From positions 76,189-140,188 of IMG/VR virus record IMGVR_UViG_3300031576_001126: a stretch of DNA of 64,000 nt, one strand, 5' to 3'. Positions 1 through 64,000 of this stretch are shown piece after piece. The notes under the pieces are model-generated. The model was not told where the DNA came from. It searched no databases and saw only the letters and a program-made list of their open reading frames with translations. The first letter of the stretch is position 1. Each line of letters begins with the position of its first letter. Source of the DNA: a virus. The position numbers and the translations under genes were made by a program.

Positions 1-3000
1 GAGGTTTTGGTGATGCCCCTCCATCTTATTTCCTTGTAGTTGATGGGTTAAAGGATTTCTACTTTGGAGATATCCAGGCCGAAGAAAAATATAAAATAAT
101 ATCATCAAGAATAAAAACGCTAACACCAGAAGAAATCCCACTTTTTTATGCAAAAATTTATTTAAAATTGGATCCAGAAAGTTTTCGAGATGACGATCTT
201 GATGATTTGGTCAGGCTTTGGAATATTGACGCCCAAAATACCCCGCCAACTCCAAGCGGAAGAATATCTCATGCAGCAATATTTCATAGCATGATTATTT
301 CGTCATTTGTTTCCAACGCCATAACATTCAACCAGGGCAATCTGCCAACGATATTGTCTGATGGATATGATTTAAGAGGATATGTTTTATATCCAAGACT
401 TGATTCTTCCGCATTTTTCAAGATTTTATCGAATACGGAAGATACAATTGTTTTAGATTCTAATAATATATTGGAAATAGCGAGAATAGGAGATCAATCA
501 AGAGTTGGTATGGATATCCAATCTGGAAGAGTTTTGGATATAACCATAGATCGTAATAATCCTAAAATTATATATGCTTCAGCAAAAGACAATCCCTATA
601 TATCGCTTGACAGTGGAAGAACATGGAGACTAATCAATGATGGACTTCCTATAAATTCTTCAATAAATGAAAGTTTTGTAAAGTTTGAAAAAATAAAAAT
701 ACATAATTCATATTTATATGGTTGTGCTTTAAACTTTGCCGAAAACTTAGGTGGAGGGATCTATAGATTCGATGGAAATTCATGGGAACAAATTGGCGGT
801 ATTGATGGCGATGATTTGATTCCAAAATCCGTTAATGACTTTGCTATTTTCGATGATTTAGGAGACACTATAATTTATGCAGGAACATTACAAGATGGAA
901 TTTATAAGGGAAATGACACTCTTGGAAGTTTCGTTTGGGAAAAACAAAAATTACCAGACCACATCATAAATTCCATGGATCTTGTTAAAAAAGATAATGG
1001 AGATCTTGAAAGAGTTTGGATTGGAACAGCGGGTAAAGGTTTATTTAGAAAAGACGGACTCAGTGATAAAACTTGGGAAATAGAATATGACAACATATTG
1101 AAAAATTCAGAAATAAAATCCGTACTTTGGAGACCATGGAACATCTTTGAAAAAAATAGCGATATTTTTGTTGATTCTTTGTTTTCAACAATAACCACAA
1201 TAAACACAGGATTCAATTTAATAGAGACTAAAAAATATGTCCAAGTCAATTATGGCCCCGCAGAAAGTCTTGGATTGGAAAACGATCCAGATTTATTTGA
1301 TTGGGAAAAAATAGGAGAAAAAAAAGACGACAAAGAAATTCCTCATGTATTCTCTATAGATCAATCTAATGCTTCCCACATAACAGAATCAATAGACAGA
1401 ACCATCACTGATCACGATCTGCCGGACAATAGAAGACTAACTGCATTTGTTTCGGGAATAAAAGGATCTGGCGCTTTATCAGAAAATTTTGGAAACGGAG
1501 CATTATTGGCGGGAATAGGAGTTCCTTCCAATTCTCTTGGAATTGAAAGAGTAAATATAGATTCCAACCAACCAACAATTTACGAAGAACCATTTAGTCA
1601 TTTGCCAGACAGACAATCTATAACCACAATAGAAGAATCGGATTCTGGAAGAATTTTTTTTGGAACAGATAGAAGCGGGGTATGGAGAACTAAATCTTCG
1701 AACGGAAGAAAATATTTATTACCGTTTGTCGAAAATCCATCGGATTCTTTTGATCTTTCAAATTATGGATATGATTACATTGTCGGCAGGTTAGAGAGAT
1801 TTTTAGCGACATCAGTTTCTGATTTTCCAAATCAAAATACATTCAACAGAATAACAGGGATCGATCCAACTGGAGAAATAGGCTTCATAGACACATCGTC
1901 ATTATTTGATGGAATTGGATATTCGGAAAGATTTTTTAGAGCCGAAAACATATATACATATACTGTAAAATCTTCAGAATCTCCTGATCTTTTTTCTGAC
2001 ATAACTTTACATGGGTCTGATATTATTGGTGGATACTTTGTTCTATCAGAAATAACAAACGAAGCTCGTGGAGTTGTTGGGAGCAACAGGATTATTCTTG
2101 AGATAATTAATTTAAAATCCGAATCCGGGGATTATAAATTGTTTTTATCTGCCGGACAAAGACAGGCGATTTTGCCTCCACAAGTTATCTCGGATGCTAT
2201 TTGGATCGCAATAGATAAAGAAATTGAAAGTCCATCAGGAAATTATAATAAAATAGTTATTATGGATTTTGAAAAATATGAAGATATAAGTGGCAATCTT
2301 CCAAAAACAGATATTAAAAATTCTCTTGGTGTAAAAGAATCGGCGGTTTTCATAAGAGATATGAAAGTTATTGGATCTGAGGCTGTTATTGGATGTGGAA
2401 TTGGAGGACTATTTGTATCTAAAGATATAAATAATTTAAACACATCTGACATAGAATGGTTCAATATACTTGTTCCTTCTGAAATAAAAGACATTACTTC
2501 TATAGTTTGCATTCCCAAAACACCGACTAGTGGTTATGGGTATGGATATGGCGAGGGACTGGACTATTTTGATGTGTTTGGGCTGGATGGCAGTTTATAT
2601 GGATATGGGTTGGGTTTATTTGAATATGATTATTCATATGGATATGGGTATGGGGTCGGAATCGAATATGAAAGCTTGGATATTTATGTGGGAACTTGGG
2701 GAAATGGTGTTTGGGCACATAAAGGTGGACATTGGATTGGAGACATTTTTACCGGAGGAACATGGGAAGAAGTTGATGAATTAAATTTAAAACATAAAAA
2801 TATATGGAAACTATTCTTGTCTTCCAATGGTTTGCTATATGCGGGAACAGAACATGGTGGAATTTATGTTATTGATCCAAATGGAGGTTCGTGGATAAGG
2901 GAAATAGACAATATAACAAGATCTAAATTATTTATATGGAAAACCGAAGGATATTCTACTAAAAATGAATCTGTTTCTGTTTTCACAAACAAAGATAATA

Positions 3001-6000
3001 TTCTTACATATTCCTTTGGCGGTGGAGTAATGAGAAGCCTAGACGAGGGAAATAGCTGGGAACAAGCCATCAATGGTCTTTCAAATATTTATGTTCAAGA
3101 TTTAACAATTTGTCCAAATTCAACTTCTGATACGGCCTATGTGGCTACGGCCGGAGGAGGAGTTTACAAAACAACAAATGCATTCACTGGGAATTGTTCG
3201 TGGATAAAATTACCAACAAATGGATTGCCAGAAAATCTAAATATAGACGAAATAGAAGTTGGTAATGATCCAAATATAGTTTATATAAAAACAAGAATAA
3301 ATGATTTATCATTCAAAAGTCTTCCGTTATCTATAAAAAATGTAGCTTCCGTTTCCGATCCTCCAATCTTTGAATTTGGAGATTGGACCGGATCTCTTAA
3401 TACTTCTCTTTTCAATGGCACAAGATTCACGCCTCTTCAGCCATATACAAAGGGAGATAGGAAAGCAATAATATTTAGAAGCACGGATGGCGGAAATACT
3501 TGGGAATCAGTATATGACAAAGATCCAAAATTTACGGATAGGGATTATAGATTTTCAAGTTCTGTCTTTGGATTGACATTAAGACCTGGACAAAATGATA
3601 TTGTTCATTTCTTGTACAAATCGACTTTGACATCCAACAATCCCTCTGTCGGAAATATTGACTCATTTTTCTTTGTAACGATGAATGGAGACCAAATTAT
3701 CTCAGAAACGATATTCCCATTGGATAGCTATCAAAACCTTAAAATATTAAATCAAAGAACAGACGCATACATATCTGTTAATCCAATGAATTTTGATGAA
3801 ATATACATTTCTCTCCATGGAAATGTTGGTTCGACCTTTCAATTGCCTCCAATATACAAATCGACAGATGGTGGAAAAACGTGGTTTTATTCCAACGGAC
3901 ATTTTACATCAAGCGAAAGTTTTAATACAAAACTACAAATATCAAACAAAATCCCACCATCTGTTTCGGCTGTTGTGTCGGATGTGTCTTCAAGTATAAG
4001 TTTAATTGGCAATACAGAAAATATAGATAAAAATACAGCTATTTTTGAGAATACAAAAATATTTTTTTCATCCAATTTTAATAGAATAATTACATCTAGT
4101 TTTACGCAAACAACCACAGAAGATCCGTTTACAGATAGTTTGTTCTTTACATATCGAGACGAACCAGTTGTTGGCGAAATTAATTCTTATCCGAGATCAT
4201 TTTATCTTACTGGAGCCACAATTCAGCCTAATATAAATCAGCCAACAATAATTGCGATTCAAAACGGTGGACATGGAGATTTTCTTCCAAAACTTACAAA
4301 GGGGGTGGGGAACTCCAATAATCCACAATTTGTCACCGTGGTTCTTGATCAAACTTTTTCTGGAGCTATTCTTGATCCTATAAGCAACAAATGTAAAATA
4401 GGCAATTTGACATCAATAAAAATTGACTATTCCTCTCTTCCCACCGAATCTATATTTAGAAAAGAAAACTCATTGATAGGTTTGGATATTAGTATCGGAG
4501 GGATTGCAACAAAAATAGCTATACATAGAGCTTTATATCCGGTAGTATCTTCGACAATTCCAAATAAAATAGAATTAATTGTTATTGGAGATTTTGGATC
4601 ATCTATCGCCATTGGAACCGTTATGTCCGTAACCTTAAAACAACCCATATATTCTAATTATGATAACGATTTAATGTTATCTGTGAATTCCGGTGTATCT
4701 TGGAAAAAAATAGGGAAAGAATCTTTTTCTTTGGCTTTGGACAATATAAAGGGGATAGCTAACAATACCGTATTGCCAACAACTGTTCCGTTAACGGTCA
4801 GGTCTACATACTTATTGCAAGATGAAGGAGAAAATAGCGTTGTCTACAGAGGAGACGCAAGAGACGAAAGATATGAGAATCAATCCATTGAAAGATTAAT
4901 ATGGACAAAAATAGTCATAGATTCGACATTTAAGTCGAATAAAACCTTGTTTAATGGTCTGGCTTTTAGTGAATCTAGAAGCGCAATATATATATCCGAA
5001 TCAAATAAAATTTCAAAAATATCAATATCTCCATCTATTTCTGTAACAACACTGTTTGATAACTTGAACATATCACATCCCCTGGTTGTTTCCGAGGCAA
5101 ACAGTAACGATATGTTATTTGTTGCCAATAGTTCAGTATATTCATCAAAAGATGGATTTGAAACTTTCCAAGTTTTTACATTGCCTCAAGCAATAACCCC
5201 GGCCTCAATAAAAAGAATTGTTTTGAGTAGAAATCCAGATATTCCAGATGAGGTTTTCCTTTGTGTCGATGCTGGACAGTCTTTTGAACAATCAACGTTT
5301 AATTCTTCAGGAGTTATTTCAGAGGGAACAACAAACATTATAAGATTTGCTTTATCTGTTGGACAAAAAAATCCTTTTGAAAACTTTATAAAAAGATATA
5401 TTTCTTTCGAAGTTAATGGATCAAATTCTATATTCAATACGAGAATAGAGAGGATAACCTCGTCCGAAATATATACGCTCTCAACAATTGTTGGTTCTGT
5501 TATTTCTTTTTCTTATGATACAATAACCAACAAAACTTCACTAACCGGCAACGGTTCTCCACTGGATGCAGGCGCATATGCGGGGAACATTGTCACAATT
5601 CAAACAAGCTTAAATGTCGATGCTTTAACAATATTTACAAGCAGAGTAGAAGATGTGGAAAATATAACAGAATCAACTTTTGATATAATAGTCAACGGGG
5701 ATTTAAGACAAACATTCGAAGATAACGACATTGATTTCAATACTAAATTTCCTTCTTTAAGAATAGGAAAACTCGGAGATTTTTTAACTGTAGATTATAG
5801 TGGAAAAATAACGGCAAGCAGATCGACAAATCAAACATTACAAAATGGATTATGGTATTCAAATACGTTCGGAGAAGGCTTTGTTAAAATAGATGGATTG
5901 GAAATCGGAGGGATAGATGACAGACCAGGATGTTTGGATGCTTATCTTTTTGACAATGGGAGAGTTTCCGCAATATTAAATAATGACGATACAATAAGAA

Positions 6001-9000
6001 TATTAACTAACAATAATAGATTGCCGTCTGGAAATATTAATAAAGTTTTTACAACGCCAGACGGAAATATTTTTGCCCTAACCTCTAACGGTCTTTGCGT
6101 AATAGAAGGAGATGAAGAACTTGAATTCTCTTCTTTTTTCTATAATAATTTCACAAATATAATGGATCTCGGTGCGGATCAAAGATATATTTTTGATGCG
6201 GAAAACAAAACCTTTATATTGAGTGGAATTCCTAATGAATTTTATGGAGACGAAACTCCAACGTTAGCTAGTTTTAACTTTAATAATGTCGTAGCCACGT
6301 TAAAAGACTCAAAAGAAACAATTTGGGTTGGAACAGAAGGGTTTGGTTTGTATGCTGTTTTTGGGAATAATATATACAACTTCAATGCTGATAATAGCAA
6401 CATAGGAAGCAATACAATAAGATCCGTAATAGAAGATAATAGAGGAAATATCTGGGTAGCAAGTGGAAATGGTGGGGTTTCCACCAGCTTTTACGGAGAC
6501 AATATAAACGAGATACCGGCAATAGTTTGGACAAACTTTCCAACTGGAATAGGGTTTACTGAAAATACAGGATTAACTGGGGCCGTAAATTCAATTAATG
6601 TAAGAAACACAATGTCCATAATAGCCGACGGAACAGTAGATGTTCCTCAAGTAAATATAGATTGGACAAATATATCTTCTGTATTCCCAAAATCTATTAT
6701 TTTACGAAGCAATTCAACTATTACTCCGTCCGTCGTAAATGGGACAGATATAACTTTTGTTCCAATAAGAGACATAGTTTTAACCATCGAAGAAGAAACC
6801 AATAACGGGAATCTTGTGTGGAGAATAACTGGCTCGACAGCAATCGATTATGGAACAAACAATCTTATTGGCAAGCACATTGTTCCAGACACAAGATCGA
6901 ACACCAATGGTTTTGAAATAATTTTTAATTCTTTTAATTCGTTTGACATTCAAAGAGTTGAAGATGAAAATCCTCCGTCAATTGGTAATTTTATGATAGT
7001 CGAAAAGATCGATTCCGCTTTTGTTGTCTATGCTGGTGACGGCACAGACATTGGTTTTAATTTTTCAGATGTCGATTTGCCAAACAACAATCAATATACA
7101 TATTTCTTATTTTTTTATAATGATGTAAATTTCATATATAAATTAACAGACAGAAAGACTGTGGAGTTATCTGATTCTGAAATAGATTCTCAAAACGAAC
7201 TCGATATGATTTGTGGTGGAAGTGGAGGATTGTTTAAATTTACTCCAAGCGAAGATACACAATTTACTTTTATTGCTTCGTTTGGAGAAGGAAATGATAT
7301 CACAAATATATTCTTTGACACATCAAATATTGGTTGGCTTGCCGCAACAAGCAAGTTGGTTGAATTTAATTCTCCAAATATTATAACAGAATTCGGAATA
7401 AACGATTTATTTTCTGGTAAAACCGACAGTATCCCATCGTCCATGATTGTCAGAAATGCAGCCGAAAGATCAAACGGAGATATTGTCATAGCTACAGATG
7501 TGGGGCTATCCATAAGGGATATTGCTGAATTTACTTCTATAATAGAGAATGATCCAGACATATCATTCAGAGATGATTCTGGAAATCTAACACTTAACGA
7601 TTGGAGACCATCAACACTATTAAGTGCTGGGTCTGATCAGTTCAGTTTTATTGATGTTGGAGAAAACAACGCTCTTTTAGCCGTGAGAAAAAATATTTTT
7701 TCCACATCAAGTGGTGGTAATAATTGGTCAATAACAAACAACAACGATGACAACGTTATTTTCGATACTATAAAATTTGCTCACAAAATAGAAAAAGATA
7801 ATGAAATAATAGATATATTATTTTTCACAGACAGATCAATATATAGCTCTGGATCTGATAATATAGATATTTTAGAAACAGAAAATCTTCCATCAAGATC
7901 CGGCATTCTTGAATCTTATTCAATAGGAGATATGTGGTTATCAGAAGGACCATCTTCATCAAGACTGATCATCGGGATGTATAATAACAATATTGTTGAA
8001 GAAGAAAGAGAACTTGCTATTATTGATTTTTCATCACCTGATGAATTTACCACGCCTGTAACATTTATAAGTGGAAAAGATGGATTATCCATTCAATCTG
8101 CATATTCCTTCGCTGAAATAAATGACGGATTAGACATAATAATATGCTCAGGGTGTAAGGATTCGATAATATTTAAAAAGAATAGCGATTCTTGGAAACC
8201 CTTTATAACCGGAGAAATCGAACCGGAAACATTTGTTTATACCTCATTGTCCGCCAGAGTAGATGAAGAATCAATAGAACATGGAAAAACATTATATGCC
8301 ACAAGAACTCCTATCTATGGTGTTGATTTTGCACCTCAAGTATTATCATTCAGAATAGACGCCCCGTTGGTTGATAATAAAGTATTTAAATACGATGTAA
8401 ACGGTTCGTTGGCTGGAAGAGTGCGAGATGGATTTCGGATTTATCCATCTCCGATAATCAAAGTGGACCGTCCAGCGATTGGCGAGTACAATCCCCAATG
8501 GTTCCAAAAAAACATATATCGTGGGCATATTGGGGCAGTTAAATTTATAGAGTCAAGCAGATCTCTTGTTTTGGGAGGGTTTGCAAACACTTTAATGGTT
8601 ATTCCCTTTACGGCGGAAAGATCGGATGATTTTAGGAAATTGGCATGTGGTGTTTATTCTGGTCTTAGAGGACATAGAAATTTCATTCCCAATCAAGCTG
8701 CTTATTCATCAACAGAATATGTGGGATTTTATTTGCCATATGAAATCAATGAAGATTCAATATTCGCATCAGGTGTTTTCTCATTCTCTTCTGGCCTTAA
8801 CAATAAAACAGAATCGAACTTCTTGACAAAAAACAAAAATGCATGGTCTGTGAAATTTAACGAAGAAGATGGTTTCGCTTCATATTTACATTTTGGACAA
8901 AATAATTTTAATGATAACAAGAAATTTAAATTTAATTCTACGGATAACATTAGTTATTTAATGAAGACAAGAGATGGCGGACAAATATGGTATTCCTCGA

Positions 9001-12000
9001 TAAACAATGTCACCGGAGAAAGCGAATTCCCGGTTGCCTCTGTCGGCGATTGGATTTTCAATAAATTAGATCAAGATAATATTATAATTTCAACAGTTAA
9101 CGGTTTATATGAGTCTGGAGAATATAATTCTGGAATATTTGTTACGTTTGATGGAGGACATGGTTGGAGCAACGTTACTGATGTTCTTCCAAAGGTTCCG
9201 GCAAAATCCATAGAATTAATAGAAGATAAAGTTTATGCCGGTATGCTTGGGTACGGCGTTTTTAATACAAGCTTGGCTTCAATAAATTCTCTTGTTCCTG
9301 ATTGGGAACAGTTTGAGTCAAGATACACAACTCTCAATGGAATTAATATAGGTCTATGGAATGTCACTTCTATAGAGGAGGACAGAATTAATCCCGAAAG
9401 ATTATTGATTGGGACAACTAATCAAGGGGTTGTTCAATCTCTCAATTCTGGAGAAAGTTGGTCTTTCGATGATAATGGAATTCCTTCTGGAAATATAACC
9501 GTCATAAAAATGTTAGCCGTGAATCCCTTTGTCACTCTTGTTGGAATAAAAAACGATGGGCTTTACATAAAAAATAATGACATACAAAAATATGAAAAGA
9601 AAACAAATGGACTTCCAACAAATTCAAATATAAGAGATATAAAAATAGACATAACATTCTCTGATATATATCTTGAATTTAATTATTCTAATTCTCTGAA
9701 TGATTTTATATTAATAATAAGGGCTGATTTCTTGCCTCCTTCAAGGACTCCTGAAAACGGGGTATTATATCAAGTTGGAGGAGAAATAGAAAATGCTAAC
9801 GTTGTATATTTTGGAAATGAAGATTTCTCTCTAAATAAATTTGTGGATAGGAACGGAAAGATAAGAGATGGTATTCCATATTATTATAGATTTTTTACAT
9901 TGAATTTAGATGGGACATATACCGAAAGAGATATTATTCTTGGAAAATCAACCCTTGTGGAATCATTAAAAATAACAGACACTAGTAGCGCTCGTCTGGC
10001 CGATCCATTCCCAACGTCTGGGAATGGATTAAAACACAGAATCGTCAAACCATCCACATTAACAACACAATCCAAGCCAATGGAGATAGTTTCAAATACA
10101 GGAACAGAATTGTTCTTGAGAGCAGATCCTTTTGAAATATTAAATAGAGGGGGGGATGCTACTTTTGGAAACAGTATATTAAGGAATCAGCAATATCGCA
10201 TAGATTCAACCCTTATCGTTATTCCAATAAAGATAAATCCCATTTATATTATAGCTGAAGATATTTCAAATGGAATTTCTAAAGTTTACTATTCTAACAA
10301 CAACGGCGAATCCTGGTTTGAAAGAAATTCAGGAATAACATCTACGGACATTAGAACGTTAACTTTGGAAATATTAAATATCGAATCAAGACTTCTTTTA
10401 GAACAGGCTGCAATATACATATCTACTGCCGATGGAGTTTTTAAAAGCGAAGACAATGGATTGAGTTGGAACGAAATAAGTTCTTCTTCCGGAACAAATA
10501 TCCTTCCAAACTCCATTCCATATAGAAAAGTTGTAGTGGATCTTGAAGACTGCAATATAGTTTATGCTTTAAATGATAACGGAGAAACTTTTAGAAGCTT
10601 GAATGAGGGAGATTCTTGGGAACTTATGAATTCTTTTGATGGAGAGTTTAATGTGGCGGATATTGTTTCTTTCTTTACAAACCATATATATGTTGGGACA
10701 AATGGAGATGGAATAATAAGGTTAGAAAATTCAGTAAGAGATAGAATTGATCTAAACGTTATAGCTGATGGGAATATCTCGTTTTTCGATATAGATTTCA
10801 TAGAAATAGGTGATTTTGCATCGACAGATACAAACTCAATAACAGCAAGCACTCTTGTTAAAAATGATTCCATATCGAACAACAGAGAACAAATAAGATT
10901 TAAAACAAAAGAATATGCAAACAATATTCAAATACTTATTAAAAATAATGATATTCCATTTAATGTTGAGGATGTATTCATCGGTGATCAGCTTGCTAAT
11001 CCTCCTAGTAATCCGTTTATCTTAAGAATCCCCGAAACAGAAGACGATCCTACAATAGTTAATCAAATTATATCTCTTTCTGATAATAATTTGTATGCCG
11101 CAACAAACAGGGGGGCCTTTTTTACGAGTGATTTTGGATTAAAATGGAATAAAATAAACAATCCGGAATTGCCAGATGAAATTCTGGATATCGCCGATAT
11201 AAGAAATAATGAATTGGCATTAGCGACAGCAAGCGGACTATGGACCAGCACTAACGATAGAAAAGATTTTGGAATAATAGAATCTTCAGGAAAAAGAATA
11301 AATACTATTTTTGAATCTTCAGATAGAATAGTGAGAAATTTGATTAGGGGAGGAGAAAATGGTCTTAGAATTACAATAGAAAATTCAAAAAGTATAATAG
11401 CCTTTTCTGGAAAAAACAGACAAATAAAATTAAGCTGGGGCGATATCTTTAACAGAGTGGACGGAGGATGGTCTGAAAACACTCAAATAATATTGGCTGA
11501 TCCAATTTTCAGACCAATAAAACCCGATGATAATTCTTTGACAAGTTTTGATGGATGGGATCATGCCCTTATTGTTAGGAAAGGACCGTTTACTACTTTT
11601 GAAAAAGCTTTGGCTGCTGGAATAAACAACAATATATTTGCTCCCCAAACACAAGTTGTTTATCCAACTAATACTTTGGTTAGCGTTTATAACACCCCAA
11701 TATCAATTGCTCAATTTTTTGCATCTTCTAATTCTATAAAAGAAAGCCTAGAAGAAATAAGAGATGTTAATTTGAAAGGTAAAAATTTGGTTGGTGTTCC
11801 GTTCAGTCCTCAAAGATTTATGACTGATGGATCCATTATTGTGGGTGTTCTTCCCAATAGGAAGAGAAGTGTTGCCGGATATCCAGATGAGTTTGATTTC
11901 GGTCCAAGTCCAGAATATCCAATAATCGATTCGGTACAACCAATTACTCAAGACAGAACATTACCAAATAATATTGCCGATTTGGACGCAGGAGTCGTAG

Positions 12001-12650
12001 CTCCAATTATAAAAGACGATATGTTTTATCTTTATAGAATTTATCCTTATGTTCTTGTTCCAGAACCGTTTGCCATAACTCCTGATGAAGAATTTCCGAA
12101 ACTTCCAAACTATAGACCGTCAACGGGGGATCTCCCAGATTCGTATAGCTATAATCTTGATCCAGATGACTTTCAGGGAGGAATTTCTACGGTCTTTAGC
12201 GGAATTACAATAGATGGGAATAACTGGATAATTGGAACAGATAACGGAATTTTTTATTCGACACAAGCTGGTAGAGATCCGGTTCCAACCGATAGTCAAG
12301 GAATAGCTGGATCTGGATTTAAAATTCCAGCTTTAATCCAAACTTCAACTAACATTGTTCTTGCGGCAATAGTTTCGAATCAGGCGGTTTATCTTGCCAA
12401 GAGTGTGGAAATTCCTTTAGGCAAAAACTGGGAAATAATAACTCCAACTATAAATAAATTTTCTGCGGCAGATGTTAAACGTATTTTTAATATCACAGAG
12501 GATGCTAATGGATTCATTTATGTCACTACTAACGCTGGCATCTTTAAAGGTGATGCTAATGGAGATAATTGGGTTCTTTCTGGCAGTGTTGGAGATTTGG
12601 AAGCATTAAGTGGGAATCGAGTAATTGGACAGGAATTTCTGGTTATATAA
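1..12650 (+). CDS. Giant multi-beta-propeller (BNR/Asp-box) protein, probable virion tail/baseplate/adhesion protein; 5'-truncated by the window
   Basis: The frame is open from position 3 (GFGDAPPSYF...) into the called start at 168, so the true start lies upstream (>4,200 aa). More than 10 Asp-box motifs (SLDSGRTW, SLDEGNSW, STDGGNTW, STDGGKTW, TRDGGQIW, SEDNGLSW, SLNEGDSW), Reg_prop-like blades (IGSNTIRSVIEDNRGNIWV) and FN3-like segments ending YYYRFF/YLYRIYPY. Virion role is inferred from context. Confidence 0.7.
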   Translation, partial: GFGDAPPSYFLVVDGLKDFYFGDIQAEEKYKIISSRIKTLTPEEIPLFYAKIYLKLDPESFRDDDLDDLVRLWNIDAQNTPPTPSGRISHAAIFHSMIISSFVSNAITFNQGNLPTILSDGYDLRGYVLYPRLDSSAFFKILSNTEDTIVLDSNNILEIARIGDQSRVGMDIQSGRVLDITIDRNNPKIIYASAKDNPYISLDSGRTWRLINDGLPINSSINESFVKFEKIKIHNSYLYGCALNFAENLGGGIYRFDGNSWEQIGGIDGDDLIPKSVNDFAIFDDLGDTIIYAGTLQDGIYKGNDTLGSFVWEKQKLPDHIINSMDLVKKDNGDLERVWIGTAGKGLFRKDGLSDKTWEIEYDNILKNSEIKSVLWRPWNIFEKNSDIFVDSLFSTITTINTGFNLIETKKYVQVNYGPAESLGLENDPDLFDWEKIGEKKDDKEIPHVFSIDQSNASHITESIDRTITDHDLPDNRRLTAFVSGIKGSGALSENFGNGALLAGIGVPSNSLGIERVNIDSNQPTIYEEPFSHLPDRQSITTIEESDSGRIFFGTDRSGVWRTKSSNGRKYLLPFVENPSDSFDLSNYGYDYIVGRLERFLATSVSDFPNQNTFNRITGIDPTGEIGFIDTSSLFDGIGYSERFFRAENIYTYTVKSSESPDLFSDITLHGSDIIGGYFVLSEITNEARGVVGSNRIILEIINLKSESGDYKLFLSAGQRQAILPPQVISDAIWIAIDKEIESPSGNYNKIVIMDFEKYEDISGNLPKTDIKNSLGVKESAVFIRDMKVIGSEAVIGCGIGGLFVSKDINNLNTSDIEWFNILVPSEIKDITSIVCIPKTPTSGYGYGYGEGLDYFDVFGLDGSLYGYGLGLFEYDYSYGYGYGVGIEYESLDIYVGTWGNGVWAHKGGHWIGDIFTGGTWEEVDELNLKHKNIWKLFLSSNGLLYAGTEHGGIYVIDPNGGSWIREIDNITRSKLFIWKTEGYSTKNESVSVFTNKDNILTYSFGGGVMRSLDEGNSWEQAINGLSNIYVQDLTICPNSTSDTAYVATAGGGVYKTTNAFTGNCSWIKLPTNGLPENLNIDEIEVGNDPNIVYIKTRINDLSFKSLPLSIKNVASVSDPPIFEFGDWTGSLNTSLFNGTRFTPLQPYTKGDRKAIIFRSTDGGNTWESVYDKDPKFTDRDYRFSSSVFGLTLRPGQNDIVHFLYKSTLTSNNPSVGNIDSFFFVTMNGDQIISETIFPLDSYQNLKILNQRTDAYISVNPMNFDEIYISLHGNVGSTFQLPPIYKSTDGGKTWFYSNGHFTSSESFNTKLQISNKIPPSVSAVVSDVSSSISLIGNTENIDKNTAIFENTKIFFSSNFNRIITSSFTQTTTEDPFTDSLFFTYRDEPVVGEINSYPRSFYLTGATIQPNINQPTIIAIQNGGHGDFLPKLTKGVGNSNNPQFVTVVLDQTFSGAILDPISNKCKIGNLTSIKIDYSSLPTESIFRKENSLIGLDISIGGIATKIAIHRALYPVVSSTIPNKIELIVIGDFGSSIAIGTVMSVTLKQPIYSNYDNDLMLSVNSGVSWKKIGKESFSLALDNIKGIANNTVLPTTVPLTVRSTYLLQDEGENSVVYRGDARDERYENQSIERLIWTKIVIDSTFKSNKTLFNGLAFSESRSAIYISESNKISKISISPSISVTTLFDNLNISHPLVVSEANSNDMLFVANSSVYSSKDGFETFQVFTLPQAITPASIKRIVLSRNPDIPDEVFLCVDAGQSFEQSTFNSSGVISEGTTNIIRFALSVGQKNPFENFIKRYISFEVNGSNSIFNTRIERITSSEIYTLSTIVGSVISFSYDTITNKTSLTGNGSPLDAGAYAGNIVTIQTSLNVDALTIFTSRVEDVENITESTFDIIVNGDLRQTFEDNDIDFNTKFPSLRIGKLGDFLTVDYSGKITASRSTNQTLQNGLWYSNTFGEGFVKIDGLEIGGIDDRPGCLDAYLFDNGRVSAILNNDDTIRILTNNNRLPSGNINKVFTTPDGNIFALTSNGLCVIEGDEELEFSSFFYNNFTNIMDLGADQRYIFDAENKTFILSGIPNEFYGDETPTLASFNFNNVVATLKDSKETIWVGTEGFGLYAVFGNNIYNFNADNSNIGSNTIRSVIEDNRGNIWVASGNGGVSTSFYGDNINEIPAIVWTNFPTGIGFTENTGLTGAVNSINVRNTMSIIADGTVDVPQVNIDWTNISSVFPKSIILRSNSTITPSVVNGTDITFVPIRDIVLTIEEETNNGNLVWRITGSTAIDYGTNNLIGKHIVPDTRSNTNGFEIIFNSFNSFDIQRVEDENPPSIGNFMIVEKIDSAFVVYAGDGTDIGFNFSDVDLPNNNQYTYFLFFYNDVNFIYKLTDRKTVELSDSEIDSQNELDMICGGSGGLFKFTPSEDTQFTFIASFGEGNDITNIFFDTSNIGWLAATSKLVEFNSPNIITEFGINDLFSGKTDSIPSSMIVRNAAERSNGDIVIATDVGLSIRDIAEFTSIIENDPDISFRDDSGNLTLNDWRPSTLLSAGSDQFSFIDVGENNALLAVRKNIFSTSSGGNNWSITNNNDDNVIFDTIKFAHKIEKDNEIIDILFFTDRSIYSSGSDNIDILETENLPSRSGILESYSIGDMWLSEGPSSSRLIIGMYNNNIVEEERELAIIDFSSPDEFTTPVTFISGKDGLSIQSAYSFAEINDGLDIIICSGCKDSIIFKKNSDSWKPFITGEIEPETFVYTSLSARVDEESIEHGKTLYATRTPIYGVDFAPQVLSFRIDAPLVDNKVFKYDVNGSLAGRVRDGFRIYPSPIIKVDRPAIGEYNPQWFQKNIYRGHIGAVKFIESSRSLVLGGFANTLMVIPFTAERSDDFRKLACGVYSGLRGHRNFIPNQAAYSSTEYVGFYLPYEINEDSIFASGVFSFSSGLNNKTESNFLTKNKNAWSVKFNEEDGFASYLHFGQNNFNDNKKFKFNSTDNISYLMKTRDGGQIWYSSINNVTGESEFPVASVGDWIFNKLDQDNIIISTVNGLYESGEYNSGIFVTFDGGHGWSNVTDVLPKVPAKSIELIEDKVYAGMLGYGVFNTSLASINSLVPDWEQFESRYTTLNGINIGLWNVTSIEEDRINPERLLIGTTNQGVVQSLNSGESWSFDDNGIPSGNITVIKMLAVNPFVTLVGIKNDGLYIKNNDIQKYEKKTNGLPTNSNIRDIKIDITFSDIYLEFNYSNSLNDFILIIRADFLPPSRTPENGVLYQVGGEIENANVVYFGNEDFSLNKFVDRNGKIRDGIPYYYRFFTLNLDGTYTERDIILGKSTLVESLKITDTSSARLADPFPTSGNGLKHRIVKPSTLTTQSKPMEIVSNTGTELFLRADPFEILNRGGDATFGNSILRNQQYRIDSTLIVIPIKINPIYIIAEDISNGISKVYYSNNNGESWFERNSGITSTDIRTLTLEILNIESRLLLEQAAIYISTADGVFKSEDNGLSWNEISSSSGTNILPNSIPYRKVVVDLEDCNIVYALNDNGETFRSLNEGDSWELMNSFDGEFNVADIVSFFTNHIYVGTNGDGIIRLENSVRDRIDLNVIADGNISFFDIDFIEIGDFASTDTNSITASTLVKNDSISNNREQIRFKTKEYANNIQILIKNNDIPFNVEDVFIGDQLANPPSNPFILRIPETEDDPTIVNQIISLSDNNLYAATNRGAFFTSDFGLKWNKINNPELPDEILDIADIRNNELALATASGLWTSTNDRKDFGIIESSGKRINTIFESSDRIVRNLIRGGENGLRITIENSKSIIAFSGKNRQIKLSWGDIFNRVDGGWSENTQIILADPIFRPIKPDDNSLTSFDGWDHALIVRKGPFTTFEKALAAGINNNIFAPQTQVVYPTNTLVSVYNTPISIAQFFASSNSIKESLEEIRDVNLKGKNLVGVPFSPQRFMTDGSIIVGVLPNRKRSVAGYPDEFDFGPSPEYPIIDSVQPITQDRTLPNNIADLDAGVVAPIIKDDMFYLYRIYPYVLVPEPFAITPDEEFPKLPNYRPSTGDLPDSYSYNLDPDDFQGGISTVFSGITIDGNNWIIGTDNGIFYSTQAGRDPVPTDSQGIAGSGFKIPALIQTSTNIVLAAIVSNQAVYLAKSVEIPLGKNWEIITPTINKFSAADVKRIFNITEDANGFIYVTTNAGIFKGDANGDNWVLSGSVGDLEALSGNRVIGQEFLVI

Positions 12651-12886
12651 TGGAGAAAAACATGAACGATGAAGAAAGGCTGAAGTTGGTCAACTACTTT
12701 GGAATAGATTATGATGATTTTTTTAAAGAGTGTTATCAAGTTAATATTTATCAGGATATGCCGGATATTCCCATGGATGAGTATTTAGAAAAAATAAAAG
12801 AAGAAGACGAACGTCTGCTTGATTTTTTAAAAGATATTGTGGATCTTGATAAAGATGTCAATATATTTAAAGATATAGGACTATAA
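12650..12886 (+). CDS. Small acidic hypothetical protein between the two giant genes
   Basis: ATG at 12650 overlaps the upstream TAA; alternative ATG at 12662 has GGAG upstream. The track's start at 12569 overlaps the giant ORF and is unlikely. Confidence 0.6.
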   Translation: MEKNMNDEERLKLVNYFGIDYDDFFKECYQVNIYQDMPDIPMDEYLEKIKEEDERLLDFLKDIVDLDKDVNIFKDIGL

Positions 12887-12889
12887 AGA

Positions 12890-15800
12890 ATGTCTGTAAC
12901 CGTAAATAATATCGGTTTATATTTATCTAGCAGGGTTGGCAACAGAACTGATTATAAGCTAGTTTTGTCTGTCTATGTTGCAGATCATGCCAATGGAGGT
13001 GTTCCCGATGGAAATTTGCCGCTAATTACTATCGAAAGAACTGTTGACGATATAGATTACTCAGGGTGGTTTGTTTTCAATTTTCCATATCCTGTTGTTT
13101 TAATTCCAGACTATTATTGTATAACGCTTTATCAAAAACCCGACAATGTTGATTTCCCTGTGGACTTTAGCGTAAATTTCGTTCAGTGGTTTTATACTTC
13201 TTGTGAAGATCACTCTAACAAGGGCGTGAGTTCTTTCTCTTCTGATCTTCAATTCACTTCGGATGTCTATGGATATGGATACGGGGGAGGCGGCTATGGG
13301 AGCACGTATGCCACTTCGCCAATTTATGGATATGGATATGGATATGGCGATCCGGCGGATGCTTTAGATTTTTTTAATATATTTGAAGCTGGCGAAAATG
13401 ATTATGGTTATGCGATAGGTCAACCGTCTTTTTTTTATAGTTATGGTTATGGTTTTGAATATGTCGATTTTGTTACAGATGATGTTATACAGAGAAATTT
13501 TAAAGTTTATGAAGATTTCAATCATATCGAATTTGAAGGTGAAAATAATGCCTGCATAAACATACCTGCGGCAGAAGAAATAACGCTAATCTTAAATAAT
13601 AGACAAGAATTTTTAATGGCAGAACAAGATGGAACGGCCATTGTTAATGATTTTATAACTCTCGATGGCTTTGGAGAAAGATTAATTTCAACAAATGTTT
13701 CTCCGTTAACATCGGATTGCATTTCCAACAAAAATGTGGATTGGTTTCCGGCAAATTTCGCTTTATCAAGCAATGATTTGAATTATGTAGATACAGTGAA
13801 TTCGCTGGGAAATACAAATCCATTTAATGTTAATATGGCATCTTCGCCATATTATGGTGGGATATATATAAGTGTTGATGGAGGCTCTTCATGGGATGCT
13901 AAAAATGATGGACTAACACTAGTCGACAATAGCATTAGAAATATAAGTTGTGTAAAGTTTGGACCAGATGGATCTTTTATTTTAGCTTTTGATAATACAA
14001 GTTTATCAGAAAGAGGAAAGGTTTTTAAAAGCATTAATCTCGGAGAATCTTGGACGGAATTAATTTTGGCAAGTGCGACATTATCTGGAATAATTGTTAA
14101 TGATGGATTTGTAATTAGTTCTTCTGAGATATGGATAGGAACCGACAATGGGGTTTACAGATCTCTTGATGCAGGAACCACATGGTTCCCTGAAAACAAT
14201 GGTTTACCATCATTAACTAATGTTAATCAAATTCTTGTAGATTTAGATATTCTCGGAAACTATGGATATGGTTATGGTGGAGGAGAAGGAATAAGTTATT
14301 TTGATGTTTTTGGATCAGATGGTTCTTTATTCGGTTACGGATTCGGATCTTTTGAAATGAGTTTTTCAGAGAATTTTGGTTATGAATATGGATATGAGTA
14401 TGGTTTTTCCGGAGGATCTTCGAGGATAGTTGCCATAGCTACGGAATTCGGAGCTTATTGGCTTGTTAACGGTGTTTGGGAAAGAATATATCCAGATATT
14501 GGCCAACCAGAAGAAAATACTAATACAATTCTATTTAGTAACAATAATATATTTATAGGCAAAGACGATGGATTAATAAGATCAGAAATAGTTGGACCTG
14601 ACGAAGAATTCGACAGAATTCGCTTCAGAGGGCATAAAACTTCAGAAGCGATAAATGGAGATTTTTATGTAATCGGTTTGTCTAGAAGAAAAACAACAAA
14701 AGTTAGATTGAATAGAAATAAAGAATCTGAAATTTTTGTGGCACAACACGGAGGAGTGTTCTTTTCTGAAAATGATGGTGGAAACTTTGTAAATCTAACA
14801 AAAAGTATATCGGAAAGATCATTAAAAATAAAAGATATAATAACCAATCCAATAGATAGCGAAATTATATATGCATCCGTAGAAACCACAAAATTTGCAA
14901 ATGCTGGGGTTACAATCTTGGTGGATTGCTCTGGAAGCATGGTAGCAAACGATCCTGAAGAAAAGCGCATAGATATGGCCCTAAACATTGTTGATAACAT
15001 TGTTTCTGTGGCGGTCAATACTCCATATTTCCAAATAATAAGATTCGGAGTTTCAGAAAATATTTTATTAAGAAATCAATCAATTTACAATTCATTAAGG
15101 ACTCAAGGTGAAGATTTCGATATAATTGGAGCCTTTAATTTAACAAAAAATATAAAAGGAAGAATAGTTGATGCTGGATATTCAAGCAATGTGACTTTAG
15201 TAAGAAAGGCACTAGATGTTTCTTGTCGAGAGCCTTCTAGTGCAAGAGAACATGCGAGAACGTTGTTCTTTGATGCCCTAACGGCAACATCTACTGGTTT
15301 GGCTAATTTTGGATCAAGATGGGAATACAAAGAGAATGTATCTAAGTATATTTTCGATGATATTTCTTCTAATTTTTATAACAACTTAGATAAATCTTTG
15401 ATAATAATAACTGATGGAAACGATACTGTTGACGGGAAAACTCTACAACAATTAATAGATAGCTCATCAAATTATAACAATATTCCGTCAAAGACATACA
15501 TCGTTGGGGTTGGGCATAATATAAACTTTGAAAATTTAAAAGCGCTTAGAGAGAGCAATAAAAATTCAAAACTTTATCTGGCTCCATTCGATGAAAACAT
15601 ATATTCAACATTATCAGATGATGTTTCTGATGTAATTCTTGATCGTGAAAAATTCAGGAACAGATCTGGAATTTGGAGAAAATTAATAGATCTCGAAGAA
15701 CCAAAAATAACAAAAAATGTAATTTTAAAGGCCAATGTTCCGTCTTCAACAACACTAACCTATAGACTAAGAACTACAAACAATAAAAAAGACTTCACGG

Positions 15801-18800
15801 ATTTCACTGTAGATTTTCTTCCAAATACTATAAACACTGTGAATTTATCTGGAAGATATATTTCTATTGCTATCAATTTTGAAAGCGAATCAACTTCTTT
15901 TGCGCCGGAAGTTTCTGAAATAAGATTTACGATTTTAGAGCCAAGTAGAAGCTATGTCAATTTTCCGATAAAAAACACAAGCAATTCCGACAGAATATCC
16001 GAAATAGAACTTTCTTCATTAGATGATTTATCTTTGGGAAATGTTTCGTCCGATGTTGTTAAAATGAATTTCGGTTTAATTCAGTCGGAAAGCACAAACT
16101 TTAAATTTTCAAACAAAGTTCACAGAGATTTAAGATCCGTCATGCTTAAAAGGGATTTTGAAGATTTAACCAGCGAAGATGGGTTCTTTTTTAAAGCAAA
16201 AAATGGCCCTTGGCCTGGAGATACTGTTGTTAGGGTTGTTGATTTTTTAGAATTTAACGCAAATCCAAACGAAGGCGTTATAGACGGAAGCCTTTATTTT
16301 GCCATACCAAGCGAGGGGCTTATTATATTTTTTGACAAAGTAAACTCCGATAAAAAAATAAAACTCGATCTTGATTTTATATCTCAGTACAGAATTGGAA
16401 CAGAAATTATAAATCTTAGCGATGCTATCGATTGTTTTAATCTTCATGATATTGCTTGGGTTTACTATACCGATTCTAATAGTGTTTTACCAAGATCAGC
16501 TTTGCCAAAAGTCCCATCTCAATTAGCTGGATTGGAAACATTTGGGATTCTTTCCGATGGAAATCATGAGACGGGCTTTGGGTTAGCAACGACATATCTT
16601 GTGCAGTATATATTAAATGATGTTTTCAACAATGGCATAATATCTATAACAAATGGACAAAGAATAAATTTAAAAACAACTGGAAATTCAGATATACTTA
16701 GATTCTATAATCAGAATGCGTTTTTGCCTCCAACTCAAATAGAAAATGCCCTGGACGATGGATTTCTGAGAGTTTTAAACACTCAAGGAATTGATTTTGG
16801 AATAGTAACAATTCAACAAACTACGACTTCTCCATTGCACTATCAAATCAACGTTAAAACAAGTAGTCAAATAACTGTTGGAGAATCTGTTGTGTTTTCG
16901 ATTGGAGATAGAAGCCAAGGCAGCAGGGGAATTTCCACAGAAACATTTCAAGAGAATCTATTATTTAAAAGTAACGAAGAAACAGTTTGCGAGTTTCAAA
17001 CTAATTTTTATATTGGCCAGAAATCTGGAACTCAAACTCCAAGTGTTCAAAACGGAGACTTTGATAAAATAATAACTCCAAACTTGAACCTCATAGGTCA
17101 AAATGCAACTTCTATAATTGTTTTGTGTCCAACTACCGTTTCTCCGGGATCTTTCTTCAATGTAAAATTCATAGCCGTTGATGATTTAGGAATCGTAGAC
17201 AAAGAATTTACTGGAACAATACAATTTGATATAGAAAACCCAACCATGGGGACTTTTGTTGATGGGTTTTCAAAACAATTTTCCCTATCCAATTCCGGTG
17301 TTTTGGATATGGCAGTTTTGGCATCATCATCCTTATCTGGATCAACAAGAATAAGATGTGGAATAATTGTAAATCAAGAACAATCTTCATCAACTTCTTT
17401 TGATCCAACTTTATTTGATAATATTTTCTTTAGCAATACATTTCTGATAGATTCTTCGTTCTCTGTAAAATGGGGGGATCTAAATATATCCACTATATTT
17501 GGTGACGGAAGACAAGATATAGATTTTGTAGCGAATTATGCTGAAAAAACTTCCGCATTGAATTTTATTGGAATAACAGATGATATCGATATTCTTGACG
17601 ATCAAGAATGGGCATATACTTTATTCAGAACGGATGCTCTGACTAACAACAACTTGGTCATATACCCCGGATTTAGACATAGAGCAAGCGATTTTTATGG
17701 AGAAAGAATGGTTGTTTTTGGCGGAACAGATGCCACGACAACACCACAAACACTTGCGTCTTCTTTGAAACCAATAAATTTTTCAAATCCTCAAGAGCAA
17801 CTTACAAATCTTGTTAATGGATTGACAAATAAAGACTATATAACAATACCAATTCACACTCCATATCAGACAGATCAAACGGATTTCTTCTTTAGAGGAA
17901 GGGGATTCCTTTTGGATAGATATAGAAATATTGTTGACATATCTGCTTCGATGGAATCTTTTATCACAAACATAGAGTCTTCTTTCGAAATATATTCCGA
18001 ACATGGTAATGCCGAAACTCCAGATTTTTATCAAAGCGAAAATTTCATAGGGAGTGAAAGCAATCTATTTGAAACTACGGCTTATGTTCAAAGAGCACTG
18101 TTTATCGGGAAAAGATTAGGATTTGTTGCTGGATCCGGTGGTTATCATAGCCGTTCTGGTTATTATAAAGGAGATAGTTCTCCAAGAACTCAATTAATAG
18201 TGGGTTCCGTTGCCTCAAACAGGGGATTGACTGCCGTCTTAACTGAAAATGTAGATAGAACTGAAATATTCAACAAAATTAAACAAAGAAAAACATATGC
18301 GACAACAGGAGCAAGGATGTTTTTGCATTTTGAAGCAACAACCCAAAGTCAAACTAAAGGAATGGGAGAGGTTTTCTCGAATTTAGATTTTGACACTTTT
18401 GGAGATCCAATCGACACAATAACATTTAAAATTAGAGCTACTTCTGATAATTCTACAATAACAAGAATCCAGATAATAAAAATAAAAATTGACGAAAATA
18501 TAACGACAGTTCTAGATAGCAGAATAAGTGGGGTTCCTCCGTTTAATGTTGTTGATTTTGGCAATGACACCGGGCTTCTTGCTTTTGTGGAAGATATAAG
18601 TGATAATGCTGAAAATCAAGAATATTGTTATTATGTAAGAATTTCCCAAGACGATGGACATTTTGCTTGGTCGAGTCCTATTTGGTTTAACTTTGGAAGA
18701 GAAGAAGGAATTAGAATCACAAGCGATGTCAATTTTAGAACTGTCTCTCAACCAAGTTTGAGTTCTGATCAAGGCGATATTCCGGAAATACCATATTCTT

Positions 18801-20212
18801 TGTCCAAAAATCCCCCGGATGGTGTAAGTCTCCCAATAGAGCATACCAATGATTTTTTTGGAAATGATAGCAATGAAAGAAAAACATACCTAGACAAATC
18901 TTTATTTGTTAGTGAGAAAAATATTAACTTGTCTGGAATAAGACTTATTGAAACCGGAAATATAAATGTAATATATGGAACTCATTTCTTAAAATTTATA
19001 GGAAGTCGAGATGGAAACGATTTTACGATAGAAGCAAAAAGTCCTCTTACGGGGATTAATGGAACCGGGCAAAATGATACGGCTTATAAATTTTTAAACG
19101 ATGGCATTGATGACAAATTGCCAAACAGACCGAATTTTGTGAAAAGACATAGGTCTTATTGGTTCGGTTATATGTGGCAATATGTTTCCGAAGGAGAAGA
19201 TTTCAGAACTCCTGAAACATTTTCGTTTGAAGGAAACGAAAATAATAATACAATTCACAAAACGTCTTCTCTTGAAAAAACCAAAGTTATAATGAAACCT
19301 TCAATGTTGTTTGAGGGAAACCGATTCTATTTGTTTTATTCTTCCTCTATTTCTCCGTATCCAGAAAGACCAGAGGCCGGTTTTGGCGGCGAAGCTGGAA
19401 CGGAACTTTACAGAGATGAATCGAATAATACTAATCCAACAAGAATTCTTTCAGAAGAAGTAGTTGGTTTTAACATCCTGCCCAATCTTAACGACTGGGG
19501 ACAAAATATGGGAATACATTTTGCTTCGGCTTTTAGTTCTGAAAGCAGAGAAGATTTCTTATTTAATTCAAGTAATATCCTTCCGAATTCTATTGATGGA
19601 AACCCAATTTTATTTTCTCATTCCCCGTGCATATTTAAAGTGGATGGAGATGCCGAGCCATTTAAAGTTTATTATCTCGGATGGTTCGGAAATCCATTGA
19701 GGTTGAGTATTTTTCGTTATAGTTTTTCCGACATAAATAATCCAACTGCAGGAACTACAATTATTTGCTATCAATTTGGAACAGGAGATAGTTCTTATGA
19801 CAAACATAATTTTGTTCCATACAATTCAAATGATGGATTTGATGATCTTGCTTGGCCTGATGATCCATTTTATGCCATTTCAACCAATTGGTTGAGCGTG
19901 ATAAAATTTGATGATGGAAATTATTATGCATTCTTTAACTTTGAAAATGTAGGTCCAAAAAACGAAAATAATGTTCAACAGCCAGGAACTGGCATCCTTT
20001 TCTCGTTCGATGGTCAAACTTTCTTTGAAAAAAATCCAAGCAATACGTCCCAATTTATAAATCCATTGGGAGTTCAATATGTCCATGTTTTCAAAAAAAC
20101 GATAAATACTCAAACAAATTGGTATATTGTTCATCAAAACAATTCGGGCCAAGCGGCCTATGCCAAGCTGAATTGGGTTTCTTCTTTTGAAACCGATCTT
20201 GATGACACATAG
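12890..20212 (+). CDS. 2,440-aa multidomain protein: BNR propeller, vWA, degenerate DUF3604/PHP-like domain, C-terminal five-bladed-propeller-like region; probable virion protein
   Basis: Asp-boxes (SVDGGSSW, SLDAGTTW); vWA MIDAS DCSGS plus IIITDG; DUF3604-like motifs WGDLN, GLTAVLTENVDRTEIFNKIKQRKTYATTGAR and YYVRISQDDGHFAWSSPIWF; GH43/GH32-like blades (KPSMLFEGNRFYLFYS, SPCIFKVD). Confidence 0.7.
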   Translation: MSVTVNNIGLYLSSRVGNRTDYKLVLSVYVADHANGGVPDGNLPLITIERTVDDIDYSGWFVFNFPYPVVLIPDYYCITLYQKPDNVDFPVDFSVNFVQWFYTSCEDHSNKGVSSFSSDLQFTSDVYGYGYGGGGYGSTYATSPIYGYGYGYGDPADALDFFNIFEAGENDYGYAIGQPSFFYSYGYGFEYVDFVTDDVIQRNFKVYEDFNHIEFEGENNACINIPAAEEITLILNNRQEFLMAEQDGTAIVNDFITLDGFGERLISTNVSPLTSDCISNKNVDWFPANFALSSNDLNYVDTVNSLGNTNPFNVNMASSPYYGGIYISVDGGSSWDAKNDGLTLVDNSIRNISCVKFGPDGSFILAFDNTSLSERGKVFKSINLGESWTELILASATLSGIIVNDGFVISSSEIWIGTDNGVYRSLDAGTTWFPENNGLPSLTNVNQILVDLDILGNYGYGYGGGEGISYFDVFGSDGSLFGYGFGSFEMSFSENFGYEYGYEYGFSGGSSRIVAIATEFGAYWLVNGVWERIYPDIGQPEENTNTILFSNNNIFIGKDDGLIRSEIVGPDEEFDRIRFRGHKTSEAINGDFYVIGLSRRKTTKVRLNRNKESEIFVAQHGGVFFSENDGGNFVNLTKSISERSLKIKDIITNPIDSEIIYASVETTKFANAGVTILVDCSGSMVANDPEEKRIDMALNIVDNIVSVAVNTPYFQIIRFGVSENILLRNQSIYNSLRTQGEDFDIIGAFNLTKNIKGRIVDAGYSSNVTLVRKALDVSCREPSSAREHARTLFFDALTATSTGLANFGSRWEYKENVSKYIFDDISSNFYNNLDKSLIIITDGNDTVDGKTLQQLIDSSSNYNNIPSKTYIVGVGHNINFENLKALRESNKNSKLYLAPFDENIYSTLSDDVSDVILDREKFRNRSGIWRKLIDLEEPKITKNVILKANVPSSTTLTYRLRTTNNKKDFTDFTVDFLPNTINTVNLSGRYISIAINFESESTSFAPEVSEIRFTILEPSRSYVNFPIKNTSNSDRISEIELSSLDDLSLGNVSSDVVKMNFGLIQSESTNFKFSNKVHRDLRSVMLKRDFEDLTSEDGFFFKAKNGPWPGDTVVRVVDFLEFNANPNEGVIDGSLYFAIPSEGLIIFFDKVNSDKKIKLDLDFISQYRIGTEIINLSDAIDCFNLHDIAWVYYTDSNSVLPRSALPKVPSQLAGLETFGILSDGNHETGFGLATTYLVQYILNDVFNNGIISITNGQRINLKTTGNSDILRFYNQNAFLPPTQIENALDDGFLRVLNTQGIDFGIVTIQQTTTSPLHYQINVKTSSQITVGESVVFSIGDRSQGSRGISTETFQENLLFKSNEETVCEFQTNFYIGQKSGTQTPSVQNGDFDKIITPNLNLIGQNATSIIVLCPTTVSPGSFFNVKFIAVDDLGIVDKEFTGTIQFDIENPTMGTFVDGFSKQFSLSNSGVLDMAVLASSSLSGSTRIRCGIIVNQEQSSSTSFDPTLFDNIFFSNTFLIDSSFSVKWGDLNISTIFGDGRQDIDFVANYAEKTSALNFIGITDDIDILDDQEWAYTLFRTDALTNNNLVIYPGFRHRASDFYGERMVVFGGTDATTTPQTLASSLKPINFSNPQEQLTNLVNGLTNKDYITIPIHTPYQTDQTDFFFRGRGFLLDRYRNIVDISASMESFITNIESSFEIYSEHGNAETPDFYQSENFIGSESNLFETTAYVQRALFIGKRLGFVAGSGGYHSRSGYYKGDSSPRTQLIVGSVASNRGLTAVLTENVDRTEIFNKIKQRKTYATTGARMFLHFEATTQSQTKGMGEVFSNLDFDTFGDPIDTITFKIRATSDNSTITRIQIIKIKIDENITTVLDSRISGVPPFNVVDFGNDTGLLAFVEDISDNAENQEYCYYVRISQDDGHFAWSSPIWFNFGREEGIRITSDVNFRTVSQPSLSSDQGDIPEIPYSLSKNPPDGVSLPIEHTNDFFGNDSNERKTYLDKSLFVSEKNINLSGIRLIETGNINVIYGTHFLKFIGSRDGNDFTIEAKSPLTGINGTGQNDTAYKFLNDGIDDKLPNRPNFVKRHRSYWFGYMWQYVSEGEDFRTPETFSFEGNENNNTIHKTSSLEKTKVIMKPSMLFEGNRFYLFYSSSISPYPERPEAGFGGEAGTELYRDESNNTNPTRILSEEVVGFNILPNLNDWGQNMGIHFASAFSSESREDFLFNSSNILPNSIDGNPILFSHSPCIFKVDGDAEPFKVYYLGWFGNPLRLSIFRYSFSDINNPTAGTTIICYQFGTGDSSYDKHNFVPYNSNDGFDDLAWPDDPFYAISTNWLSVIKFDDGNYYAFFNFENVGPKNENNVQQPGTGILFSFDGQTFFEKNPSNTSQFINPLGVQYVHVFKKTINTQTNWYIVHQNNSGQAAYAKLNWVSSFETDLDDT

Positions 20213-20250
20213 TTCCATTTCTCAATCTCGTATAATTTACAAACGGAGAG

Positions 20251-21504
20251 ATGCTACAAATGGCAATCAAAGAAAAAAACATGATTATTTGGAGTTCGAC
20301 ATTCTGGGATGCTGGTGGTTATGCCGGGATGTCTAGAAATTATGTGAAAGGACTTTTAAACAGGGGATGGGATGTTAAAATAGAAGCAATTAATAGTCCT
20401 CATGAAATAAATGAAGAAGAAATTGAGTTTTTTACAAAACTGGGAAGAGGACCATTTGCAAATTGGCCTCAAGTAGATCCCGTCACTTTAGAAAGAAACC
20501 CAAAAGCCAAAGTTCCCTCTCCTCCTGATGCCATTCGTGTTATGTCTCATCTTCCAATTGCCAGAGTGCCAAAACCTCTAAATGGGAAAAGAGTAATTTA
20601 CAGTATGATGGAAAGTGAAAAGGTAAATAATAATTTTATACATGCAAGATGTAATCGATACTATGAAGAAATGTGGACCCCAACTTATTTTAACAAGAAA
20701 GTCTTTGAAGAAGCTGGACTTTCTATCCCTTGCAAGGTTTTGCCAATTGCCATAGATGATATTTATTCCAAAGAGAATGCTTTTCCATTAAATTTGAATT
20801 TTAAAGTTTTTGGGGATAAAGCTTCAGAACAACCTGAAGGGTTTAAATTTTTATCGGTATTTAGATGGAGTTATAGAAAAGGATTTGATGTTTTAATAAA
20901 ATCATTTTTAAAAGAATTTAAAAAATCTGATAATGTTTCTTTAATAATAATTTCCAGACACGCCGGAATGCGTCACGAACCAAAATTTAGAGAAGCTGTA
21001 GAATTCGGAATAGGTTCTCTTTATAATGAATTTGCTACGGCTGATTCTCCGCCGATTTATTGGTGCGGAGATATTATCCCGGAAGAATTAATGCCAAGTA
21101 TGTATTCTCTTGGAGATTGTTTTGTCTCTACATCCAGAGGGGAAGGGCTATGTATTCCCATTCTTGAAGCGAGTAAAATAGGATTGCCAACAATAGGGCC
21201 ATATCACACTGGTTTTACCGATTATCTGACTGAAGAAAATTCAAATATATTTCATGTTGACGAGTGGGTTGTTTGCAATACCGTTCCAGAATGGGGGAAT
21301 TGGATAACGGCAGAATTCCAAAACATGAGATTCCCTCTATTTGGAGATAAGACGATAGAAGAAGTAAGATTCTTGATGAGAAAAGTTAAAGAAAATCCAG
21401 GAATAGCCATAGGAAAAAATAAATTATTACAAAAAACAATAGAAGAAAGATATGGTTATAATAAATGTTTAGATCTTGTTGAAAAATATTTATCAAAATT
21501 ATGA
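20251..21504 (+). CDS. GT-B (GT4-like) glycosyltransferase
   Basis: N-terminal GGYAGMSRNY, RKGFDVLIKSF, and the SRGEGLCIPILEA (EX7E) signature. Start may be 20260 or 20281. Confidence 0.85.
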   Translation: MLQMAIKEKNMIIWSSTFWDAGGYAGMSRNYVKGLLNRGWDVKIEAINSPHEINEEEIEFFTKLGRGPFANWPQVDPVTLERNPKAKVPSPPDAIRVMSHLPIARVPKPLNGKRVIYSMMESEKVNNNFIHARCNRYYEEMWTPTYFNKKVFEEAGLSIPCKVLPIAIDDIYSKENAFPLNLNFKVFGDKASEQPEGFKFLSVFRWSYRKGFDVLIKSFLKEFKKSDNVSLIIISRHAGMRHEPKFREAVEFGIGSLYNEFATADSPPIYWCGDIIPEELMPSMYSLGDCFVSTSRGEGLCIPILEASKIGLPTIGPYHTGFTDYLTEENSNIFHVDEWVVCNTVPEWGNWITAEFQNMRFPLFGDKTIEEVRFLMRKVKENPGIAIGKNKLLQKTIEERYGYNKCLDLVEKYLSKL

Positions 21505-24470
21505 AAATTCATGCTCTATATCTATATAATGGTGAAAAAGATCACATAATTAAAAGCCTCGAATACACATCTAAAATATGTGATACAATTCATATATTCG
21601 GGATAAAAAACAAAACAGAAGAACTAAATATAGAAAGTAATAATATATTTAAGCATGAAATATTTTGGGACTATGATTTTTCTAAAATAAGAAACAAAGC
21701 TATAGATATTCTTTGCTCTCAAATTTCACTTGATGATTGGATTTTGAGTTTAGATAGTGACGAATGCCTTGATCCAAAAACTTTCTGGAAAATAAATTCA
21801 ATATTAGATTTATGTTCTGGAGATTCAACTGTTTGTGGTCTTAGTTTTACCATTATAAACAATAACGACTATTGGTTATCCGAACATATTTATGATAAAC
21901 CTACAAGAAATCTTAAAAAAAGAGACATAAGATTATTTAGAGCCAATCCTCTTTTAAGATACAAGGGAAGAATTGAAGAAAGTCTTGATATTAATCCATT
22001 CCTCGTCCACGATATTGATATAAAAATTTATCATCATTCTCAAAGATATACCGATGAAGAGAATTCTTTTTTAAAAGAAAGACAAGCAATACTTGAAAAA
22101 TGGAATATAACATCGGAATCTGATAAGAAATCGTTTATGAAGGAAGAAGAAAAATTTTATTCTGTCTTTGATAAGAATTTAAAATCAATAATGTCTGAAA
22201 ACAAAAAACCAAAAATAGGATTTTTTACTTTGCATTATGACCCTCCGATTGGGGGTGCGGAAAGATCAATGCATAATTATTTCTCAATTCTTTCTGATTT
22301 TTATGATATCGAAGTCTTTTGTTTCTTAAACGAAGACGGGGGTAAGTTTGATAAGGAAATAAATATATTAAGAGATAATATAAAAATAACAAAATCAAAT
22401 TTGCCAATAGCTACTTGTGTCAATAATTTTATAAGAAATGAAAATCCAAGCGCAATAATAACCCAACTATTACAATCTGAAATAATTATTGATTTAGCCC
22501 ATAGGAATGGAATTCCTTGCATATATTTTGTCCATGGTTTTTTTGAAGATATTTGTCAACATTACTTGCTTAATTCTTGTAAAGAAACAAATTTAGAAAC
22601 CTGTTGTTTTGGAGCACATTGTCCCAATGCGCAGAGACAGGATATTCATTCTCAAAAATATAATAGATGCAAATCCATAATATGCAATTCCCATTACACG
22701 GAGAAAATATTTAGCAGATTTTTTCCAACAGCATCAGAAAAAGTTGTTGTAGTTCCTCCAAATTTTAATTATGAGTCATTTAATTTTTTAGAAAAAACAA
22801 ATTTTAACACAGTTTTGGCCATAAACACGTCTCAATCAAAGGGAAGAAATGTTGTAATAAATCTTGCTTTCATGAATCCTGATTTAAAGTTTATATATGT
22901 TGATAGCAAAAAAAAAGACTTGCAAAATATTCCTATTCCTCCAAATATGGAGTTCAAACCAAGATTATCGAGAGAAGAAATGGTAAAATTATATAACGAA
23001 GTCTCGGTTGTTGTATATCCCACCCTTATGGATGAAACTTTTGGAGGAGTCCCTTGTGAAGCCGTTCTTTCTGGAACACCAATTGTTTGCCCAAATAAAG
23101 GGAATTTATCAAATATAGTTATGGATGGTAAAAATGGAAAAATTGTAAACAACAGTTATAAAAAAGAAGACTGGAACAAGGCTCTTCATGAAGCTATAAA
23201 AATATGTCCACCAAGAGATTTGGCAAGAAAACTTCTTTCCAGTTTAAACACAAAAGTCAACTCAGAAAAAATAAAAAAAGAAATAGAAAAATGTATATCT
23301 TTGGTTAATAAAAATATAGTATGCAAAGTAGAAGACTATTCTAAAGATAAAATTGTTGTGAAAAACTCAAATAAAAAAAAGATATTGTTTCTAGCCAGGT
23401 TCCTACTGCCTCCACTAGGAGGAGGAGAATGGTTCCATTTTACAGTTTTAAAACATCTTCAGAAAATAGGATATGATTGCAAAGGAGCTTGTTATTTTGA
23501 TGGGAAAAGCAATATTCCGTTTTCTGAAGAAAGAGAAACAAATTGGGGGCCAATTCCTGTCCGACAAGCTGTTGTTAGAAGTTTTCATGATTTGGATGCG
23601 ATTGTGGAGAAAGAAAAACCAGATTTAGTTTTAACCATGTCTTATGATGCTTTATCGATAATTAAGGCTGCCCATAAAAATAAAGCCAAGGCTATATTTG
23701 GAACTCATTTTTGGAGAAATATTTGTGAGGTTCCAGAAGTTTTTGAAAATATGTTAAAAAGACCATTAAGCAGTGTTAAGCTTTTAACCCAATTCCATCC
23801 AGCTTTTCATTTGGCTGATGAATATTATGTAAATTCTAAATTTATGCAATTGGGTGTTGAAAAATATGTAGGGAAAAAAATAGAAAGAATAATTCATCCT
23901 ATGGCCGATTTGGATAGAATAGTTGCGGATAAAATTGATAAAAAATATATAACATTTGTTAATCCAGAATATTATAAAGGTGGAGAAAACTTTATAAATA
24001 TAGCAAAAAAACTTTCGAGATATAATTTCTTATGTATTGGACAAGCTCCTTTCCCAGATAAAATAGAAAGCAGCAAAAGAATAAACACAAACTTGGCCAA
24101 CATGCACAATATAAAAGTGATTGAAAGCTGTGAAAATATGTCTGAAATTTACAAACAAACAGCTATTTTGCTTGTTCCCGCTATTGTGGATGAAACATTT
24201 TCCATGGTGACTTTGGAAGCAATGTGGAATGGAATTCCTGTAATTGTTTCTCCAAATGGGAATTTGCCATTTTTAGTTGGTGATTCTAGTATAATTCTAG
24301 AATTGTCGGATTTGACTACCTGGACAAACATCATAGAGCAAATAATGGGTGATGAAGATTATTACAACATATTATCGGAATCTTGTAAAAAAAGATCCAG
24401 AGAGTTTTCTCCAGACAAAGAACTTGAAAAGTTTGAAAAAATGGTGAAGCTGACGATTGGAGATCCCTGA
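21501..24470 (+). CDS. Three-domain glycosyltransferase (GT2 + GT4 + GT4)
   Basis: N-terminal DFSKIRN...LDSDE (GT2, DxDE), then two GT4 units: IGGAERS...ETFGGVPCEA and LGGGEW...ETFSMVTLEA. Confidence 0.85.
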   Translation: MKIHALYLYNGEKDHIIKSLEYTSKICDTIHIFGIKNKTEELNIESNNIFKHEIFWDYDFSKIRNKAIDILCSQISLDDWILSLDSDECLDPKTFWKINSILDLCSGDSTVCGLSFTIINNNDYWLSEHIYDKPTRNLKKRDIRLFRANPLLRYKGRIEESLDINPFLVHDIDIKIYHHSQRYTDEENSFLKERQAILEKWNITSESDKKSFMKEEEKFYSVFDKNLKSIMSENKKPKIGFFTLHYDPPIGGAERSMHNYFSILSDFYDIEVFCFLNEDGGKFDKEINILRDNIKITKSNLPIATCVNNFIRNENPSAIITQLLQSEIIIDLAHRNGIPCIYFVHGFFEDICQHYLLNSCKETNLETCCFGAHCPNAQRQDIHSQKYNRCKSIICNSHYTEKIFSRFFPTASEKVVVVPPNFNYESFNFLEKTNFNTVLAINTSQSKGRNVVINLAFMNPDLKFIYVDSKKKDLQNIPIPPNMEFKPRLSREEMVKLYNEVSVVVYPTLMDETFGGVPCEAVLSGTPIVCPNKGNLSNIVMDGKNGKIVNNSYKKEDWNKALHEAIKICPPRDLARKLLSSLNTKVNSEKIKKEIEKCISLVNKNIVCKVEDYSKDKIVVKNSNKKKILFLARFLLPPLGGGEWFHFTVLKHLQKIGYDCKGACYFDGKSNIPFSEERETNWGPIPVRQAVVRSFHDLDAIVEKEKPDLVLTMSYDALSIIKAAHKNKAKAIFGTHFWRNICEVPEVFENMLKRPLSSVKLLTQFHPAFHLADEYYVNSKFMQLGVEKYVGKKIERIIHPMADLDRIVADKIDKKYITFVNPEYYKGGENFINIAKKLSRYNFLCIGQAPFPDKIESSKRINTNLANMHNIKVIESCENMSEIYKQTAILLVPAIVDETFSMVTLEAMWNGIPVIVSPNGNLPFLVGDSSIILELSDLTTWTNIIEQIMGDEDYYNILSESCKKRSREFSPDKELEKFEKMVKLTIGDP

Positions 24471-24472
24471 AA

Positions 24473-25480
24473 ATGAGTAAAAAATTTCTATTGATAACAC
24501 GGGACTATTGGCCGGGTGTTGTTAATTGTTTAAAAAACATAGAGTTTGCAATTCGTGATATTGATCCATTGTTTAATGTTGAAAGCATATTAATAGGCAA
24601 AGGTGGAGTCGGCATTGATATAATGAAGAAAATAAAGCAGAATCCACCTGATTTTATAATTTTTGGTGGATGGGATAATGCCATTAAAATGCTGGTGCAT
24701 AACACGCCTAAAGAATCCAAAGTAATGGTAAAATGGTGTTCTCCAATAACTCAAATTGAATTGGGTGGAGAAATGGCTCAGTTTATTGATGTTTTGCATT
24801 TAAGCCAAACCGACAAAATACATTATATTGGAATGGGTTTAGAAAGTGACGTAAATTGTTTAAATAAAATCAACAAAAAAGTTATATTGATGCCTGTTTT
24901 TTTAGACACAAAAGAGCTTGATAGAATAGAATCGAAAACAGACATAAAAAGAGATGGCATAAATTGTGATCTTTTTTGTGCCGCCAACCCAAGAAAGAAT
25001 ATATTAGCTCAGTTATTCGCTTTGTCTAGGTTTGACGAACAGATTGCCGTTCATGTGAATTATGGGAACAATGCTAATCAAATGTATCCCGTTGTGGCGA
25101 GTTTTACAATAAAAAACTTGATAAACCACGGATGGATTGGAGATAGAAAACAATATTTATCGATTATAAAAGCTATGGATTTTGCAATGGCAGTGACTCT
25201 TTCAGAAAGCTTCAATTATACGGCTGCTGAACATATGGCTTTCGGAATTCCAATTATTTGTTCTGAAGTCGCACCATTTGTTCAGGGAGTTAAAAACATA
25301 GAAAAGATTGTTATTCAAAGACCTGAGGATTTAAGAGAAATAGAGAAAGCGATTAAGCTTTTGGTCTCTGATGCCTCGTTTAGGAGAGACATGGGGCATG
25401 CTTGCAAGGAAGCGTTTGAGCTCTACAATAATGCCGCAAAAGACATTTTAAAGGGGAATCTCACGGAGATTGCTTTATGA
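24473..25480 (+). CDS. GT4-like glycosyltransferase
   Basis: PRKNI and SESFNYTAAEHMAFGIPII motifs. Confidence 0.8.
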   Translation: MSKKFLLITRDYWPGVVNCLKNIEFAIRDIDPLFNVESILIGKGGVGIDIMKKIKQNPPDFIIFGGWDNAIKMLVHNTPKESKVMVKWCSPITQIELGGEMAQFIDVLHLSQTDKIHYIGMGLESDVNCLNKINKKVILMPVFLDTKELDRIESKTDIKRDGINCDLFCAANPRKNILAQLFALSRFDEQIAVHVNYGNNANQMYPVVASFTIKNLINHGWIGDRKQYLSIIKAMDFAMAVTLSESFNYTAAEHMAFGIPIICSEVAPFVQGVKNIEKIVIQRPEDLREIEKAIKLLVSDASFRRDMGHACKEAFELYNNAAKDILKGNLTEIAL

Positions 25481-26478
25481 AGATAGCATTAATAGGAGCT
25501 TTCAATTTGGCTGATGGTTATCTTGGAGCAGCAAAAGCTCTCCAAAGATTAGGACATGAAGTTGTTTTTGTCCCGGCTTATTTATATAATAATGAACATG
25601 GATTATCAAAACATCATTTAGTTATAGTTGATCATTTATTGAAAGAAAAACCAGATGTTTGTTTATGGTGGAGAGCAGAAACTCTTAATTCCATTCAATT
25701 TGGCAAAATAAGAAAAACAGTTCCCGGAAAATTCATCATGTATTCTTGGGATGATCCTTTGCAATGGGAAAAACATCCAGAAATGCCATTAAAATGTAAA
25801 TGTCTGGATGCTGCTTTTTCTTGTTGTATGGATTCGGTTAAAATGTATAAAGCACATGGATGTCCAGAAGCATATTGGTGTCCACCGGGTTTTGATCCAG
25901 AGGTGCATTATCCCGAAGAAGACGAGGCTTATAAATGTGATATTAGTATAGTTTGCACAAATCTTTATAATGAAAAATCCGTAACACAATATCCCCATAT
26001 ATCTAGAAAATACTTGCTTGATAAAATAATAGAAGAATATCCAAATGTTGATTTGAGAATATATGGATCAGAGGCATTTAAAGATATTTATCCGAACCAT
26101 TACAAGGGTTGGATTCCATTTAATGAGTCAAGAAAAGTTTTTCATAACAGTAAAATAAATTTAGATACGCATATTCGTCCTGATGGGAACATGTATATAA
26201 ATGAAAGAGTTTGTCAAATTTTAGGCTCCGGTGGGCTTCTCATGGTTGATGCCGTGAAAGGATTGGAAAAGGTTTTAACAGATGTAACATATCTGTCTAT
26301 TGACTCATCAAAAGATATTTCTTCGCAAAATCTTATGCTTGAGGCTACTCTAAATGAGATAAGTAATGATACTGACGGTAAATATAAAAATTTCATTGAA
26401 AAAACACGAGAATTTGCTATGAAAAATCTAACATGGGATTGTTGGGCCAAAATAATAAATGAAAAAATGAAGATATAA
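25477..26478 (+). CDS. CgeB/DUF3880-type glycosyltransferase (Glyco_trans_1_2)
   Basis: WDDP, GFDPEVHYP, CDISIV, SKINL...NERVCQILGSGG pattern. Confidence 0.8.
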   Translation: MKIALIGAFNLADGYLGAAKALQRLGHEVVFVPAYLYNNEHGLSKHHLVIVDHLLKEKPDVCLWWRAETLNSIQFGKIRKTVPGKFIMYSWDDPLQWEKHPEMPLKCKCLDAAFSCCMDSVKMYKAHGCPEAYWCPPGFDPEVHYPEEDEAYKCDISIVCTNLYNEKSVTQYPHISRKYLLDKIIEEYPNVDLRIYGSEAFKDIYPNHYKGWIPFNESRKVFHNSKINLDTHIRPDGNMYINERVCQILGSGGLLMVDAVKGLEKVLTDVTYLSIDSSKDISSQNLMLEATLNEISNDTDGKYKNFIEKTREFAMKNLTWDCWAKIINEKMKI

Positions 26479-26479
26479 A

Positions 26480-27100
26480 ATGAATGAATTTATAATGCGT
26501 GAATTTTCAAATAAGTGTAAGGAGTTAATAAATTCAGAAAACGTATCGATACTTCTTAGTGACTCTGAGGTTGATTTTTTGGCCAACGATCTTGTCTCTG
26601 TCGAGAAAAAGAAATATTTAGAGATAGGAAGTTACGAGGGTGGATCGGCATTTATTGTTGGCCTTAGTATGAAAAAATTGGGCAAAGAAACAAATATGGA
26701 AGAAAGCGAATTTGAAATAATGTGTATAGACACATTCAAGTCGTCAAGTGAAGAATTTTCCGATAGGGGTAAAAGCACTTTTGAAAAATTTCAAAATGGA
26801 ATATCAAAATTAAATCTTGGAGATATAATAAGATATAGGGTTGGAAGAAGCGAAGATATATGTAATGAAATACAAGATGGTTATTATGACATAATTTTTA
26901 TAGATGGCGATCACACCTATGAGGGCGTTAAGCAAGATTACGAAAATTACGTCAAGAAACTTAAGCCCGGAGGCCAATTAATGTTTCATGATTATAAGAT
27001 GGCTCCCGGCGTTAGTGATTTTTGCAATGAAATGAATTCAAGTGTGGGCGGCGATAAGCTTGTCGATTTCAAACATACAATTTTTGGTTTTATATTATAA
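26480..27100 (+). CDS. Class I SAM methyltransferase (Methyltransf_24-like; probable sugar O-methyltransferase)
   Basis: LEIGSYEGGS and FIDGDHTYEGVKQD...LKPGG...FHDY. Confidence 0.85.
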   Translation: MNEFIMREFSNKCKELINSENVSILLSDSEVDFLANDLVSVEKKKYLEIGSYEGGSAFIVGLSMKKLGKETNMEESEFEIMCIDTFKSSSEEFSDRGKSTFEKFQNGISKLNLGDIIRYRVGRSEDICNEIQDGYYDIIFIDGDHTYEGVKQDYENYVKKLKPGGQLMFHDYKMAPGVSDFCNEMNSSVGGDKLVDFKHTIFGFIL

Positions 27101-27112
27101 TTGGAGAATTAA

Positions 27113-27763
27113 ATGATACAAGAAATTGGATATAATTTTACACCCGAATGGGAAAAGAAATGGAAAGATTTGGAAGACCATATAATATATGAGATTCCAA
27201 ATCTTGAAAAATATGGTTGGGTTGGTTCAAATTCCAATGTTGTTGAAATTGGAAGTGGATCGAACCCAAATCCAAGATCGAATGTTTTGGTTGAGCTTGA
27301 AGATGATGGATATCACAGAGATTTCGAGAAGCTAAAAATAATGTCACACCAAAGAATAGTTTGGGGAGATATTTGTAAAGGCATTCCGGAGTTTATTGAC
27401 AAACAATTTGATTTTTCATATTGTGTCCATGTCCTCGAACATGTCCAATATCCAGAAGCGGCTTGCAAGGAACTTATGAGAATAAGCAAGAGCGGATATC
27501 TTGAAACTCCCGGACCATTTCTTGAAAAAGTTTGGAACTTCAAATTTCACAAATGGTATGTTGATGTTATCGATGGGGTTTTAACTTTTACTGATAAAAG
27601 TTTAATTCACAAGCCAATAAATATAGAGTTGAATCAATATGAGGATTTTATTTGTGGGCCTCCCAATATGAAGAACGGAACATTTGCTCATTTGAGTAGA
27701 TTTCATAAATGTTTTACAAGAGTCAGATGGGTTGATAGTTTTGAGGTTAAGATTATAAGGTAA
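27113..27763 (+). CDS. Class I SAM methyltransferase (Methyltransf_11-like)
   Basis: VEIGSGSNP, FDFSYCVHVLEHV...ELMRISK. Confidence 0.85.
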   Translation: MIQEIGYNFTPEWEKKWKDLEDHIIYEIPNLEKYGWVGSNSNVVEIGSGSNPNPRSNVLVELEDDGYHRDFEKLKIMSHQRIVWGDICKGIPEFIDKQFDFSYCVHVLEHVQYPEAACKELMRISKSGYLETPGPFLEKVWNFKFHKWYVDVIDGVLTFTDKSLIHKPINIELNQYEDFICGPPNMKNGTFAHLSRFHKCFTRVRWVDSFEVKIIR

Positions 27764-27769
27764 TTCATA

Positions 27770-29569
27770 ATGAAATTATTATTCTCAATGCCACATATAA
27801 GATGTAATGATAAGTTCGAAAGATGTCTTAGATCATTAAAAGAAAGAACTGCAAATCATGATATATTTCTATACATATGTAACTCTTTTGGCAATGATAG
27901 AACTAAAAGCGAAATAGAAAACATATTATCAACAATTGGATTCAATAATTATAAAATAGACGTAAGTAAAAATAATTTTGGATGTTCTGTGGCATGGAAT
28001 GTTGGTATAAAATATGGAATTGATAATAATTTTGATTATATAATTATTGCAAATGATGATATGTTATATTCAAAAGATTGGTTTGAAAATTGCTTAAAGT
28101 GGTTTGAAAAATATCCGAAATTGGATTGTGTTCATCCAATGATAGTCGGCGACATAGAGCTTGATGAGATTGGTTTTGACAATCTTTGTGAAAATACATT
28201 GCTTCCCAAACATGAAGATAACTTTAATACCGGAATTGCATTCGGAGCTATGGTTTGTAAAAAATCTCTATTTGAAAAGATAGGTTTGCTTGACGAAAAT
28301 TATTATCCGGCATTTTATGAAGATATTGATTATGCCTTCAGAATGTTCTTGAATGACGATTGTTATTTTATAACTTGTGGAGATTCTTTTATATATCATT
28401 TTAAACATAGCACAACTGGAAAAATATATATTAATTCTGAAAATTGCAAGAAATACTATTACAAGAAGTGGGAGGGTAAAAGCGGAGAGGATGCGAGCAG
28501 CAATGCAACATTAAGAGTTGTCTCATATATTAATGATGTGAAATCATATGAATCAAATAAAAGAGTTGATAAAAATTTCAAATGTGCAGATTCATCAATA
28601 ATAGAAAGCCCAATAATTATTGAAGAAATAAATTCTAAGAAAAAGCTTGTTTATATCTCTTATCTTAGGAGTGACTTTCTTGACGATGTTGTTTTTAGTG
28701 GATTGCGATATTTCTCTGACAAATACGATCTTTACTACATCATACCAGACGGAGCCGACTACATAACAAGAAAGAATAGATGCCATTTCAAGACAAGAAC
28801 GGATTGGGCGAGAACAGCTTCGGTTATGAAGCCATTTGATTACAATACTGATTATGACATATGCATTGTGGGCCAACTTTGGCAAGAAAGTCAAGCCTGT
28901 TACAATTCATTCAAGGGAAAAGTAAAGTTTACATGCTGCATAGACGGAATGGACAATCCAACGACGCCACAGGTTGATCACGATCTTTTAATTAGGAGAG
29001 AGACCGCAGATACAAAAATATTTGTGCCGTTTGCGTGTCCGTACGATATAGTCTATAAAGAAAATACAAAAATACCAAAATATTTTGTAAATTTCCAAAT
29101 GAGCGATACTTATAAGACTAGACGTGATTTTTTCAATAAAATTGTTCAAATAAATCCTGAAAATTCAATCATAACCTTCCAACCTTGGGGAAAAGAAATT
29201 CTCGGAAATGCTCCATTTACACCACAAGAAGATTGGTGGAACGTTTTGGAGGAAAGCAAAGCAATAATGAATGATCGAGGGGCCGGAGGGGATGCTTTTA
29301 GATTTTGGGAGGGAATGGCAACCGGAAATTTTGTTGTTTCCTCAAGAAGGCAAATATTTAACGATCTGCCATCTCCGCCAAATGTTATTTGGTTTGATGA
29401 TTTGAACGAATTGGATTCAATAATTTGTGATTTGAGAAAAGTCAGTGATGACGAACTTATGGTCGTGAGAAAAAAGTCGAAAGAGTTCGTGAAACAACAT
29501 CACATGCCAAGAAACAGAACCGAAAAAGTATTGTTGAGGATAGAGGAAAAAATAAATGAAAGACATTAA
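27770..29569 (+). CDS. GT2 glycosyltransferase fused to a second GT-B-like domain
   Basis: NFGCSVAWNVG, ANDD, GLLDENYYPAFYEDIDY; C-terminal GAGGDAFRFWEG pattern. Confidence 0.8.
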   Translation: MKLLFSMPHIRCNDKFERCLRSLKERTANHDIFLYICNSFGNDRTKSEIENILSTIGFNNYKIDVSKNNFGCSVAWNVGIKYGIDNNFDYIIIANDDMLYSKDWFENCLKWFEKYPKLDCVHPMIVGDIELDEIGFDNLCENTLLPKHEDNFNTGIAFGAMVCKKSLFEKIGLLDENYYPAFYEDIDYAFRMFLNDDCYFITCGDSFIYHFKHSTTGKIYINSENCKKYYYKKWEGKSGEDASSNATLRVVSYINDVKSYESNKRVDKNFKCADSSIIESPIIIEEINSKKKLVYISYLRSDFLDDVVFSGLRYFSDKYDLYYIIPDGADYITRKNRCHFKTRTDWARTASVMKPFDYNTDYDICIVGQLWQESQACYNSFKGKVKFTCCIDGMDNPTTPQVDHDLLIRRETADTKIFVPFACPYDIVYKENTKIPKYFVNFQMSDTYKTRRDFFNKIVQINPENSIITFQPWGKEILGNAPFTPQEDWWNVLEESKAIMNDRGAGGDAFRFWEGMATGNFVVSSRRQIFNDLPSPPNVIWFDDLNELDSIICDLRKVSDDELMVVRKKSKEFVKQHHMPRNRTEKVLLRIEEKINERH

Positions 29570-30317
29570 AGATAGAATAAAAGTTGGCATAGTATCCATG
29601 TGCAATCATGGTCTTACCGACAAATGCATTAAAAGCTGTATAAAGAGTGGAATAAATGATGTTTATGTTTTTTGCAATTCATCAACAATAAATTTCGATA
29701 ATTCCGTAAGACACGATATAGCTGGAAGAAATATCGGGGTGTCATATGGCTGGAATATGCTGGTCAAAGATTTTTTGAAAAGTGACAAAGATTATCTTTT
29801 TATATGCAATGATGATATAATATTTATGAATAATTGGCATATTTGTGCCAAACATTTGGATGATGAGAGAATTGGTATTGTTAGCCCATTGCTTTTAGAG
29901 AGGAAGTTTTATGACGATATTTCTGGAAGTTCCAATATATTCCTGAATGACTGGCAAAATGTATGTTTGTTTGGATGTTTTGGGATTAACAGAAAGACTA
30001 TAGAGAAAATTGGCATGTTCGATGAAGAGTTTGAATGTTGTGGCGAAGATAGCGATTATAAGGCCAGAATCTTCAAATATGCCCTATCCTCGGAAAATCC
30101 AATTTTGATGATGACTGACAATAGCTGTTATGTTTTTCATTATGGTGGTCAATCTCTAAAATCTTCATTTAACGAAACCAGAGAAAAATCAAAGATGGCC
30201 AATATACTTTTTGATAGAAAACACCCGGAATGGCCGACATTGACAAGGGCCAATTATGACAGGGTTTCCATAGAATATGGCAAGAAATTGGAATGCGTTA
30301 AAAATGGAATCGAATAA
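29556..30317 (+). CDS. GT2 glycosyltransferase
   Basis: NIGVSYGWN, CNDD, IGMFDEEF...EDSDY, HYGGQS. Confidence 0.85.
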   Translation: MKDIKDRIKVGIVSMCNHGLTDKCIKSCIKSGINDVYVFCNSSTINFDNSVRHDIAGRNIGVSYGWNMLVKDFLKSDKDYLFICNDDIIFMNNWHICAKHLDDERIGIVSPLLLERKFYDDISGSSNIFLNDWQNVCLFGCFGINRKTIEKIGMFDEEFECCGEDSDYKARIFKYALSSENPILMMTDNSCYVFHYGGQSLKSSFNETREKSKMANILFDRKHPEWPTLTRANYDRVSIEYGKKLECVKNGIE

Positions 30318-31065
30318 TAAAGTTTCAATATGCATAAGTCATTTTAATAGACCGCTCGCACTTAAGCAGGCAATTTTGGGAATAAACAAGTTTATAAGAC
30401 CAAACTATTGCAATATTGAAGTTCTAGTTTCTGACGATGGGTCGAGCAAGGAGAATGTTGATGATATTTCAAAAATAGATGGTATAGATAAACTTCTATT
30501 TAATGAACATATTGGCGGAGGTTCAAACAACAATAAACTTATATGTAATTGTTCTGGAGATTATATTATATGGCATCAAGACGATTTTGAGTGCCTTGGA
30601 TATGACAATTTCATAGAAGATTGTATAATTCTATCGGAGGTTGAGAATTGTGGAATAATAAGACTTTCGGGATTCAATGGAAAATTCGAAAAAACACCAT
30701 TCAGAATAGATAGAATGCCAGAAGACACAAAGCCGGGTTTTAGATATGAATTAAAGGAACATGTGGGAATTCCTTATGCTGAGGCGATACGAGAAAGTGA
30801 TGAATTAGTTAAGGTTCGGGGAGATCTTAGATGTCTTTATAGCGATCATCCACATTTCAAAACAAGGAAATTCATCGAAAAAATAGGTTTGTACAAAGAA
30901 GGTGCGAGCATCTGGAGATCGGAAGGGGATTTTGTCGAAAGATATTGGAATGATGGATTTAAGACTATTTTTTGGGGAAATTTGATAGTAAGTAGCAATT
31001 TTAAGACAACCAAAACTATTTTGAGTGATAAAGAACAGGAATTGATAAATAGAAATATTCTATAG
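30304..31065 (+). CDS. GT2 glycosyltransferase
   Basis: VSICISHFNR, VSDDGS, HQDD. Start at 30304 preferred over 30277. Confidence 0.85.
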   Translation: MESNNKVSICISHFNRPLALKQAILGINKFIRPNYCNIEVLVSDDGSSKENVDDISKIDGIDKLLFNEHIGGGSNNNKLICNCSGDYIIWHQDDFECLGYDNFIEDCIILSEVENCGIIRLSGFNGKFEKTPFRIDRMPEDTKPGFRYELKEHVGIPYAEAIRESDELVKVRGDLRCLYSDHPHFKTRKFIEKIGLYKEGASIWRSEGDFVERYWNDGFKTIFWGNLIVSSNFKTTKTILSDKEQELINRNIL

Positions 31066-31075
31066 GAGAATAAAA

Positions 31076-31639
31076 ATGAAAGCCAAAGGGAATGTTGTTG
31101 ATGATTATAACGGTATAATTTGTTCTGTTATAAATGCATGTGAGTTTAAGAACTATCTTGAATTGGGATTGGCAGGCGGACATCAGTTTGATAAAGTCTC
31201 CAAAAATTGTCCAAACCTAGAAACTATGGTTGCGGTTGATATTAGAACTTCCGATTGGACTATATTTAATCCACTACCAACAAACCCAAGAATGAAAATA
31301 TATAATGGTACGAAAACTGATGATTTCTTTGCAAATAACGTGAAGGATCATAAATTTGATGTTGCTTTTATAGACGCCTGTCACAACTATGATCAAGTTA
31401 TGAGAGATTTTAACAATGTCTTGAATGTAATTGAAGAAGATGGAATAATTTTCATGCACGATACCTATCCTCCCAATCAATCTCATACCACAGAAGGAGC
31501 ATGTTCCGACGCATATAAAGCGTATATGGATATATGCGATAATTATCGCAAAGTTTGTGAATGTGTCAATGTTCCAATATTTTGTGGTCTAAATATTGTG
31601 AGGAAGATAAATAGAAGTAGGAGAATATTAACGATATGA
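31076..31639 (+). CDS. Class I SAM methyltransferase (Methyltransf_24-like)
   Basis: YLELG, FIDACHNYDQVMRD, IFMHDTYP. Confidence 0.85.
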   Translation: MKAKGNVVDDYNGIICSVINACEFKNYLELGLAGGHQFDKVSKNCPNLETMVAVDIRTSDWTIFNPLPTNPRMKIYNGTKTDDFFANNVKDHKFDVAFIDACHNYDQVMRDFNNVLNVIEEDGIIFMHDTYPPNQSHTTEGACSDAYKAYMDICDNYRKVCECVNVPIFCGLNIVRKINRSRRILTI

Positions 31640-32613
31640 TAGCCAACTCAAATATATTGATAACCGGAGGCACTGGCAGTTTTGGAAACAGAGTTGCCCA
31701 AAAAATAATTGCCATGAATCCAAAGTCGGTTTCAATATTGTCGAGAGACGAGAAAAAGCAATATGAGATGAAAAAGCTTTTCCCTGATTTCAGATATCTT
31801 ATAGGCGATGTTAGGGATGCAAACAGGGTGGATTTTTGTTGCAAAAATATGGATTATATCTTCCATGCGGCTGCCTTAAAACAAGTTCCAAATTGCGAAG
31901 ATTTCCCGCACGAGGCACTTCAAACCAACTCAATCGGATCATTCAATGTATGCAATTCTGCCATAAGAAACAGCGTAAAAAAGGTCGTATTTTTATCAAC
32001 CGATAAAGCCGTAAAGCCAATAAACGCTATGGGTATCTCCAAAGCGATGATGGAAAAGATTGTTGTCTCCCAAAATAACAAAAACATAAACGACTGTGCC
32101 ACAATATTCTGCTGCGTTAGATACGGAAACGTTATGGCGAGCAGGGGAAGTGTAATTCCATTTTTTAGGAAGTGTATAGAAAATGGATCTGATATACCAA
32201 TAACTGTTCCAGAAATGACACGTTTTATGTTGACATTGGACGATGCCTGCGAGCTTATTTTCTATGCTTTTGAAAATTCGAAAGGCGGGGAAATCTTTGT
32301 CAAAAAATCTCCAGCCTGCACTGTTGATTTTCTTGTAGATTTCATGTTAAAATACCACGGTGGGTCTAGCCAAAAGAAAATAATAGGCCCAAGACCGGGA
32401 GAAAAATATCACGAGACCCTGATAAGTGAGTATGAATCCCTAAGAGCAAGCGACATGGGAAATTTCTTTGTTGTCCATTCGGAATATTCAAGTTATTTTA
32501 ACAGTCATGTGGAATTTGGAATAGAATACACTTCTGAAAATACAAATAGAATAACAAACTATGATGATTTTTTAGATCTATACGAAAGGGCTAACTTTTT
32601 TGATTTGGAGTAG
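31636..32613 (+). CDS. fnlA: UDP-GlcNAc 4,6-dehydratase/epimerase, FnlA/CapE/WbjB type
   Basis: GGTGSFG, HAAALKQVP, STDKAVKPINAMGISKA (MxxxK variant typical of FnlA/CapE rather than the PseB YxxxK), RYGNVMASRGSVIP, MTRF, RPGEK. Confidence 0.85.
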   Translation: MIANSNILITGGTGSFGNRVAQKIIAMNPKSVSILSRDEKKQYEMKKLFPDFRYLIGDVRDANRVDFCCKNMDYIFHAAALKQVPNCEDFPHEALQTNSIGSFNVCNSAIRNSVKKVVFLSTDKAVKPINAMGISKAMMEKIVVSQNNKNINDCATIFCCVRYGNVMASRGSVIPFFRKCIENGSDIPITVPEMTRFMLTLDDACELIFYAFENSKGGEIFVKKSPACTVDFLVDFMLKYHGGSSQKKIIGPRPGEKYHETLISEYESLRASDMGNFFVVHSEYSSYFNSHVEFGIEYTSENTNRITNYDDFLDLYERANFFDLE

Positions 32614-32618
32614 TTTGA

Positions 32619-33503
32619 ATGATACTGGTTGCAGGAGGTTCTGGTGGTCTTGGTCGCACATTTGTTGATCGAGACCATCTTGGAACCCACTTCTCTAAGA
32701 AATATAAAAACACTGAATTCGCCGATTTTTCAAAATCAGAAAATGAAACTTGGAAGAAGCTTGACGAACTTTGTCGTGGCAAAGATATTGATTGTGTTGT
32801 TTCGACCATTTCTTATACCGATGTTGATGGTTCTGAAAGAGATTTCGAAAAAAGCAAAAAAATAACAAGAGACTCAAATATACAAATATGTGATTGGTGT
32901 AATAAAAACAAATTACCATTTATATTTATATCGTCCAATGATATTTTTGATGGAGAAAGGGGACTGTATCTCGAAAATGATAAACCCCTTCCAGTGAACA
33001 ATTACTGCCTTCATAAAATTGAGGCAGAAGAGCATATATTAAAATGCGAGGGAGACAATCTTATTATTAGATGCAGTCTTCTTGAAGATTATAGCTCATT
33101 CAAAAAAATACCACTTATAGTAAAGATTTATAATTCAATTATAGAAAAAATCGACGTAAGTTTATTTCGTGATTCATATAATAGTCCCGTAAGTATCGAG
33201 TTTGTTTGCGATTTTATTGAAAGTTTTTTGAAATCGAATTTCAAAAAATGGAACGGGATAAGACATCTGCACAGCGAAAGGGTTTCAAAATATGAAATCG
33301 GGGAGATAATGTGCGATATTCTTGGATACAACTATAATAATATAAAAGAGTCATCAATATCCGATTGCAATTTCTTGGCAAAGAGGCCAAAAGACGTTTC
33401 TTTGCTTTCGCTTTATGATAATTGTAATCTTGGAAGTATTCATAAAAACATATCCAATATAATTTACAGCATAGGACAAAAGGACAAGACACTCAATGGA
33501 TAG
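32619..33503 (+). CDS. RmlD-like NDP-4-keto-6-deoxysugar reductase (SDR)
   Basis: GGSGGLG, TDVDGSE, ISSNDIFDG, PVNNYCLHK (YxxxK), RPKDVSL. Confidence 0.8.
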   Translation: MILVAGGSGGLGRTFVDRDHLGTHFSKKYKNTEFADFSKSENETWKKLDELCRGKDIDCVVSTISYTDVDGSERDFEKSKKITRDSNIQICDWCNKNKLPFIFISSNDIFDGERGLYLENDKPLPVNNYCLHKIEAEEHILKCEGDNLIIRCSLLEDYSSFKKIPLIVKIYNSIIEKIDVSLFRDSYNSPVSIEFVCDFIESFLKSNFKKWNGIRHLHSERVSKYEIGEIMCDILGYNYNNIKESSISDCNFLAKRPKDVSLLSLYDNCNLGSIHKNISNIIYSIGQKDKTLNG

Positions 33504-33833
33504 AAAAACGACTTTGATATTTGGGATTTCAGGACAGGAAAAATAAAAACGAATGTCTGGTCAGAATATAGTATAGATAGGTATGATTAGGAGAAAACCC
33601 ATGCCTAGAAAAAGTTTACCTGAAAAAAATGAAAAATTTATGAGAGCCGAAGAATTAAAGTATTTAAGAGGAGATAGCTCAAGAACAAAAAAATTCTTGG
33701 ATGGGAGCCCAAATACACATTCGAATCCACGATAAACGAAACTGTAGATTACTGGCTAGAACGATTACGAAAAGAAAACAATATTGATAACAAACATGAT
33801 GTTTTATTAAACAACTCTATGGTTCAACTATGA
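33496..33833 (+). pseudogene. gmd: GDP-mannose 4,6-dehydratase remnant (central deletion plus frameshift)
   Basis: N-terminal stub MDRKTTLIFGISGQEK* (33496-33546; cf. ALITGITGQDG). C-terminal stub EKFMRAEELKYLRGDSSRTK, then after a frameshift in the A-run near 33690, KILGWEPKYTFESTINETVDYWL..., ending at TGA 33831-33833, which overlaps the next ATG. Confidence 0.75.
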
Positions 33834-34054
33834 TTGTAAAAAAAATAACATCGGAAAAAAACAAAAATTATGTGGAATACATATTCTCAAACAAAGAGGA
33901 AGCCGAACTTTTTTGGAAAACTGGAGTTCCACAAATAGGGTCTCTATTCGATATCCTAGAAGATGGACATTTAAAAAAAATATTAGCGGCCTACCATCTC
34001 TTATATTCTTCTTACGAGCCAAAAGAATACAAAATATCCATAAAATACGAGTGA
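33830..34054 (+). CDS. Hypothetical protein (74 aa)
   Basis: ATGA overlap with the gmd remnant stop; same strand as neighbours. Confidence 0.55.
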   Translation: MIVKKITSEKNKNYVEYIFSNKEEAELFWKTGVPQIGSLFDILEDGHLKKILAAYHLLYSSYEPKEYKISIKYE

Positions 34055-34192
34055 AAACATATTTTCTATCAACAAAGCTGTTGCGGATTTTTCCTTGATA
34101 TTAAAAAAGCGTATATTAGACTAGGGGATGTTTAAGTTTTTCCTCAAAAACACACAGAGACAGAGTTTTGTATGTTTTTCTAATACGAAATA

Positions 34193-34804
34193 ATGGAGAC
34201 AATTGTTATGCACAAAAAAGGATTCTTGCTTACAATCGAAGGGATTGACGGAGCGGGCAAAACCACTTTGGCAAAATCTCTTCATGATAAACTCCAATCT
34301 ATGCAGATTCCTGTCATTTTAAGCAAGGAACCCACCGATGGTCCCTATGGAAAAAAAATAAGGGAATCCGCAAAAACAAAAAGACTTCCTCTTGAAAGAG
34401 AGTTGTTTCTTTTCATACAAGATAGAAAAGAACATGTGGAAAAGATTATAAAGCCAGCATTAAAAAATGGAAAAGTTGTTATTCTTGATCGTTATATGTA
34501 TTCAACAATAGCATACCAAGGAGCAAGAGGAGCTTCTGTTGCGGAAATTTACCAAGAGCATTGTGATTTTGCTATAGAACCTGATCTTTTAGTAATTTTA
34601 GACTTGCCAATTGACGAGGCTCTTGCTAGAATAAAAAAGACACGAGGATCAACCGACGAGTTTGAAGTGAAATCATATTTAAAACAAGTGGCTTCAAATT
34701 ATTTAAAAGTTAAAGCTCCAGTTATTCTTTATCTCGAAGCAACAAAATCAACAGAAGATTTGGCAGAAGATGTATTGGAAAATTTCTTTAATTCAGAATA
34801 TTAA
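34193..34804 (+). CDS. tmk: Thymidylate (dTMP) kinase
   Basis: IEGIDGAGKTT P-loop, KEP, ILDRYMYSTIAYQG, PDL. Likely start is 34208 (GGAG upstream). Confidence 0.95.
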   Translation: METIVMHKKGFLLTIEGIDGAGKTTLAKSLHDKLQSMQIPVILSKEPTDGPYGKKIRESAKTKRLPLERELFLFIQDRKEHVEKIIKPALKNGKVVILDRYMYSTIAYQGARGASVAEIYQEHCDFAIEPDLLVILDLPIDEALARIKKTRGSTDEFEVKSYLKQVASNYLKVKAPVILYLEATKSTEDLAEDVLENFFNSEY

Positions 34805-34824
34805 AAACATAAAAGGAGAAAGTT

Positions 34825-36198
34825 ATGTCAAACATAGAAAACATCAGTGCTGGCAAAAAATGGACAGATAAAGAAAGAATTAAACTTTATAAGTTAGTTT
34901 CCATAAAAGGGAAGGTTTGGTCTTCTTTGGCCAAAGAATTTGACGTTTCTCCAGATTCCTGTGCAAAAAAATATAAAAGCACCAATTGGCCGCTTATTTT
35001 TTCCAGAAACAATACAACAGAGACCAAAGTTGTAAAAGAAGCCATTGACAATTATAAAAAGAAAAATGTTGTAAAAGAAGAAACACAAAACATTCTTGCT
35101 TTAACTAAACAAAAATTACTACAACAAAGCACAGAAAGAGTTCAAAGAGAATTAGTGGAAAGAGCGGCCATTACAGAACTTATTTTAGAAAAAATAGAAA
35201 GCTCAATAAGCAAAGTCGAACCCATCTCTTTTGAAGAAATAAAATATCCTAAAACAATTGCCAACCGCACTCCCGAAGAAGCTTGTTTGATTTTATCAGA
35301 TCTTCATGTTGGTTTGGCTTGTATCCCAGAAGAAGTTGGTGGGCTTGGAAATTATAACAAAGATGTGTTTTTAAAAAGATTAAATAATCTTGTAAATTCT
35401 ATTTATAAAATCACAGATATTCATAGATCTGTTTATAGAGTTGACACATTAAATATTTTTGGATTGGGTGATTTTGTTCACGGCTCTAATGATGCCGGTA
35501 AATGGGGATTTCTTCACACCGAACAAAATATAATGGATCAGATTTTTGTTTTAGTAAATGAAATAACTAAGGCGCTTCTTATTCTAAATAAAAAATTTAA
35601 CAAAATCAAATTCCATGGCGTGGTTGGAAATCACGGAAGATGCTCTAAAAGAGGGATTGAAAAACACTATGTAAACTGGGACTATATAGTTTATAAAATG
35701 ATTGAATCTTCTCTTTCAAATCAAAGAGGTATGGAGTTCTTTGTACCCAGATCTCTATTCCAAGTTGCCGAAGTTCTTGGATATAAATTTTTATTAATTC
35801 ACGGAGATCAAATAAAGGCATGGAATTCTTTGCCTATTTATGGATTAACAAGAGCAGATGGAAGATATAGGAATATGTTAACCGGAAATAAAAATTTAGA
35901 GGGGTTGATTGAGGAAATAGAGAACAAAAAAACAGATGTAAGCAAACCAGAATTGTTGATGAAGGCTTCGTTAATTTATGCCAAACCATTTGATTTTTTG
36001 ATCGCAGGCCATCATCATCAATCGGCAGAAATAGAATCGGCGGGAGGAGGAAAGATAATTTTAAATTCGAGTTTTCTCGGCGGTGATGATTATACTATTA
36101 ATCAGCTACTGACAACAGGGACAGCTTCGCAAAAGTTTTTCGGGATGCATCCAGAAGGCCGAACTTGGCAGTATGACATTGATTTGAACCGAACTTAA
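34825..36198 (+). CDS. Calcineurin-like metallophosphoesterase/nuclease with N-terminal Myb/HTH-like region
   Basis: SDLH, LGDFVHG, GNHG, IHGD and GHHH motifs; AAGGAG RBS. Confidence 0.8.
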   Translation: MSNIENISAGKKWTDKERIKLYKLVSIKGKVWSSLAKEFDVSPDSCAKKYKSTNWPLIFSRNNTTETKVVKEAIDNYKKKNVVKEETQNILALTKQKLLQQSTERVQRELVERAAITELILEKIESSISKVEPISFEEIKYPKTIANRTPEEACLILSDLHVGLACIPEEVGGLGNYNKDVFLKRLNNLVNSIYKITDIHRSVYRVDTLNIFGLGDFVHGSNDAGKWGFLHTEQNIMDQIFVLVNEITKALLILNKKFNKIKFHGVVGNHGRCSKRGIEKHYVNWDYIVYKMIESSLSNQRGMEFFVPRSLFQVAEVLGYKFLLIHGDQIKAWNSLPIYGLTRADGRYRNMLTGNKNLEGLIEEIENKKTDVSKPELLMKASLIYAKPFDFLIAGHHHQSAEIESAGGGKIILNSSFLGGDDYTINQLLTTGTASQKFFGMHPEGRTWQYDIDLNRT

Positions 36199-36223
36199 AT
36201 AATATAACGGGAACGATCATGAG

Positions 36224-36532
36224 ATGATAAATCAGATAATGGAACCAGGATTCGTAAAATGGATCGCAAAACACAAATGTCTTAATTGTAAAGAAGATAT
36301 TTCCTTCAAAAATTACTTATTTATTGGATTTTCTCTTGGTGAAAAAGATAATGGAATTCTTTGTGTAGATTTTATTTGTGGCAATTGTGAAAAAAAAGGA
36401 ACAATAAAATTCAAAGGTGAAAAATTCTCTTTTGAAAGACTATGTTCTTTGGTTATATTGCATTCGGATATTATGTCTGAAACAGAAAAAAAAGAATGGA
36501 ATAAAAAATATTTAAATAAAAAGGCAAAATAA
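36224..36532 (+). CDS. Small Zn-ribbon protein
   Basis: CLNC...CGNC. Confidence 0.6.
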   Translation: MINQIMEPGFVKWIAKHKCLNCKEDISFKNYLFIGFSLGEKDNGILCVDFICGNCEKKGTIKFKGEKFSFERLCSLVILHSDIMSETEKKEWNKKYLNKKAK

Positions 36533-36536
36533 AACG

Positions 36537-36716
36537 ATGTTTATAAAAAGAGCCATAACAAAAAATGCTATACTTGGAGTTATTGACACCAAGCGTGAAA
36601 ACAGTGATAATTTGAGCGTATGTTGTTCGGTATGCGGAAAATGCTTTAAAAACACTTCCGAAGCCCAGAGTTGCAAGCGAGAAGATTGTCCTTTTTCATG
36701 TCGAAGCCAAAAATAA
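36537..36716 (+). CDS. 59-aa Cys-rich protein (absent from the ORF track)
   Basis: MFIKRAITKNAILGVIDTKRENSDNLSVCCSVCGKCFKNTSEAQSCKREDCPFSCRSQK; fills the gap between two genes and overlaps the helicase start. Confidence 0.55.
   Translation: MFIKRAITKNAILGVIDTKRENSDNLSVCCSVCGKCFKNTSEAQSCKREDCPFSCRSQK
36583..36611 (+). promoter_or_regulatory. Sigma70-type promoter candidate upstream of the helicase/replication operon
   Basis: TTGACA (36583-36588), 17-nt spacer, GATAAT (36606-36611). Confidence 0.45.
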
Positions 36717-38269
36717 AAATCAATAATATTTGGTCAACTATAGAAGATATATCTGAAGAAGCCATTGTTTTTTTATATAATGAGCTTGCTTTTGATATCC
36801 CTGGCGCATATTTCGCAAAACAAAAGAATCCATACCTTAAAAATTGGGATGGGAAAAAAAGACTTTCCAAAAAAATAAAAGAAAGAAACGGATTAGTATT
36901 TTTAACTGGTCTTGTAGCCAGAGTGATTACTCTTTTACACGAACGATTTAATTTGATTTGCGATTTAGAAGACGAAAGAAAAAAACCAGATAAAACTTTA
37001 TTTTATGACTGGAATGAATTGGATTTTGAATTAAGAAAATATCAAATAGACGTTGTAAAAGAATCTCTTAAAAAGAGTCGTGGGACCTTGGAAATGGCAA
37101 CTGGATCTGGCAAGACGGTCGTTGCTTCAAAAATTATTCAAGAATTAGGTGTTTCACCTTTTATTTTTTACGTTACAACTCACGAATTACTTTATCAAGC
37201 AAAAGAAAGATTGGAAGCCAGTATAAAAAATTTAGAAGTCGGCATAATAGGAAATGGTTTGTGTGAAATAAAAGATATTAATGTTATGACGATTCAAACA
37301 GCAACAACAGTATATGGTAAAAACATTTTAAAAGATCTTAAAAAATTCAAACCAGAAGATTTTGATTCAGACATAATCTCTTCTTGGAAAAAAGAAGATT
37401 TATCTCATATAAAAAAATTAGACAAGGCTCATAAAATAAAAGAATTAATAGAGAATTGCAAAGGAATGTATGCCGACGAAGCGCATCACGTTCCCTCTCA
37501 AACAGCGCATGATATTATTACAAAATCAACAAATTGCTATCATATTTTTGGGGGATCGGCAACACCATATAGAACTGATAATGCTGACCTCATAATAGAA
37601 GGTTTGTTTGGGAGGAAAATTTGCAAAATAACAGCTTCGGCCCTAATTAAAATGGGATATTTAATGAAGCCTGAAATATACTTTATAAAACTTAAAAACA
37701 AACATAAAAGTTGTATAAACTATCAAGAGGATGTTAAATATAATATTATAGAAAATGAAGAAAGAAACAATCACATAAAACAGATATCTGAATTTTTAAG
37801 ATCTCAGGATTTGTCTGTTTTGATATTAGTAAGATTAATTGAACATGGAAAAACTTTAAATAAAATGATTTACGGTTCTGAATTTATACATGGCAGTATA
37901 AGTAAAAACAAAAGATCACAAGAAATAAAAGATCTTAATTCTGGCAAAAATAGCATATTAATTGGTTCCGTGCTTGCAGACGAAGGGCTTGACATTCCTA
38001 CTCTTAATTGTGTTATCCTTGCTGGAGGGGGAGAAAGTCCAATAAAATGCAAACAAAGAGTAGGGAGAGCTATTAGAAAATCAAAAGGTAAATCAAAAAG
38101 TATAATTTTTGATTTCATGGATGTTGGCAAATACACAAAAAAACATTCTAAAGCTAGAATAAATATATTAAAGGACGAAGAAGAGTTTGTTGTTAGAGAA
38201 ATAGATTCTTATCCTTATAAAGGCGATTTTGAATTAAAGAGAGATTTTTCTGCAAACGAATTGTTTTAG
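36698..38269 (+). CDS. Superfamily 2 DNA helicase (UvsW/XPB/ResIII-like)
   Basis: ATGSGKT, DEAHH, SATP, EGLDIP, QRVGR. ATG at 36698 preferred over TTG at 36671. Confidence 0.9.
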   Translation: MSKPKIKINNIWSTIEDISEEAIVFLYNELAFDIPGAYFAKQKNPYLKNWDGKKRLSKKIKERNGLVFLTGLVARVITLLHERFNLICDLEDERKKPDKTLFYDWNELDFELRKYQIDVVKESLKKSRGTLEMATGSGKTVVASKIIQELGVSPFIFYVTTHELLYQAKERLEASIKNLEVGIIGNGLCEIKDINVMTIQTATTVYGKNILKDLKKFKPEDFDSDIISSWKKEDLSHIKKLDKAHKIKELIENCKGMYADEAHHVPSQTAHDIITKSTNCYHIFGGSATPYRTDNADLIIEGLFGRKICKITASALIKMGYLMKPEIYFIKLKNKHKSCINYQEDVKYNIIENEERNNHIKQISEFLRSQDLSVLILVRLIEHGKTLNKMIYGSEFIHGSISKNKRSQEIKDLNSGKNSILIGSVLADEGLDIPTLNCVILAGGGESPIKCKQRVGRAIRKSKGKSKSIIFDFMDVGKYTKKHSKARINILKDEEEFVVREIDSYPYKGDFELKRDFSANELF

Positions 38270-38281
38270 AAAAATTTAAAT

Positions 38282-39400
38282 ATGTCTAAAAAAAATACAA
38301 AAAATTATTATAATATACTGGGTGTTTCTAAAGACGCATCTTTAGATGACATAAAAAAAGCCTTCAAAAACTTGGCTAAAAAATATCATCCAGATAAAAC
38401 CGGAGAAGACAAAGACTCTGAAGAAAAATTTAAAGAAATAAGCGAAGCATATGAAAATCTTGCCGATCCTCAAAAAAGATCAAGATATGATTCAATTAGG
38501 TCTCCTAGAAAATTTCCTCATTTTAAAGGGGGTTTCGATCCATTTGCTGGTGATTTTGATCCTTTTGATGATTTGAGAAAATTTAGTGGGTTTGGAAGAC
38601 AAAAAAACGCTAAAGAAGAATTAACAGCTTATGTAAATATAGAAATAGATTTAGAAAAAATATGTTCCGGCACAGAAGAAAACATATTTTACGACAGGTG
38701 GTTTTGTTGTGATGAATGTAATGGTAAAAAAACATTAAACAAAAACTCTATAATTATGTGTCGTGAATGTAATGGTCGTGGACAAATTTTAATGATGAAT
38801 GGTCCGTTGACTATTTTTTCAACCTGTCCAAGGTGTTATGGAAAATGCGAAATTATATCAGATCCATGCAAAAAATGCAATGGAAAAGGTTTTTTTGTTA
38901 AAAAACAAGAGTTAAAAAATATAAAAATACCAAAAGGGATAAGCGAAAATAATGTAATTAAAATAGACAAAATGGGACATTATAACGAAAATGGTTTGTG
39001 TGGGGATTTGATTATTCAAATTTCTTATAAAGATCATCCTGTTTTTAAAAAATCTTTAGGCAAAATGGTAGCGAGAGATTGTGATGTTTTCTTTGAATGT
39101 TTTGTTCCTTTACATGTGGCCATTTTAGGAGGAAAAATAAAAATTCCAACATTACAAGGTCCTTGTGATTTAGAAATTCAATCCGGATTAAAACATGGTT
39201 CCATTTTTATACTTAAAAACAAAGGACTATATAAAATTAACAGGGGTGTTTCTGATTCTTTTGGAGATCAAATAAATATATTAAATATTGAAAATCCAAA
39301 AAACATAAGTGACAAATTAAAAGAGGCTTTATTAGATATAAAAGAAGAAGAATATATAAACTATACAGAAAAAGTTAATAAAAAAGCAAACAAAATATGA
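38282..39400 (+). CDS. dnaJ: Class A DnaJ co-chaperone
   Basis: J-domain YYNILGV...KYHPDK, short G/F region, four CxxCxG repeats, C-terminal AILGG...PTLQG. Confidence 0.93.
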   Translation: MSKKNTKNYYNILGVSKDASLDDIKKAFKNLAKKYHPDKTGEDKDSEEKFKEISEAYENLADPQKRSRYDSIRSPRKFPHFKGGFDPFAGDFDPFDDLRKFSGFGRQKNAKEELTAYVNIEIDLEKICSGTEENIFYDRWFCCDECNGKKTLNKNSIIMCRECNGRGQILMMNGPLTIFSTCPRCYGKCEIISDPCKKCNGKGFFVKKQELKNIKIPKGISENNVIKIDKMGHYNENGLCGDLIIQISYKDHPVFKKSLGKMVARDCDVFFECFVPLHVAILGGKIKIPTLQGPCDLEIQSGLKHGSIFILKNKGLYKINRGVSDSFGDQINILNIENPKNISDKLKEALLDIKEEEYINYTEKVNKKANKI

Positions 39401-41169
39401 AAACCACAGATATTTTATTAGAACTAATACTAAACGAAGTTTTTAAACACAAAAATTTAAAAATAGGAGATGTTGAACTCGATATTTCTGTTGCAGATCT
39501 TTATATTCTTGCCGATAGAAAAAAAACAAAAAGATCAATTAATTTAGCTTTAAAAAAACTAGCCGACGTTGGTATGTTACAATATAATCCAGAAGAAAAA
39601 AAGAAAACAAAAAATTTAATACTTAAAAATGTAATATGTTTTTCTAAAAAAATAAAAGATGATGTGTTTTTTGACTTTGATAATACTTTTTATGATTACT
39701 TTTCAAATTTTGATGAAACAAATATCTTGGATAGTATAAAGTGTCAAAATAATAAAAACACAATATTAAAAAAATATATAAATTTTATTTATGAAATATC
39801 TCTCGAATTTTCAAACAAGAGGAGATGTTTTAAAAACGCAGGGTTGTTTTCAGACTTCATTGTGATAGATTTTCCTACTAAAGTTAACATTCAAACTGCG
39901 AAAGATTTTGCCAATTCAACAAAATGTTTCACCAAAAGTTTCGCAGATTTGCATATAAGATCTGAAAATTTTATATCATTCAAACTGCGAAAGATTTTGC
40001 CAATTCAACCAAAAGTTTCGCAGATCTGCGAAAGATTTGCCAAAATTTGCGAAAACTGGAAGACAATGTACGTACATAAGAATATACTATTATCTGAAAA
40101 TAGAAACAATGTACAAATTCCTTGTACGTACATTGTCTCCGAAATTTCGCAGATTGATTCAAAAGTTTCTCAGATTAAGAGGAAGCAAAAAATGGAGAAA
40201 GAAAACTTTATTGGAAAATTTAAACCTAATTATAAAAAAAATTCAAAAGATTCAAAAGTTTTATTTGTTTCAAAATCACAATCTATAAATATAGAAGACA
40301 TATTAGATGACAAGGAAGTTGTCAGAGGAATAGAAAATATGCCTTTGTCGGCTTATAAAGCTAGACAATGGATGGATTTAATATATAAACTTCATAAAAA
40401 AATAAGAGGATATAATTATAACTCAGGTATCCTCGTAGATAGTCAAGCCCTAACGGGGAAGATTTATCCGCTTGTTTTTGAAAAATTTGAATTTAGTGCT
40501 ATTGATTTTAAAGAATATATAGAAGAACTAATAGAACAGAAAGATTATTCTGGAAAGTTTGTTAAATTTATTGTGGGTTTTATAGGATCTAATGATTCAA
40601 GGATAAATGATATTGAACGATTTATAGGGCACAAGAAGAGGCTTCGTGAAGAAGATATTTTCGAGGATAAAATCTACCTACCTCATTGGCCCTTGACAGC
40701 AGATAACGATGACTTGTATACTGTTATTAATAGGATGCCGAAAAGGCCATTGGCTATCCTTTATAATTATGGTATAGTTTTGTATTATAGATTTTTGCAA
40801 GCAAAAAACGCTTTTTCTATGGAAGAAGCCATTGATGAAATTAGTCGAATTTTCATCAAAGAATTTATCGAATTAAAAATGATAGACTCACATCCAGATG
40901 TCGTTGAAAAAATTCTTGCGGGAATTGCGAAGAATACTCTACTATGGGAGCCATACCCTGAAAACGAAGCAGGGAAATCGACATATTTAAAACATATTGA
41001 CTGGAGAAAATCATTTTATAAGATTTTTTCGGATAAAAAATTCAAAATAACATCTTCCCTTTGGTGGAAAGATCATCAAAACAACAATTTAAACAAAATT
41101 CCAGCAGTTGACCTGATGTTTAAAAAAAGAAACAAAAATGCATTACATATCGAAAATCTCGTAGTTTAA
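39397..41169 (+). CDS. Hypothetical protein, candidate replication initiator (N-terminal wHTH-like) carrying internal DNA repeats
   Basis: SVADL...KRSINLALKKLADVGML resembles a winged HTH; iteron-like repeats in mid-gene; lies upstream of DnaC-like and dnaB genes. Confidence 0.5.
   Translation: MKTTDILLELILNEVFKHKNLKIGDVELDISVADLYILADRKKTKRSINLALKKLADVGMLQYNPEEKKKTKNLILKNVICFSKKIKDDVFFDFDNTFYDYFSNFDETNILDSIKCQNNKNTILKKYINFIYEISLEFSNKRRCFKNAGLFSDFIVIDFPTKVNIQTAKDFANSTKCFTKSFADLHIRSENFISFKLRKILPIQPKVSQICERFAKICENWKTMYVHKNILLSENRNNVQIPCTYIVSEISQIDSKVSQIKRKQKMEKENFIGKFKPNYKKNSKDSKVLFVSKSQSINIEDILDDKEVVRGIENMPLSAYKARQWMDLIYKLHKKIRGYNYNSGILVDSQALTGKIYPLVFEKFEFSAIDFKEYIEELIEQKDYSGKFVKFIVGFIGSNDSRINDIERFIGHKKRLREEDIFEDKIYLPHWPLTADNDDLYTVINRMPKRPLAILYNYGIVLYYRFLQAKNAFSMEEAIDEISRIFIKEFIELKMIDSHPDVVEKILAGIAKNTLLWEPYPENEAGKSTYLKHIDWRKSFYKIFSDKKFKITSSLWWKDHQNNNLNKIPAVDLMFKKRNKNALHIENLVV
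39888..40175. repeat. Iteron-like direct and inverted repeat cluster; candidate replication origin
   Basis: Perfect 33-bp direct repeat (39888-39920, 39977-40009), 18-bp direct repeat (39931-39948, 40008-40025), 18-bp palindrome (40016-40033), 16-bp inverted repeat (40061-40076 / 40123-40138), about 8 copies of a CTGCGAAA/TTTCGCAG-type core. Confidence 0.8.
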
Positions 41170-41192
41170 AACACAAAAACAGGAGAAATGAA

Positions 41193-42959
41193 ATGGCAGC
41201 AAAAAAAGAAAGTCAATCTGTTCCGCAAAATGAAAAAAAACTTGTAGGTAAATTTTTAACAGCCGCTCAAGAACTTACGGATTTAATAAGAAGTGTCAAG
41301 CCAGTTATTTATCTGGAAAGCAACGAGTCGGAAAAAACAATTATAAATATAATTGGTAAAATTTGTGAGGATGGGACTCATGGAGATAAGTATAAAAGAC
41401 AACTTTATATTTGGGATTCTGTTAAAGGTCTCTATTCAAGAGAAATAATAAACGGGTATCCAGAGACAACGGTTCATAACGATCAAGCTAAAGATCCGGG
41501 AGCCATATTGGATGTTATTATATCAGAGCAACCAAAAAGCGGAGATTCTTGTTATATTTTGTGTGAATTTCATCATTATTTAGAAAATTCAAATATTCAA
41601 AGAAGATTGCGTAATTTTGTGGAAGAGGTTGCCTCAAGAAAGAGAAAAAACATTATTTTACTTTGTCCAAAAAATGCTGGTATGTCTAGAGATGGAAAAA
41701 AAATTCCCATGGAACTCGAAAATATTGTTCATATTTTTGAGTGGCCCATTCCAGATAGCGAGGTTTTAAGGGATAGTGTTTGCGGCAGTTTGATTCCTTC
41801 TTTTAATCTTGCTTTTAAAAATAGGAATCCTCCTCTTCCAGAGTTGAAATTTGATGAAGATGCGATTGATGAATTGGTCAATTCTTTTAAGGGATTAACT
41901 TTGGCGGAAGTTGAATCAGCCGCTTGCTCTTCGGTTGTTAAAACACAAACTCTTGTCCCAGAAATAATTATCAAAGCAAAAAAACAAATAATTAAGAAGA
42001 GTGGTCTCGTGGAATATATAGAACCAAGGGGAGATAAATTAGATGATGTCGGTGGAGTTGAGAATTTAAAAAAATGGCTCAATGAAAGAAAACCAATTCT
42101 TTCCGAGAATGCTTTTGAGTTTGGATGTGATATGCCGAATGGAATGATGTTAATCGGTCCATGGGGAACCGGAAAATCTACCGTTGCAAAAGCTGTTATC
42201 AATGAATGGGGTCTTCCGGGATTGAGAATTGATGCTGCAAAAATCATGGACAGTTTTGTTGGGTCGTCGGAGCGCAACGCCGCCGCCGCATTAAAAGTTG
42301 CTGATTCAGTTGCACCCTGCATTTTATGGTGGGACGAAATCGATGACCTTTTTAGCGGTGCGGCATCCTCGGCGGTTAGCGATGGCGGAACAACATCCCG
42401 TGTTATTGGAACTATTTCAACATGGATGAACGAACATGAGGGATTGGTTTTTAATATATTCACTGCGAATGACGTAAGTAATAGACCACCCAAACTATTT
42501 AGAAAAGGTCGTATTGATGAAATTTTCATTGTTGATCTTCCGACAGAAGAAGAACGAAAAGAAATTTTTAATATCCATATTGAAAAACGTCGTCAAAAAG
42601 GCTATGTAAAAGAAAGACGAATTGATATCGACAAGTTTGCTAAAATGTCAAAAATGTTTTCTGGAGCGGAAATTCGAGAGGCGGTAAATACCGGCTTTAT
42701 AAGGGCATATAACGATGGAAAACGTGACATCAAAACTGCCGATATTTTTGATGCCATTAAAAATACTATCCCACTTTCATGTACAATGAAAGAAAATCTC
42801 ATTCAAATACGAAAATGGCAACAAGGTCGTGCGGTTAGAGCTTCAATTTTCTCTCCTGAAGAAATAATTGATTTTAAAGAATATAGTCAAGGCATTTTAA
42901 ATTCAAATTATAGTGTGTCTGGAGAATCCCCAGGCGCTGCTGGTTTGATTGACGTATAA
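41193..42959 (+). CDS. AAA+ ATPase, Ycf46-like
   Basis: Degenerate N-terminal AAA domain, DVGGVENLKKWL, GPWGTGKS, WWDEID, TAN, FRKGRIDE, FSGAEI. Confidence 0.85.
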   Translation: MAAKKESQSVPQNEKKLVGKFLTAAQELTDLIRSVKPVIYLESNESEKTIINIIGKICEDGTHGDKYKRQLYIWDSVKGLYSREIINGYPETTVHNDQAKDPGAILDVIISEQPKSGDSCYILCEFHHYLENSNIQRRLRNFVEEVASRKRKNIILLCPKNAGMSRDGKKIPMELENIVHIFEWPIPDSEVLRDSVCGSLIPSFNLAFKNRNPPLPELKFDEDAIDELVNSFKGLTLAEVESAACSSVVKTQTLVPEIIIKAKKQIIKKSGLVEYIEPRGDKLDDVGGVENLKKWLNERKPILSENAFEFGCDMPNGMMLIGPWGTGKSTVAKAVINEWGLPGLRIDAAKIMDSFVGSSERNAAAALKVADSVAPCILWWDEIDDLFSGAASSAVSDGGTTSRVIGTISTWMNEHEGLVFNIFTANDVSNRPPKLFRKGRIDEIFIVDLPTEEERKEIFNIHIEKRRQKGYVKERRIDIDKFAKMSKMFSGAEIREAVNTGFIRAYNDGKRDIKTADIFDAIKNTIPLSCTMKENLIQIRKWQQGRAVRASIFSPEEIIDFKEYSQGILNSNYSVSGESPGAAGLIDV

Positions 42960-42967
42960 TTTTAACA

Positions 42968-43013
42968 TAGAAGAAAGAGTCTTTCTAGTTTAGAATAGAA
43001 GGGCTTCATCTAT
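42968..43013 (+). terminator. Possible stem-loop/terminator after the AAA gene
   Basis: GTCTTTCTA-8 nt-TAGAAGGGC core with outer ATAGA/TCTAT pairing and a T-run shortly after. Confidence 0.3.
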
Positions 43014-43037
43014 TAACCTTTTTGTTTGGAATAAAAC

Positions 43038-43868
43038 ATGGAAAGCATGCAAAAGACATTTTCCTTGAGTAAAGCAATGGAAAATGACGAAAAAAAGTTT
43101 TATAGAAAAAATTCCGACATTCCTAAAGAATATTGGGCATATCGGTGGGTCAAGGTTTCCGATGGAGATAAATTTTATGATCCAGAATTCTCAACTCAAA
43201 ACAAGATAATTTCTGAAAAAACAATTTTCAATAGAACTAAAGCCAGAGATTTCGCTATAGATTATGTTAAAAATTTAGATCAAAATATTTCTTCCGGAAA
43301 GTCTATAGTATTTATGGGTGGAAAAGATTCAGGAAAAACTGTTCTTGCAACATTAATTTTAAGAGAGATTATCAACAAAACACTTGGAGACGTTTTGTTT
43401 GTGCCGTTTAGTCAACTTATCGTTGAATCAAATGTATATCTTCAAGACGATATAAAGAATTTTACAGAGAAATATACATCTCCGTTGGCTTTGTGTATTG
43501 ACGATATTGATGTAAGGAACACCTCCGAGAAGCTTAAAGAATACTTAGATCATATTTTAACTTTTAGAAGATTAAATCTTCTGCCAACAATCATTACCTC
43601 GGTGGGAGACTTTAAGGACATTAGAAAGACATGCGGAGATCCCGTATATAGATTATTATCCGATAACAAAATATATAAAATATTTAGCATAGCGTCTTTT
43701 GATGAACAAAATTATGGTATAGATTATTTTCACACAGGACACAAGGTCGATATAGATTTGTTAATCTCGGAACTTAGAAAGATAAAGATTTCCAAAGGAA
43801 AAGAAAACAAAATAAGTATGGAAGAGCTTCAATCCGTTCTTTGTAGAGCTATTCATGGACAGAGTTGA
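43038..43868 (+). CDS. DnaC/IstB-like ATPase (helicase loader)
   Basis: MGGKDSGKT, LCIDDID, R...LPTIITS; directly upstream of dnaB. Confidence 0.8.
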   Translation: MESMQKTFSLSKAMENDEKKFYRKNSDIPKEYWAYRWVKVSDGDKFYDPEFSTQNKIISEKTIFNRTKARDFAIDYVKNLDQNISSGKSIVFMGGKDSGKTVLATLILREIINKTLGDVLFVPFSQLIVESNVYLQDDIKNFTEKYTSPLALCIDDIDVRNTSEKLKEYLDHILTFRRLNLLPTIITSVGDFKDIRKTCGDPVYRLLSDNKIYKIFSIASFDEQNYGIDYFHTGHKVDIDLLISELRKIKISKGKENKISMEELQSVLCRAIHGQS

Positions 43869-45483
43869 ATTAGAAAATCAAATTATATATTTTATATTGT
43901 CTGATCCAAAACTTCTTGAATCTTCAATTTTGGAAAAGGGAATAGATGTATCTTCTTTTTCCGACGAGGGCAATAGATTAGTTTCGTCCATGGCGTTTGA
44001 CTATTTTGAAAGATTTGGAAAATGCGTTCCAAAAGAAGAGTTTGATATTTTAATAAACGATAAGCTAAATAAGAAAAAAATAACCCAGGCACAACATCAT
44101 TCCTCAATAAAAGCTTTTAAAAGAGCGTTGAATTTGGATGGAGAAATTACTCCTGTGCAATTTGACCGAATTGCTTATGATTTGGTGTCTGTCGTTAAAA
44201 ACACATCAGCAAGAGAAATAATTTTAAAACATAGCGGTCTTTTAAATAGTTTCAAAACGCTGGATTATATAGATAAAATAACCGGAGAATTAGACAAATT
44301 AAGAATAAACAACGGGGAACTGGACGATATAGAGGTTCTTGATGTTTATAAAGATATAGAACTTCAAATTGAGGATTTGAAGAAAAGAAGAAACGATGAA
44401 AATGCCAGAGGAATTCCAACAGGAATAAGAACTTTAGATGAAAGATTTGTTGGCTTTGAAAAGAGATTTTTGACAATAGTTGCGGCTGTTATTAATACAG
44501 GAAAATCTACATTCGTATTAAATGTGTCAAGAAATGCCGCTGAATTTTTTGGAAAAAAAGTTTTAATCATGTCCCTCGAAATGCCAACTAAGCAATGGGC
44601 AAGAAAATATAATGCGTTGGATTGTTGGGTTCCATATAGCTACTTGCAAAGAGGAAACAAAACGCTTTTGCCAGATGATGAGTTTGAAAACTTTTGTAAG
44701 CGGCTGGAAGAAAGACGAGACAAAGGAAGGTCGGGAGAATATAGGATTATTTCTGCCCCGGCTAGTAAATATTCATTTAAAGAACTAATGAATCTTAAAG
44801 ATAAAAAACTACCAACATATAAGCCAGATATTATTTTTATAGACCAACTATCTTTAATTAAACTTCCTGGCAAAAGAGAAAAAAAAGATGAATTGGGAGA
44901 TTTGACAAAAGAAATAATAGCCTATGGATATATAAAAGATATCGCAATGGTCGCCGTGGCCCAAGCGAACAGGGCGTCAATTAGAAGAAATGGAGCTAAA
45001 AGGGAAATAGATATCAATATAGAAAACTTGGAAGACTCAAATAAAATAGGCGCAGATGCTCATAATGTTTTAGCGCTTATGTCTCCTCCGTCTTCCGGTG
45101 GCCATAGAATGTTGCTTAAAATAGTGAAACAACGAGATGGAGAAACAGGAACTTTTGAAATAGCATCAAGATTGGATTATTGTGCTATAATTGATATCGA
45201 AACAGAAGAAATTGGAAATTCATCGCTTGAAGATGGAGATCTCGTTTTTGGAGAAGAAGAAATTGATGATACGGGTCTTGATGCGATATCAGGCGAGCCA
45301 GTTAAAGCGAACCTTCCTGAAAATCTTTCAAAAGCCATAGCGATAGATTCTCGACCAAACAATGAAGATTCAATACTGAACAAAAGCGCAGAAGAGTTAA
45401 AGAAACAAAAGAATCCATTTGCCGCAGATGACGATTACGATATTATAAGAACAAATGAGATGGAAGATATTTTTAATGAGTAA
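43855..45483 (+). CDS. dnaB: Replicative DNA helicase, DnaB family
   Basis: GIPTGIRTLD, AAVINTGKST, SLEM, IDQL, AVAQANR, KQRDG. Confidence 0.9.
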   Translation: MDRVELENQIIYFILSDPKLLESSILEKGIDVSSFSDEGNRLVSSMAFDYFERFGKCVPKEEFDILINDKLNKKKITQAQHHSSIKAFKRALNLDGEITPVQFDRIAYDLVSVVKNTSAREIILKHSGLLNSFKTLDYIDKITGELDKLRINNGELDDIEVLDVYKDIELQIEDLKKRRNDENARGIPTGIRTLDERFVGFEKRFLTIVAAVINTGKSTFVLNVSRNAAEFFGKKVLIMSLEMPTKQWARKYNALDCWVPYSYLQRGNKTLLPDDEFENFCKRLEERRDKGRSGEYRIISAPASKYSFKELMNLKDKKLPTYKPDIIFIDQLSLIKLPGKREKKDELGDLTKEIIAYGYIKDIAMVAVAQANRASIRRNGAKREIDINIENLEDSNKIGADAHNVLALMSPPSSGGHRMLLKIVKQRDGETGTFEIASRLDYCAIIDIETEEIGNSSLEDGDLVFGEEEIDDTGLDAISGEPVKANLPENLSKAIAIDSRPNNEDSILNKSAEELKKQKNPFAADDDYDIIRTNEMEDIFNE

Positions 45484-46639
45484 AGAAGATAATAGTGTCT
45501 TTTATCTTAATATTTTTGATGAAATAAGATCAACTGTCTCTCTAGTTAAAGAGATGGAGAGCCATGGAATAAAATTTGTGTCAGGGGGGAGAGGGAGGCT
45601 CAAATGTTGTTGTCCTTTTCCAGATCACAAAGACGGAACACCATCATGTTTTGTCTGGACAAACAATGATCCTGAGTCATTTTATTGTTTTGGATGTAAA
45701 AAAAGTGGCAGTGTTATTGATTTTACAATGTATTATGGAGAAAACGGGCAAGATCAACTAACCTTACGTAGCTCTATAGAATATCTTATAAAAAAACATG
45801 ATATAAAGTCAGACAGATTTGATATAGAAAAAATAAAAAATATTCCAGACAAGTATAAAAAAAATGAGCCTCCGTTTTTTTCAAAAACATTACTAATTTC
45901 AGAAGACATTAGAGATTTTATTTCACAATCTATAGATCTCGATAGAGATTTTAAGGAAATTTCCCATTATACAAGAAATATAGATTTGTCTCTGTTTAAT
46001 AGAGATTATCAGTCAATTGGGGTATATGAAGAAATAATAAGCAAAGCCCTTAAAAGTGTGAGAAAAAAAGATTTGATATTTGGTCTTAAAAAAGAATGTT
46101 TAAATTGTCATCTTTGTGATTTGAGGTTGGGTTGTAAGAAGCCAATTTTTGGAAATGGAAACTATTCGGCAAAAATTTTAATACTTTGGGATTCTCCTCA
46201 TGAATTTGAAAACAAACAAGATAAATTAATCGACTATGGGATAGGTAAAATTTTACAAGATAAAATTGTCAAAAATAAAATAGATATCTCTCTTTTTTGG
46301 TTTGCAACATGCATTTGTTGCTCATCAAAAAGAAATCCCAAGACAGAAGAAGTAAATATGTGTATAAAATCTTATTTATCAAAAGTGTTGAATTGTATTG
46401 ATATAAAAAGTATAATAATTATTGGAGAAAAAACAAAAGATTTTTTATTGCCCAATATGATTGAGGAAGAATACAATTCTATGTGTTGGTCAAAAAGGTC
46501 CGTGACTTTGTTTGGGAAAAGTTATTCTGTGGCTTTTTTGCCTGAGACTTCTCGTATTTTTAACAAAAGTCAGGCTCAAAATTTGTTGGAGCCGAAATTT
46601 GTTGCGCTTTTGAACGAAGCCGTGATATCTTTGTCTTGA
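45476..46639 (+). CDS. Primase CHC2 zinc-binding domain fused to a degenerate family-4 uracil-DNA-glycosylase-like domain
   Basis: CPFPDHKDGTPS...FYCFGCKKSGSVIDF (DnaG zinc-binding domain); C-terminal CHLCDLR...PIFGNGNYSAKILILWDSP...C...NPKTEEVNMC (UDG4-like Fe-S pattern). ATG at 45476. Confidence 0.8.
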   Translation: MSKEDNSVFYLNIFDEIRSTVSLVKEMESHGIKFVSGGRGRLKCCCPFPDHKDGTPSCFVWTNNDPESFYCFGCKKSGSVIDFTMYYGENGQDQLTLRSSIEYLIKKHDIKSDRFDIEKIKNIPDKYKKNEPPFFSKTLLISEDIRDFISQSIDLDRDFKEISHYTRNIDLSLFNRDYQSIGVYEEIISKALKSVRKKDLIFGLKKECLNCHLCDLRLGCKKPIFGNGNYSAKILILWDSPHEFENKQDKLIDYGIGKILQDKIVKNKIDISLFWFATCICCSSKRNPKTEEVNMCIKSYLSKVLNCIDIKSIIIIGEKTKDFLLPNMIEEEYNSMCWSKRSVTLFGKSYSVAFLPETSRIFNKSQAQNLLEPKFVALLNEAVISLS

Positions 46640-46690
46640 CCTTACGCATATTTTTGTGCGAACATACAGCCATATGAGGAGTCCAAAAAC

Positions 46691-47854
46691 ATGAAGAATG
46701 AAACAAAAACGATTGAGCATAATGATGAAAATTTAGCAGAAAAGGATACAGTAAGAGAAATTTCTCTTGAAAATGTCATAGATGATGTTAGTAAAACCAA
46801 TAACATTCCTAAAGACAAATTAAAGAGAAATGTTGAAGAGTGGATTGTTGCCCTTATGAACAAGGGTGTTGTTGTCTCTTTGGAAATTAAAAGATGGAGA
46901 GCCAATTCAAAGGTTTCACCGGATGAGGTTGGTATTGATGATTCGAAACCAGAATATTCCGAGTATAAAGAAAAATACCTGACCCTGGGAAACAAAAAAC
47001 TTTTACCTAAAAGGGTATTAAAGGAAATAGCCTCAATAGAAAATCGTGCAAGAAAAAACCTTGAAGACCATTCGATTGAGACTGTATGGGGAAGATTTAT
47101 TCCACACACATCGTTCAAGGAATGGAAAGATAACAATGATGGAATTAGGGCCGAATTTTTCAACAAGGCTAATGAGATTGCCACGAATTGGTTGCCTCTT
47201 GGCGAGGAAGTTATTAATGATTATGAAAATTTTATATCTTCTAATTACGAAGATAAAACAAAACATAAAGAAGAGATAGAAGAAACAAAAAGAGGTCTTG
47301 TTGAAGATTTGAAAAGAGAAATGATTACACCAGAACATTTTGTTTTCACATTTGATTATGAAGTTTTTTTCACCTATATTCCTTTACCATCTGTAATTCA
47401 AAAAGATTTACTAGAACAAGAAAAACTGCGGCTGGAACAAGAACAATTGACTAGCGAAGCTGAAATGAATGAAAGAGTTCGAGAAGAAATTCTTAAAAAG
47501 AAATCCGAGCATATTGACGAATTTCTACAAGCTACAGCAGGAGCTATTGGCGAATCCACTAAGAGAATTTTGGATGAGGTTCGCATAGCAATTGGTGAAA
47601 ACGGAGAGAAAGAAGTAAGTCCAAGCATTAAGAAAAAATTATTGAAATTGATTAAAACAGTAAGAAGTTTGGATTTTTTTCAAGAAGACAACACAGTTAA
47701 CGCATTAAACAAACTTGAAGTCGATTTAAATTCAACAAAAGAAGAGAAAAAAACATTCAACAGCATAAAGGAAAGTGTTGATGCTTTTGAAAAATCAGCC
47801 AAATCTATGTTTAATGAATGGATTTATGGCAGGATCAATATGATTGAGATATAA
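46691..47854 (+). CDS. DUF3150-like coiled-coil phage protein
   Basis: LGNKKLLP...IENRARKNL...WGRFIP pattern; GAGGAG RBS. Confidence 0.5.
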   Translation: MKNETKTIEHNDENLAEKDTVREISLENVIDDVSKTNNIPKDKLKRNVEEWIVALMNKGVVVSLEIKRWRANSKVSPDEVGIDDSKPEYSEYKEKYLTLGNKKLLPKRVLKEIASIENRARKNLEDHSIETVWGRFIPHTSFKEWKDNNDGIRAEFFNKANEIATNWLPLGEEVINDYENFISSNYEDKTKHKEEIEETKRGLVEDLKREMITPEHFVFTFDYEVFFTYIPLPSVIQKDLLEQEKLRLEQEQLTSEAEMNERVREEILKKKSEHIDEFLQATAGAIGESTKRILDEVRIAIGENGEKEVSPSIKKKLLKLIKTVRSLDFFQEDNTVNALNKLEVDLNSTKEEKKTFNSIKESVDAFEKSAKSMFNEWIYGRINMIEI

Positions 47855-47868
47855 CCGAGGCTGGACTT

Positions 47869-49032
47869 ATGCGGGCTCGCATTAAAACCGAAGGTGTAGA
47901 TTCCAGTGTTTCTATTGATATTATCTCTCCAATATCCCTAGATCCTTCTCGTGGTTTTGTTAAAAGATTAATTGGTCACAACAACGGAGAATATTGCGCC
48001 TTTCTTTTAAAGAATATAGAAAATTTTATGGGGGAATTGAGTCCTTCTAAATCTTCTGAAATCTATCATTCTTCTCCTGTGTTTAGAGGCAGGGTAACAA
48101 AATATCATTCTGAAGAAATGTTGGGATATGTTTTTTATCCCGCCAATGTTCCAATAAAATTACATTTCTTGGGGGATATTTTTCAATACGATATCCATTG
48201 GTTGGAATTAAGCGAAATTAATAATTTTATGAGAGCTAATTTTAATTGTGAGATTCCCTCCTCCTCGAAAAAAAGTCGTACTTTACGATTTGCTTCTTCT
48301 CCTTCGGTAACTACCGATGTAACCATACAGCCTCAAGAATATGTTGAAACAAAATCAAACTATACAAAATATATATGTTCAATGAAGCATATAAAAGAAC
48401 AACCCAGACAATTTAAAAAACCGGAAGGTTGGGATCTTGTTCCTGAATCGTCTTCAAAAACAAAATATAAACTAGGCGGAGAAGAGAGAATCTTCTGCTT
48501 AGGTTGCGCAATGCAAAAAAAAACCAACTCAAGATACTTGATGACGGCAATTGATGCTTTTTCCCACAGTATTATAATTTCTGATTTGGATTTGGATTTT
48601 GTTCAAGGAATAAAAAAAGAATTTTACAAACACAAAGACAACTATGATACCATAGATCAGTGGTTATATGATTCAGATTTTATTTTATCTTCTTCAGGCA
48701 AAGGTTTTAATAAGAAAATAAAAATCGAACATAGTCCATCTATTTATTCAAATCTTAGTGGAGAACTTATTATTCCGAATAAAGAGTATATAGCAATTAG
48801 AGCCATGGAGGAAGATGTTTGCAGGAATCAACTTTATAACGGAAATTTTTTTAACAAAAAAATAGATAAAGAGAACATTTCGGAAGGCGATTTATGTGTT
48901 TTTGAAATTGAAAATAGAAAACTAGAATTTCGTTGCATGACAACTAACAAGCCGTACAAAACAATAATTTTAAAAGATAATCAGTTTAAGTCATATCCGG
49001 AAAATTCTATTATAAATATGCTGGAAATATAG
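47869..49032 (+). CDS. Hypothetical protein
   Basis: 387-aa ORF in the operon; C-terminus INMLEI matches that of the upstream gene. Confidence 0.7.
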   Translation: MRARIKTEGVDSSVSIDIISPISLDPSRGFVKRLIGHNNGEYCAFLLKNIENFMGELSPSKSSEIYHSSPVFRGRVTKYHSEEMLGYVFYPANVPIKLHFLGDIFQYDIHWLELSEINNFMRANFNCEIPSSSKKSRTLRFASSPSVTTDVTIQPQEYVETKSNYTKYICSMKHIKEQPRQFKKPEGWDLVPESSSKTKYKLGGEERIFCLGCAMQKKTNSRYLMTAIDAFSHSIIISDLDLDFVQGIKKEFYKHKDNYDTIDQWLYDSDFILSSSGKGFNKKIKIEHSPSIYSNLSGELIIPNKEYIAIRAMEEDVCRNQLYNGNFFNKKIDKENISEGDLCVFEIENRKLEFRCMTTNKPYKTIILKDNQFKSYPENSIINMLEI

Positions 49033-49049
49033 GTTGTGAGGAACTTGTT

Positions 49050-49574
49050 ATGGATGTAAACAAAATAGAAAATATAAATGGTGTGTTAAATTTAGTTTCA
49101 GTATCTTCAAATTTTAGCGAAGATTATTTGCCTATAAAGTTTGTTAATATTTACGATGGAAAAAATAATTCTATTTCAGAACCAGGAGCTATTATTCAGG
49201 CAATTGGTCTTTCTGAAAAGTCATATTTAAATGTGATTTTGTCGCAATCTTGTTTTTGTGATATTTTTGCTATAATAAACGAAACTTCGACTAACAAAGC
49301 CCCGGTTAGTTGTCACAGATCTTTTATGAACATTGCAAATTTTGCAGGAATAGAATACATTATGGGATGTGGGGAGAAATATGATGTTAACAATTTGTTT
49401 TTATGGTCCTCTTTGATTATAAGACATGGTAATAATTTTTTTTCGACAGAAATACCTTTCGGCGATCTTCTTTGTTTGGGAATGATGAACAGTTTGACCG
49501 TTTGTGTTAGAAAGGATATATTCAATAAACACGGCAAGGAATTTGAAGAAATGGAAATCTCCGTGAAAAAATGA
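49050..49574 (+). CDS. Divergent bifunctional-nuclease (DUF151/BFN)-like protein
   Basis: AIGLSE, PVSCH and EIPFGDLLCLG...VCVRKDIF line up with the DUF151 motifs IGxxEA, RPxTHD and DxRPSDAIALA...IYV, with several positions degenerate. Confidence 0.55.
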   Translation: MDVNKIENINGVLNLVSVSSNFSEDYLPIKFVNIYDGKNNSISEPGAIIQAIGLSEKSYLNVILSQSCFCDIFAIINETSTNKAPVSCHRSFMNIANFAGIEYIMGCGEKYDVNNLFLWSSLIIRHGNNFFSTEIPFGDLLCLGMMNSLTVCVRKDIFNKHGKEFEEMEISVKK

Positions 49575-50230
49575 AAAGATTTAAAAACACACAAAAAAAA
49601 ATTCAAAAAAATGATCAAGGGAATGATCAAGGAAATGAAAAAGAAATCGAAATAGACGAGTCTACTTTTTTTGATTTTATAAACACATTTTCTTCGGCAG
49701 AGACTAGGGCAGTTTACTTGGTTGGTGATATTGATGAAATAAACATATTCTCATTGATAAGGCAAATTCATGCTCTTGAGAAAAAAACACCAAAATTAGA
49801 TATCACAATCTATATTAACAGCGACGGGGGCGTTGTTCACGATTGTTTGGCTTTAATTGACGTTATGAATAGTTCTCCTTGTGATATTGTGACATATACT
49901 CTTGGAAGAGCAGCAAGCGCAGCTTGCCTTATTGCTTCAAACGGAACCCCTGGAAAACGATATGCTGGCAAAAATGCAGAATTTATGTTTCATGAAATTT
50001 ATGGAGATGTTTCGGCTTTAAAATATTCAGACATTCCATATTATAAAGAAATGTTCAAAAGACAAACAAAAACCATAAGCAGAATATTTTCAAGAAATAC
50101 AGGCAAATCTCAGAAAGAGATCAAAGCCACATTTATGAAAGATAATTTGGATAAGTGGATGAGTGCGATGGAAGCCAAAAAATTTGGAATTGTAGACAAA
50201 GTTATTGTCGGGAAAAGAAAAGTTGGTTGA
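49571..50230 (+). CDS. clpP: ClpP protease subunit
   Basis: IYINSDGG, GRAASAA (Ser), FMFHE (His), DKWMSAMEAKKFGIVD (Asp). Confidence 0.9.
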   Translation: MKRFKNTQKKIQKNDQGNDQGNEKEIEIDESTFFDFINTFSSAETRAVYLVGDIDEINIFSLIRQIHALEKKTPKLDITIYINSDGGVVHDCLALIDVMNSSPCDIVTYTLGRAASAACLIASNGTPGKRYAGKNAEFMFHEIYGDVSALKYSDIPYYKEMFKRQTKTISRIFSRNTGKSQKEIKATFMKDNLDKWMSAMEAKKFGIVDKVIVGKRKVG

Positions 50231-50254
50231 AATAATAAAAAACTAGGAATTCTA

Positions 50255-51619
50255 ATGTCTGATTTTGTTCATCTTCATTGTCATTCGGATTATTCTCTTT
50301 ATGACGGCTTTCAAACGGTTCCTAGCATGGTTGCCAAAGCTAAAGAGCTCGGTATGCCTGGAATTGCATTGACTGATCATGGAAAACTTGGAGGATTAAT
50401 AAAATTAAGTAAATCATGTAAAAAACACGGAATAAAAGGCGTTCCTGGTATAGAGTTTTATATTCAAGATGATTTGGAAGACCATAAGGGGAAAAGGCAC
50501 CATTTAACTGTTTTAGCTAAAAATAATATTGGATTAAAAAACTTATATAAACTCGCTACAATATCTTCTGAAAATGTTTATCGTGGATTTCCAAGAATTA
50601 ATTGGGAAATTCTTAAAAATCATGCCGAAGGACTTATTGTTTTTTCAGGATGTATTGTTGGAAAATTCGCATCTCTTATTGTTTCTGAAAAAATTGATGA
50701 AGCAAAAACGTTAGCCAAATTTTGCAAATACATTTGGGGAGATGATTATTATATCGAAGTTATGTGGACGGGTTACGAGCCACAAAAACTTATTTTAAAA
50801 CACGGAGTAGAGATAGCTAAAGCATTAGGAATAAAAATAGTGGCCAGCAACGATACCCATTATACAGAAAAATCAGACGGCGAATCTCAAAGAATAAAAA
50901 TAGCTATTTCAAGGAATGGGCCTCTTGAAAAAAACGATTATTTGATTCACCATATGTACATGAAAACATACGATGAAATGTTAAAAACATTAGGGAGTTC
51001 TAGAGCAAGCTTTTTACACACTTCTATTGAGATTCTAGCAAAATGCGAAGCTGAAATAAAACTTGGACAAGCCAAATTACCAGTATTTGAAATTCCCACA
51101 GATAATGAAGCATTTAATTTGTATAAAAATACTCTTAATGAACTAACTCCGGTTTCTGAAGCCTATCTTTCTTACTTGGCTTGCGAAGGATTAAAGAAAA
51201 GAAATTTATGGGACAAATCCAACTATAGAGAAAGATTGGAAAAAGAATTAGAAACAATTAAATTTACAGGTTTTAGCACATACTTTTTAATTGTTGAAAA
51301 TTATATTTCCGCAGCAAGGAAGATGCCTTCTCCAGTCGACTCGACTTGCTGTTTGAGAATTGGTTGTGCGAGAGGTTCGGGTGCCGGAAGTCTCGTTCTT
51401 TACAGTTTGGGCGTGACAAACATAGACCCTATAAAGTATGATTTAAGCATGGATCGTTTTCTTTTTGCGGAAGCGAATTATAGAGCCAGATTGTCTGATT
51501 TTTTTGAAGAGATATCAAGCGGATTAAGTGATGACATAAATAAAAATATCCAACTAATAGAGGATTCTTCAAACTTAAAAAGTTGTAAAGAAGATAATTT
51601 ATGCGTCAACGGAGTCTGA
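50255..51619 (+). CDS. dnaE: DNA polymerase III alpha, N-terminal part (PHP domain plus start of palm)
   Basis: FVHLHCHSDYSLYDG, LTDHG, GIEFY, SGC, NDTHY, RGSGAGSLVLYSLGVTNIDPIKYDL..DRFL; ends before the PDID motif. Confidence 0.92.
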   Translation: MSDFVHLHCHSDYSLYDGFQTVPSMVAKAKELGMPGIALTDHGKLGGLIKLSKSCKKHGIKGVPGIEFYIQDDLEDHKGKRHHLTVLAKNNIGLKNLYKLATISSENVYRGFPRINWEILKNHAEGLIVFSGCIVGKFASLIVSEKIDEAKTLAKFCKYIWGDDYYIEVMWTGYEPQKLILKHGVEIAKALGIKIVASNDTHYTEKSDGESQRIKIAISRNGPLEKNDYLIHHMYMKTYDEMLKTLGSSRASFLHTSIEILAKCEAEIKLGQAKLPVFEIPTDNEAFNLYKNTLNELTPVSEAYLSYLACEGLKKRNLWDKSNYRERLEKELETIKFTGFSTYFLIVENYISAARKMPSPVDSTCCLRIGCARGSGAGSLVLYSLGVTNIDPIKYDLSMDRFLFAEANYRARLSDFFEEISSGLSDDINKNIQLIEDSSNLKSCKEDNLCVNGV

Positions 51620-51621
51620 AT

Positions 51622-52194
51622 ATGACAGAAATTATAAACAATTTAAAAGATTCAAGATGTTATATGTCTTTTCCCATAGAGTTTGCTGGAGATGATGCTC
51701 CGAAAATAACTTCCTATAAAGAAAACATAATTGTGTTCCTTAAAAGCAAAAATGTTAAAGTTTTTGATCCTAAAAAAATATCATTCAGGGGAATAACTGA
51801 AATAATTGATAGGAAGAAATTGTTTGAAGAAGAAAATTACGAAGAACTTGTTAGACAAATGAAGATTATAGTAAGAAAAGATTTGCGTTGTGTGGATCTT
51901 TCTGATTTTACAATTGCTATTTTGCCTAAAGATGTTAAAACAACAGGAACTATTCATGAAATCATAGAGGCCGATAGACAAAAAAAACCCGTCTTAATTT
52001 ATTGTCCTCATGGTTTGAGATATATCCCTGCGTGGCTATTCGGTATTATTCCATTAAGATTTATGTTTAAATCTCTTAACGAGTTAATTAATTATCTAAA
52101 CTATATAGACACATATGATGATTTTCACGAGTTATCCGATGACAGATGGCAATTTTTGTCTCTTGGAACATTGGATAAAGAAGGAGTGTTTTGA
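51622..52194 (+). CDS. Nucleoside 2-deoxyribosyltransferase-like protein
   Basis: YMSFPI, DLRCVDLSD, TGTIHEI...KKPV. ATG at 51622 with GGAG upstream. Confidence 0.7.
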   Translation: MTEIINNLKDSRCYMSFPIEFAGDDAPKITSYKENIIVFLKSKNVKVFDPKKISFRGITEIIDRKKLFEEENYEELVRQMKIIVRKDLRCVDLSDFTIAILPKDVKTTGTIHEIIEADRQKKPVLIYCPHGLRYIPAWLFGIIPLRFMFKSLNELINYLNYIDTYDDFHELSDDRWQFLSLGTLDKEGVF

Positions 52195-52682
52195 TGTTAA
52201 TTGAAATAAAAGGCGATATTACAGAATTAGATGATGTAAAATATATTTGTCATCAATGTAATTGTGTGTCAACTGGAAAGTCTGCCGGATTGGCGAAATT
52301 TATCTTTGATAAATTTCCTTATGCTAATACATATAGGAAGCGGGATCCAGAAAATGCTAGAACCCGTTCAAAACCAGGAACTATAGAAATTATGGGAGAT
52401 GGAAGCAAATTCAAAAGATATGTTATTAATTTATATGCACAGTATTATCCAGGCTTGCCTCAATATGAAACAGATTCTGTTACAAAAAGAGAAGAATGGA
52501 TGAAGCAATGTTTGGCTCAAATTTATAATATGAGGGATAAATTAGAATCTATAGCTTTTCCTAAAAAGATAGGCTGTGCCATTGCCGGTGGTAATTGGGA
52601 CCATTATTATGGTTTTATTAAAAAGTTGGCATTGCATATACCAAAAGCAAAAGTATATATTGTCGACTTCAACAAGGAGTAA
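52191..52682 (+). CDS. Macrodomain protein (TARG1/DarG/Poa1-like ADP-ribose glycohydrolase)
   Basis: IKGDI, ICHQCNC, AGLAK, NLYAQY, AFPKKIGCAIAGGNW. Confidence 0.85.
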   Translation: MMLIEIKGDITELDDVKYICHQCNCVSTGKSAGLAKFIFDKFPYANTYRKRDPENARTRSKPGTIEIMGDGSKFKRYVINLYAQYYPGLPQYETDSVTKREEWMKQCLAQIYNMRDKLESIAFPKKIGCAIAGGNWDHYYGFIKKLALHIPKAKVYIVDFNKE

Positions 52683-52686
52683 ATTT

Positions 52687-52893
52687 ATGAAGGCAACAAT
52701 TAAAGGCGAATCTATTTTGCCAGATCCAAAGAAACTAGAAATTCTGGCTGATTGGTTTGATAATGTTTATCCCGGTTTGAGAAAATACGACGGATCAACA
52801 TTGCCCTTGACGAGCGATGAAGTTCAGCAAGATTTACGTCGCTGGGCTTCCGATATCAAAACTGTGGACTGTTGTATCTTAAAAAAAACATAA
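52687..52893 (+). CDS. Small hypothetical protein (68 aa)
   Basis: ATG at 52687 preceded by AAGGAG; LEILADWFD...EVQQDLRRWA. Confidence 0.65.
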   Translation: MKATIKGESILPDPKKLEILADWFDNVYPGLRKYDGSTLPLTSDEVQQDLRRWASDIKTVDCCILKKT

Positions 52894-52951
52894 TAAAAAT
52901 ATTTTTAAAGCAAATCCGATAATAAAATACAAAAAATTTTAAGGTATCTGC

Positions 52952-55099
52952 GTGATAAAAGACATAAACGAATACGATCCACAAATTCTTATTGATACAT
53001 TGAAAAACGAATCTAAGAATTTTCCCAAACTATCTCAAGAAGAAAAAGACAGGGTGAATGAAGAATTTAGATACTTTAAAAAACGTTCTTCATTAATAAA
53101 AGATGCTCTTGTTTTTTTCAAAATCAGAGATAAAATTGGAAGAGGAAAATTAAACAAACCGAATTCAATTATATTTTATTTGCTTGGAATTACAGAAAAA
53201 AAACCAGATTTGAATCATTGGATTCAATTTGATTATGAACTAGACAAGGAATCTTCTAGACAAAGCCCACCTGATATTGATGTTGATTTTGAGCACAGAG
53301 ATTCCATTTTAAATTATCTCTGTGATAAGTACGGGAAAGAACATGTGTCTCTTATCGGAACATCGATTGGCTACAAACCAAAAGCCGCTATTCAAATGGC
53401 GGCAAAAGCTTTGGATGTGACAAGAACCCAAAGAGAGGGCGAAAGAAGATTTTCTCAAGAAAACGACAAAGAAGCCAAAAGAATATCAAAATTAATTCCC
53501 AATACCGCTGTAAATATTTCCATAGCCCAGTGGATGGGGGAAGATGAGAATTTTGAACCCGCCAATTCTAATATGGCCGATGTTATGAAACTTTTAAAAC
53601 CTGAGATTGCAAAATATCCAGAAGTATTTAGACATGCAAAAAAACTGGAAGGCAAAATAAAATCTTATGGGACTCATGCCGCTGGTGTTGTTATTTCAAG
53701 AGATCCTTTGATTCAAGATGTTCCTTTGCATTATACAAAAATGATAAAGGATTTTGATGTTGATAGTCTTGAAAGTTTAGCTGGAGAAGAACATATCTCT
53801 CTTGTTCGTTTGCCATCAACTCAATACGATATGGAAGAAGTTGAAGAACTTGGATTGCTTAAATTCGATTTTTTACAACTTGAAAACTTAAGACAAATGT
53901 CCTTAATAAAAAAAATGTCAAGAAAATCAAATTATAAAGGGAAAACAGATCTTACTTTGGTAGATGATAATCATTATTCGACATTTCCATACGAAGATAA
54001 GAAAGTTTGTATTGATAATTTGGAAACAAACGATCCAAATGTATTTAAAACTATAAAAGATCTAAAACTAGAGGGAATATTTCAACTTTCTGGCCCAGTC
54101 TTCAGAAGCGGATATCTCCGTGAAAAAAATTGGGATACTGGAGAGTTTTTATTCAATCCGGATGGAACTCCACGAATGAAATATAGAAAAGGATTGATGG
54201 AAATTATTGGTTGTGATAATTTTGAAGATATTGTTGTCGCAAATGCCATTGGTCGTCCGGGTCCTTTGAAATCAAGAGTTCATTATGAATATGTAAATAA
54301 GAAAAAGCATCCAGACTCTATCGAATATCTGCATCCAAAGCTTAAAAACATACTTGGCGTGACATATTCTTTACTTATCTACCAAGAACAGTTGATTAAA
54401 ATGTCCATGATTTTGGCCGGGTTTACTTTTGCTCAAGCTGATAAATTAAGAAAAGCTTGTGCTAAGAAAAAAAAAGAATTGCTTGATGAAATAGAGCCAA
54501 AATATCGAGAGGGCTGTAAAAAAAACAACATTCAACAAAATATTATTGATGCCTCTTGGGGTATTGCGGTAAACTTTGGGTCGTATAGCTTTAACCGATC
54601 ACATTCAGCAGCTTACGCTTTAATATCTTATCAAACAAGTTTTCTTAAAACATATTTTATAAATGAATTTATATCTGCTGTTTTATCATCTTCGGTTTCA
54701 AATGATGTAAAACTCAATTATCTTATAAAATCGTTTAAAGAAGAATATAAAGATCTAAAAATATTGTCTCCGGAAATAAATCTTAGCAAAGATACTTATT
54801 TCCCATCTGGGAATCTTTCGATTGTCGCACCGTTTTCGTCAATAAAAGGGTTGGGTGACAAAGTTTCTGTTGCTCTTGTAGAAAAACAACCGTATGCTTC
54901 TGTATATGATTTTGCGATGAAACATGCGTCCATGGGCGAGTCAACCATAAATATGTTAATCGAATTGGATGTTTTTAGAAACTTTGGAAGCAAAGAAGAG
55001 GTTTCAAAAGAGTTTAGAAATGTTCAAATAATTAAAAAGAGAGTTCTTAAAAATGTTTCTATCACAACAAAAACTCCAAAGGCAATAGACCTTTTTTAA
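52952..55099 (+). CDS. dnaE: DNA polymerase III alpha, C-terminal part (catalytic palm, thumb, fingers, HhH; no OB fold)
   Basis: PPDIDVDF, THAAGVVI, GLLKFDFL, GIFQL, RPGP, IYQEQL, YSFNRSHSAAY, SIKGLG. GTG start. Confidence 0.92.
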   Translation: MIKDINEYDPQILIDTLKNESKNFPKLSQEEKDRVNEEFRYFKKRSSLIKDALVFFKIRDKIGRGKLNKPNSIIFYLLGITEKKPDLNHWIQFDYELDKESSRQSPPDIDVDFEHRDSILNYLCDKYGKEHVSLIGTSIGYKPKAAIQMAAKALDVTRTQREGERRFSQENDKEAKRISKLIPNTAVNISIAQWMGEDENFEPANSNMADVMKLLKPEIAKYPEVFRHAKKLEGKIKSYGTHAAGVVISRDPLIQDVPLHYTKMIKDFDVDSLESLAGEEHISLVRLPSTQYDMEEVEELGLLKFDFLQLENLRQMSLIKKMSRKSNYKGKTDLTLVDDNHYSTFPYEDKKVCIDNLETNDPNVFKTIKDLKLEGIFQLSGPVFRSGYLREKNWDTGEFLFNPDGTPRMKYRKGLMEIIGCDNFEDIVVANAIGRPGPLKSRVHYEYVNKKKHPDSIEYLHPKLKNILGVTYSLLIYQEQLIKMSMILAGFTFAQADKLRKACAKKKKELLDEIEPKYREGCKKNNIQQNIIDASWGIAVNFGSYSFNRSHSAAYALISYQTSFLKTYFINEFISAVLSSSVSNDVKLNYLIKSFKEEYKDLKILSPEINLSKDTYFPSGNLSIVAPFSSIKGLGDKVSVALVEKQPYASVYDFAMKHASMGESTINMLIELDVFRNFGSKEEVSKEFRNVQIIKKRVLKNVSITTKTPKAIDLF

Positions 55100-55113
55100 A
55101 AGGATGATAAGTT

Positions 55114-55587
55114 ATGGCAAAAAAAATAACACAGGATTATGGCAATCAGCTTTCCCAGCAAATAGAAAAATCAAAAGTTGCCCAAAAAACTAATATTGCA
55201 AAGATTACTTCGTCGTATAATAGAAAAGTATCGCTTAAGGCAATCAGTTCTCAATATGACAACATTACTCAGGGAACTTTTATAACATGTTATATTACTT
55301 TTGAAAATCAAGAGGAATTTGACAAAAAAATAGCTACAATTTCAAAAAAAGCAAGAGATCTTACCGAGATTGAAATTGGAAGATCAATGATAAACTTGAT
55401 GGAGATGGCAAAAGATCCCAAAAATGAAGTAGTTCTTGGTTTGGGGTTGGGAATTGATCATCAAAAATATTTAGAATCAGAACTTGGAGATTTGTCTTCT
55501 CTCGTTTCCGAGGAAGAAAATACTAATGAAATTATTGCAAAAATAGCCAATTTTGAAGAGGTAGAAATGGATGCCATTGAGCAGTGA
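55114..55587 (+). CDS. Hypothetical protein
   Basis: AAGGA RBS; acidic tail. Confidence 0.7.
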   Translation: MAKKITQDYGNQLSQQIEKSKVAQKTNIAKITSSYNRKVSLKAISSQYDNITQGTFITCYITFENQEEFDKKIATISKKARDLTEIEIGRSMINLMEMAKDPKNEVVLGLGLGIDHQKYLESELGDLSSLVSEEENTNEIIAKIANFEEVEMDAIEQ

Positions 55588-55605
55588 AAATTTGGAGGTA
55601 TAATT

Positions 55606-55890
55606 ATGGCTCTTTATAAGAAAAAAGAAGAACTTGTCGAGGCTGTCCGGGTTGGATATCATAGTGATTATGAAATAAAAGAATTTTTAAAGCGCAACAA
55701 ATGTGGCTATTTGATTGTTAATGACAAGGAAAAAATTGGATATCAAATAGTAAAGTCTACGGGGAACATTTTTGCCAACGTGGGGGATTGGATAGTGAAG
55801 CAGCCATTGTCCAGCATATATGATCTTGGTTATTATTTGGCTGTTTTCCCAAATAAAAATTTTACCGATAAATATTTTGTCGGTAATTAA
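55606..55890 (+). CDS. Small phage-type hypothetical protein (VEA...GDWIVK...F..KY pattern)
   Basis: GGAGG RBS; motif pattern common in phage hypothetical proteins. Confidence 0.7.
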   Translation: MALYKKKEELVEAVRVGYHSDYEIKEFLKRNKCGYLIVNDKEKIGYQIVKSTGNIFANVGDWIVKQPLSSIYDLGYYLAVFPNKNFTDKYFVGN

Positions 55891-55926
55891 AAAGTATTAG
55901 AAAAAAATAAACAAATTGTTTAGCAT

Positions 55927-56586
55927 ATGACAAAAAGAGTAGAAACAGTTCTATCGTCTCAAGAACTTCTTGATAAAGAGGAAGCAAAAGACTTTAAAGT
56001 AAAGTTTATTGCTTTTAAGAATTGTGTTGATAATTCAAATTTTTTGGATTATGAAAAAACCAAAGAAGAACTTTCTAAAATGACTTTTATTTTTTCAGAG
56101 GAAAGATTTGAAAATATAGAAGCTTTTATTCCTATTCTTGACAGAATTCAAGCCCATAGAGACAGAACAGTCGCCATTTACATTCAAGCGAACGAAGAAC
56201 ATTTGTTTATTAAAGAGCACTATGATAATCTCTATAAAATATGGGTTGGGAAATATAGTGATGCGAATTCTTTGGATCGAAGAGAGGGAGAATCCGCAGA
56301 TATTCTTTATCCATTTTTAGAATGCCGAGTGCAAAGAGAAGTTTTGATTGAAGCTGCAAAACAGGTAGTATATAATTTAACCCAACAACATAATACGGTT
56401 GTTAGTAAAATAAAAACGGTTGCACAATCGTATATTGTTCATGGGGCTAAAACTGCCGATATGGCTTTTATTGATACAAAAACGTCCTTAATTAAAAAAA
56501 GGGATTCTCAAGAAAAGCATGGAATAGAAGAAAGTAACCAACCCCAACAATTGAAAACAGTTGAGTGGGAAGATGTTGGTGATTGA
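55927..56586 (+). CDS. Helical hypothetical protein (possibly a UvsY-like recombination mediator)
   Basis: Coiled-coil character, close to ssb and recA; ends WEDVGD*. Function is a guess. Confidence 0.6.
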   Translation: MTKRVETVLSSQELLDKEEAKDFKVKFIAFKNCVDNSNFLDYEKTKEELSKMTFIFSEERFENIEAFIPILDRIQAHRDRTVAIYIQANEEHLFIKEHYDNLYKIWVGKYSDANSLDRREGESADILYPFLECRVQREVLIEAAKQVVYNLTQQHNTVVSKIKTVAQSYIVHGAKTADMAFIDTKTSLIKKRDSQEKHGIEESNQPQQLKTVEWEDVGD

Positions 56587-57053
56587 AAATTTACAAAAAA
56601 TTAAAAAATATTACAAATAAAAATGTATTCCGAAAATAAAGTGAGAAATAAATAAATGAAGAATAATATCAATTGGGGGTCCGAAAATGATTGTTAAACT
56701 TACTAAAACAGAATTCGAAACAAAAGACGGAACTATTATTCCAATTCTAAAATGGATCATAAGACAGGTGAGATAAATAATGATTTAACGTTAGGAGACA
56801 GAATCATTTTTCATAAAGATGAAACAACAACTGATAGAGACTTGAACGCAGCTATTAATTTAGCTAATTATAAAGGAATAAATCAGTTAATTAAGAAAAA
56901 AGATACCGTAAGATATACGGGAATTAAAGCGGATGGAGAAGAGAGGTTCATTGTAAAATCGCAAGATGATTTTATGAGGTGCTCTTCAGTGAAATCTGAA
57001 AAGAACATAAGGTCTAGAAGTGATTTTAGATTTTTGTAAGTTTCTTATATCGG
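56570..57053 (+). mobile_element. tnpB: Internally deleted IS607-type element (tnpB C-terminal remnant plus right end)
   Basis: YSNSKMDHKTG...DLTLGDR...DRDLNAAINL (TnpB RuvC-III region) at about 56735-57039; right end ...TTTGTAAGTTTCTTATATCGG resembles IS607 ends; no tnpA. Left boundary uncertain. Confidence 0.75.
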
Positions 57054-57073
57054 AAGATGTCGGTGATTAAATA
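56900..57073 (+). ncRNA. TnpB omega-RNA (scaffold plus about 20-nt guide)
   Basis: Overlaps the tnpB 3' end. Hairpins CCGTA/TACGG (56906-56920), GAAGAG...CTCTTC (56938-56987) and TCTAGAA..TTTTAGA; scaffold ends in GG at 57052-57053; guide inferred at 57054-57073. Confidence 0.65.
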
Positions 57074-57264
57074 TATTTTAAAGAGGAGGTTAAGAGAAAT
57101 AGACTATAAAAAATAAAGCCATGTGCTTTAAGGCTATGATTTTTCGGTATAATTGTTTTAGAATAATCTGAGTCTCTTTAAGAGACGGGAATAGTTGTAA
57201 AATAGGCAGTAAATAAGCCTAATATTTAAATCCCCAAAGGGGATATGTAAAAAGGAGAAATAAT

Positions 57265-58128
57265 ATGTCTACGGACACAAAAGGCAACGAAGTTGCCCCA
57301 AGAACAATTGGTTGGGATGAAATTCCCGATCCAACAGATGTTAGAAAAAACTCTCAAAACAAAAACACAGGTCCGAAAAATTCGGATTTGTTTCTCAAAC
57401 TCCCCCAGGGAGTCCACCGGATCAGATTAGTTGGGAAACCCCTTCCTCTTGATCTCGCTTTTTTCCCGAATCCACAAAATTCGGGCGGAAAAGACAAAAC
57501 AAAGTCAGAAACGTTAAAATATCTAATTCCCAAAGAATATATTGATAGAGTCAAATCTCTTGGTGTTGAAGTCAAAGACTATTATGCTATCTGCGTCTTT
57601 GATCGAGCCGACACCGAGGCGGGTATCACTAGAATTAAAATTCTAGAGAAGGGTTTAAGTGTTATTAAGCCATTTAGAAACTATGCCAAATATCGCAAAG
57701 ACACCGAAGGAAAGTCCATCAATCCGGGCGGAGCACAGGGTCCAAATTGGTTAATTGAAGTCACTTCAACAGGTCCCAATCGTTATAATATTAGCTATGA
57801 TATTCAACCTCTTGACTCAGCCCCTTGGAGTGAGACTGAAAAGGAATTCCTCCGCAGAGATCCGCATGACAAGCAGTATGAAAATCTTCCTTTAGGCGAA
57901 AGAGGTAAAGTTATTCTTGAAGAATATTATGACCTTGCAAAAGCTAAAGAAAGACTTGAGAAATTCCTTACTGGCAACAGTGGAGTTTCTTCAGCTTCCG
58001 CTGAAAATGTTTCCGACTACAAAGAAGGGGCTCCAAAGATCACCATAGGCTCTTTGGATGATCTTCCTTCCGTTGATGAAGATACAGAAGCCACAGTTGC
58101 TCGTCAATTAAGAGACGAAGTTTTTTAA
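57265..58128 (+). CDS. Phage single-stranded DNA-binding protein (gp32-like)
   Basis: FLKL..G.HRIRLVG, YAICVFDR, IKILE, NP...GPNWLI, acidic C-terminal tail; strong AAGGAG RBS; upstream of recA. Confidence 0.65.
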   Translation: MSTDTKGNEVAPRTIGWDEIPDPTDVRKNSQNKNTGPKNSDLFLKLPQGVHRIRLVGKPLPLDLAFFPNPQNSGGKDKTKSETLKYLIPKEYIDRVKSLGVEVKDYYAICVFDRADTEAGITRIKILEKGLSVIKPFRNYAKYRKDTEGKSINPGGAQGPNWLIEVTSTGPNRYNISYDIQPLDSAPWSETEKEFLRRDPHDKQYENLPLGERGKVILEEYYDLAKAKERLEKFLTGNSGVSSASAENVSDYKEGAPKITIGSLDDLPSVDEDTEATVARQLRDEVF

Positions 58129-58148
58129 CAATTCCGTTTTTTTCAAAT

Positions 58149-58184
58149 AATAAGGAGGGATTGGAAGTCCAGTCCCTCCTTATT
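58149..58184 (+). terminator. Strong stem-loop between ssb and recA (terminator/attenuator or mRNA stabiliser)
   Basis: AATAAGGAGGGATTGG-AAGT-CCAGTCCCTCCTTATT, a near-perfect 16-bp stem with one G-U pair; T-run a few nt downstream. Confidence 0.6.
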
Positions 58185-58230
58185 GCCTAATTTTTGTAAT
58201 TTTTGAATATGTCAAAAGGGATGCGACATC

Positions 58231-59328
58231 ATGGCTAAGAAAAAAAATCATGAACAAAGTATAAAAGAAGAAGCTAAGAAAAAAGCCATAGATCTTATCA
58301 TTAAGAATTATGGTGCTGGCTCAGTAATGAGTCTTGGGGAAGGAGAGGTTCAGAATATTCAGGCCATCTCAACGGGCTCTCTTGGACTGGATATTGCCAC
58401 TGGAATTGGTGGAGTTCCTCGTGGAAGAATTGTGGAGATTTTTGGTCCGGAATCGGCAGGAAAATCTACTTTGGCATTGCATATAGTGGCAAATGCACAA
58501 AAAAACGGAGGTTCAGCAGCTTATATTGATGCGGAAAATGCCTTTGACCCAGCCTATGCTATGAAACTTGGAGTCAATATTAAAGATTTGATAATCTCGC
58601 AACCCGATAATGCGGAGCAGGGATTAGATATTGTTGAAAAACTTGCTCAAAGCGGAGCTTTTGATGTTATTGTTATTGATTCGGTTGCTGCTCTTGTTCC
58701 GAGAAAAGAAGTAGAAGGAGACATGGGCGATTCTCACATGGGTCTTCAGGCGAGACTTATGGGACAGGCAATGAGGAAATTAACAGGAGTTGCTTCTAAA
58801 TCAAAAACTTGCATTTTCTTTATAAATCAAATAAGAGAAAAAATAGGAGTCCTTTTTGGCTCAAATGAAACGACACCGGGCGGCAAAGCTCTTAAGTTTT
58901 ATAGTTCTATGAGATTTGATATAAGAAGAATAACAGATATCAAAGAAGGCGATAGAAAGATAGGAAGCAAAGTTCGAGTTAAAGTTATAAAGAACAAGTG
59001 TTCGATCCCGTTTAAACAGGCGGAATTTGATGTTCTTTATGGAGAAGGTATAAATTATCTTGGCGAAATCATAGATGTCGGTGTAAATGAAAACATTATT
59101 GAAAAAAGCGGAGCATGGTTCTCTTTTGATAGTCAAAGAATTGGTCAGGGAAGGGAAAACTCAAAACAGTTTTTGAAAGAAAATCCGGATACTTTTGAAA
59201 AAATAAGAAATAAAGTTGAGGATGTTTTAAAAAGTAAAAATAATATAAATCTAATAAGAACTGATCAAAACGAAGAAGTCGAAGAAGAATTTGCTGGAGA
59301 ACTTGCTACTGAAACCGAAGGATACTAA
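58231..59328 (+). CDS. recA: Recombinase RecA (bacterial type)
   Basis: [73 protein letters not shown]. Confidence 0.98.
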
Positions 59329-59334
59329 ATATTT

Positions 59335-60084
59335 ATGGGACTTTTTTTTGATGAAGAACAGCAGGAAAAGTACAATAAATTATCTAGAAAATTTCACGAA
59401 ATTTTAATAGGCCCCGATGGCGAGAAAGGTCGTCAGTACTTTAAAAGTAGAAATGTTTCTGATGATCTTCTTGAAAAATTCATGTTGGGATATTGTCCAG
59501 AAAATGTGAAGTTGTCTGAAAAATTTTCCTACCTTTCCGGCAGGATTGTTTGTCCAATTATTGATGAACTTGGCAACACAATCGCCTTTAGTGGAAGAAA
59601 AATAGATTCAAAAGATTGGTTTCATGATACATTTCAAAAATCTTTTTTTCTTTACGGCTTAAATGTGGCTTGGAAAAACATATTAAAAACAAATAGCATT
59701 ATTATAGTTGAAGGTCAATTTGATGTTTTGTCAATGTGGAAACATGGATTTACAAATACCGTTGGTGTTTTGGGCGGTGTTTTGGCCGAAGAGGGAATAA
59801 TCAAACTGGCAAGATTTACCAATAGATTTATTACCATTTTTGATGGCGATTTAGCCGGTATTTGTGCGGCCAGTAGAGTTATGGATTTTTTAAAAGATTA
59901 TGAATCTTCGGGATATGAACATTTAAATGTTTGTTTAAGAATAGATCAGAAAGAATATGATCCTGACGAGTTTCTTGAAAAATACGGAACATCTGGAATG
60001 ATTTCTTTTATAAAAAAAGCTTCAGATAACAAAAGAGAAAAAAGAAAATCTAAAAAGATAGAGGATCTGATCAATGTTGACTGA
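59335..60084 (+). CDS. dnaG: DnaG primase catalytic core (TOPRIM) without zinc-binding domain
   Basis: GRIVCPI...AFSGR, LYGLN, IIVEGQFDV, FDGDLAG, DPDE; no CHC2 and no helicase-binding domain. Confidence 0.88.
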   Translation: MGLFFDEEQQEKYNKLSRKFHEILIGPDGEKGRQYFKSRNVSDDLLEKFMLGYCPENVKLSEKFSYLSGRIVCPIIDELGNTIAFSGRKIDSKDWFHDTFQKSFFLYGLNVAWKNILKTNSIIIVEGQFDVLSMWKHGFTNTVGVLGGVLAEEGIIKLARFTNRFITIFDGDLAGICAASRVMDFLKDYESSGYEHLNVCLRIDQKEYDPDEFLEKYGTSGMISFIKKASDNKREKRKSKKIEDLINVD

Positions 60085-60919
60085 AGACAGGATTTATTTA
60101 TCATCAGTTTTGACAGAAAAATATGAGAATTTTCTCATCAGATACGGTTTTGAAAATGATAAAAATAGAAAACATGATCATTTTCATCCATCTTCTTTTG
60201 GACAATGTTTTCGTAAAACTGCTTTTCAATATTATCTTTTCCCCAAAGATGAAGAGATATCCCCAAAAGCCAGACGAATTTTTAGCACAGGACATGCACA
60301 CCATCACAGGATGCAAACCGATTTTACACAAATGGGCATTTTAAGAGGATATTGGAAATGTAGGCGTTGTGGGAAAATCCACGGAGAAGAAAATAAATGG
60401 GGGATATTCTGTCCTTACAATTGTTCTTGTGCGAAATTGTTGACTGAAGATTTTCCTGGAAAAAATTTGACAGGAAATAATCTTTTTGAATATCGTGAGA
60501 TGATAGTAAAAAACGAAGAATATTGTTTTGAGGGGCATTGTGATGGAATAGTAGAACTTGTTAAAAACGATGATGACGAAAGATATGTTATTGATTTTAA
60601 GACAGTAAAAAGTGAGAAATTTTCATTTCTCAAGAATCCAGATCCAGTTTATATTGTTCAAATAAGAATATATATGTGGATTCTTGGTATTCAGCAAGGT
60701 ATTATTTTTTATGAAGAGAAAAATACTCACGGAATAAAAGAGTTCGTTGTTCGTCAGGATGAAAATCATATTGCAGAGATAAAGAACAATGCAAAAAAGC
60801 TTTGGGAGGTTTTGAAAGCTAAAAAACTTCCAGCAATACCCAAACTATATTCAAAAGACCAGAAACCATGTTTGTATTGCGAATATAAAGAAAAATGCTG
60901 GTCAAAATTAAAAGGTTGA
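60074..60919 (+). CDS. Cas4-like PD-(D/E)XK exonuclease (Fe-S cysteines plus extra Zn ribbon)
   Basis: HPSS...C.RK, GHCDG, IDFKT, QIRIYM, C-terminal CLYCEYKEKC; inserted CRRC...CPYNC. Confidence 0.8.
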   Translation: MLTEDRIYLSSVLTEKYENFLIRYGFENDKNRKHDHFHPSSFGQCFRKTAFQYYLFPKDEEISPKARRIFSTGHAHHHRMQTDFTQMGILRGYWKCRRCGKIHGEENKWGIFCPYNCSCAKLLTEDFPGKNLTGNNLFEYREMIVKNEEYCFEGHCDGIVELVKNDDDERYVIDFKTVKSEKFSFLKNPDPVYIVQIRIYMWILGIQQGIIFYEEKNTHGIKEFVVRQDENHIAEIKNNAKKLWEVLKAKKLPAIPKLYSKDQKPCLYCEYKEKCWSKLKG

Positions 60920-60923
60920 ATTA

Positions 60924-62162
60924 ATGTCGAATAATGTTATTAAGAAAGTAGGTAAAAAAAATCTTTTTAGAAACGACGCTTTAGAAGTAATGAGAGTTCC
61001 CTTTAATAATGAACTTAACAATATCTCCGATGAAGAATTGGTAGCTTTGGCACAGCAAGACATAGATCTTTTTCGTTGTGCTTGTTTGTGGAGATGTCAA
61101 AATTGTGGCCATGAAATAGGATATAAGCAATCTTTGATAATTCCGAAAGAAAAATATATTCATGAATTAAAGTGTTGTAATATATTTAAAAAATCAGGAT
61201 GCAAATCAAGTATGATTCTTGTTCATCCTAATAATTTGGAACTTAGTTCTCATTATTTTGATGAGTTATATGCGAGATATCAAGACAGAATTATTGCAGA
61301 ATCAGCCAAGTTTGGCTCTGGAGAAGATTCTTATGATGTTTATGCGGCTTTGTCTGGTTTTTTTCCGAAAATAGTTGGAAAGTTTGCCAGAGATAAACGT
61401 TTTCACAAGAAAAGCGATAACTGGTTTTCTTCGTATTTTTGGATTTCTATAAAAAACAAATCTACCGATATTAGAAAAGCAAAAAAATACATAAAAAGAT
61501 CTCCTACGGTTAGATGCGAGGTTTGTAAAAAAAATGTAGGAAGCATTAATGTCAAACATTTGCTTTCTCAAGGGCACAAAGTTATTCAAAGAAAATTTTA
61601 TGAGAAAATGGGGTTGTTTATAATGAAAAATTCTGGAGAATTATTCAATTGCTCTGATCGTAAAAGTCTCGCAAAGAAAGCGTTATTTTTAGGTAAAAAA
61701 CATTTTAATTCAATGGAGGAACAATCAAAAAAAACAATAATTAATAACGAATATGTTGGAATATATCTTGAAATTTTTCCAGAAAGCATAATCAAGAATT
61801 ATGTGCTGTCAATGAACGAATTAGTTAGTAATGATAGTGAAAAAGATGTTGAATATGGCGACTTGTGCGCTGAAAAATGTAGAGTGGGATATTCCTCCAA
61901 CAATGAATTGGAGCTTATGGATATGTCAAAGAATATAGTTTCCACCATAATCGCTCCAAATCTTTTTAGATTTAGAAAATTTTTCCATAATGATTTGAGC
62001 TCACAAAGAAAGTTGGAAATAATAAAAGATATTGTTTTTAATAAATCTTCGTATGATAATATTGACGACAAAGAGCTTGATGAAGATTACAAAAACGAAG
62101 TTAAACAGGGATTAAGCGAAGCTTTGTTTGATTTCATAGCAAAATCTTATGCCGTCAAATAA
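60924..62162 (+). CDS. Sigma70-like factor with zinc-finger insertions
   Basis: SDEELVALAQ, FDELYARY, FSSYFWISIKN...DI.K (region 2-like), LSMNELV...EYGDL (region 3-like); CQNC and CEVC..H..H inserts. Confidence 0.6.
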   Translation: MSNNVIKKVGKKNLFRNDALEVMRVPFNNELNNISDEELVALAQQDIDLFRCACLWRCQNCGHEIGYKQSLIIPKEKYIHELKCCNIFKKSGCKSSMILVHPNNLELSSHYFDELYARYQDRIIAESAKFGSGEDSYDVYAALSGFFPKIVGKFARDKRFHKKSDNWFSSYFWISIKNKSTDIRKAKKYIKRSPTVRCEVCKKNVGSINVKHLLSQGHKVIQRKFYEKMGLFIMKNSGELFNCSDRKSLAKKALFLGKKHFNSMEEQSKKTIINNEYVGIYLEIFPESIIKNYVLSMNELVSNDSEKDVEYGDLCAEKCRVGYSSNNELELMDMSKNIVSTIIAPNLFRFRKFFHNDLSSQRKLEIIKDIVFNKSSYDNIDDKELDEDYKNEVKQGLSEALFDFIAKSYAVK

Positions 62163-62182
62163 AAATTTAGGAGATTTGAAAC

Positions 62183-62512
62183 ATGACTACAGCACAATCT
62201 ACAGAGAACGAAATGAAAAAAGGTCCAACTAAAAATGACAAAGGAAAAATGGAAGCAATCCTAAGAGTTGGATCAAAAACCGATGTTAAAAAGCTCGCAG
62301 GAGCTATAACGGCGACAATCAAAGAACACGGTTATGTTTATGTTAAAGGAATTGGAGATGGGGCAATTGGAAGATCGATGAGGGCTGTTGCAATTGCTTC
62401 TGGATATTTGACTCCAATGGATATAGAATTGATTGTGAAAGCATCTTATTTCATAACAGAAATAGATGGACAAGAAAGAACTGGATTAAATATACTTTGC
62501 GAAAAGAGATAA
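62183..62512 (+). CDS. spoVS: Stage V sporulation protein S family (Alba-like nucleic-acid-binding)
   Basis: ILRVGSKTDVKKLAGAI...IGDGAI...AVAIASGYL...IDGQERTG; AGGAG RBS. Confidence 0.9.
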   Translation: MTTAQSTENEMKKGPTKNDKGKMEAILRVGSKTDVKKLAGAITATIKEHGYVYVKGIGDGAIGRSMRAVAIASGYLTPMDIELIVKASYFITEIDGQERTGLNILCEKR

Positions 62513-62564
62513 AACTACAAAACAGCAGCAAACAACAATTAATCAAGATATTAAGGAGAGGATT

Positions 62565-63137
62565 ATGTCTAATGTAGCAACAATTGATTTAGAGAAAGCT
62601 GAAGAAATCGAGTTGGATGATTTCTTCAATCAAATCCATTCTTTGATGGATTCCGAAGAAAATTCTAGAATTCTTCCAGACGACAGATTGTCAGCAAGAA
62701 AATGGCTTTTGGCTATTTTGCATTATGAAAAAGAAGTGAATTTTTTGAAGGACGAATATAAATCAGCTTTGATATCAAAATATATTTACCCAATAGATAA
62801 AAAAATAGAACAATTGGAAAAATCCCAGTCATATTTAAGAGATGGATTGCTTCAGTTTTTAAAAAATGCAGATCAAAAAAATGTTAATTTCCCAGATCTT
62901 GGAACCGTAACCAGGGTTGATGGGACGGATAAAATCATTTATCCAGAAGATGAAGCCGCTTTTGCCGAAGCTCTTCGTGCATCTGGCAATGATCAGTTTA
63001 TAAACGTGAAATATTCTCTTAATAAGAAAGCAATTGGGGAATTTTACAAAGATCATGGAGAATTTCCGGTTTCTGGACTTTCTACAGAAAAAAAATCAGA
63101 TTCGATAAGAATTAGAAAAGCAGAAAACGAACAATGA
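62565..63137 (+). CDS. Mu Gam-like / Gp157-like DNA end-protection protein
   Basis: Coiled coil followed by NFPDLGTV...FINVKYSLNKKAI...G...SG pattern; AAGGAG RBS. Confidence 0.55.
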   Translation: MSNVATIDLEKAEEIELDDFFNQIHSLMDSEENSRILPDDRLSARKWLLAILHYEKEVNFLKDEYKSALISKYIYPIDKKIEQLEKSQSYLRDGLLQFLKNADQKNVNFPDLGTVTRVDGTDKIIYPEDEAAFAEALRASGNDQFINVKYSLNKKAIGEFYKDHGEFPVSGLSTEKKSDSIRIRKAENEQ

Positions 63138-63733
63138 CATGTTCTTTTTGCAATAAAAAACACGAATTTGTAGTTTCTAAAATTAGGAATGGGCATTTTA
63201 TCCAAGTAGCGCTTTGTGATGATCATGCTTCCGATTTCGAAAATCCATTTGTAAAAAAGATGAAAGAGATAGAAGCCAAAACTGATTATTTGGTTTCTTG
63301 TGGTCATTCGCATAAGGATATTGTCGAATTTTCCAGAGACAATGCAAACAAAAAATGTCTTAAGTGCAAAATGCCCGTGGAAGTTTTCCTTGCTACTGGC
63401 ATTCCTTCTTGTGATTCTTGTTATACCTCGTTTTTCGCTAATGTAATATTGTTTCTTGAAAATTATAATGAAATATATGGATCCCCAAATTTTGAAGAAG
63501 ACAGTAAAAAAGATAAAAAAAATATTTTAGGGATGATAGAGAGCTATAAAAATAAATTGGATAAATCCATTAAAAAAGAAGATTTTATAAACGCCGCCAA
63601 ATTAAGGGATGTAATAAGCCGACTTTCGAGCAAAGAAACTCAAGAAACTCAAGAAACTCAAGAAACTCAAGAAACTCAAGAAACTCAAGAAACTCAAGAA
63701 ACTCAAGAAACTCAAGAAACTCAAGAAACTTAA
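63134..63733 (+). CDS. mcsA: McsA-like protein-arginine-kinase activator (Zn fingers plus UvrB/C motif) with a QET repeat tail
   Basis: CSFC...NG...LCDDH, CLKC.M...G..SCDSCY..F, KEDFINAAKLRDVI. Confidence 0.8.
   Translation: MTCSFCNKKHEFVVSKIRNGHFIQVALCDDHASDFENPFVKKMKEIEAKTDYLVSCGHSHKDIVEFSRDNANKKCLKCKMPVEVFLATGIPSCDSCYTSFFANVILFLENYNEIYGSPNFEEDSKKDKKNILGMIESYKNKLDKSIKKEDFINAAKLRDVISRLSSKETQETQETQETQETQETQETQETQETQETQET
63641..63730 (+). repeat. Perfect 9-bp tandem repeat (CAAGAAACT)x10 encoding (QET)10
   Basis: Ten exact copies, flanked by variant units AAAGAAACT and TAAGAAATT (the latter contains the stop). Confidence 0.97.
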
Positions 63734-63789
63734 GAAATTGAAAATGGGAAAGAATCCATTAGGAAAAATGAGTCTGAAAGTTCGGCTTC

Positions 63790-64000
63790 CTTGTAATGCG
63801 GCAAGGAGACTCCTGCCTTTAGGCAGGAGAGGAATTGCCGCTCCTTTCTCAATAACATACAATATTCAATCATTTCTGTCAAGAGCATATTTATAAAAAA
63901 AATAAAGGTATTCCTCTAACATTTATTGTATTATAGTAATTATGAATGTTACTTACAATATCAAGCTCTCTACTTCTTGTCAAAATGATTTAACTAAAAT
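63790..64000 (+). mobile_element. IS200/IS605-family left end and probable start of tnpB (runs out of the window)
   Basis: Nested hairpin GCGGCAA (63798-63804) / CTCCTGCC-TTTA-GGCAGGAG (63810-63829) / TTGCCGC (63835-63841), typical of IS605-group subterminal palindromes; ORF from 63942, MNVTYNIKL... Confidence 0.65.

Follow-up and report, generated by a model that had tools for sequence, protein, structure and literature searches.

A cluster of repeats at positions 39885-40175 of the DNA analysed here is, in our view, somewhat more likely than not to be a replication origin, or at any rate the array to which the initiator of such an origin binds, located inside the gene of its own initiator. 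Such an origin-in-initiator design is already known. Its carrier here is an undescribed protein family, and the origin reading is our leading hypothesis, as yet unproven. The window, i.e. the whole stretch of 64,000 nucleotides, corresponds to the final 64 kb of an IMG/VR viral contig of 140,188 bp that is classed as linear and has a GC content of about 33%. CheckV estimates this contig to be 42% complete, which implies a genome of about 330 kb and agrees with the very large phage proposed in the initial annotation of this DNA; further repeat clusters may exist outside the contig. To our knowledge, the origins of large uncultured phages have almost never been mapped. The locus provides a concrete, testable candidate origin/initiator pair for one lineage of such phages.

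All the repeat elements listed in the initial annotation were retrieved at the same positions within 39885-40175 (Table 1). The estimate of about eight core boxes in both orientations was also accurate, with six exact copies of CTGCGAAA (39896+, 39939-, 39985+, 40016-, 40026+ and 40145-) and two copies with one mismatch (40047+ and 40166-). Alignment of the eight boxes gives a consensus of about 17 nt, made of AAT, the core CTGCGAAA, one variable base and TTTTG. The 33-nt core is identical in both copies of the direct repeat, and the flanks of both copies have diverged. The cluster also comprises a long imperfect inverted repeat (40024-40175) and 53-nt imperfect inverted arms of terminal-like appearance. 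Of the seven spacings between boxes, five (10, 21, 21, 31 and 43 bp) correspond to whole helical turns within 1 bp, a match that was spotted post hoc and is only suggestive. The 140,188-bp contig contains six copies of the core 8-mer in all, which are confined to 257 bp of the cluster, and the palindromic 10-mer TGTACGTACA is present in the contig at 40067 and 40123 only. In a 300-nt sliding 9-mer scan counting reverse complements, the cluster scores 62 for a contig mean of 2.0 (sd 5.7). Higher scores are reached at the two contig ends only, both of which contain simple tandem repeats, and the cluster is the sole non-terminal repeat hotspot of the contig. The repeats are therefore far beyond chance, and the feature is real and strongly non-random. 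Folding of the cluster as single-stranded DNA gives z = -7.8 versus shuffles. The flanks are very AT-rich, as had been claimed (94% AT on the left and 88% on the right), and the left tract is the lowest-GC 50-mer within 38-43 kb. Between 37 and 43 kb, no 9-mer is within one mismatch of a DnaA box, so the locus does not qualify as a DnaA/oriC-type origin. Searching IMG/VR for the 18-nt palindrome returned no further record, and no second copy of the cluster is present on the 140-kb contig. An Rfam search of the stretch gave only generic-hairpin miRNA matches far under threshold, with no known RNA family.

Table 1. Features of the repeat cluster, the gene that contains it and the neighbouring genes (positions in the window).
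Feature	Position	Strand	Remarks
DnaJ-type co-chaperone gene	38282..39400	+	Pfam DnaJ, DnaJ_CXXCXGXG, DnaJ_C
590-aa ORF (P0001), candidate initiator	39397..41169	+	winged helix, then a hypervariable linker and a helical C-domain of novel type
N-terminal winged-helix DNA-binding domain (aa 1-83)	39397..39645	+	predicted fold
Left AT-rich tract, candidate unwinding element	39746..39795		94% AT
33-nt direct repeat, copy 1	39888..39920	+	includes box at 39896
Array of 8 boxes, core CTGCGAAA	39896..40173		both orientations
18-mer, two copies	39931 and 40008		
33-nt direct repeat, copy 2	39977..40009	+	89 bp from copy 1
Perfect 18-nt palindrome	40016..40033		two head-to-head boxes
16-nt inverted repeat, left arm	40061..40076		includes 12-nt GTAC-type perfect palindrome (40066-40077)
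Partial third copy of GTAC palindrome element	40107-40116		
16-nt inverted repeat, right arm	40123..40138		carries second GTAC palindrome
Candidate internal start: Shine-Dalgarno (40177-40185) and in-frame ATG 40192 (Met266)	40177..40194	+	
C-terminal all-helical domain (aa 266-590)	40192..41169	+	conserved core of the family
Right AT-rich tract	40215..40264		88% AT
AAA ATPase gene	41193..42959	+	phrog_8638, Cdc48/FtsH-like module
DnaC/IstB-like helicase loader gene	43038..43868	+	
DnaB-type replicative helicase gene	43855..45483	+	
Gene for protein with DnaG-type CHC2 zinc ribbon (primase zinc-binding domain)	45455..46639	+	

The boxes are kept as DNA and not as peptide, since they are found in both orientations and are spread over all three codon phases. 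As had been pointed out for the two 33-mers, the 89 bp between them place the copies in two frames, which are translated as IQTAKDFANS and FKLRKILPIQ, respectively. The codon signal is lost over the same region: codon-usage log-odds, in bits per codon, amount to +0.25 and +0.20 for the domains on either side versus about 0 at 39883-40191, where frame 0 scores no better than frame +1. Frame 0 is nevertheless stop-free over the 103 linker codons, the other five frames containing 1, 7, 5, 5 and 3 stops. We propose that the linker is translated yet shaped by constraint at the level of DNA, not of protein.

The 590-residue protein (P0001) belongs to no Pfam, PHROG or NCBIfam family, and no homologue was found by tblastn in 50,697 isolate phage genomes, so the description of this protein as undescribed stands. 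Its N-terminal domain is modelled by AF2 with the topology a1-b1-a2-a3-b2-b3 (pLDDT 64-81), followed by low-confidence sequence. With VIA-align, this model superposes on the Crp/Fnr winged helix-turn-helix with Z 10.5 and an rmsd of 2.1 Å over 72 residues, and the nearest neighbours of the fold are the Crp/Fnr, MarR and ArsR regulators. In addition, the homologue P0004 scores above the curated cutoff of Pfam HTH_5 (23.7 bits versus 22). The N-terminal winged helix proposed in the initial annotation is supported by these three lines of evidence, and the domain is predicted to be a member of the winged helix-turn-helix superfamily. The C-terminal domain is modelled as all-helical with good confidence (AF2 pLDDT 82, pTM 0.80). 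It has no Foldseek match in the PDB at E<=0.001, and the best Z in the VIA-wide comparison is 5.7. BFVD contained no match and the ESM Atlas no significant one, and nothing usable came out of comparisons with PDB sequence profiles or NCBIfam. No helicase- or loader-binding fold is recognisable in this domain. For a DnaD/DnaB_2-like adaptor, the comparisons gave a structural match with 2zc2 at noise level (Z 4.0) and a phrog_186 match with E 0.019, located in the N-domain of P0004. P0001 and its relatives thus constitute a new protein family, with a winged helix and a helical domain of about 325 residues of no known fold, linked to an AAA/DnaC-like/DnaB module.

Word-based protein searches returned no informative relatives, and the family was recovered by an exhaustive HMMER search only, which found 37 relatives among 1.84 billion representative proteins. 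About 30 of the 37 consist of the C-domain only (280-320 aa, aligning to residues ~300-580). Because these members have neither the winged helix nor the linker, the conserved protein of the family would not be an origin binder by itself. The five full-length homologues (P0002, P0003, P0004, P0005 and P0007; 582-627 aa) are 27-32% identical. When the full-length proteins are aligned, conservation is seen over the first ~100 and the last ~290 residues, on either side of a hypervariable, indel-rich middle. In a tree of the C-domain, whose root is uncertain, the six full-length proteins form one group with support 98/93, so that a single event, in which winged helix and linker were gained or lost, suffices. 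Each of the five full-length homologues contains internal peptide repeats in the linker only (aa ~170-260), and their sequence is different in each. Examples are an 11-residue peptide present twice in P0004, a hexapeptide present twice in P0002, and a period of seven residues (21 nt) repeated six times in P0007.

The homologue linkers were further analysed with a back-translation test, which asks whether two peptide segments can share one DNA sequence read in shifted frames. Applied to P0001, the test recovered the known out-of-frame repeats of 12 and 7 codons. For P0005, five mutually consistent runs of 7-9 codons were found, all in aa 179-228, and P0003 showed a 9-codon run in the linker. 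By comparison, the longest run in shuffled sequences has a mean of 7 and a maximum of 8-10, and short homologues without the linker mostly give 5-7. For P0005, the test implies a palindromic box of 20 nt that is translated in three frames. The three-frame constraint fixes 20 of 21 nt for this box, which, together with the two following bases as given by the third frame, would contain a palindrome with 7-nt arms separated by 4 nt. The box implied for P0003 is closely similar to the extended box of the window. Over the 1,085 residues that make up the homologue linkers, there are six tetrapeptides able to encode the 10-mer box of the window, versus a shuffle mean of 0.56, with none of 2000 shuffles reaching six; outside the linkers, the same tetrapeptides are found at 1.3-1.5 per 1,000 residues. 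The homologue boxes are compatibilities deduced from peptides, and for two homologues they would imply one DNA box translated in several frames. The initial annotation had suggested checking whether the repeats of homologues differ while occupying this poorly conserved position of the linker, and this is the case at the level of peptides and of back-translation. Such a compatibility test can detect DNA-level repeats from protein sequences alone.

The gene lies in a helicase-loading module, as had been reported, being flanked by dnaJ on one side and by genes for an AAA ATPase, a DnaC-like protein, DnaB and a primase-type protein on the other. The complete order is thymidylate kinase, exonuclease, SF2 helicase, DnaJ, the 590-aa ORF, AAA ATPase, DnaC/IstB-like loader, DnaB, primase zinc-ribbon protein and DUF3150. 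The stop codon of the DnaJ gene overlaps the start of the 590-aa ORF (ATGA). The loader gene does not adjoin this ORF, the AAA ATPase gene being located in between. Relatives of this AAA ATPase exist in isolate phages (Aeromonas HJ05 and Agrobacterium JP1), in unrelated gene contexts.

Chaperones of the DnaJ/DnaK type take part in lambda replication, and the locus has several other features in common with that system. In lambda O, as in Stx phages and P22 gene 18, the repeated sites and an AT-rich tract form part of the initiator's own gene, where they code for the linker that joins the winged helix to the C-terminal recruiting domain, and helicase-loading genes follow downstream. The eight boxes found here occupy the same place, from 39896 to 40173 between the winged helix and the C-domain, and are adjoined by the AT-rich tracts. 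The origin of lambda occupies the central part of gene O; changes in iteron number show up in the length of the linker, additional iterons giving an O protein with more residues (PMC7466680). There are also clear differences. Lambda O has four or six tandem 19-bp dyads, whereas the boxes described here have mixed orientation and irregular spacing. The C-domain of about 325 residues has a fold without known match, and an AAA ATPase is interposed before a loader that is DnaC-like and not lambda-P-like. Furthermore, DnaB and DnaJ are both encoded by the phage here, and a nested internal start is probable. P0001 has no match with Phage_rep_O or any other Pfam or PHROG entry that would place it in the lambda O family. 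The homologue P0004 matches phrog_678 ('O-like') below threshold, with E 0.0014 over 50 residues of the helix-turn-helix.

A second parallel is provided by SPP1, in which oriL is located within gene 38 and is followed by the genes for a loader (gp39) and a DnaB-type helicase (gp40) (PMC6316719). As in the case of G38P, the direct repeats along with an AT-rich candidate unwinding element lie inside the gene itself, with loader and helicase genes after it. P0001 does not match the G38P family (Phage_rep_org_N); P0004 alone does so, below threshold (E 0.01, 16.2 bits versus a cutoff of 23.3). Another difference with SPP1 is the lack of a second origin copy within 140 kb. Finally, the initiators of iteron plasmids (RepA/RepE/pi, Rep_3) resemble the present case in combining a winged helix with an array of short sites and one inverted-repeat site. 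In those systems, the array and the inverted-repeat site serve initiation versus autorepression, and pi of R6K gives nested in-frame products. Here there is a single winged helix, and the gene itself contains the sites, which in iteron plasmids lie next to the gene. No member of the family matches Rep_3 or WH1-WH2. The resemblance to lambda O and SPP1 gene 38 is one of design and appears to be analogous, not homologous. The label "lambda-O-type" used in the initial annotation is therefore appropriate as an analogy of design and not as sequence membership in any initiator family. The proposal of an origin with its initiator is supported in part: the undescribed protein, the winged helix, the loading module and the linker repeats hold, and membership of P0001 in a known initiator family was found neither in Pfam nor in PHROG or NCBIfam. 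If the origin reading is true, the origin-in-initiator design known from lambda and SPP1 is found again here with a protein unrelated to theirs.

The GC-skew inflection that might mark an origin was absent from the cluster, the cumulative skew rising monotonically through the locus. Its sole minimum is at contig kb 9-10, where a single switch in gene orientation takes place and where there is no repeat cluster. Since all genes are co-oriented from contig kb 10 onward, GC skew is uninformative: it tracks transcription here and neither supports nor excludes an origin.

From the arrangement of sites, domains and genes, we infer how such an origin could function. The N-terminal winged helix of the 590-residue protein would bind the eight boxes of about 17 nt, present as single half-palindromic boxes and one perfect dyad. 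The nucleoprotein complex may then strain the AT-rich tracts at 39746-39795 and/or 40215-40264 and lead to their opening. The helical C-domain could recruit the products of the downstream genes, i.e. the AAA ATPase, the DnaC-like loader and the DnaB helicase, and the co-transcribed DnaJ may help to remodel the complex. The internal start at 40192 would probably also give a product consisting of the C-domain only.

This internal start deserves attention. A Shine-Dalgarno sequence as strong as that preceding ATG 40192 is found for only 0.9% of the internal in-frame ATGs on the contig. Met266 is conserved in five of the six full-length proteins, and the short homologues start at the equivalent position. 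A nested product restricted to the C-domain is therefore likely, judging from sequence; alternatively, the Shine-Dalgarno and ATG could be the relic of a fusion. Scans of viral, metagenome and genome contigs yielded a sole true relative, the distant L003, a 44.9-kb JGI contig with a short-form protein. Another candidate, L004, was dropped, its similarity being a chance 41-aa match in a tail module. The gene order of the module is conserved in L003, namely SF2 helicase, C-domain protein, AAA ATPase, DnaC-like, DnaB, primase zinc ribbon and DUF3150, and the 20.9 kb examined contain no homologue of the N-domain and no box cluster. Unique GTAC-rich palindromes are located 107-160 bp upstream of the C-domain start in L003, and similar GTAC palindromes are located 70 and 126 bp upstream of ATG 40192 in the window. 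This suggests, from two loci only, an association of the boxes with the winged helix, and of the GTAC palindromes with the C-domain gene or the core module. The prevalence of short forms, the Shine-Dalgarno with ATG 40192 and the GTAC elements common to the box-less L003 had not been mentioned in the earlier description of this DNA.

These observations bear on the history of the linker. It is possible, though we put this forward tentatively, that the linker is a former intergenic origin and control region that was captured into the ORF by a single fusion of a winged-helix gene with a replisome gene, leaving two products and co-evolving boxes. In such an event, the fusion partner of the winged-helix gene would have been a conserved replisome protein with a new fold. 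Both the full-length and the C-domain-only proteins would be made, the latter from the retained Shine-Dalgarno and ATG. Each box would be translated in whichever frame it happens to occupy, and box sequence and recognition helix would co-evolve across the clade.

The main rival to the origin reading is an operator and promoter array, which we regard as rather unlikely. The winged-helix protein would then be a transcription factor that autoregulates its gene or gates an internal promoter and start serving the C-domain gene and the replication operon downstream, and the linker would be a former intergenic control region that is now read through. The regulators that are the nearest structural neighbours of the N-domain fit this proposal, as does the strong start at ATG 40192 directly after the array, and the equivalent position in L003 is a promoter-bearing region with GTAC palindromes upstream of the C-domain gene. 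The lone perfect dyad at 40016-40033 is also reminiscent of operators as found in iteron systems. At 40060-40088 there is a weak promoter-like match, but promoter-like matches are no commoner than in shuffles. Moreover, eight sites in both orientations over 280 bp with AT tracts beside them are more than typical operators need, and the position 5' of the loader and helicase genes, together with the parallel to lambda O and SPP1 gene 38, fits an origin equally well or better. The anatomy of the locus is compatible with this proposal as well, and the two functions may coexist.

Neutral slippage or duplication, tolerated by a disordered linker under no constraint and having no function in cis, is improbable. 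The linker is indeed hypervariable with many indels, the two large units resemble the products of a tandem duplication of 89 bp followed by divergence, and the in-frame peptide repeats of some homologues could reflect low complexity at the protein level. However, a duplication of 89 bp changes the reading frame and has to be compensated, and slippage does not produce inverted copies or repeats in three codon phases. Neither the perfect conservation of the 33-nt core between diverged flanks nor the absence of the core from the rest of the 140 kb is expected from such a process, and related boxes are deduced in proteins that are only ~30% identical. Another type of protein-binding array, such as a centromere-like partition site or a signal in the form of a hairpin or cruciform on which a nuclease or recombinase would act, is quite improbable as well. 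The clustered inverted repeats, with their very strong hairpin potential (z = -7.8) and the imperfect inverted repeat at 40024-40175, could suit such a role, but no ParA/ParB, terminase or recombinase genes adjoin the cluster and all its neighbours are replication genes. Very improbable, finally, is the in-frame insertion of a mobile element of the miniature inverted-repeat type, or an artefact of assembly: the 53-nt terminal-like arms and the metagenomic source of the contig could be taken in this sense, but the contig holds no other copy, the reading frame is intact, and the same long linker with repeats is present in five homologues that were assembled independently.

The motif S-I-N, which opens the putative recognition helix of the winged-helix domain (around residues 45-57 of the candidate initiator P0001 in protein alignment A1), is common to P0001 and its full-length homologues P0002 and P0007. 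In all three proteins, the linker peptide is compatible with coding DNA that contains the same 10-mer box. In the homologue P0005, the box deduced from the linker peptide differs from that of the other three, and so does the putative recognition helix. Seen in a very small sample, this pattern may reflect co-variation between protein and site. The P0007 linker (residues 175-217) repeats xSAV six times with a 7-residue period. Deduced from the protein, this corresponds to a DNA period of 21 nt, or about two helical turns, which agrees with typical iteron spacing.

The related contig L003 encodes a short-form protein without the winged helix and is devoid of CTGCGAAA boxes. Perfect or near-perfect GTAC-rich palindromes lie 5' of the C-domain coding start at both loci (see table). 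They may represent a second cis element conserved in the module. The L003 SF2 helicase gene contains an intein with a LAGLIDADG endonuclease; unlike it, the counterpart in the window has no intein. Judging from the ATGA overlap, the candidate initiator (start 39397) is translationally coupled to the upstream phage-encoded DnaJ gene.

Coordinates of features in the window, in L003 and at the contig ends
Feature	Position	Strand	Details
SF2 (ResIII) helicase with intein	L003:6119-9181	-	1020 aa
SF2 helicase, counterpart	window 36671-38269		532 aa
DnaJ	window 38282-39400		full-length: J, zinc-finger and C-terminal domains
GTAC-rich palindromes	L003:9833-9891		107-160 bp upstream of C-domain coding start
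GTAC-rich palindromes	window 40061-40138		70 and 126 bp upstream of C-domain coding start
Antisense ORF	window 41729-42529	-	266 aa; wholly within AAA ATPase gene
Two simple tandem arrays	contig 1-190 (outside window)		open the contig
9-nt unit	window 63633-63737		11.7 copies; close to contig end

The two ends of the contig have no 12-mers in common and thus give no indication that it is circular or terminally redundant. The arrays at its start consist of an 8-nt unit (about 17 times) followed by an 11-nt unit (about 6 times). The antisense ORF, the only long minus-strand ORF past kb 10 of the contig, is probably spurious.
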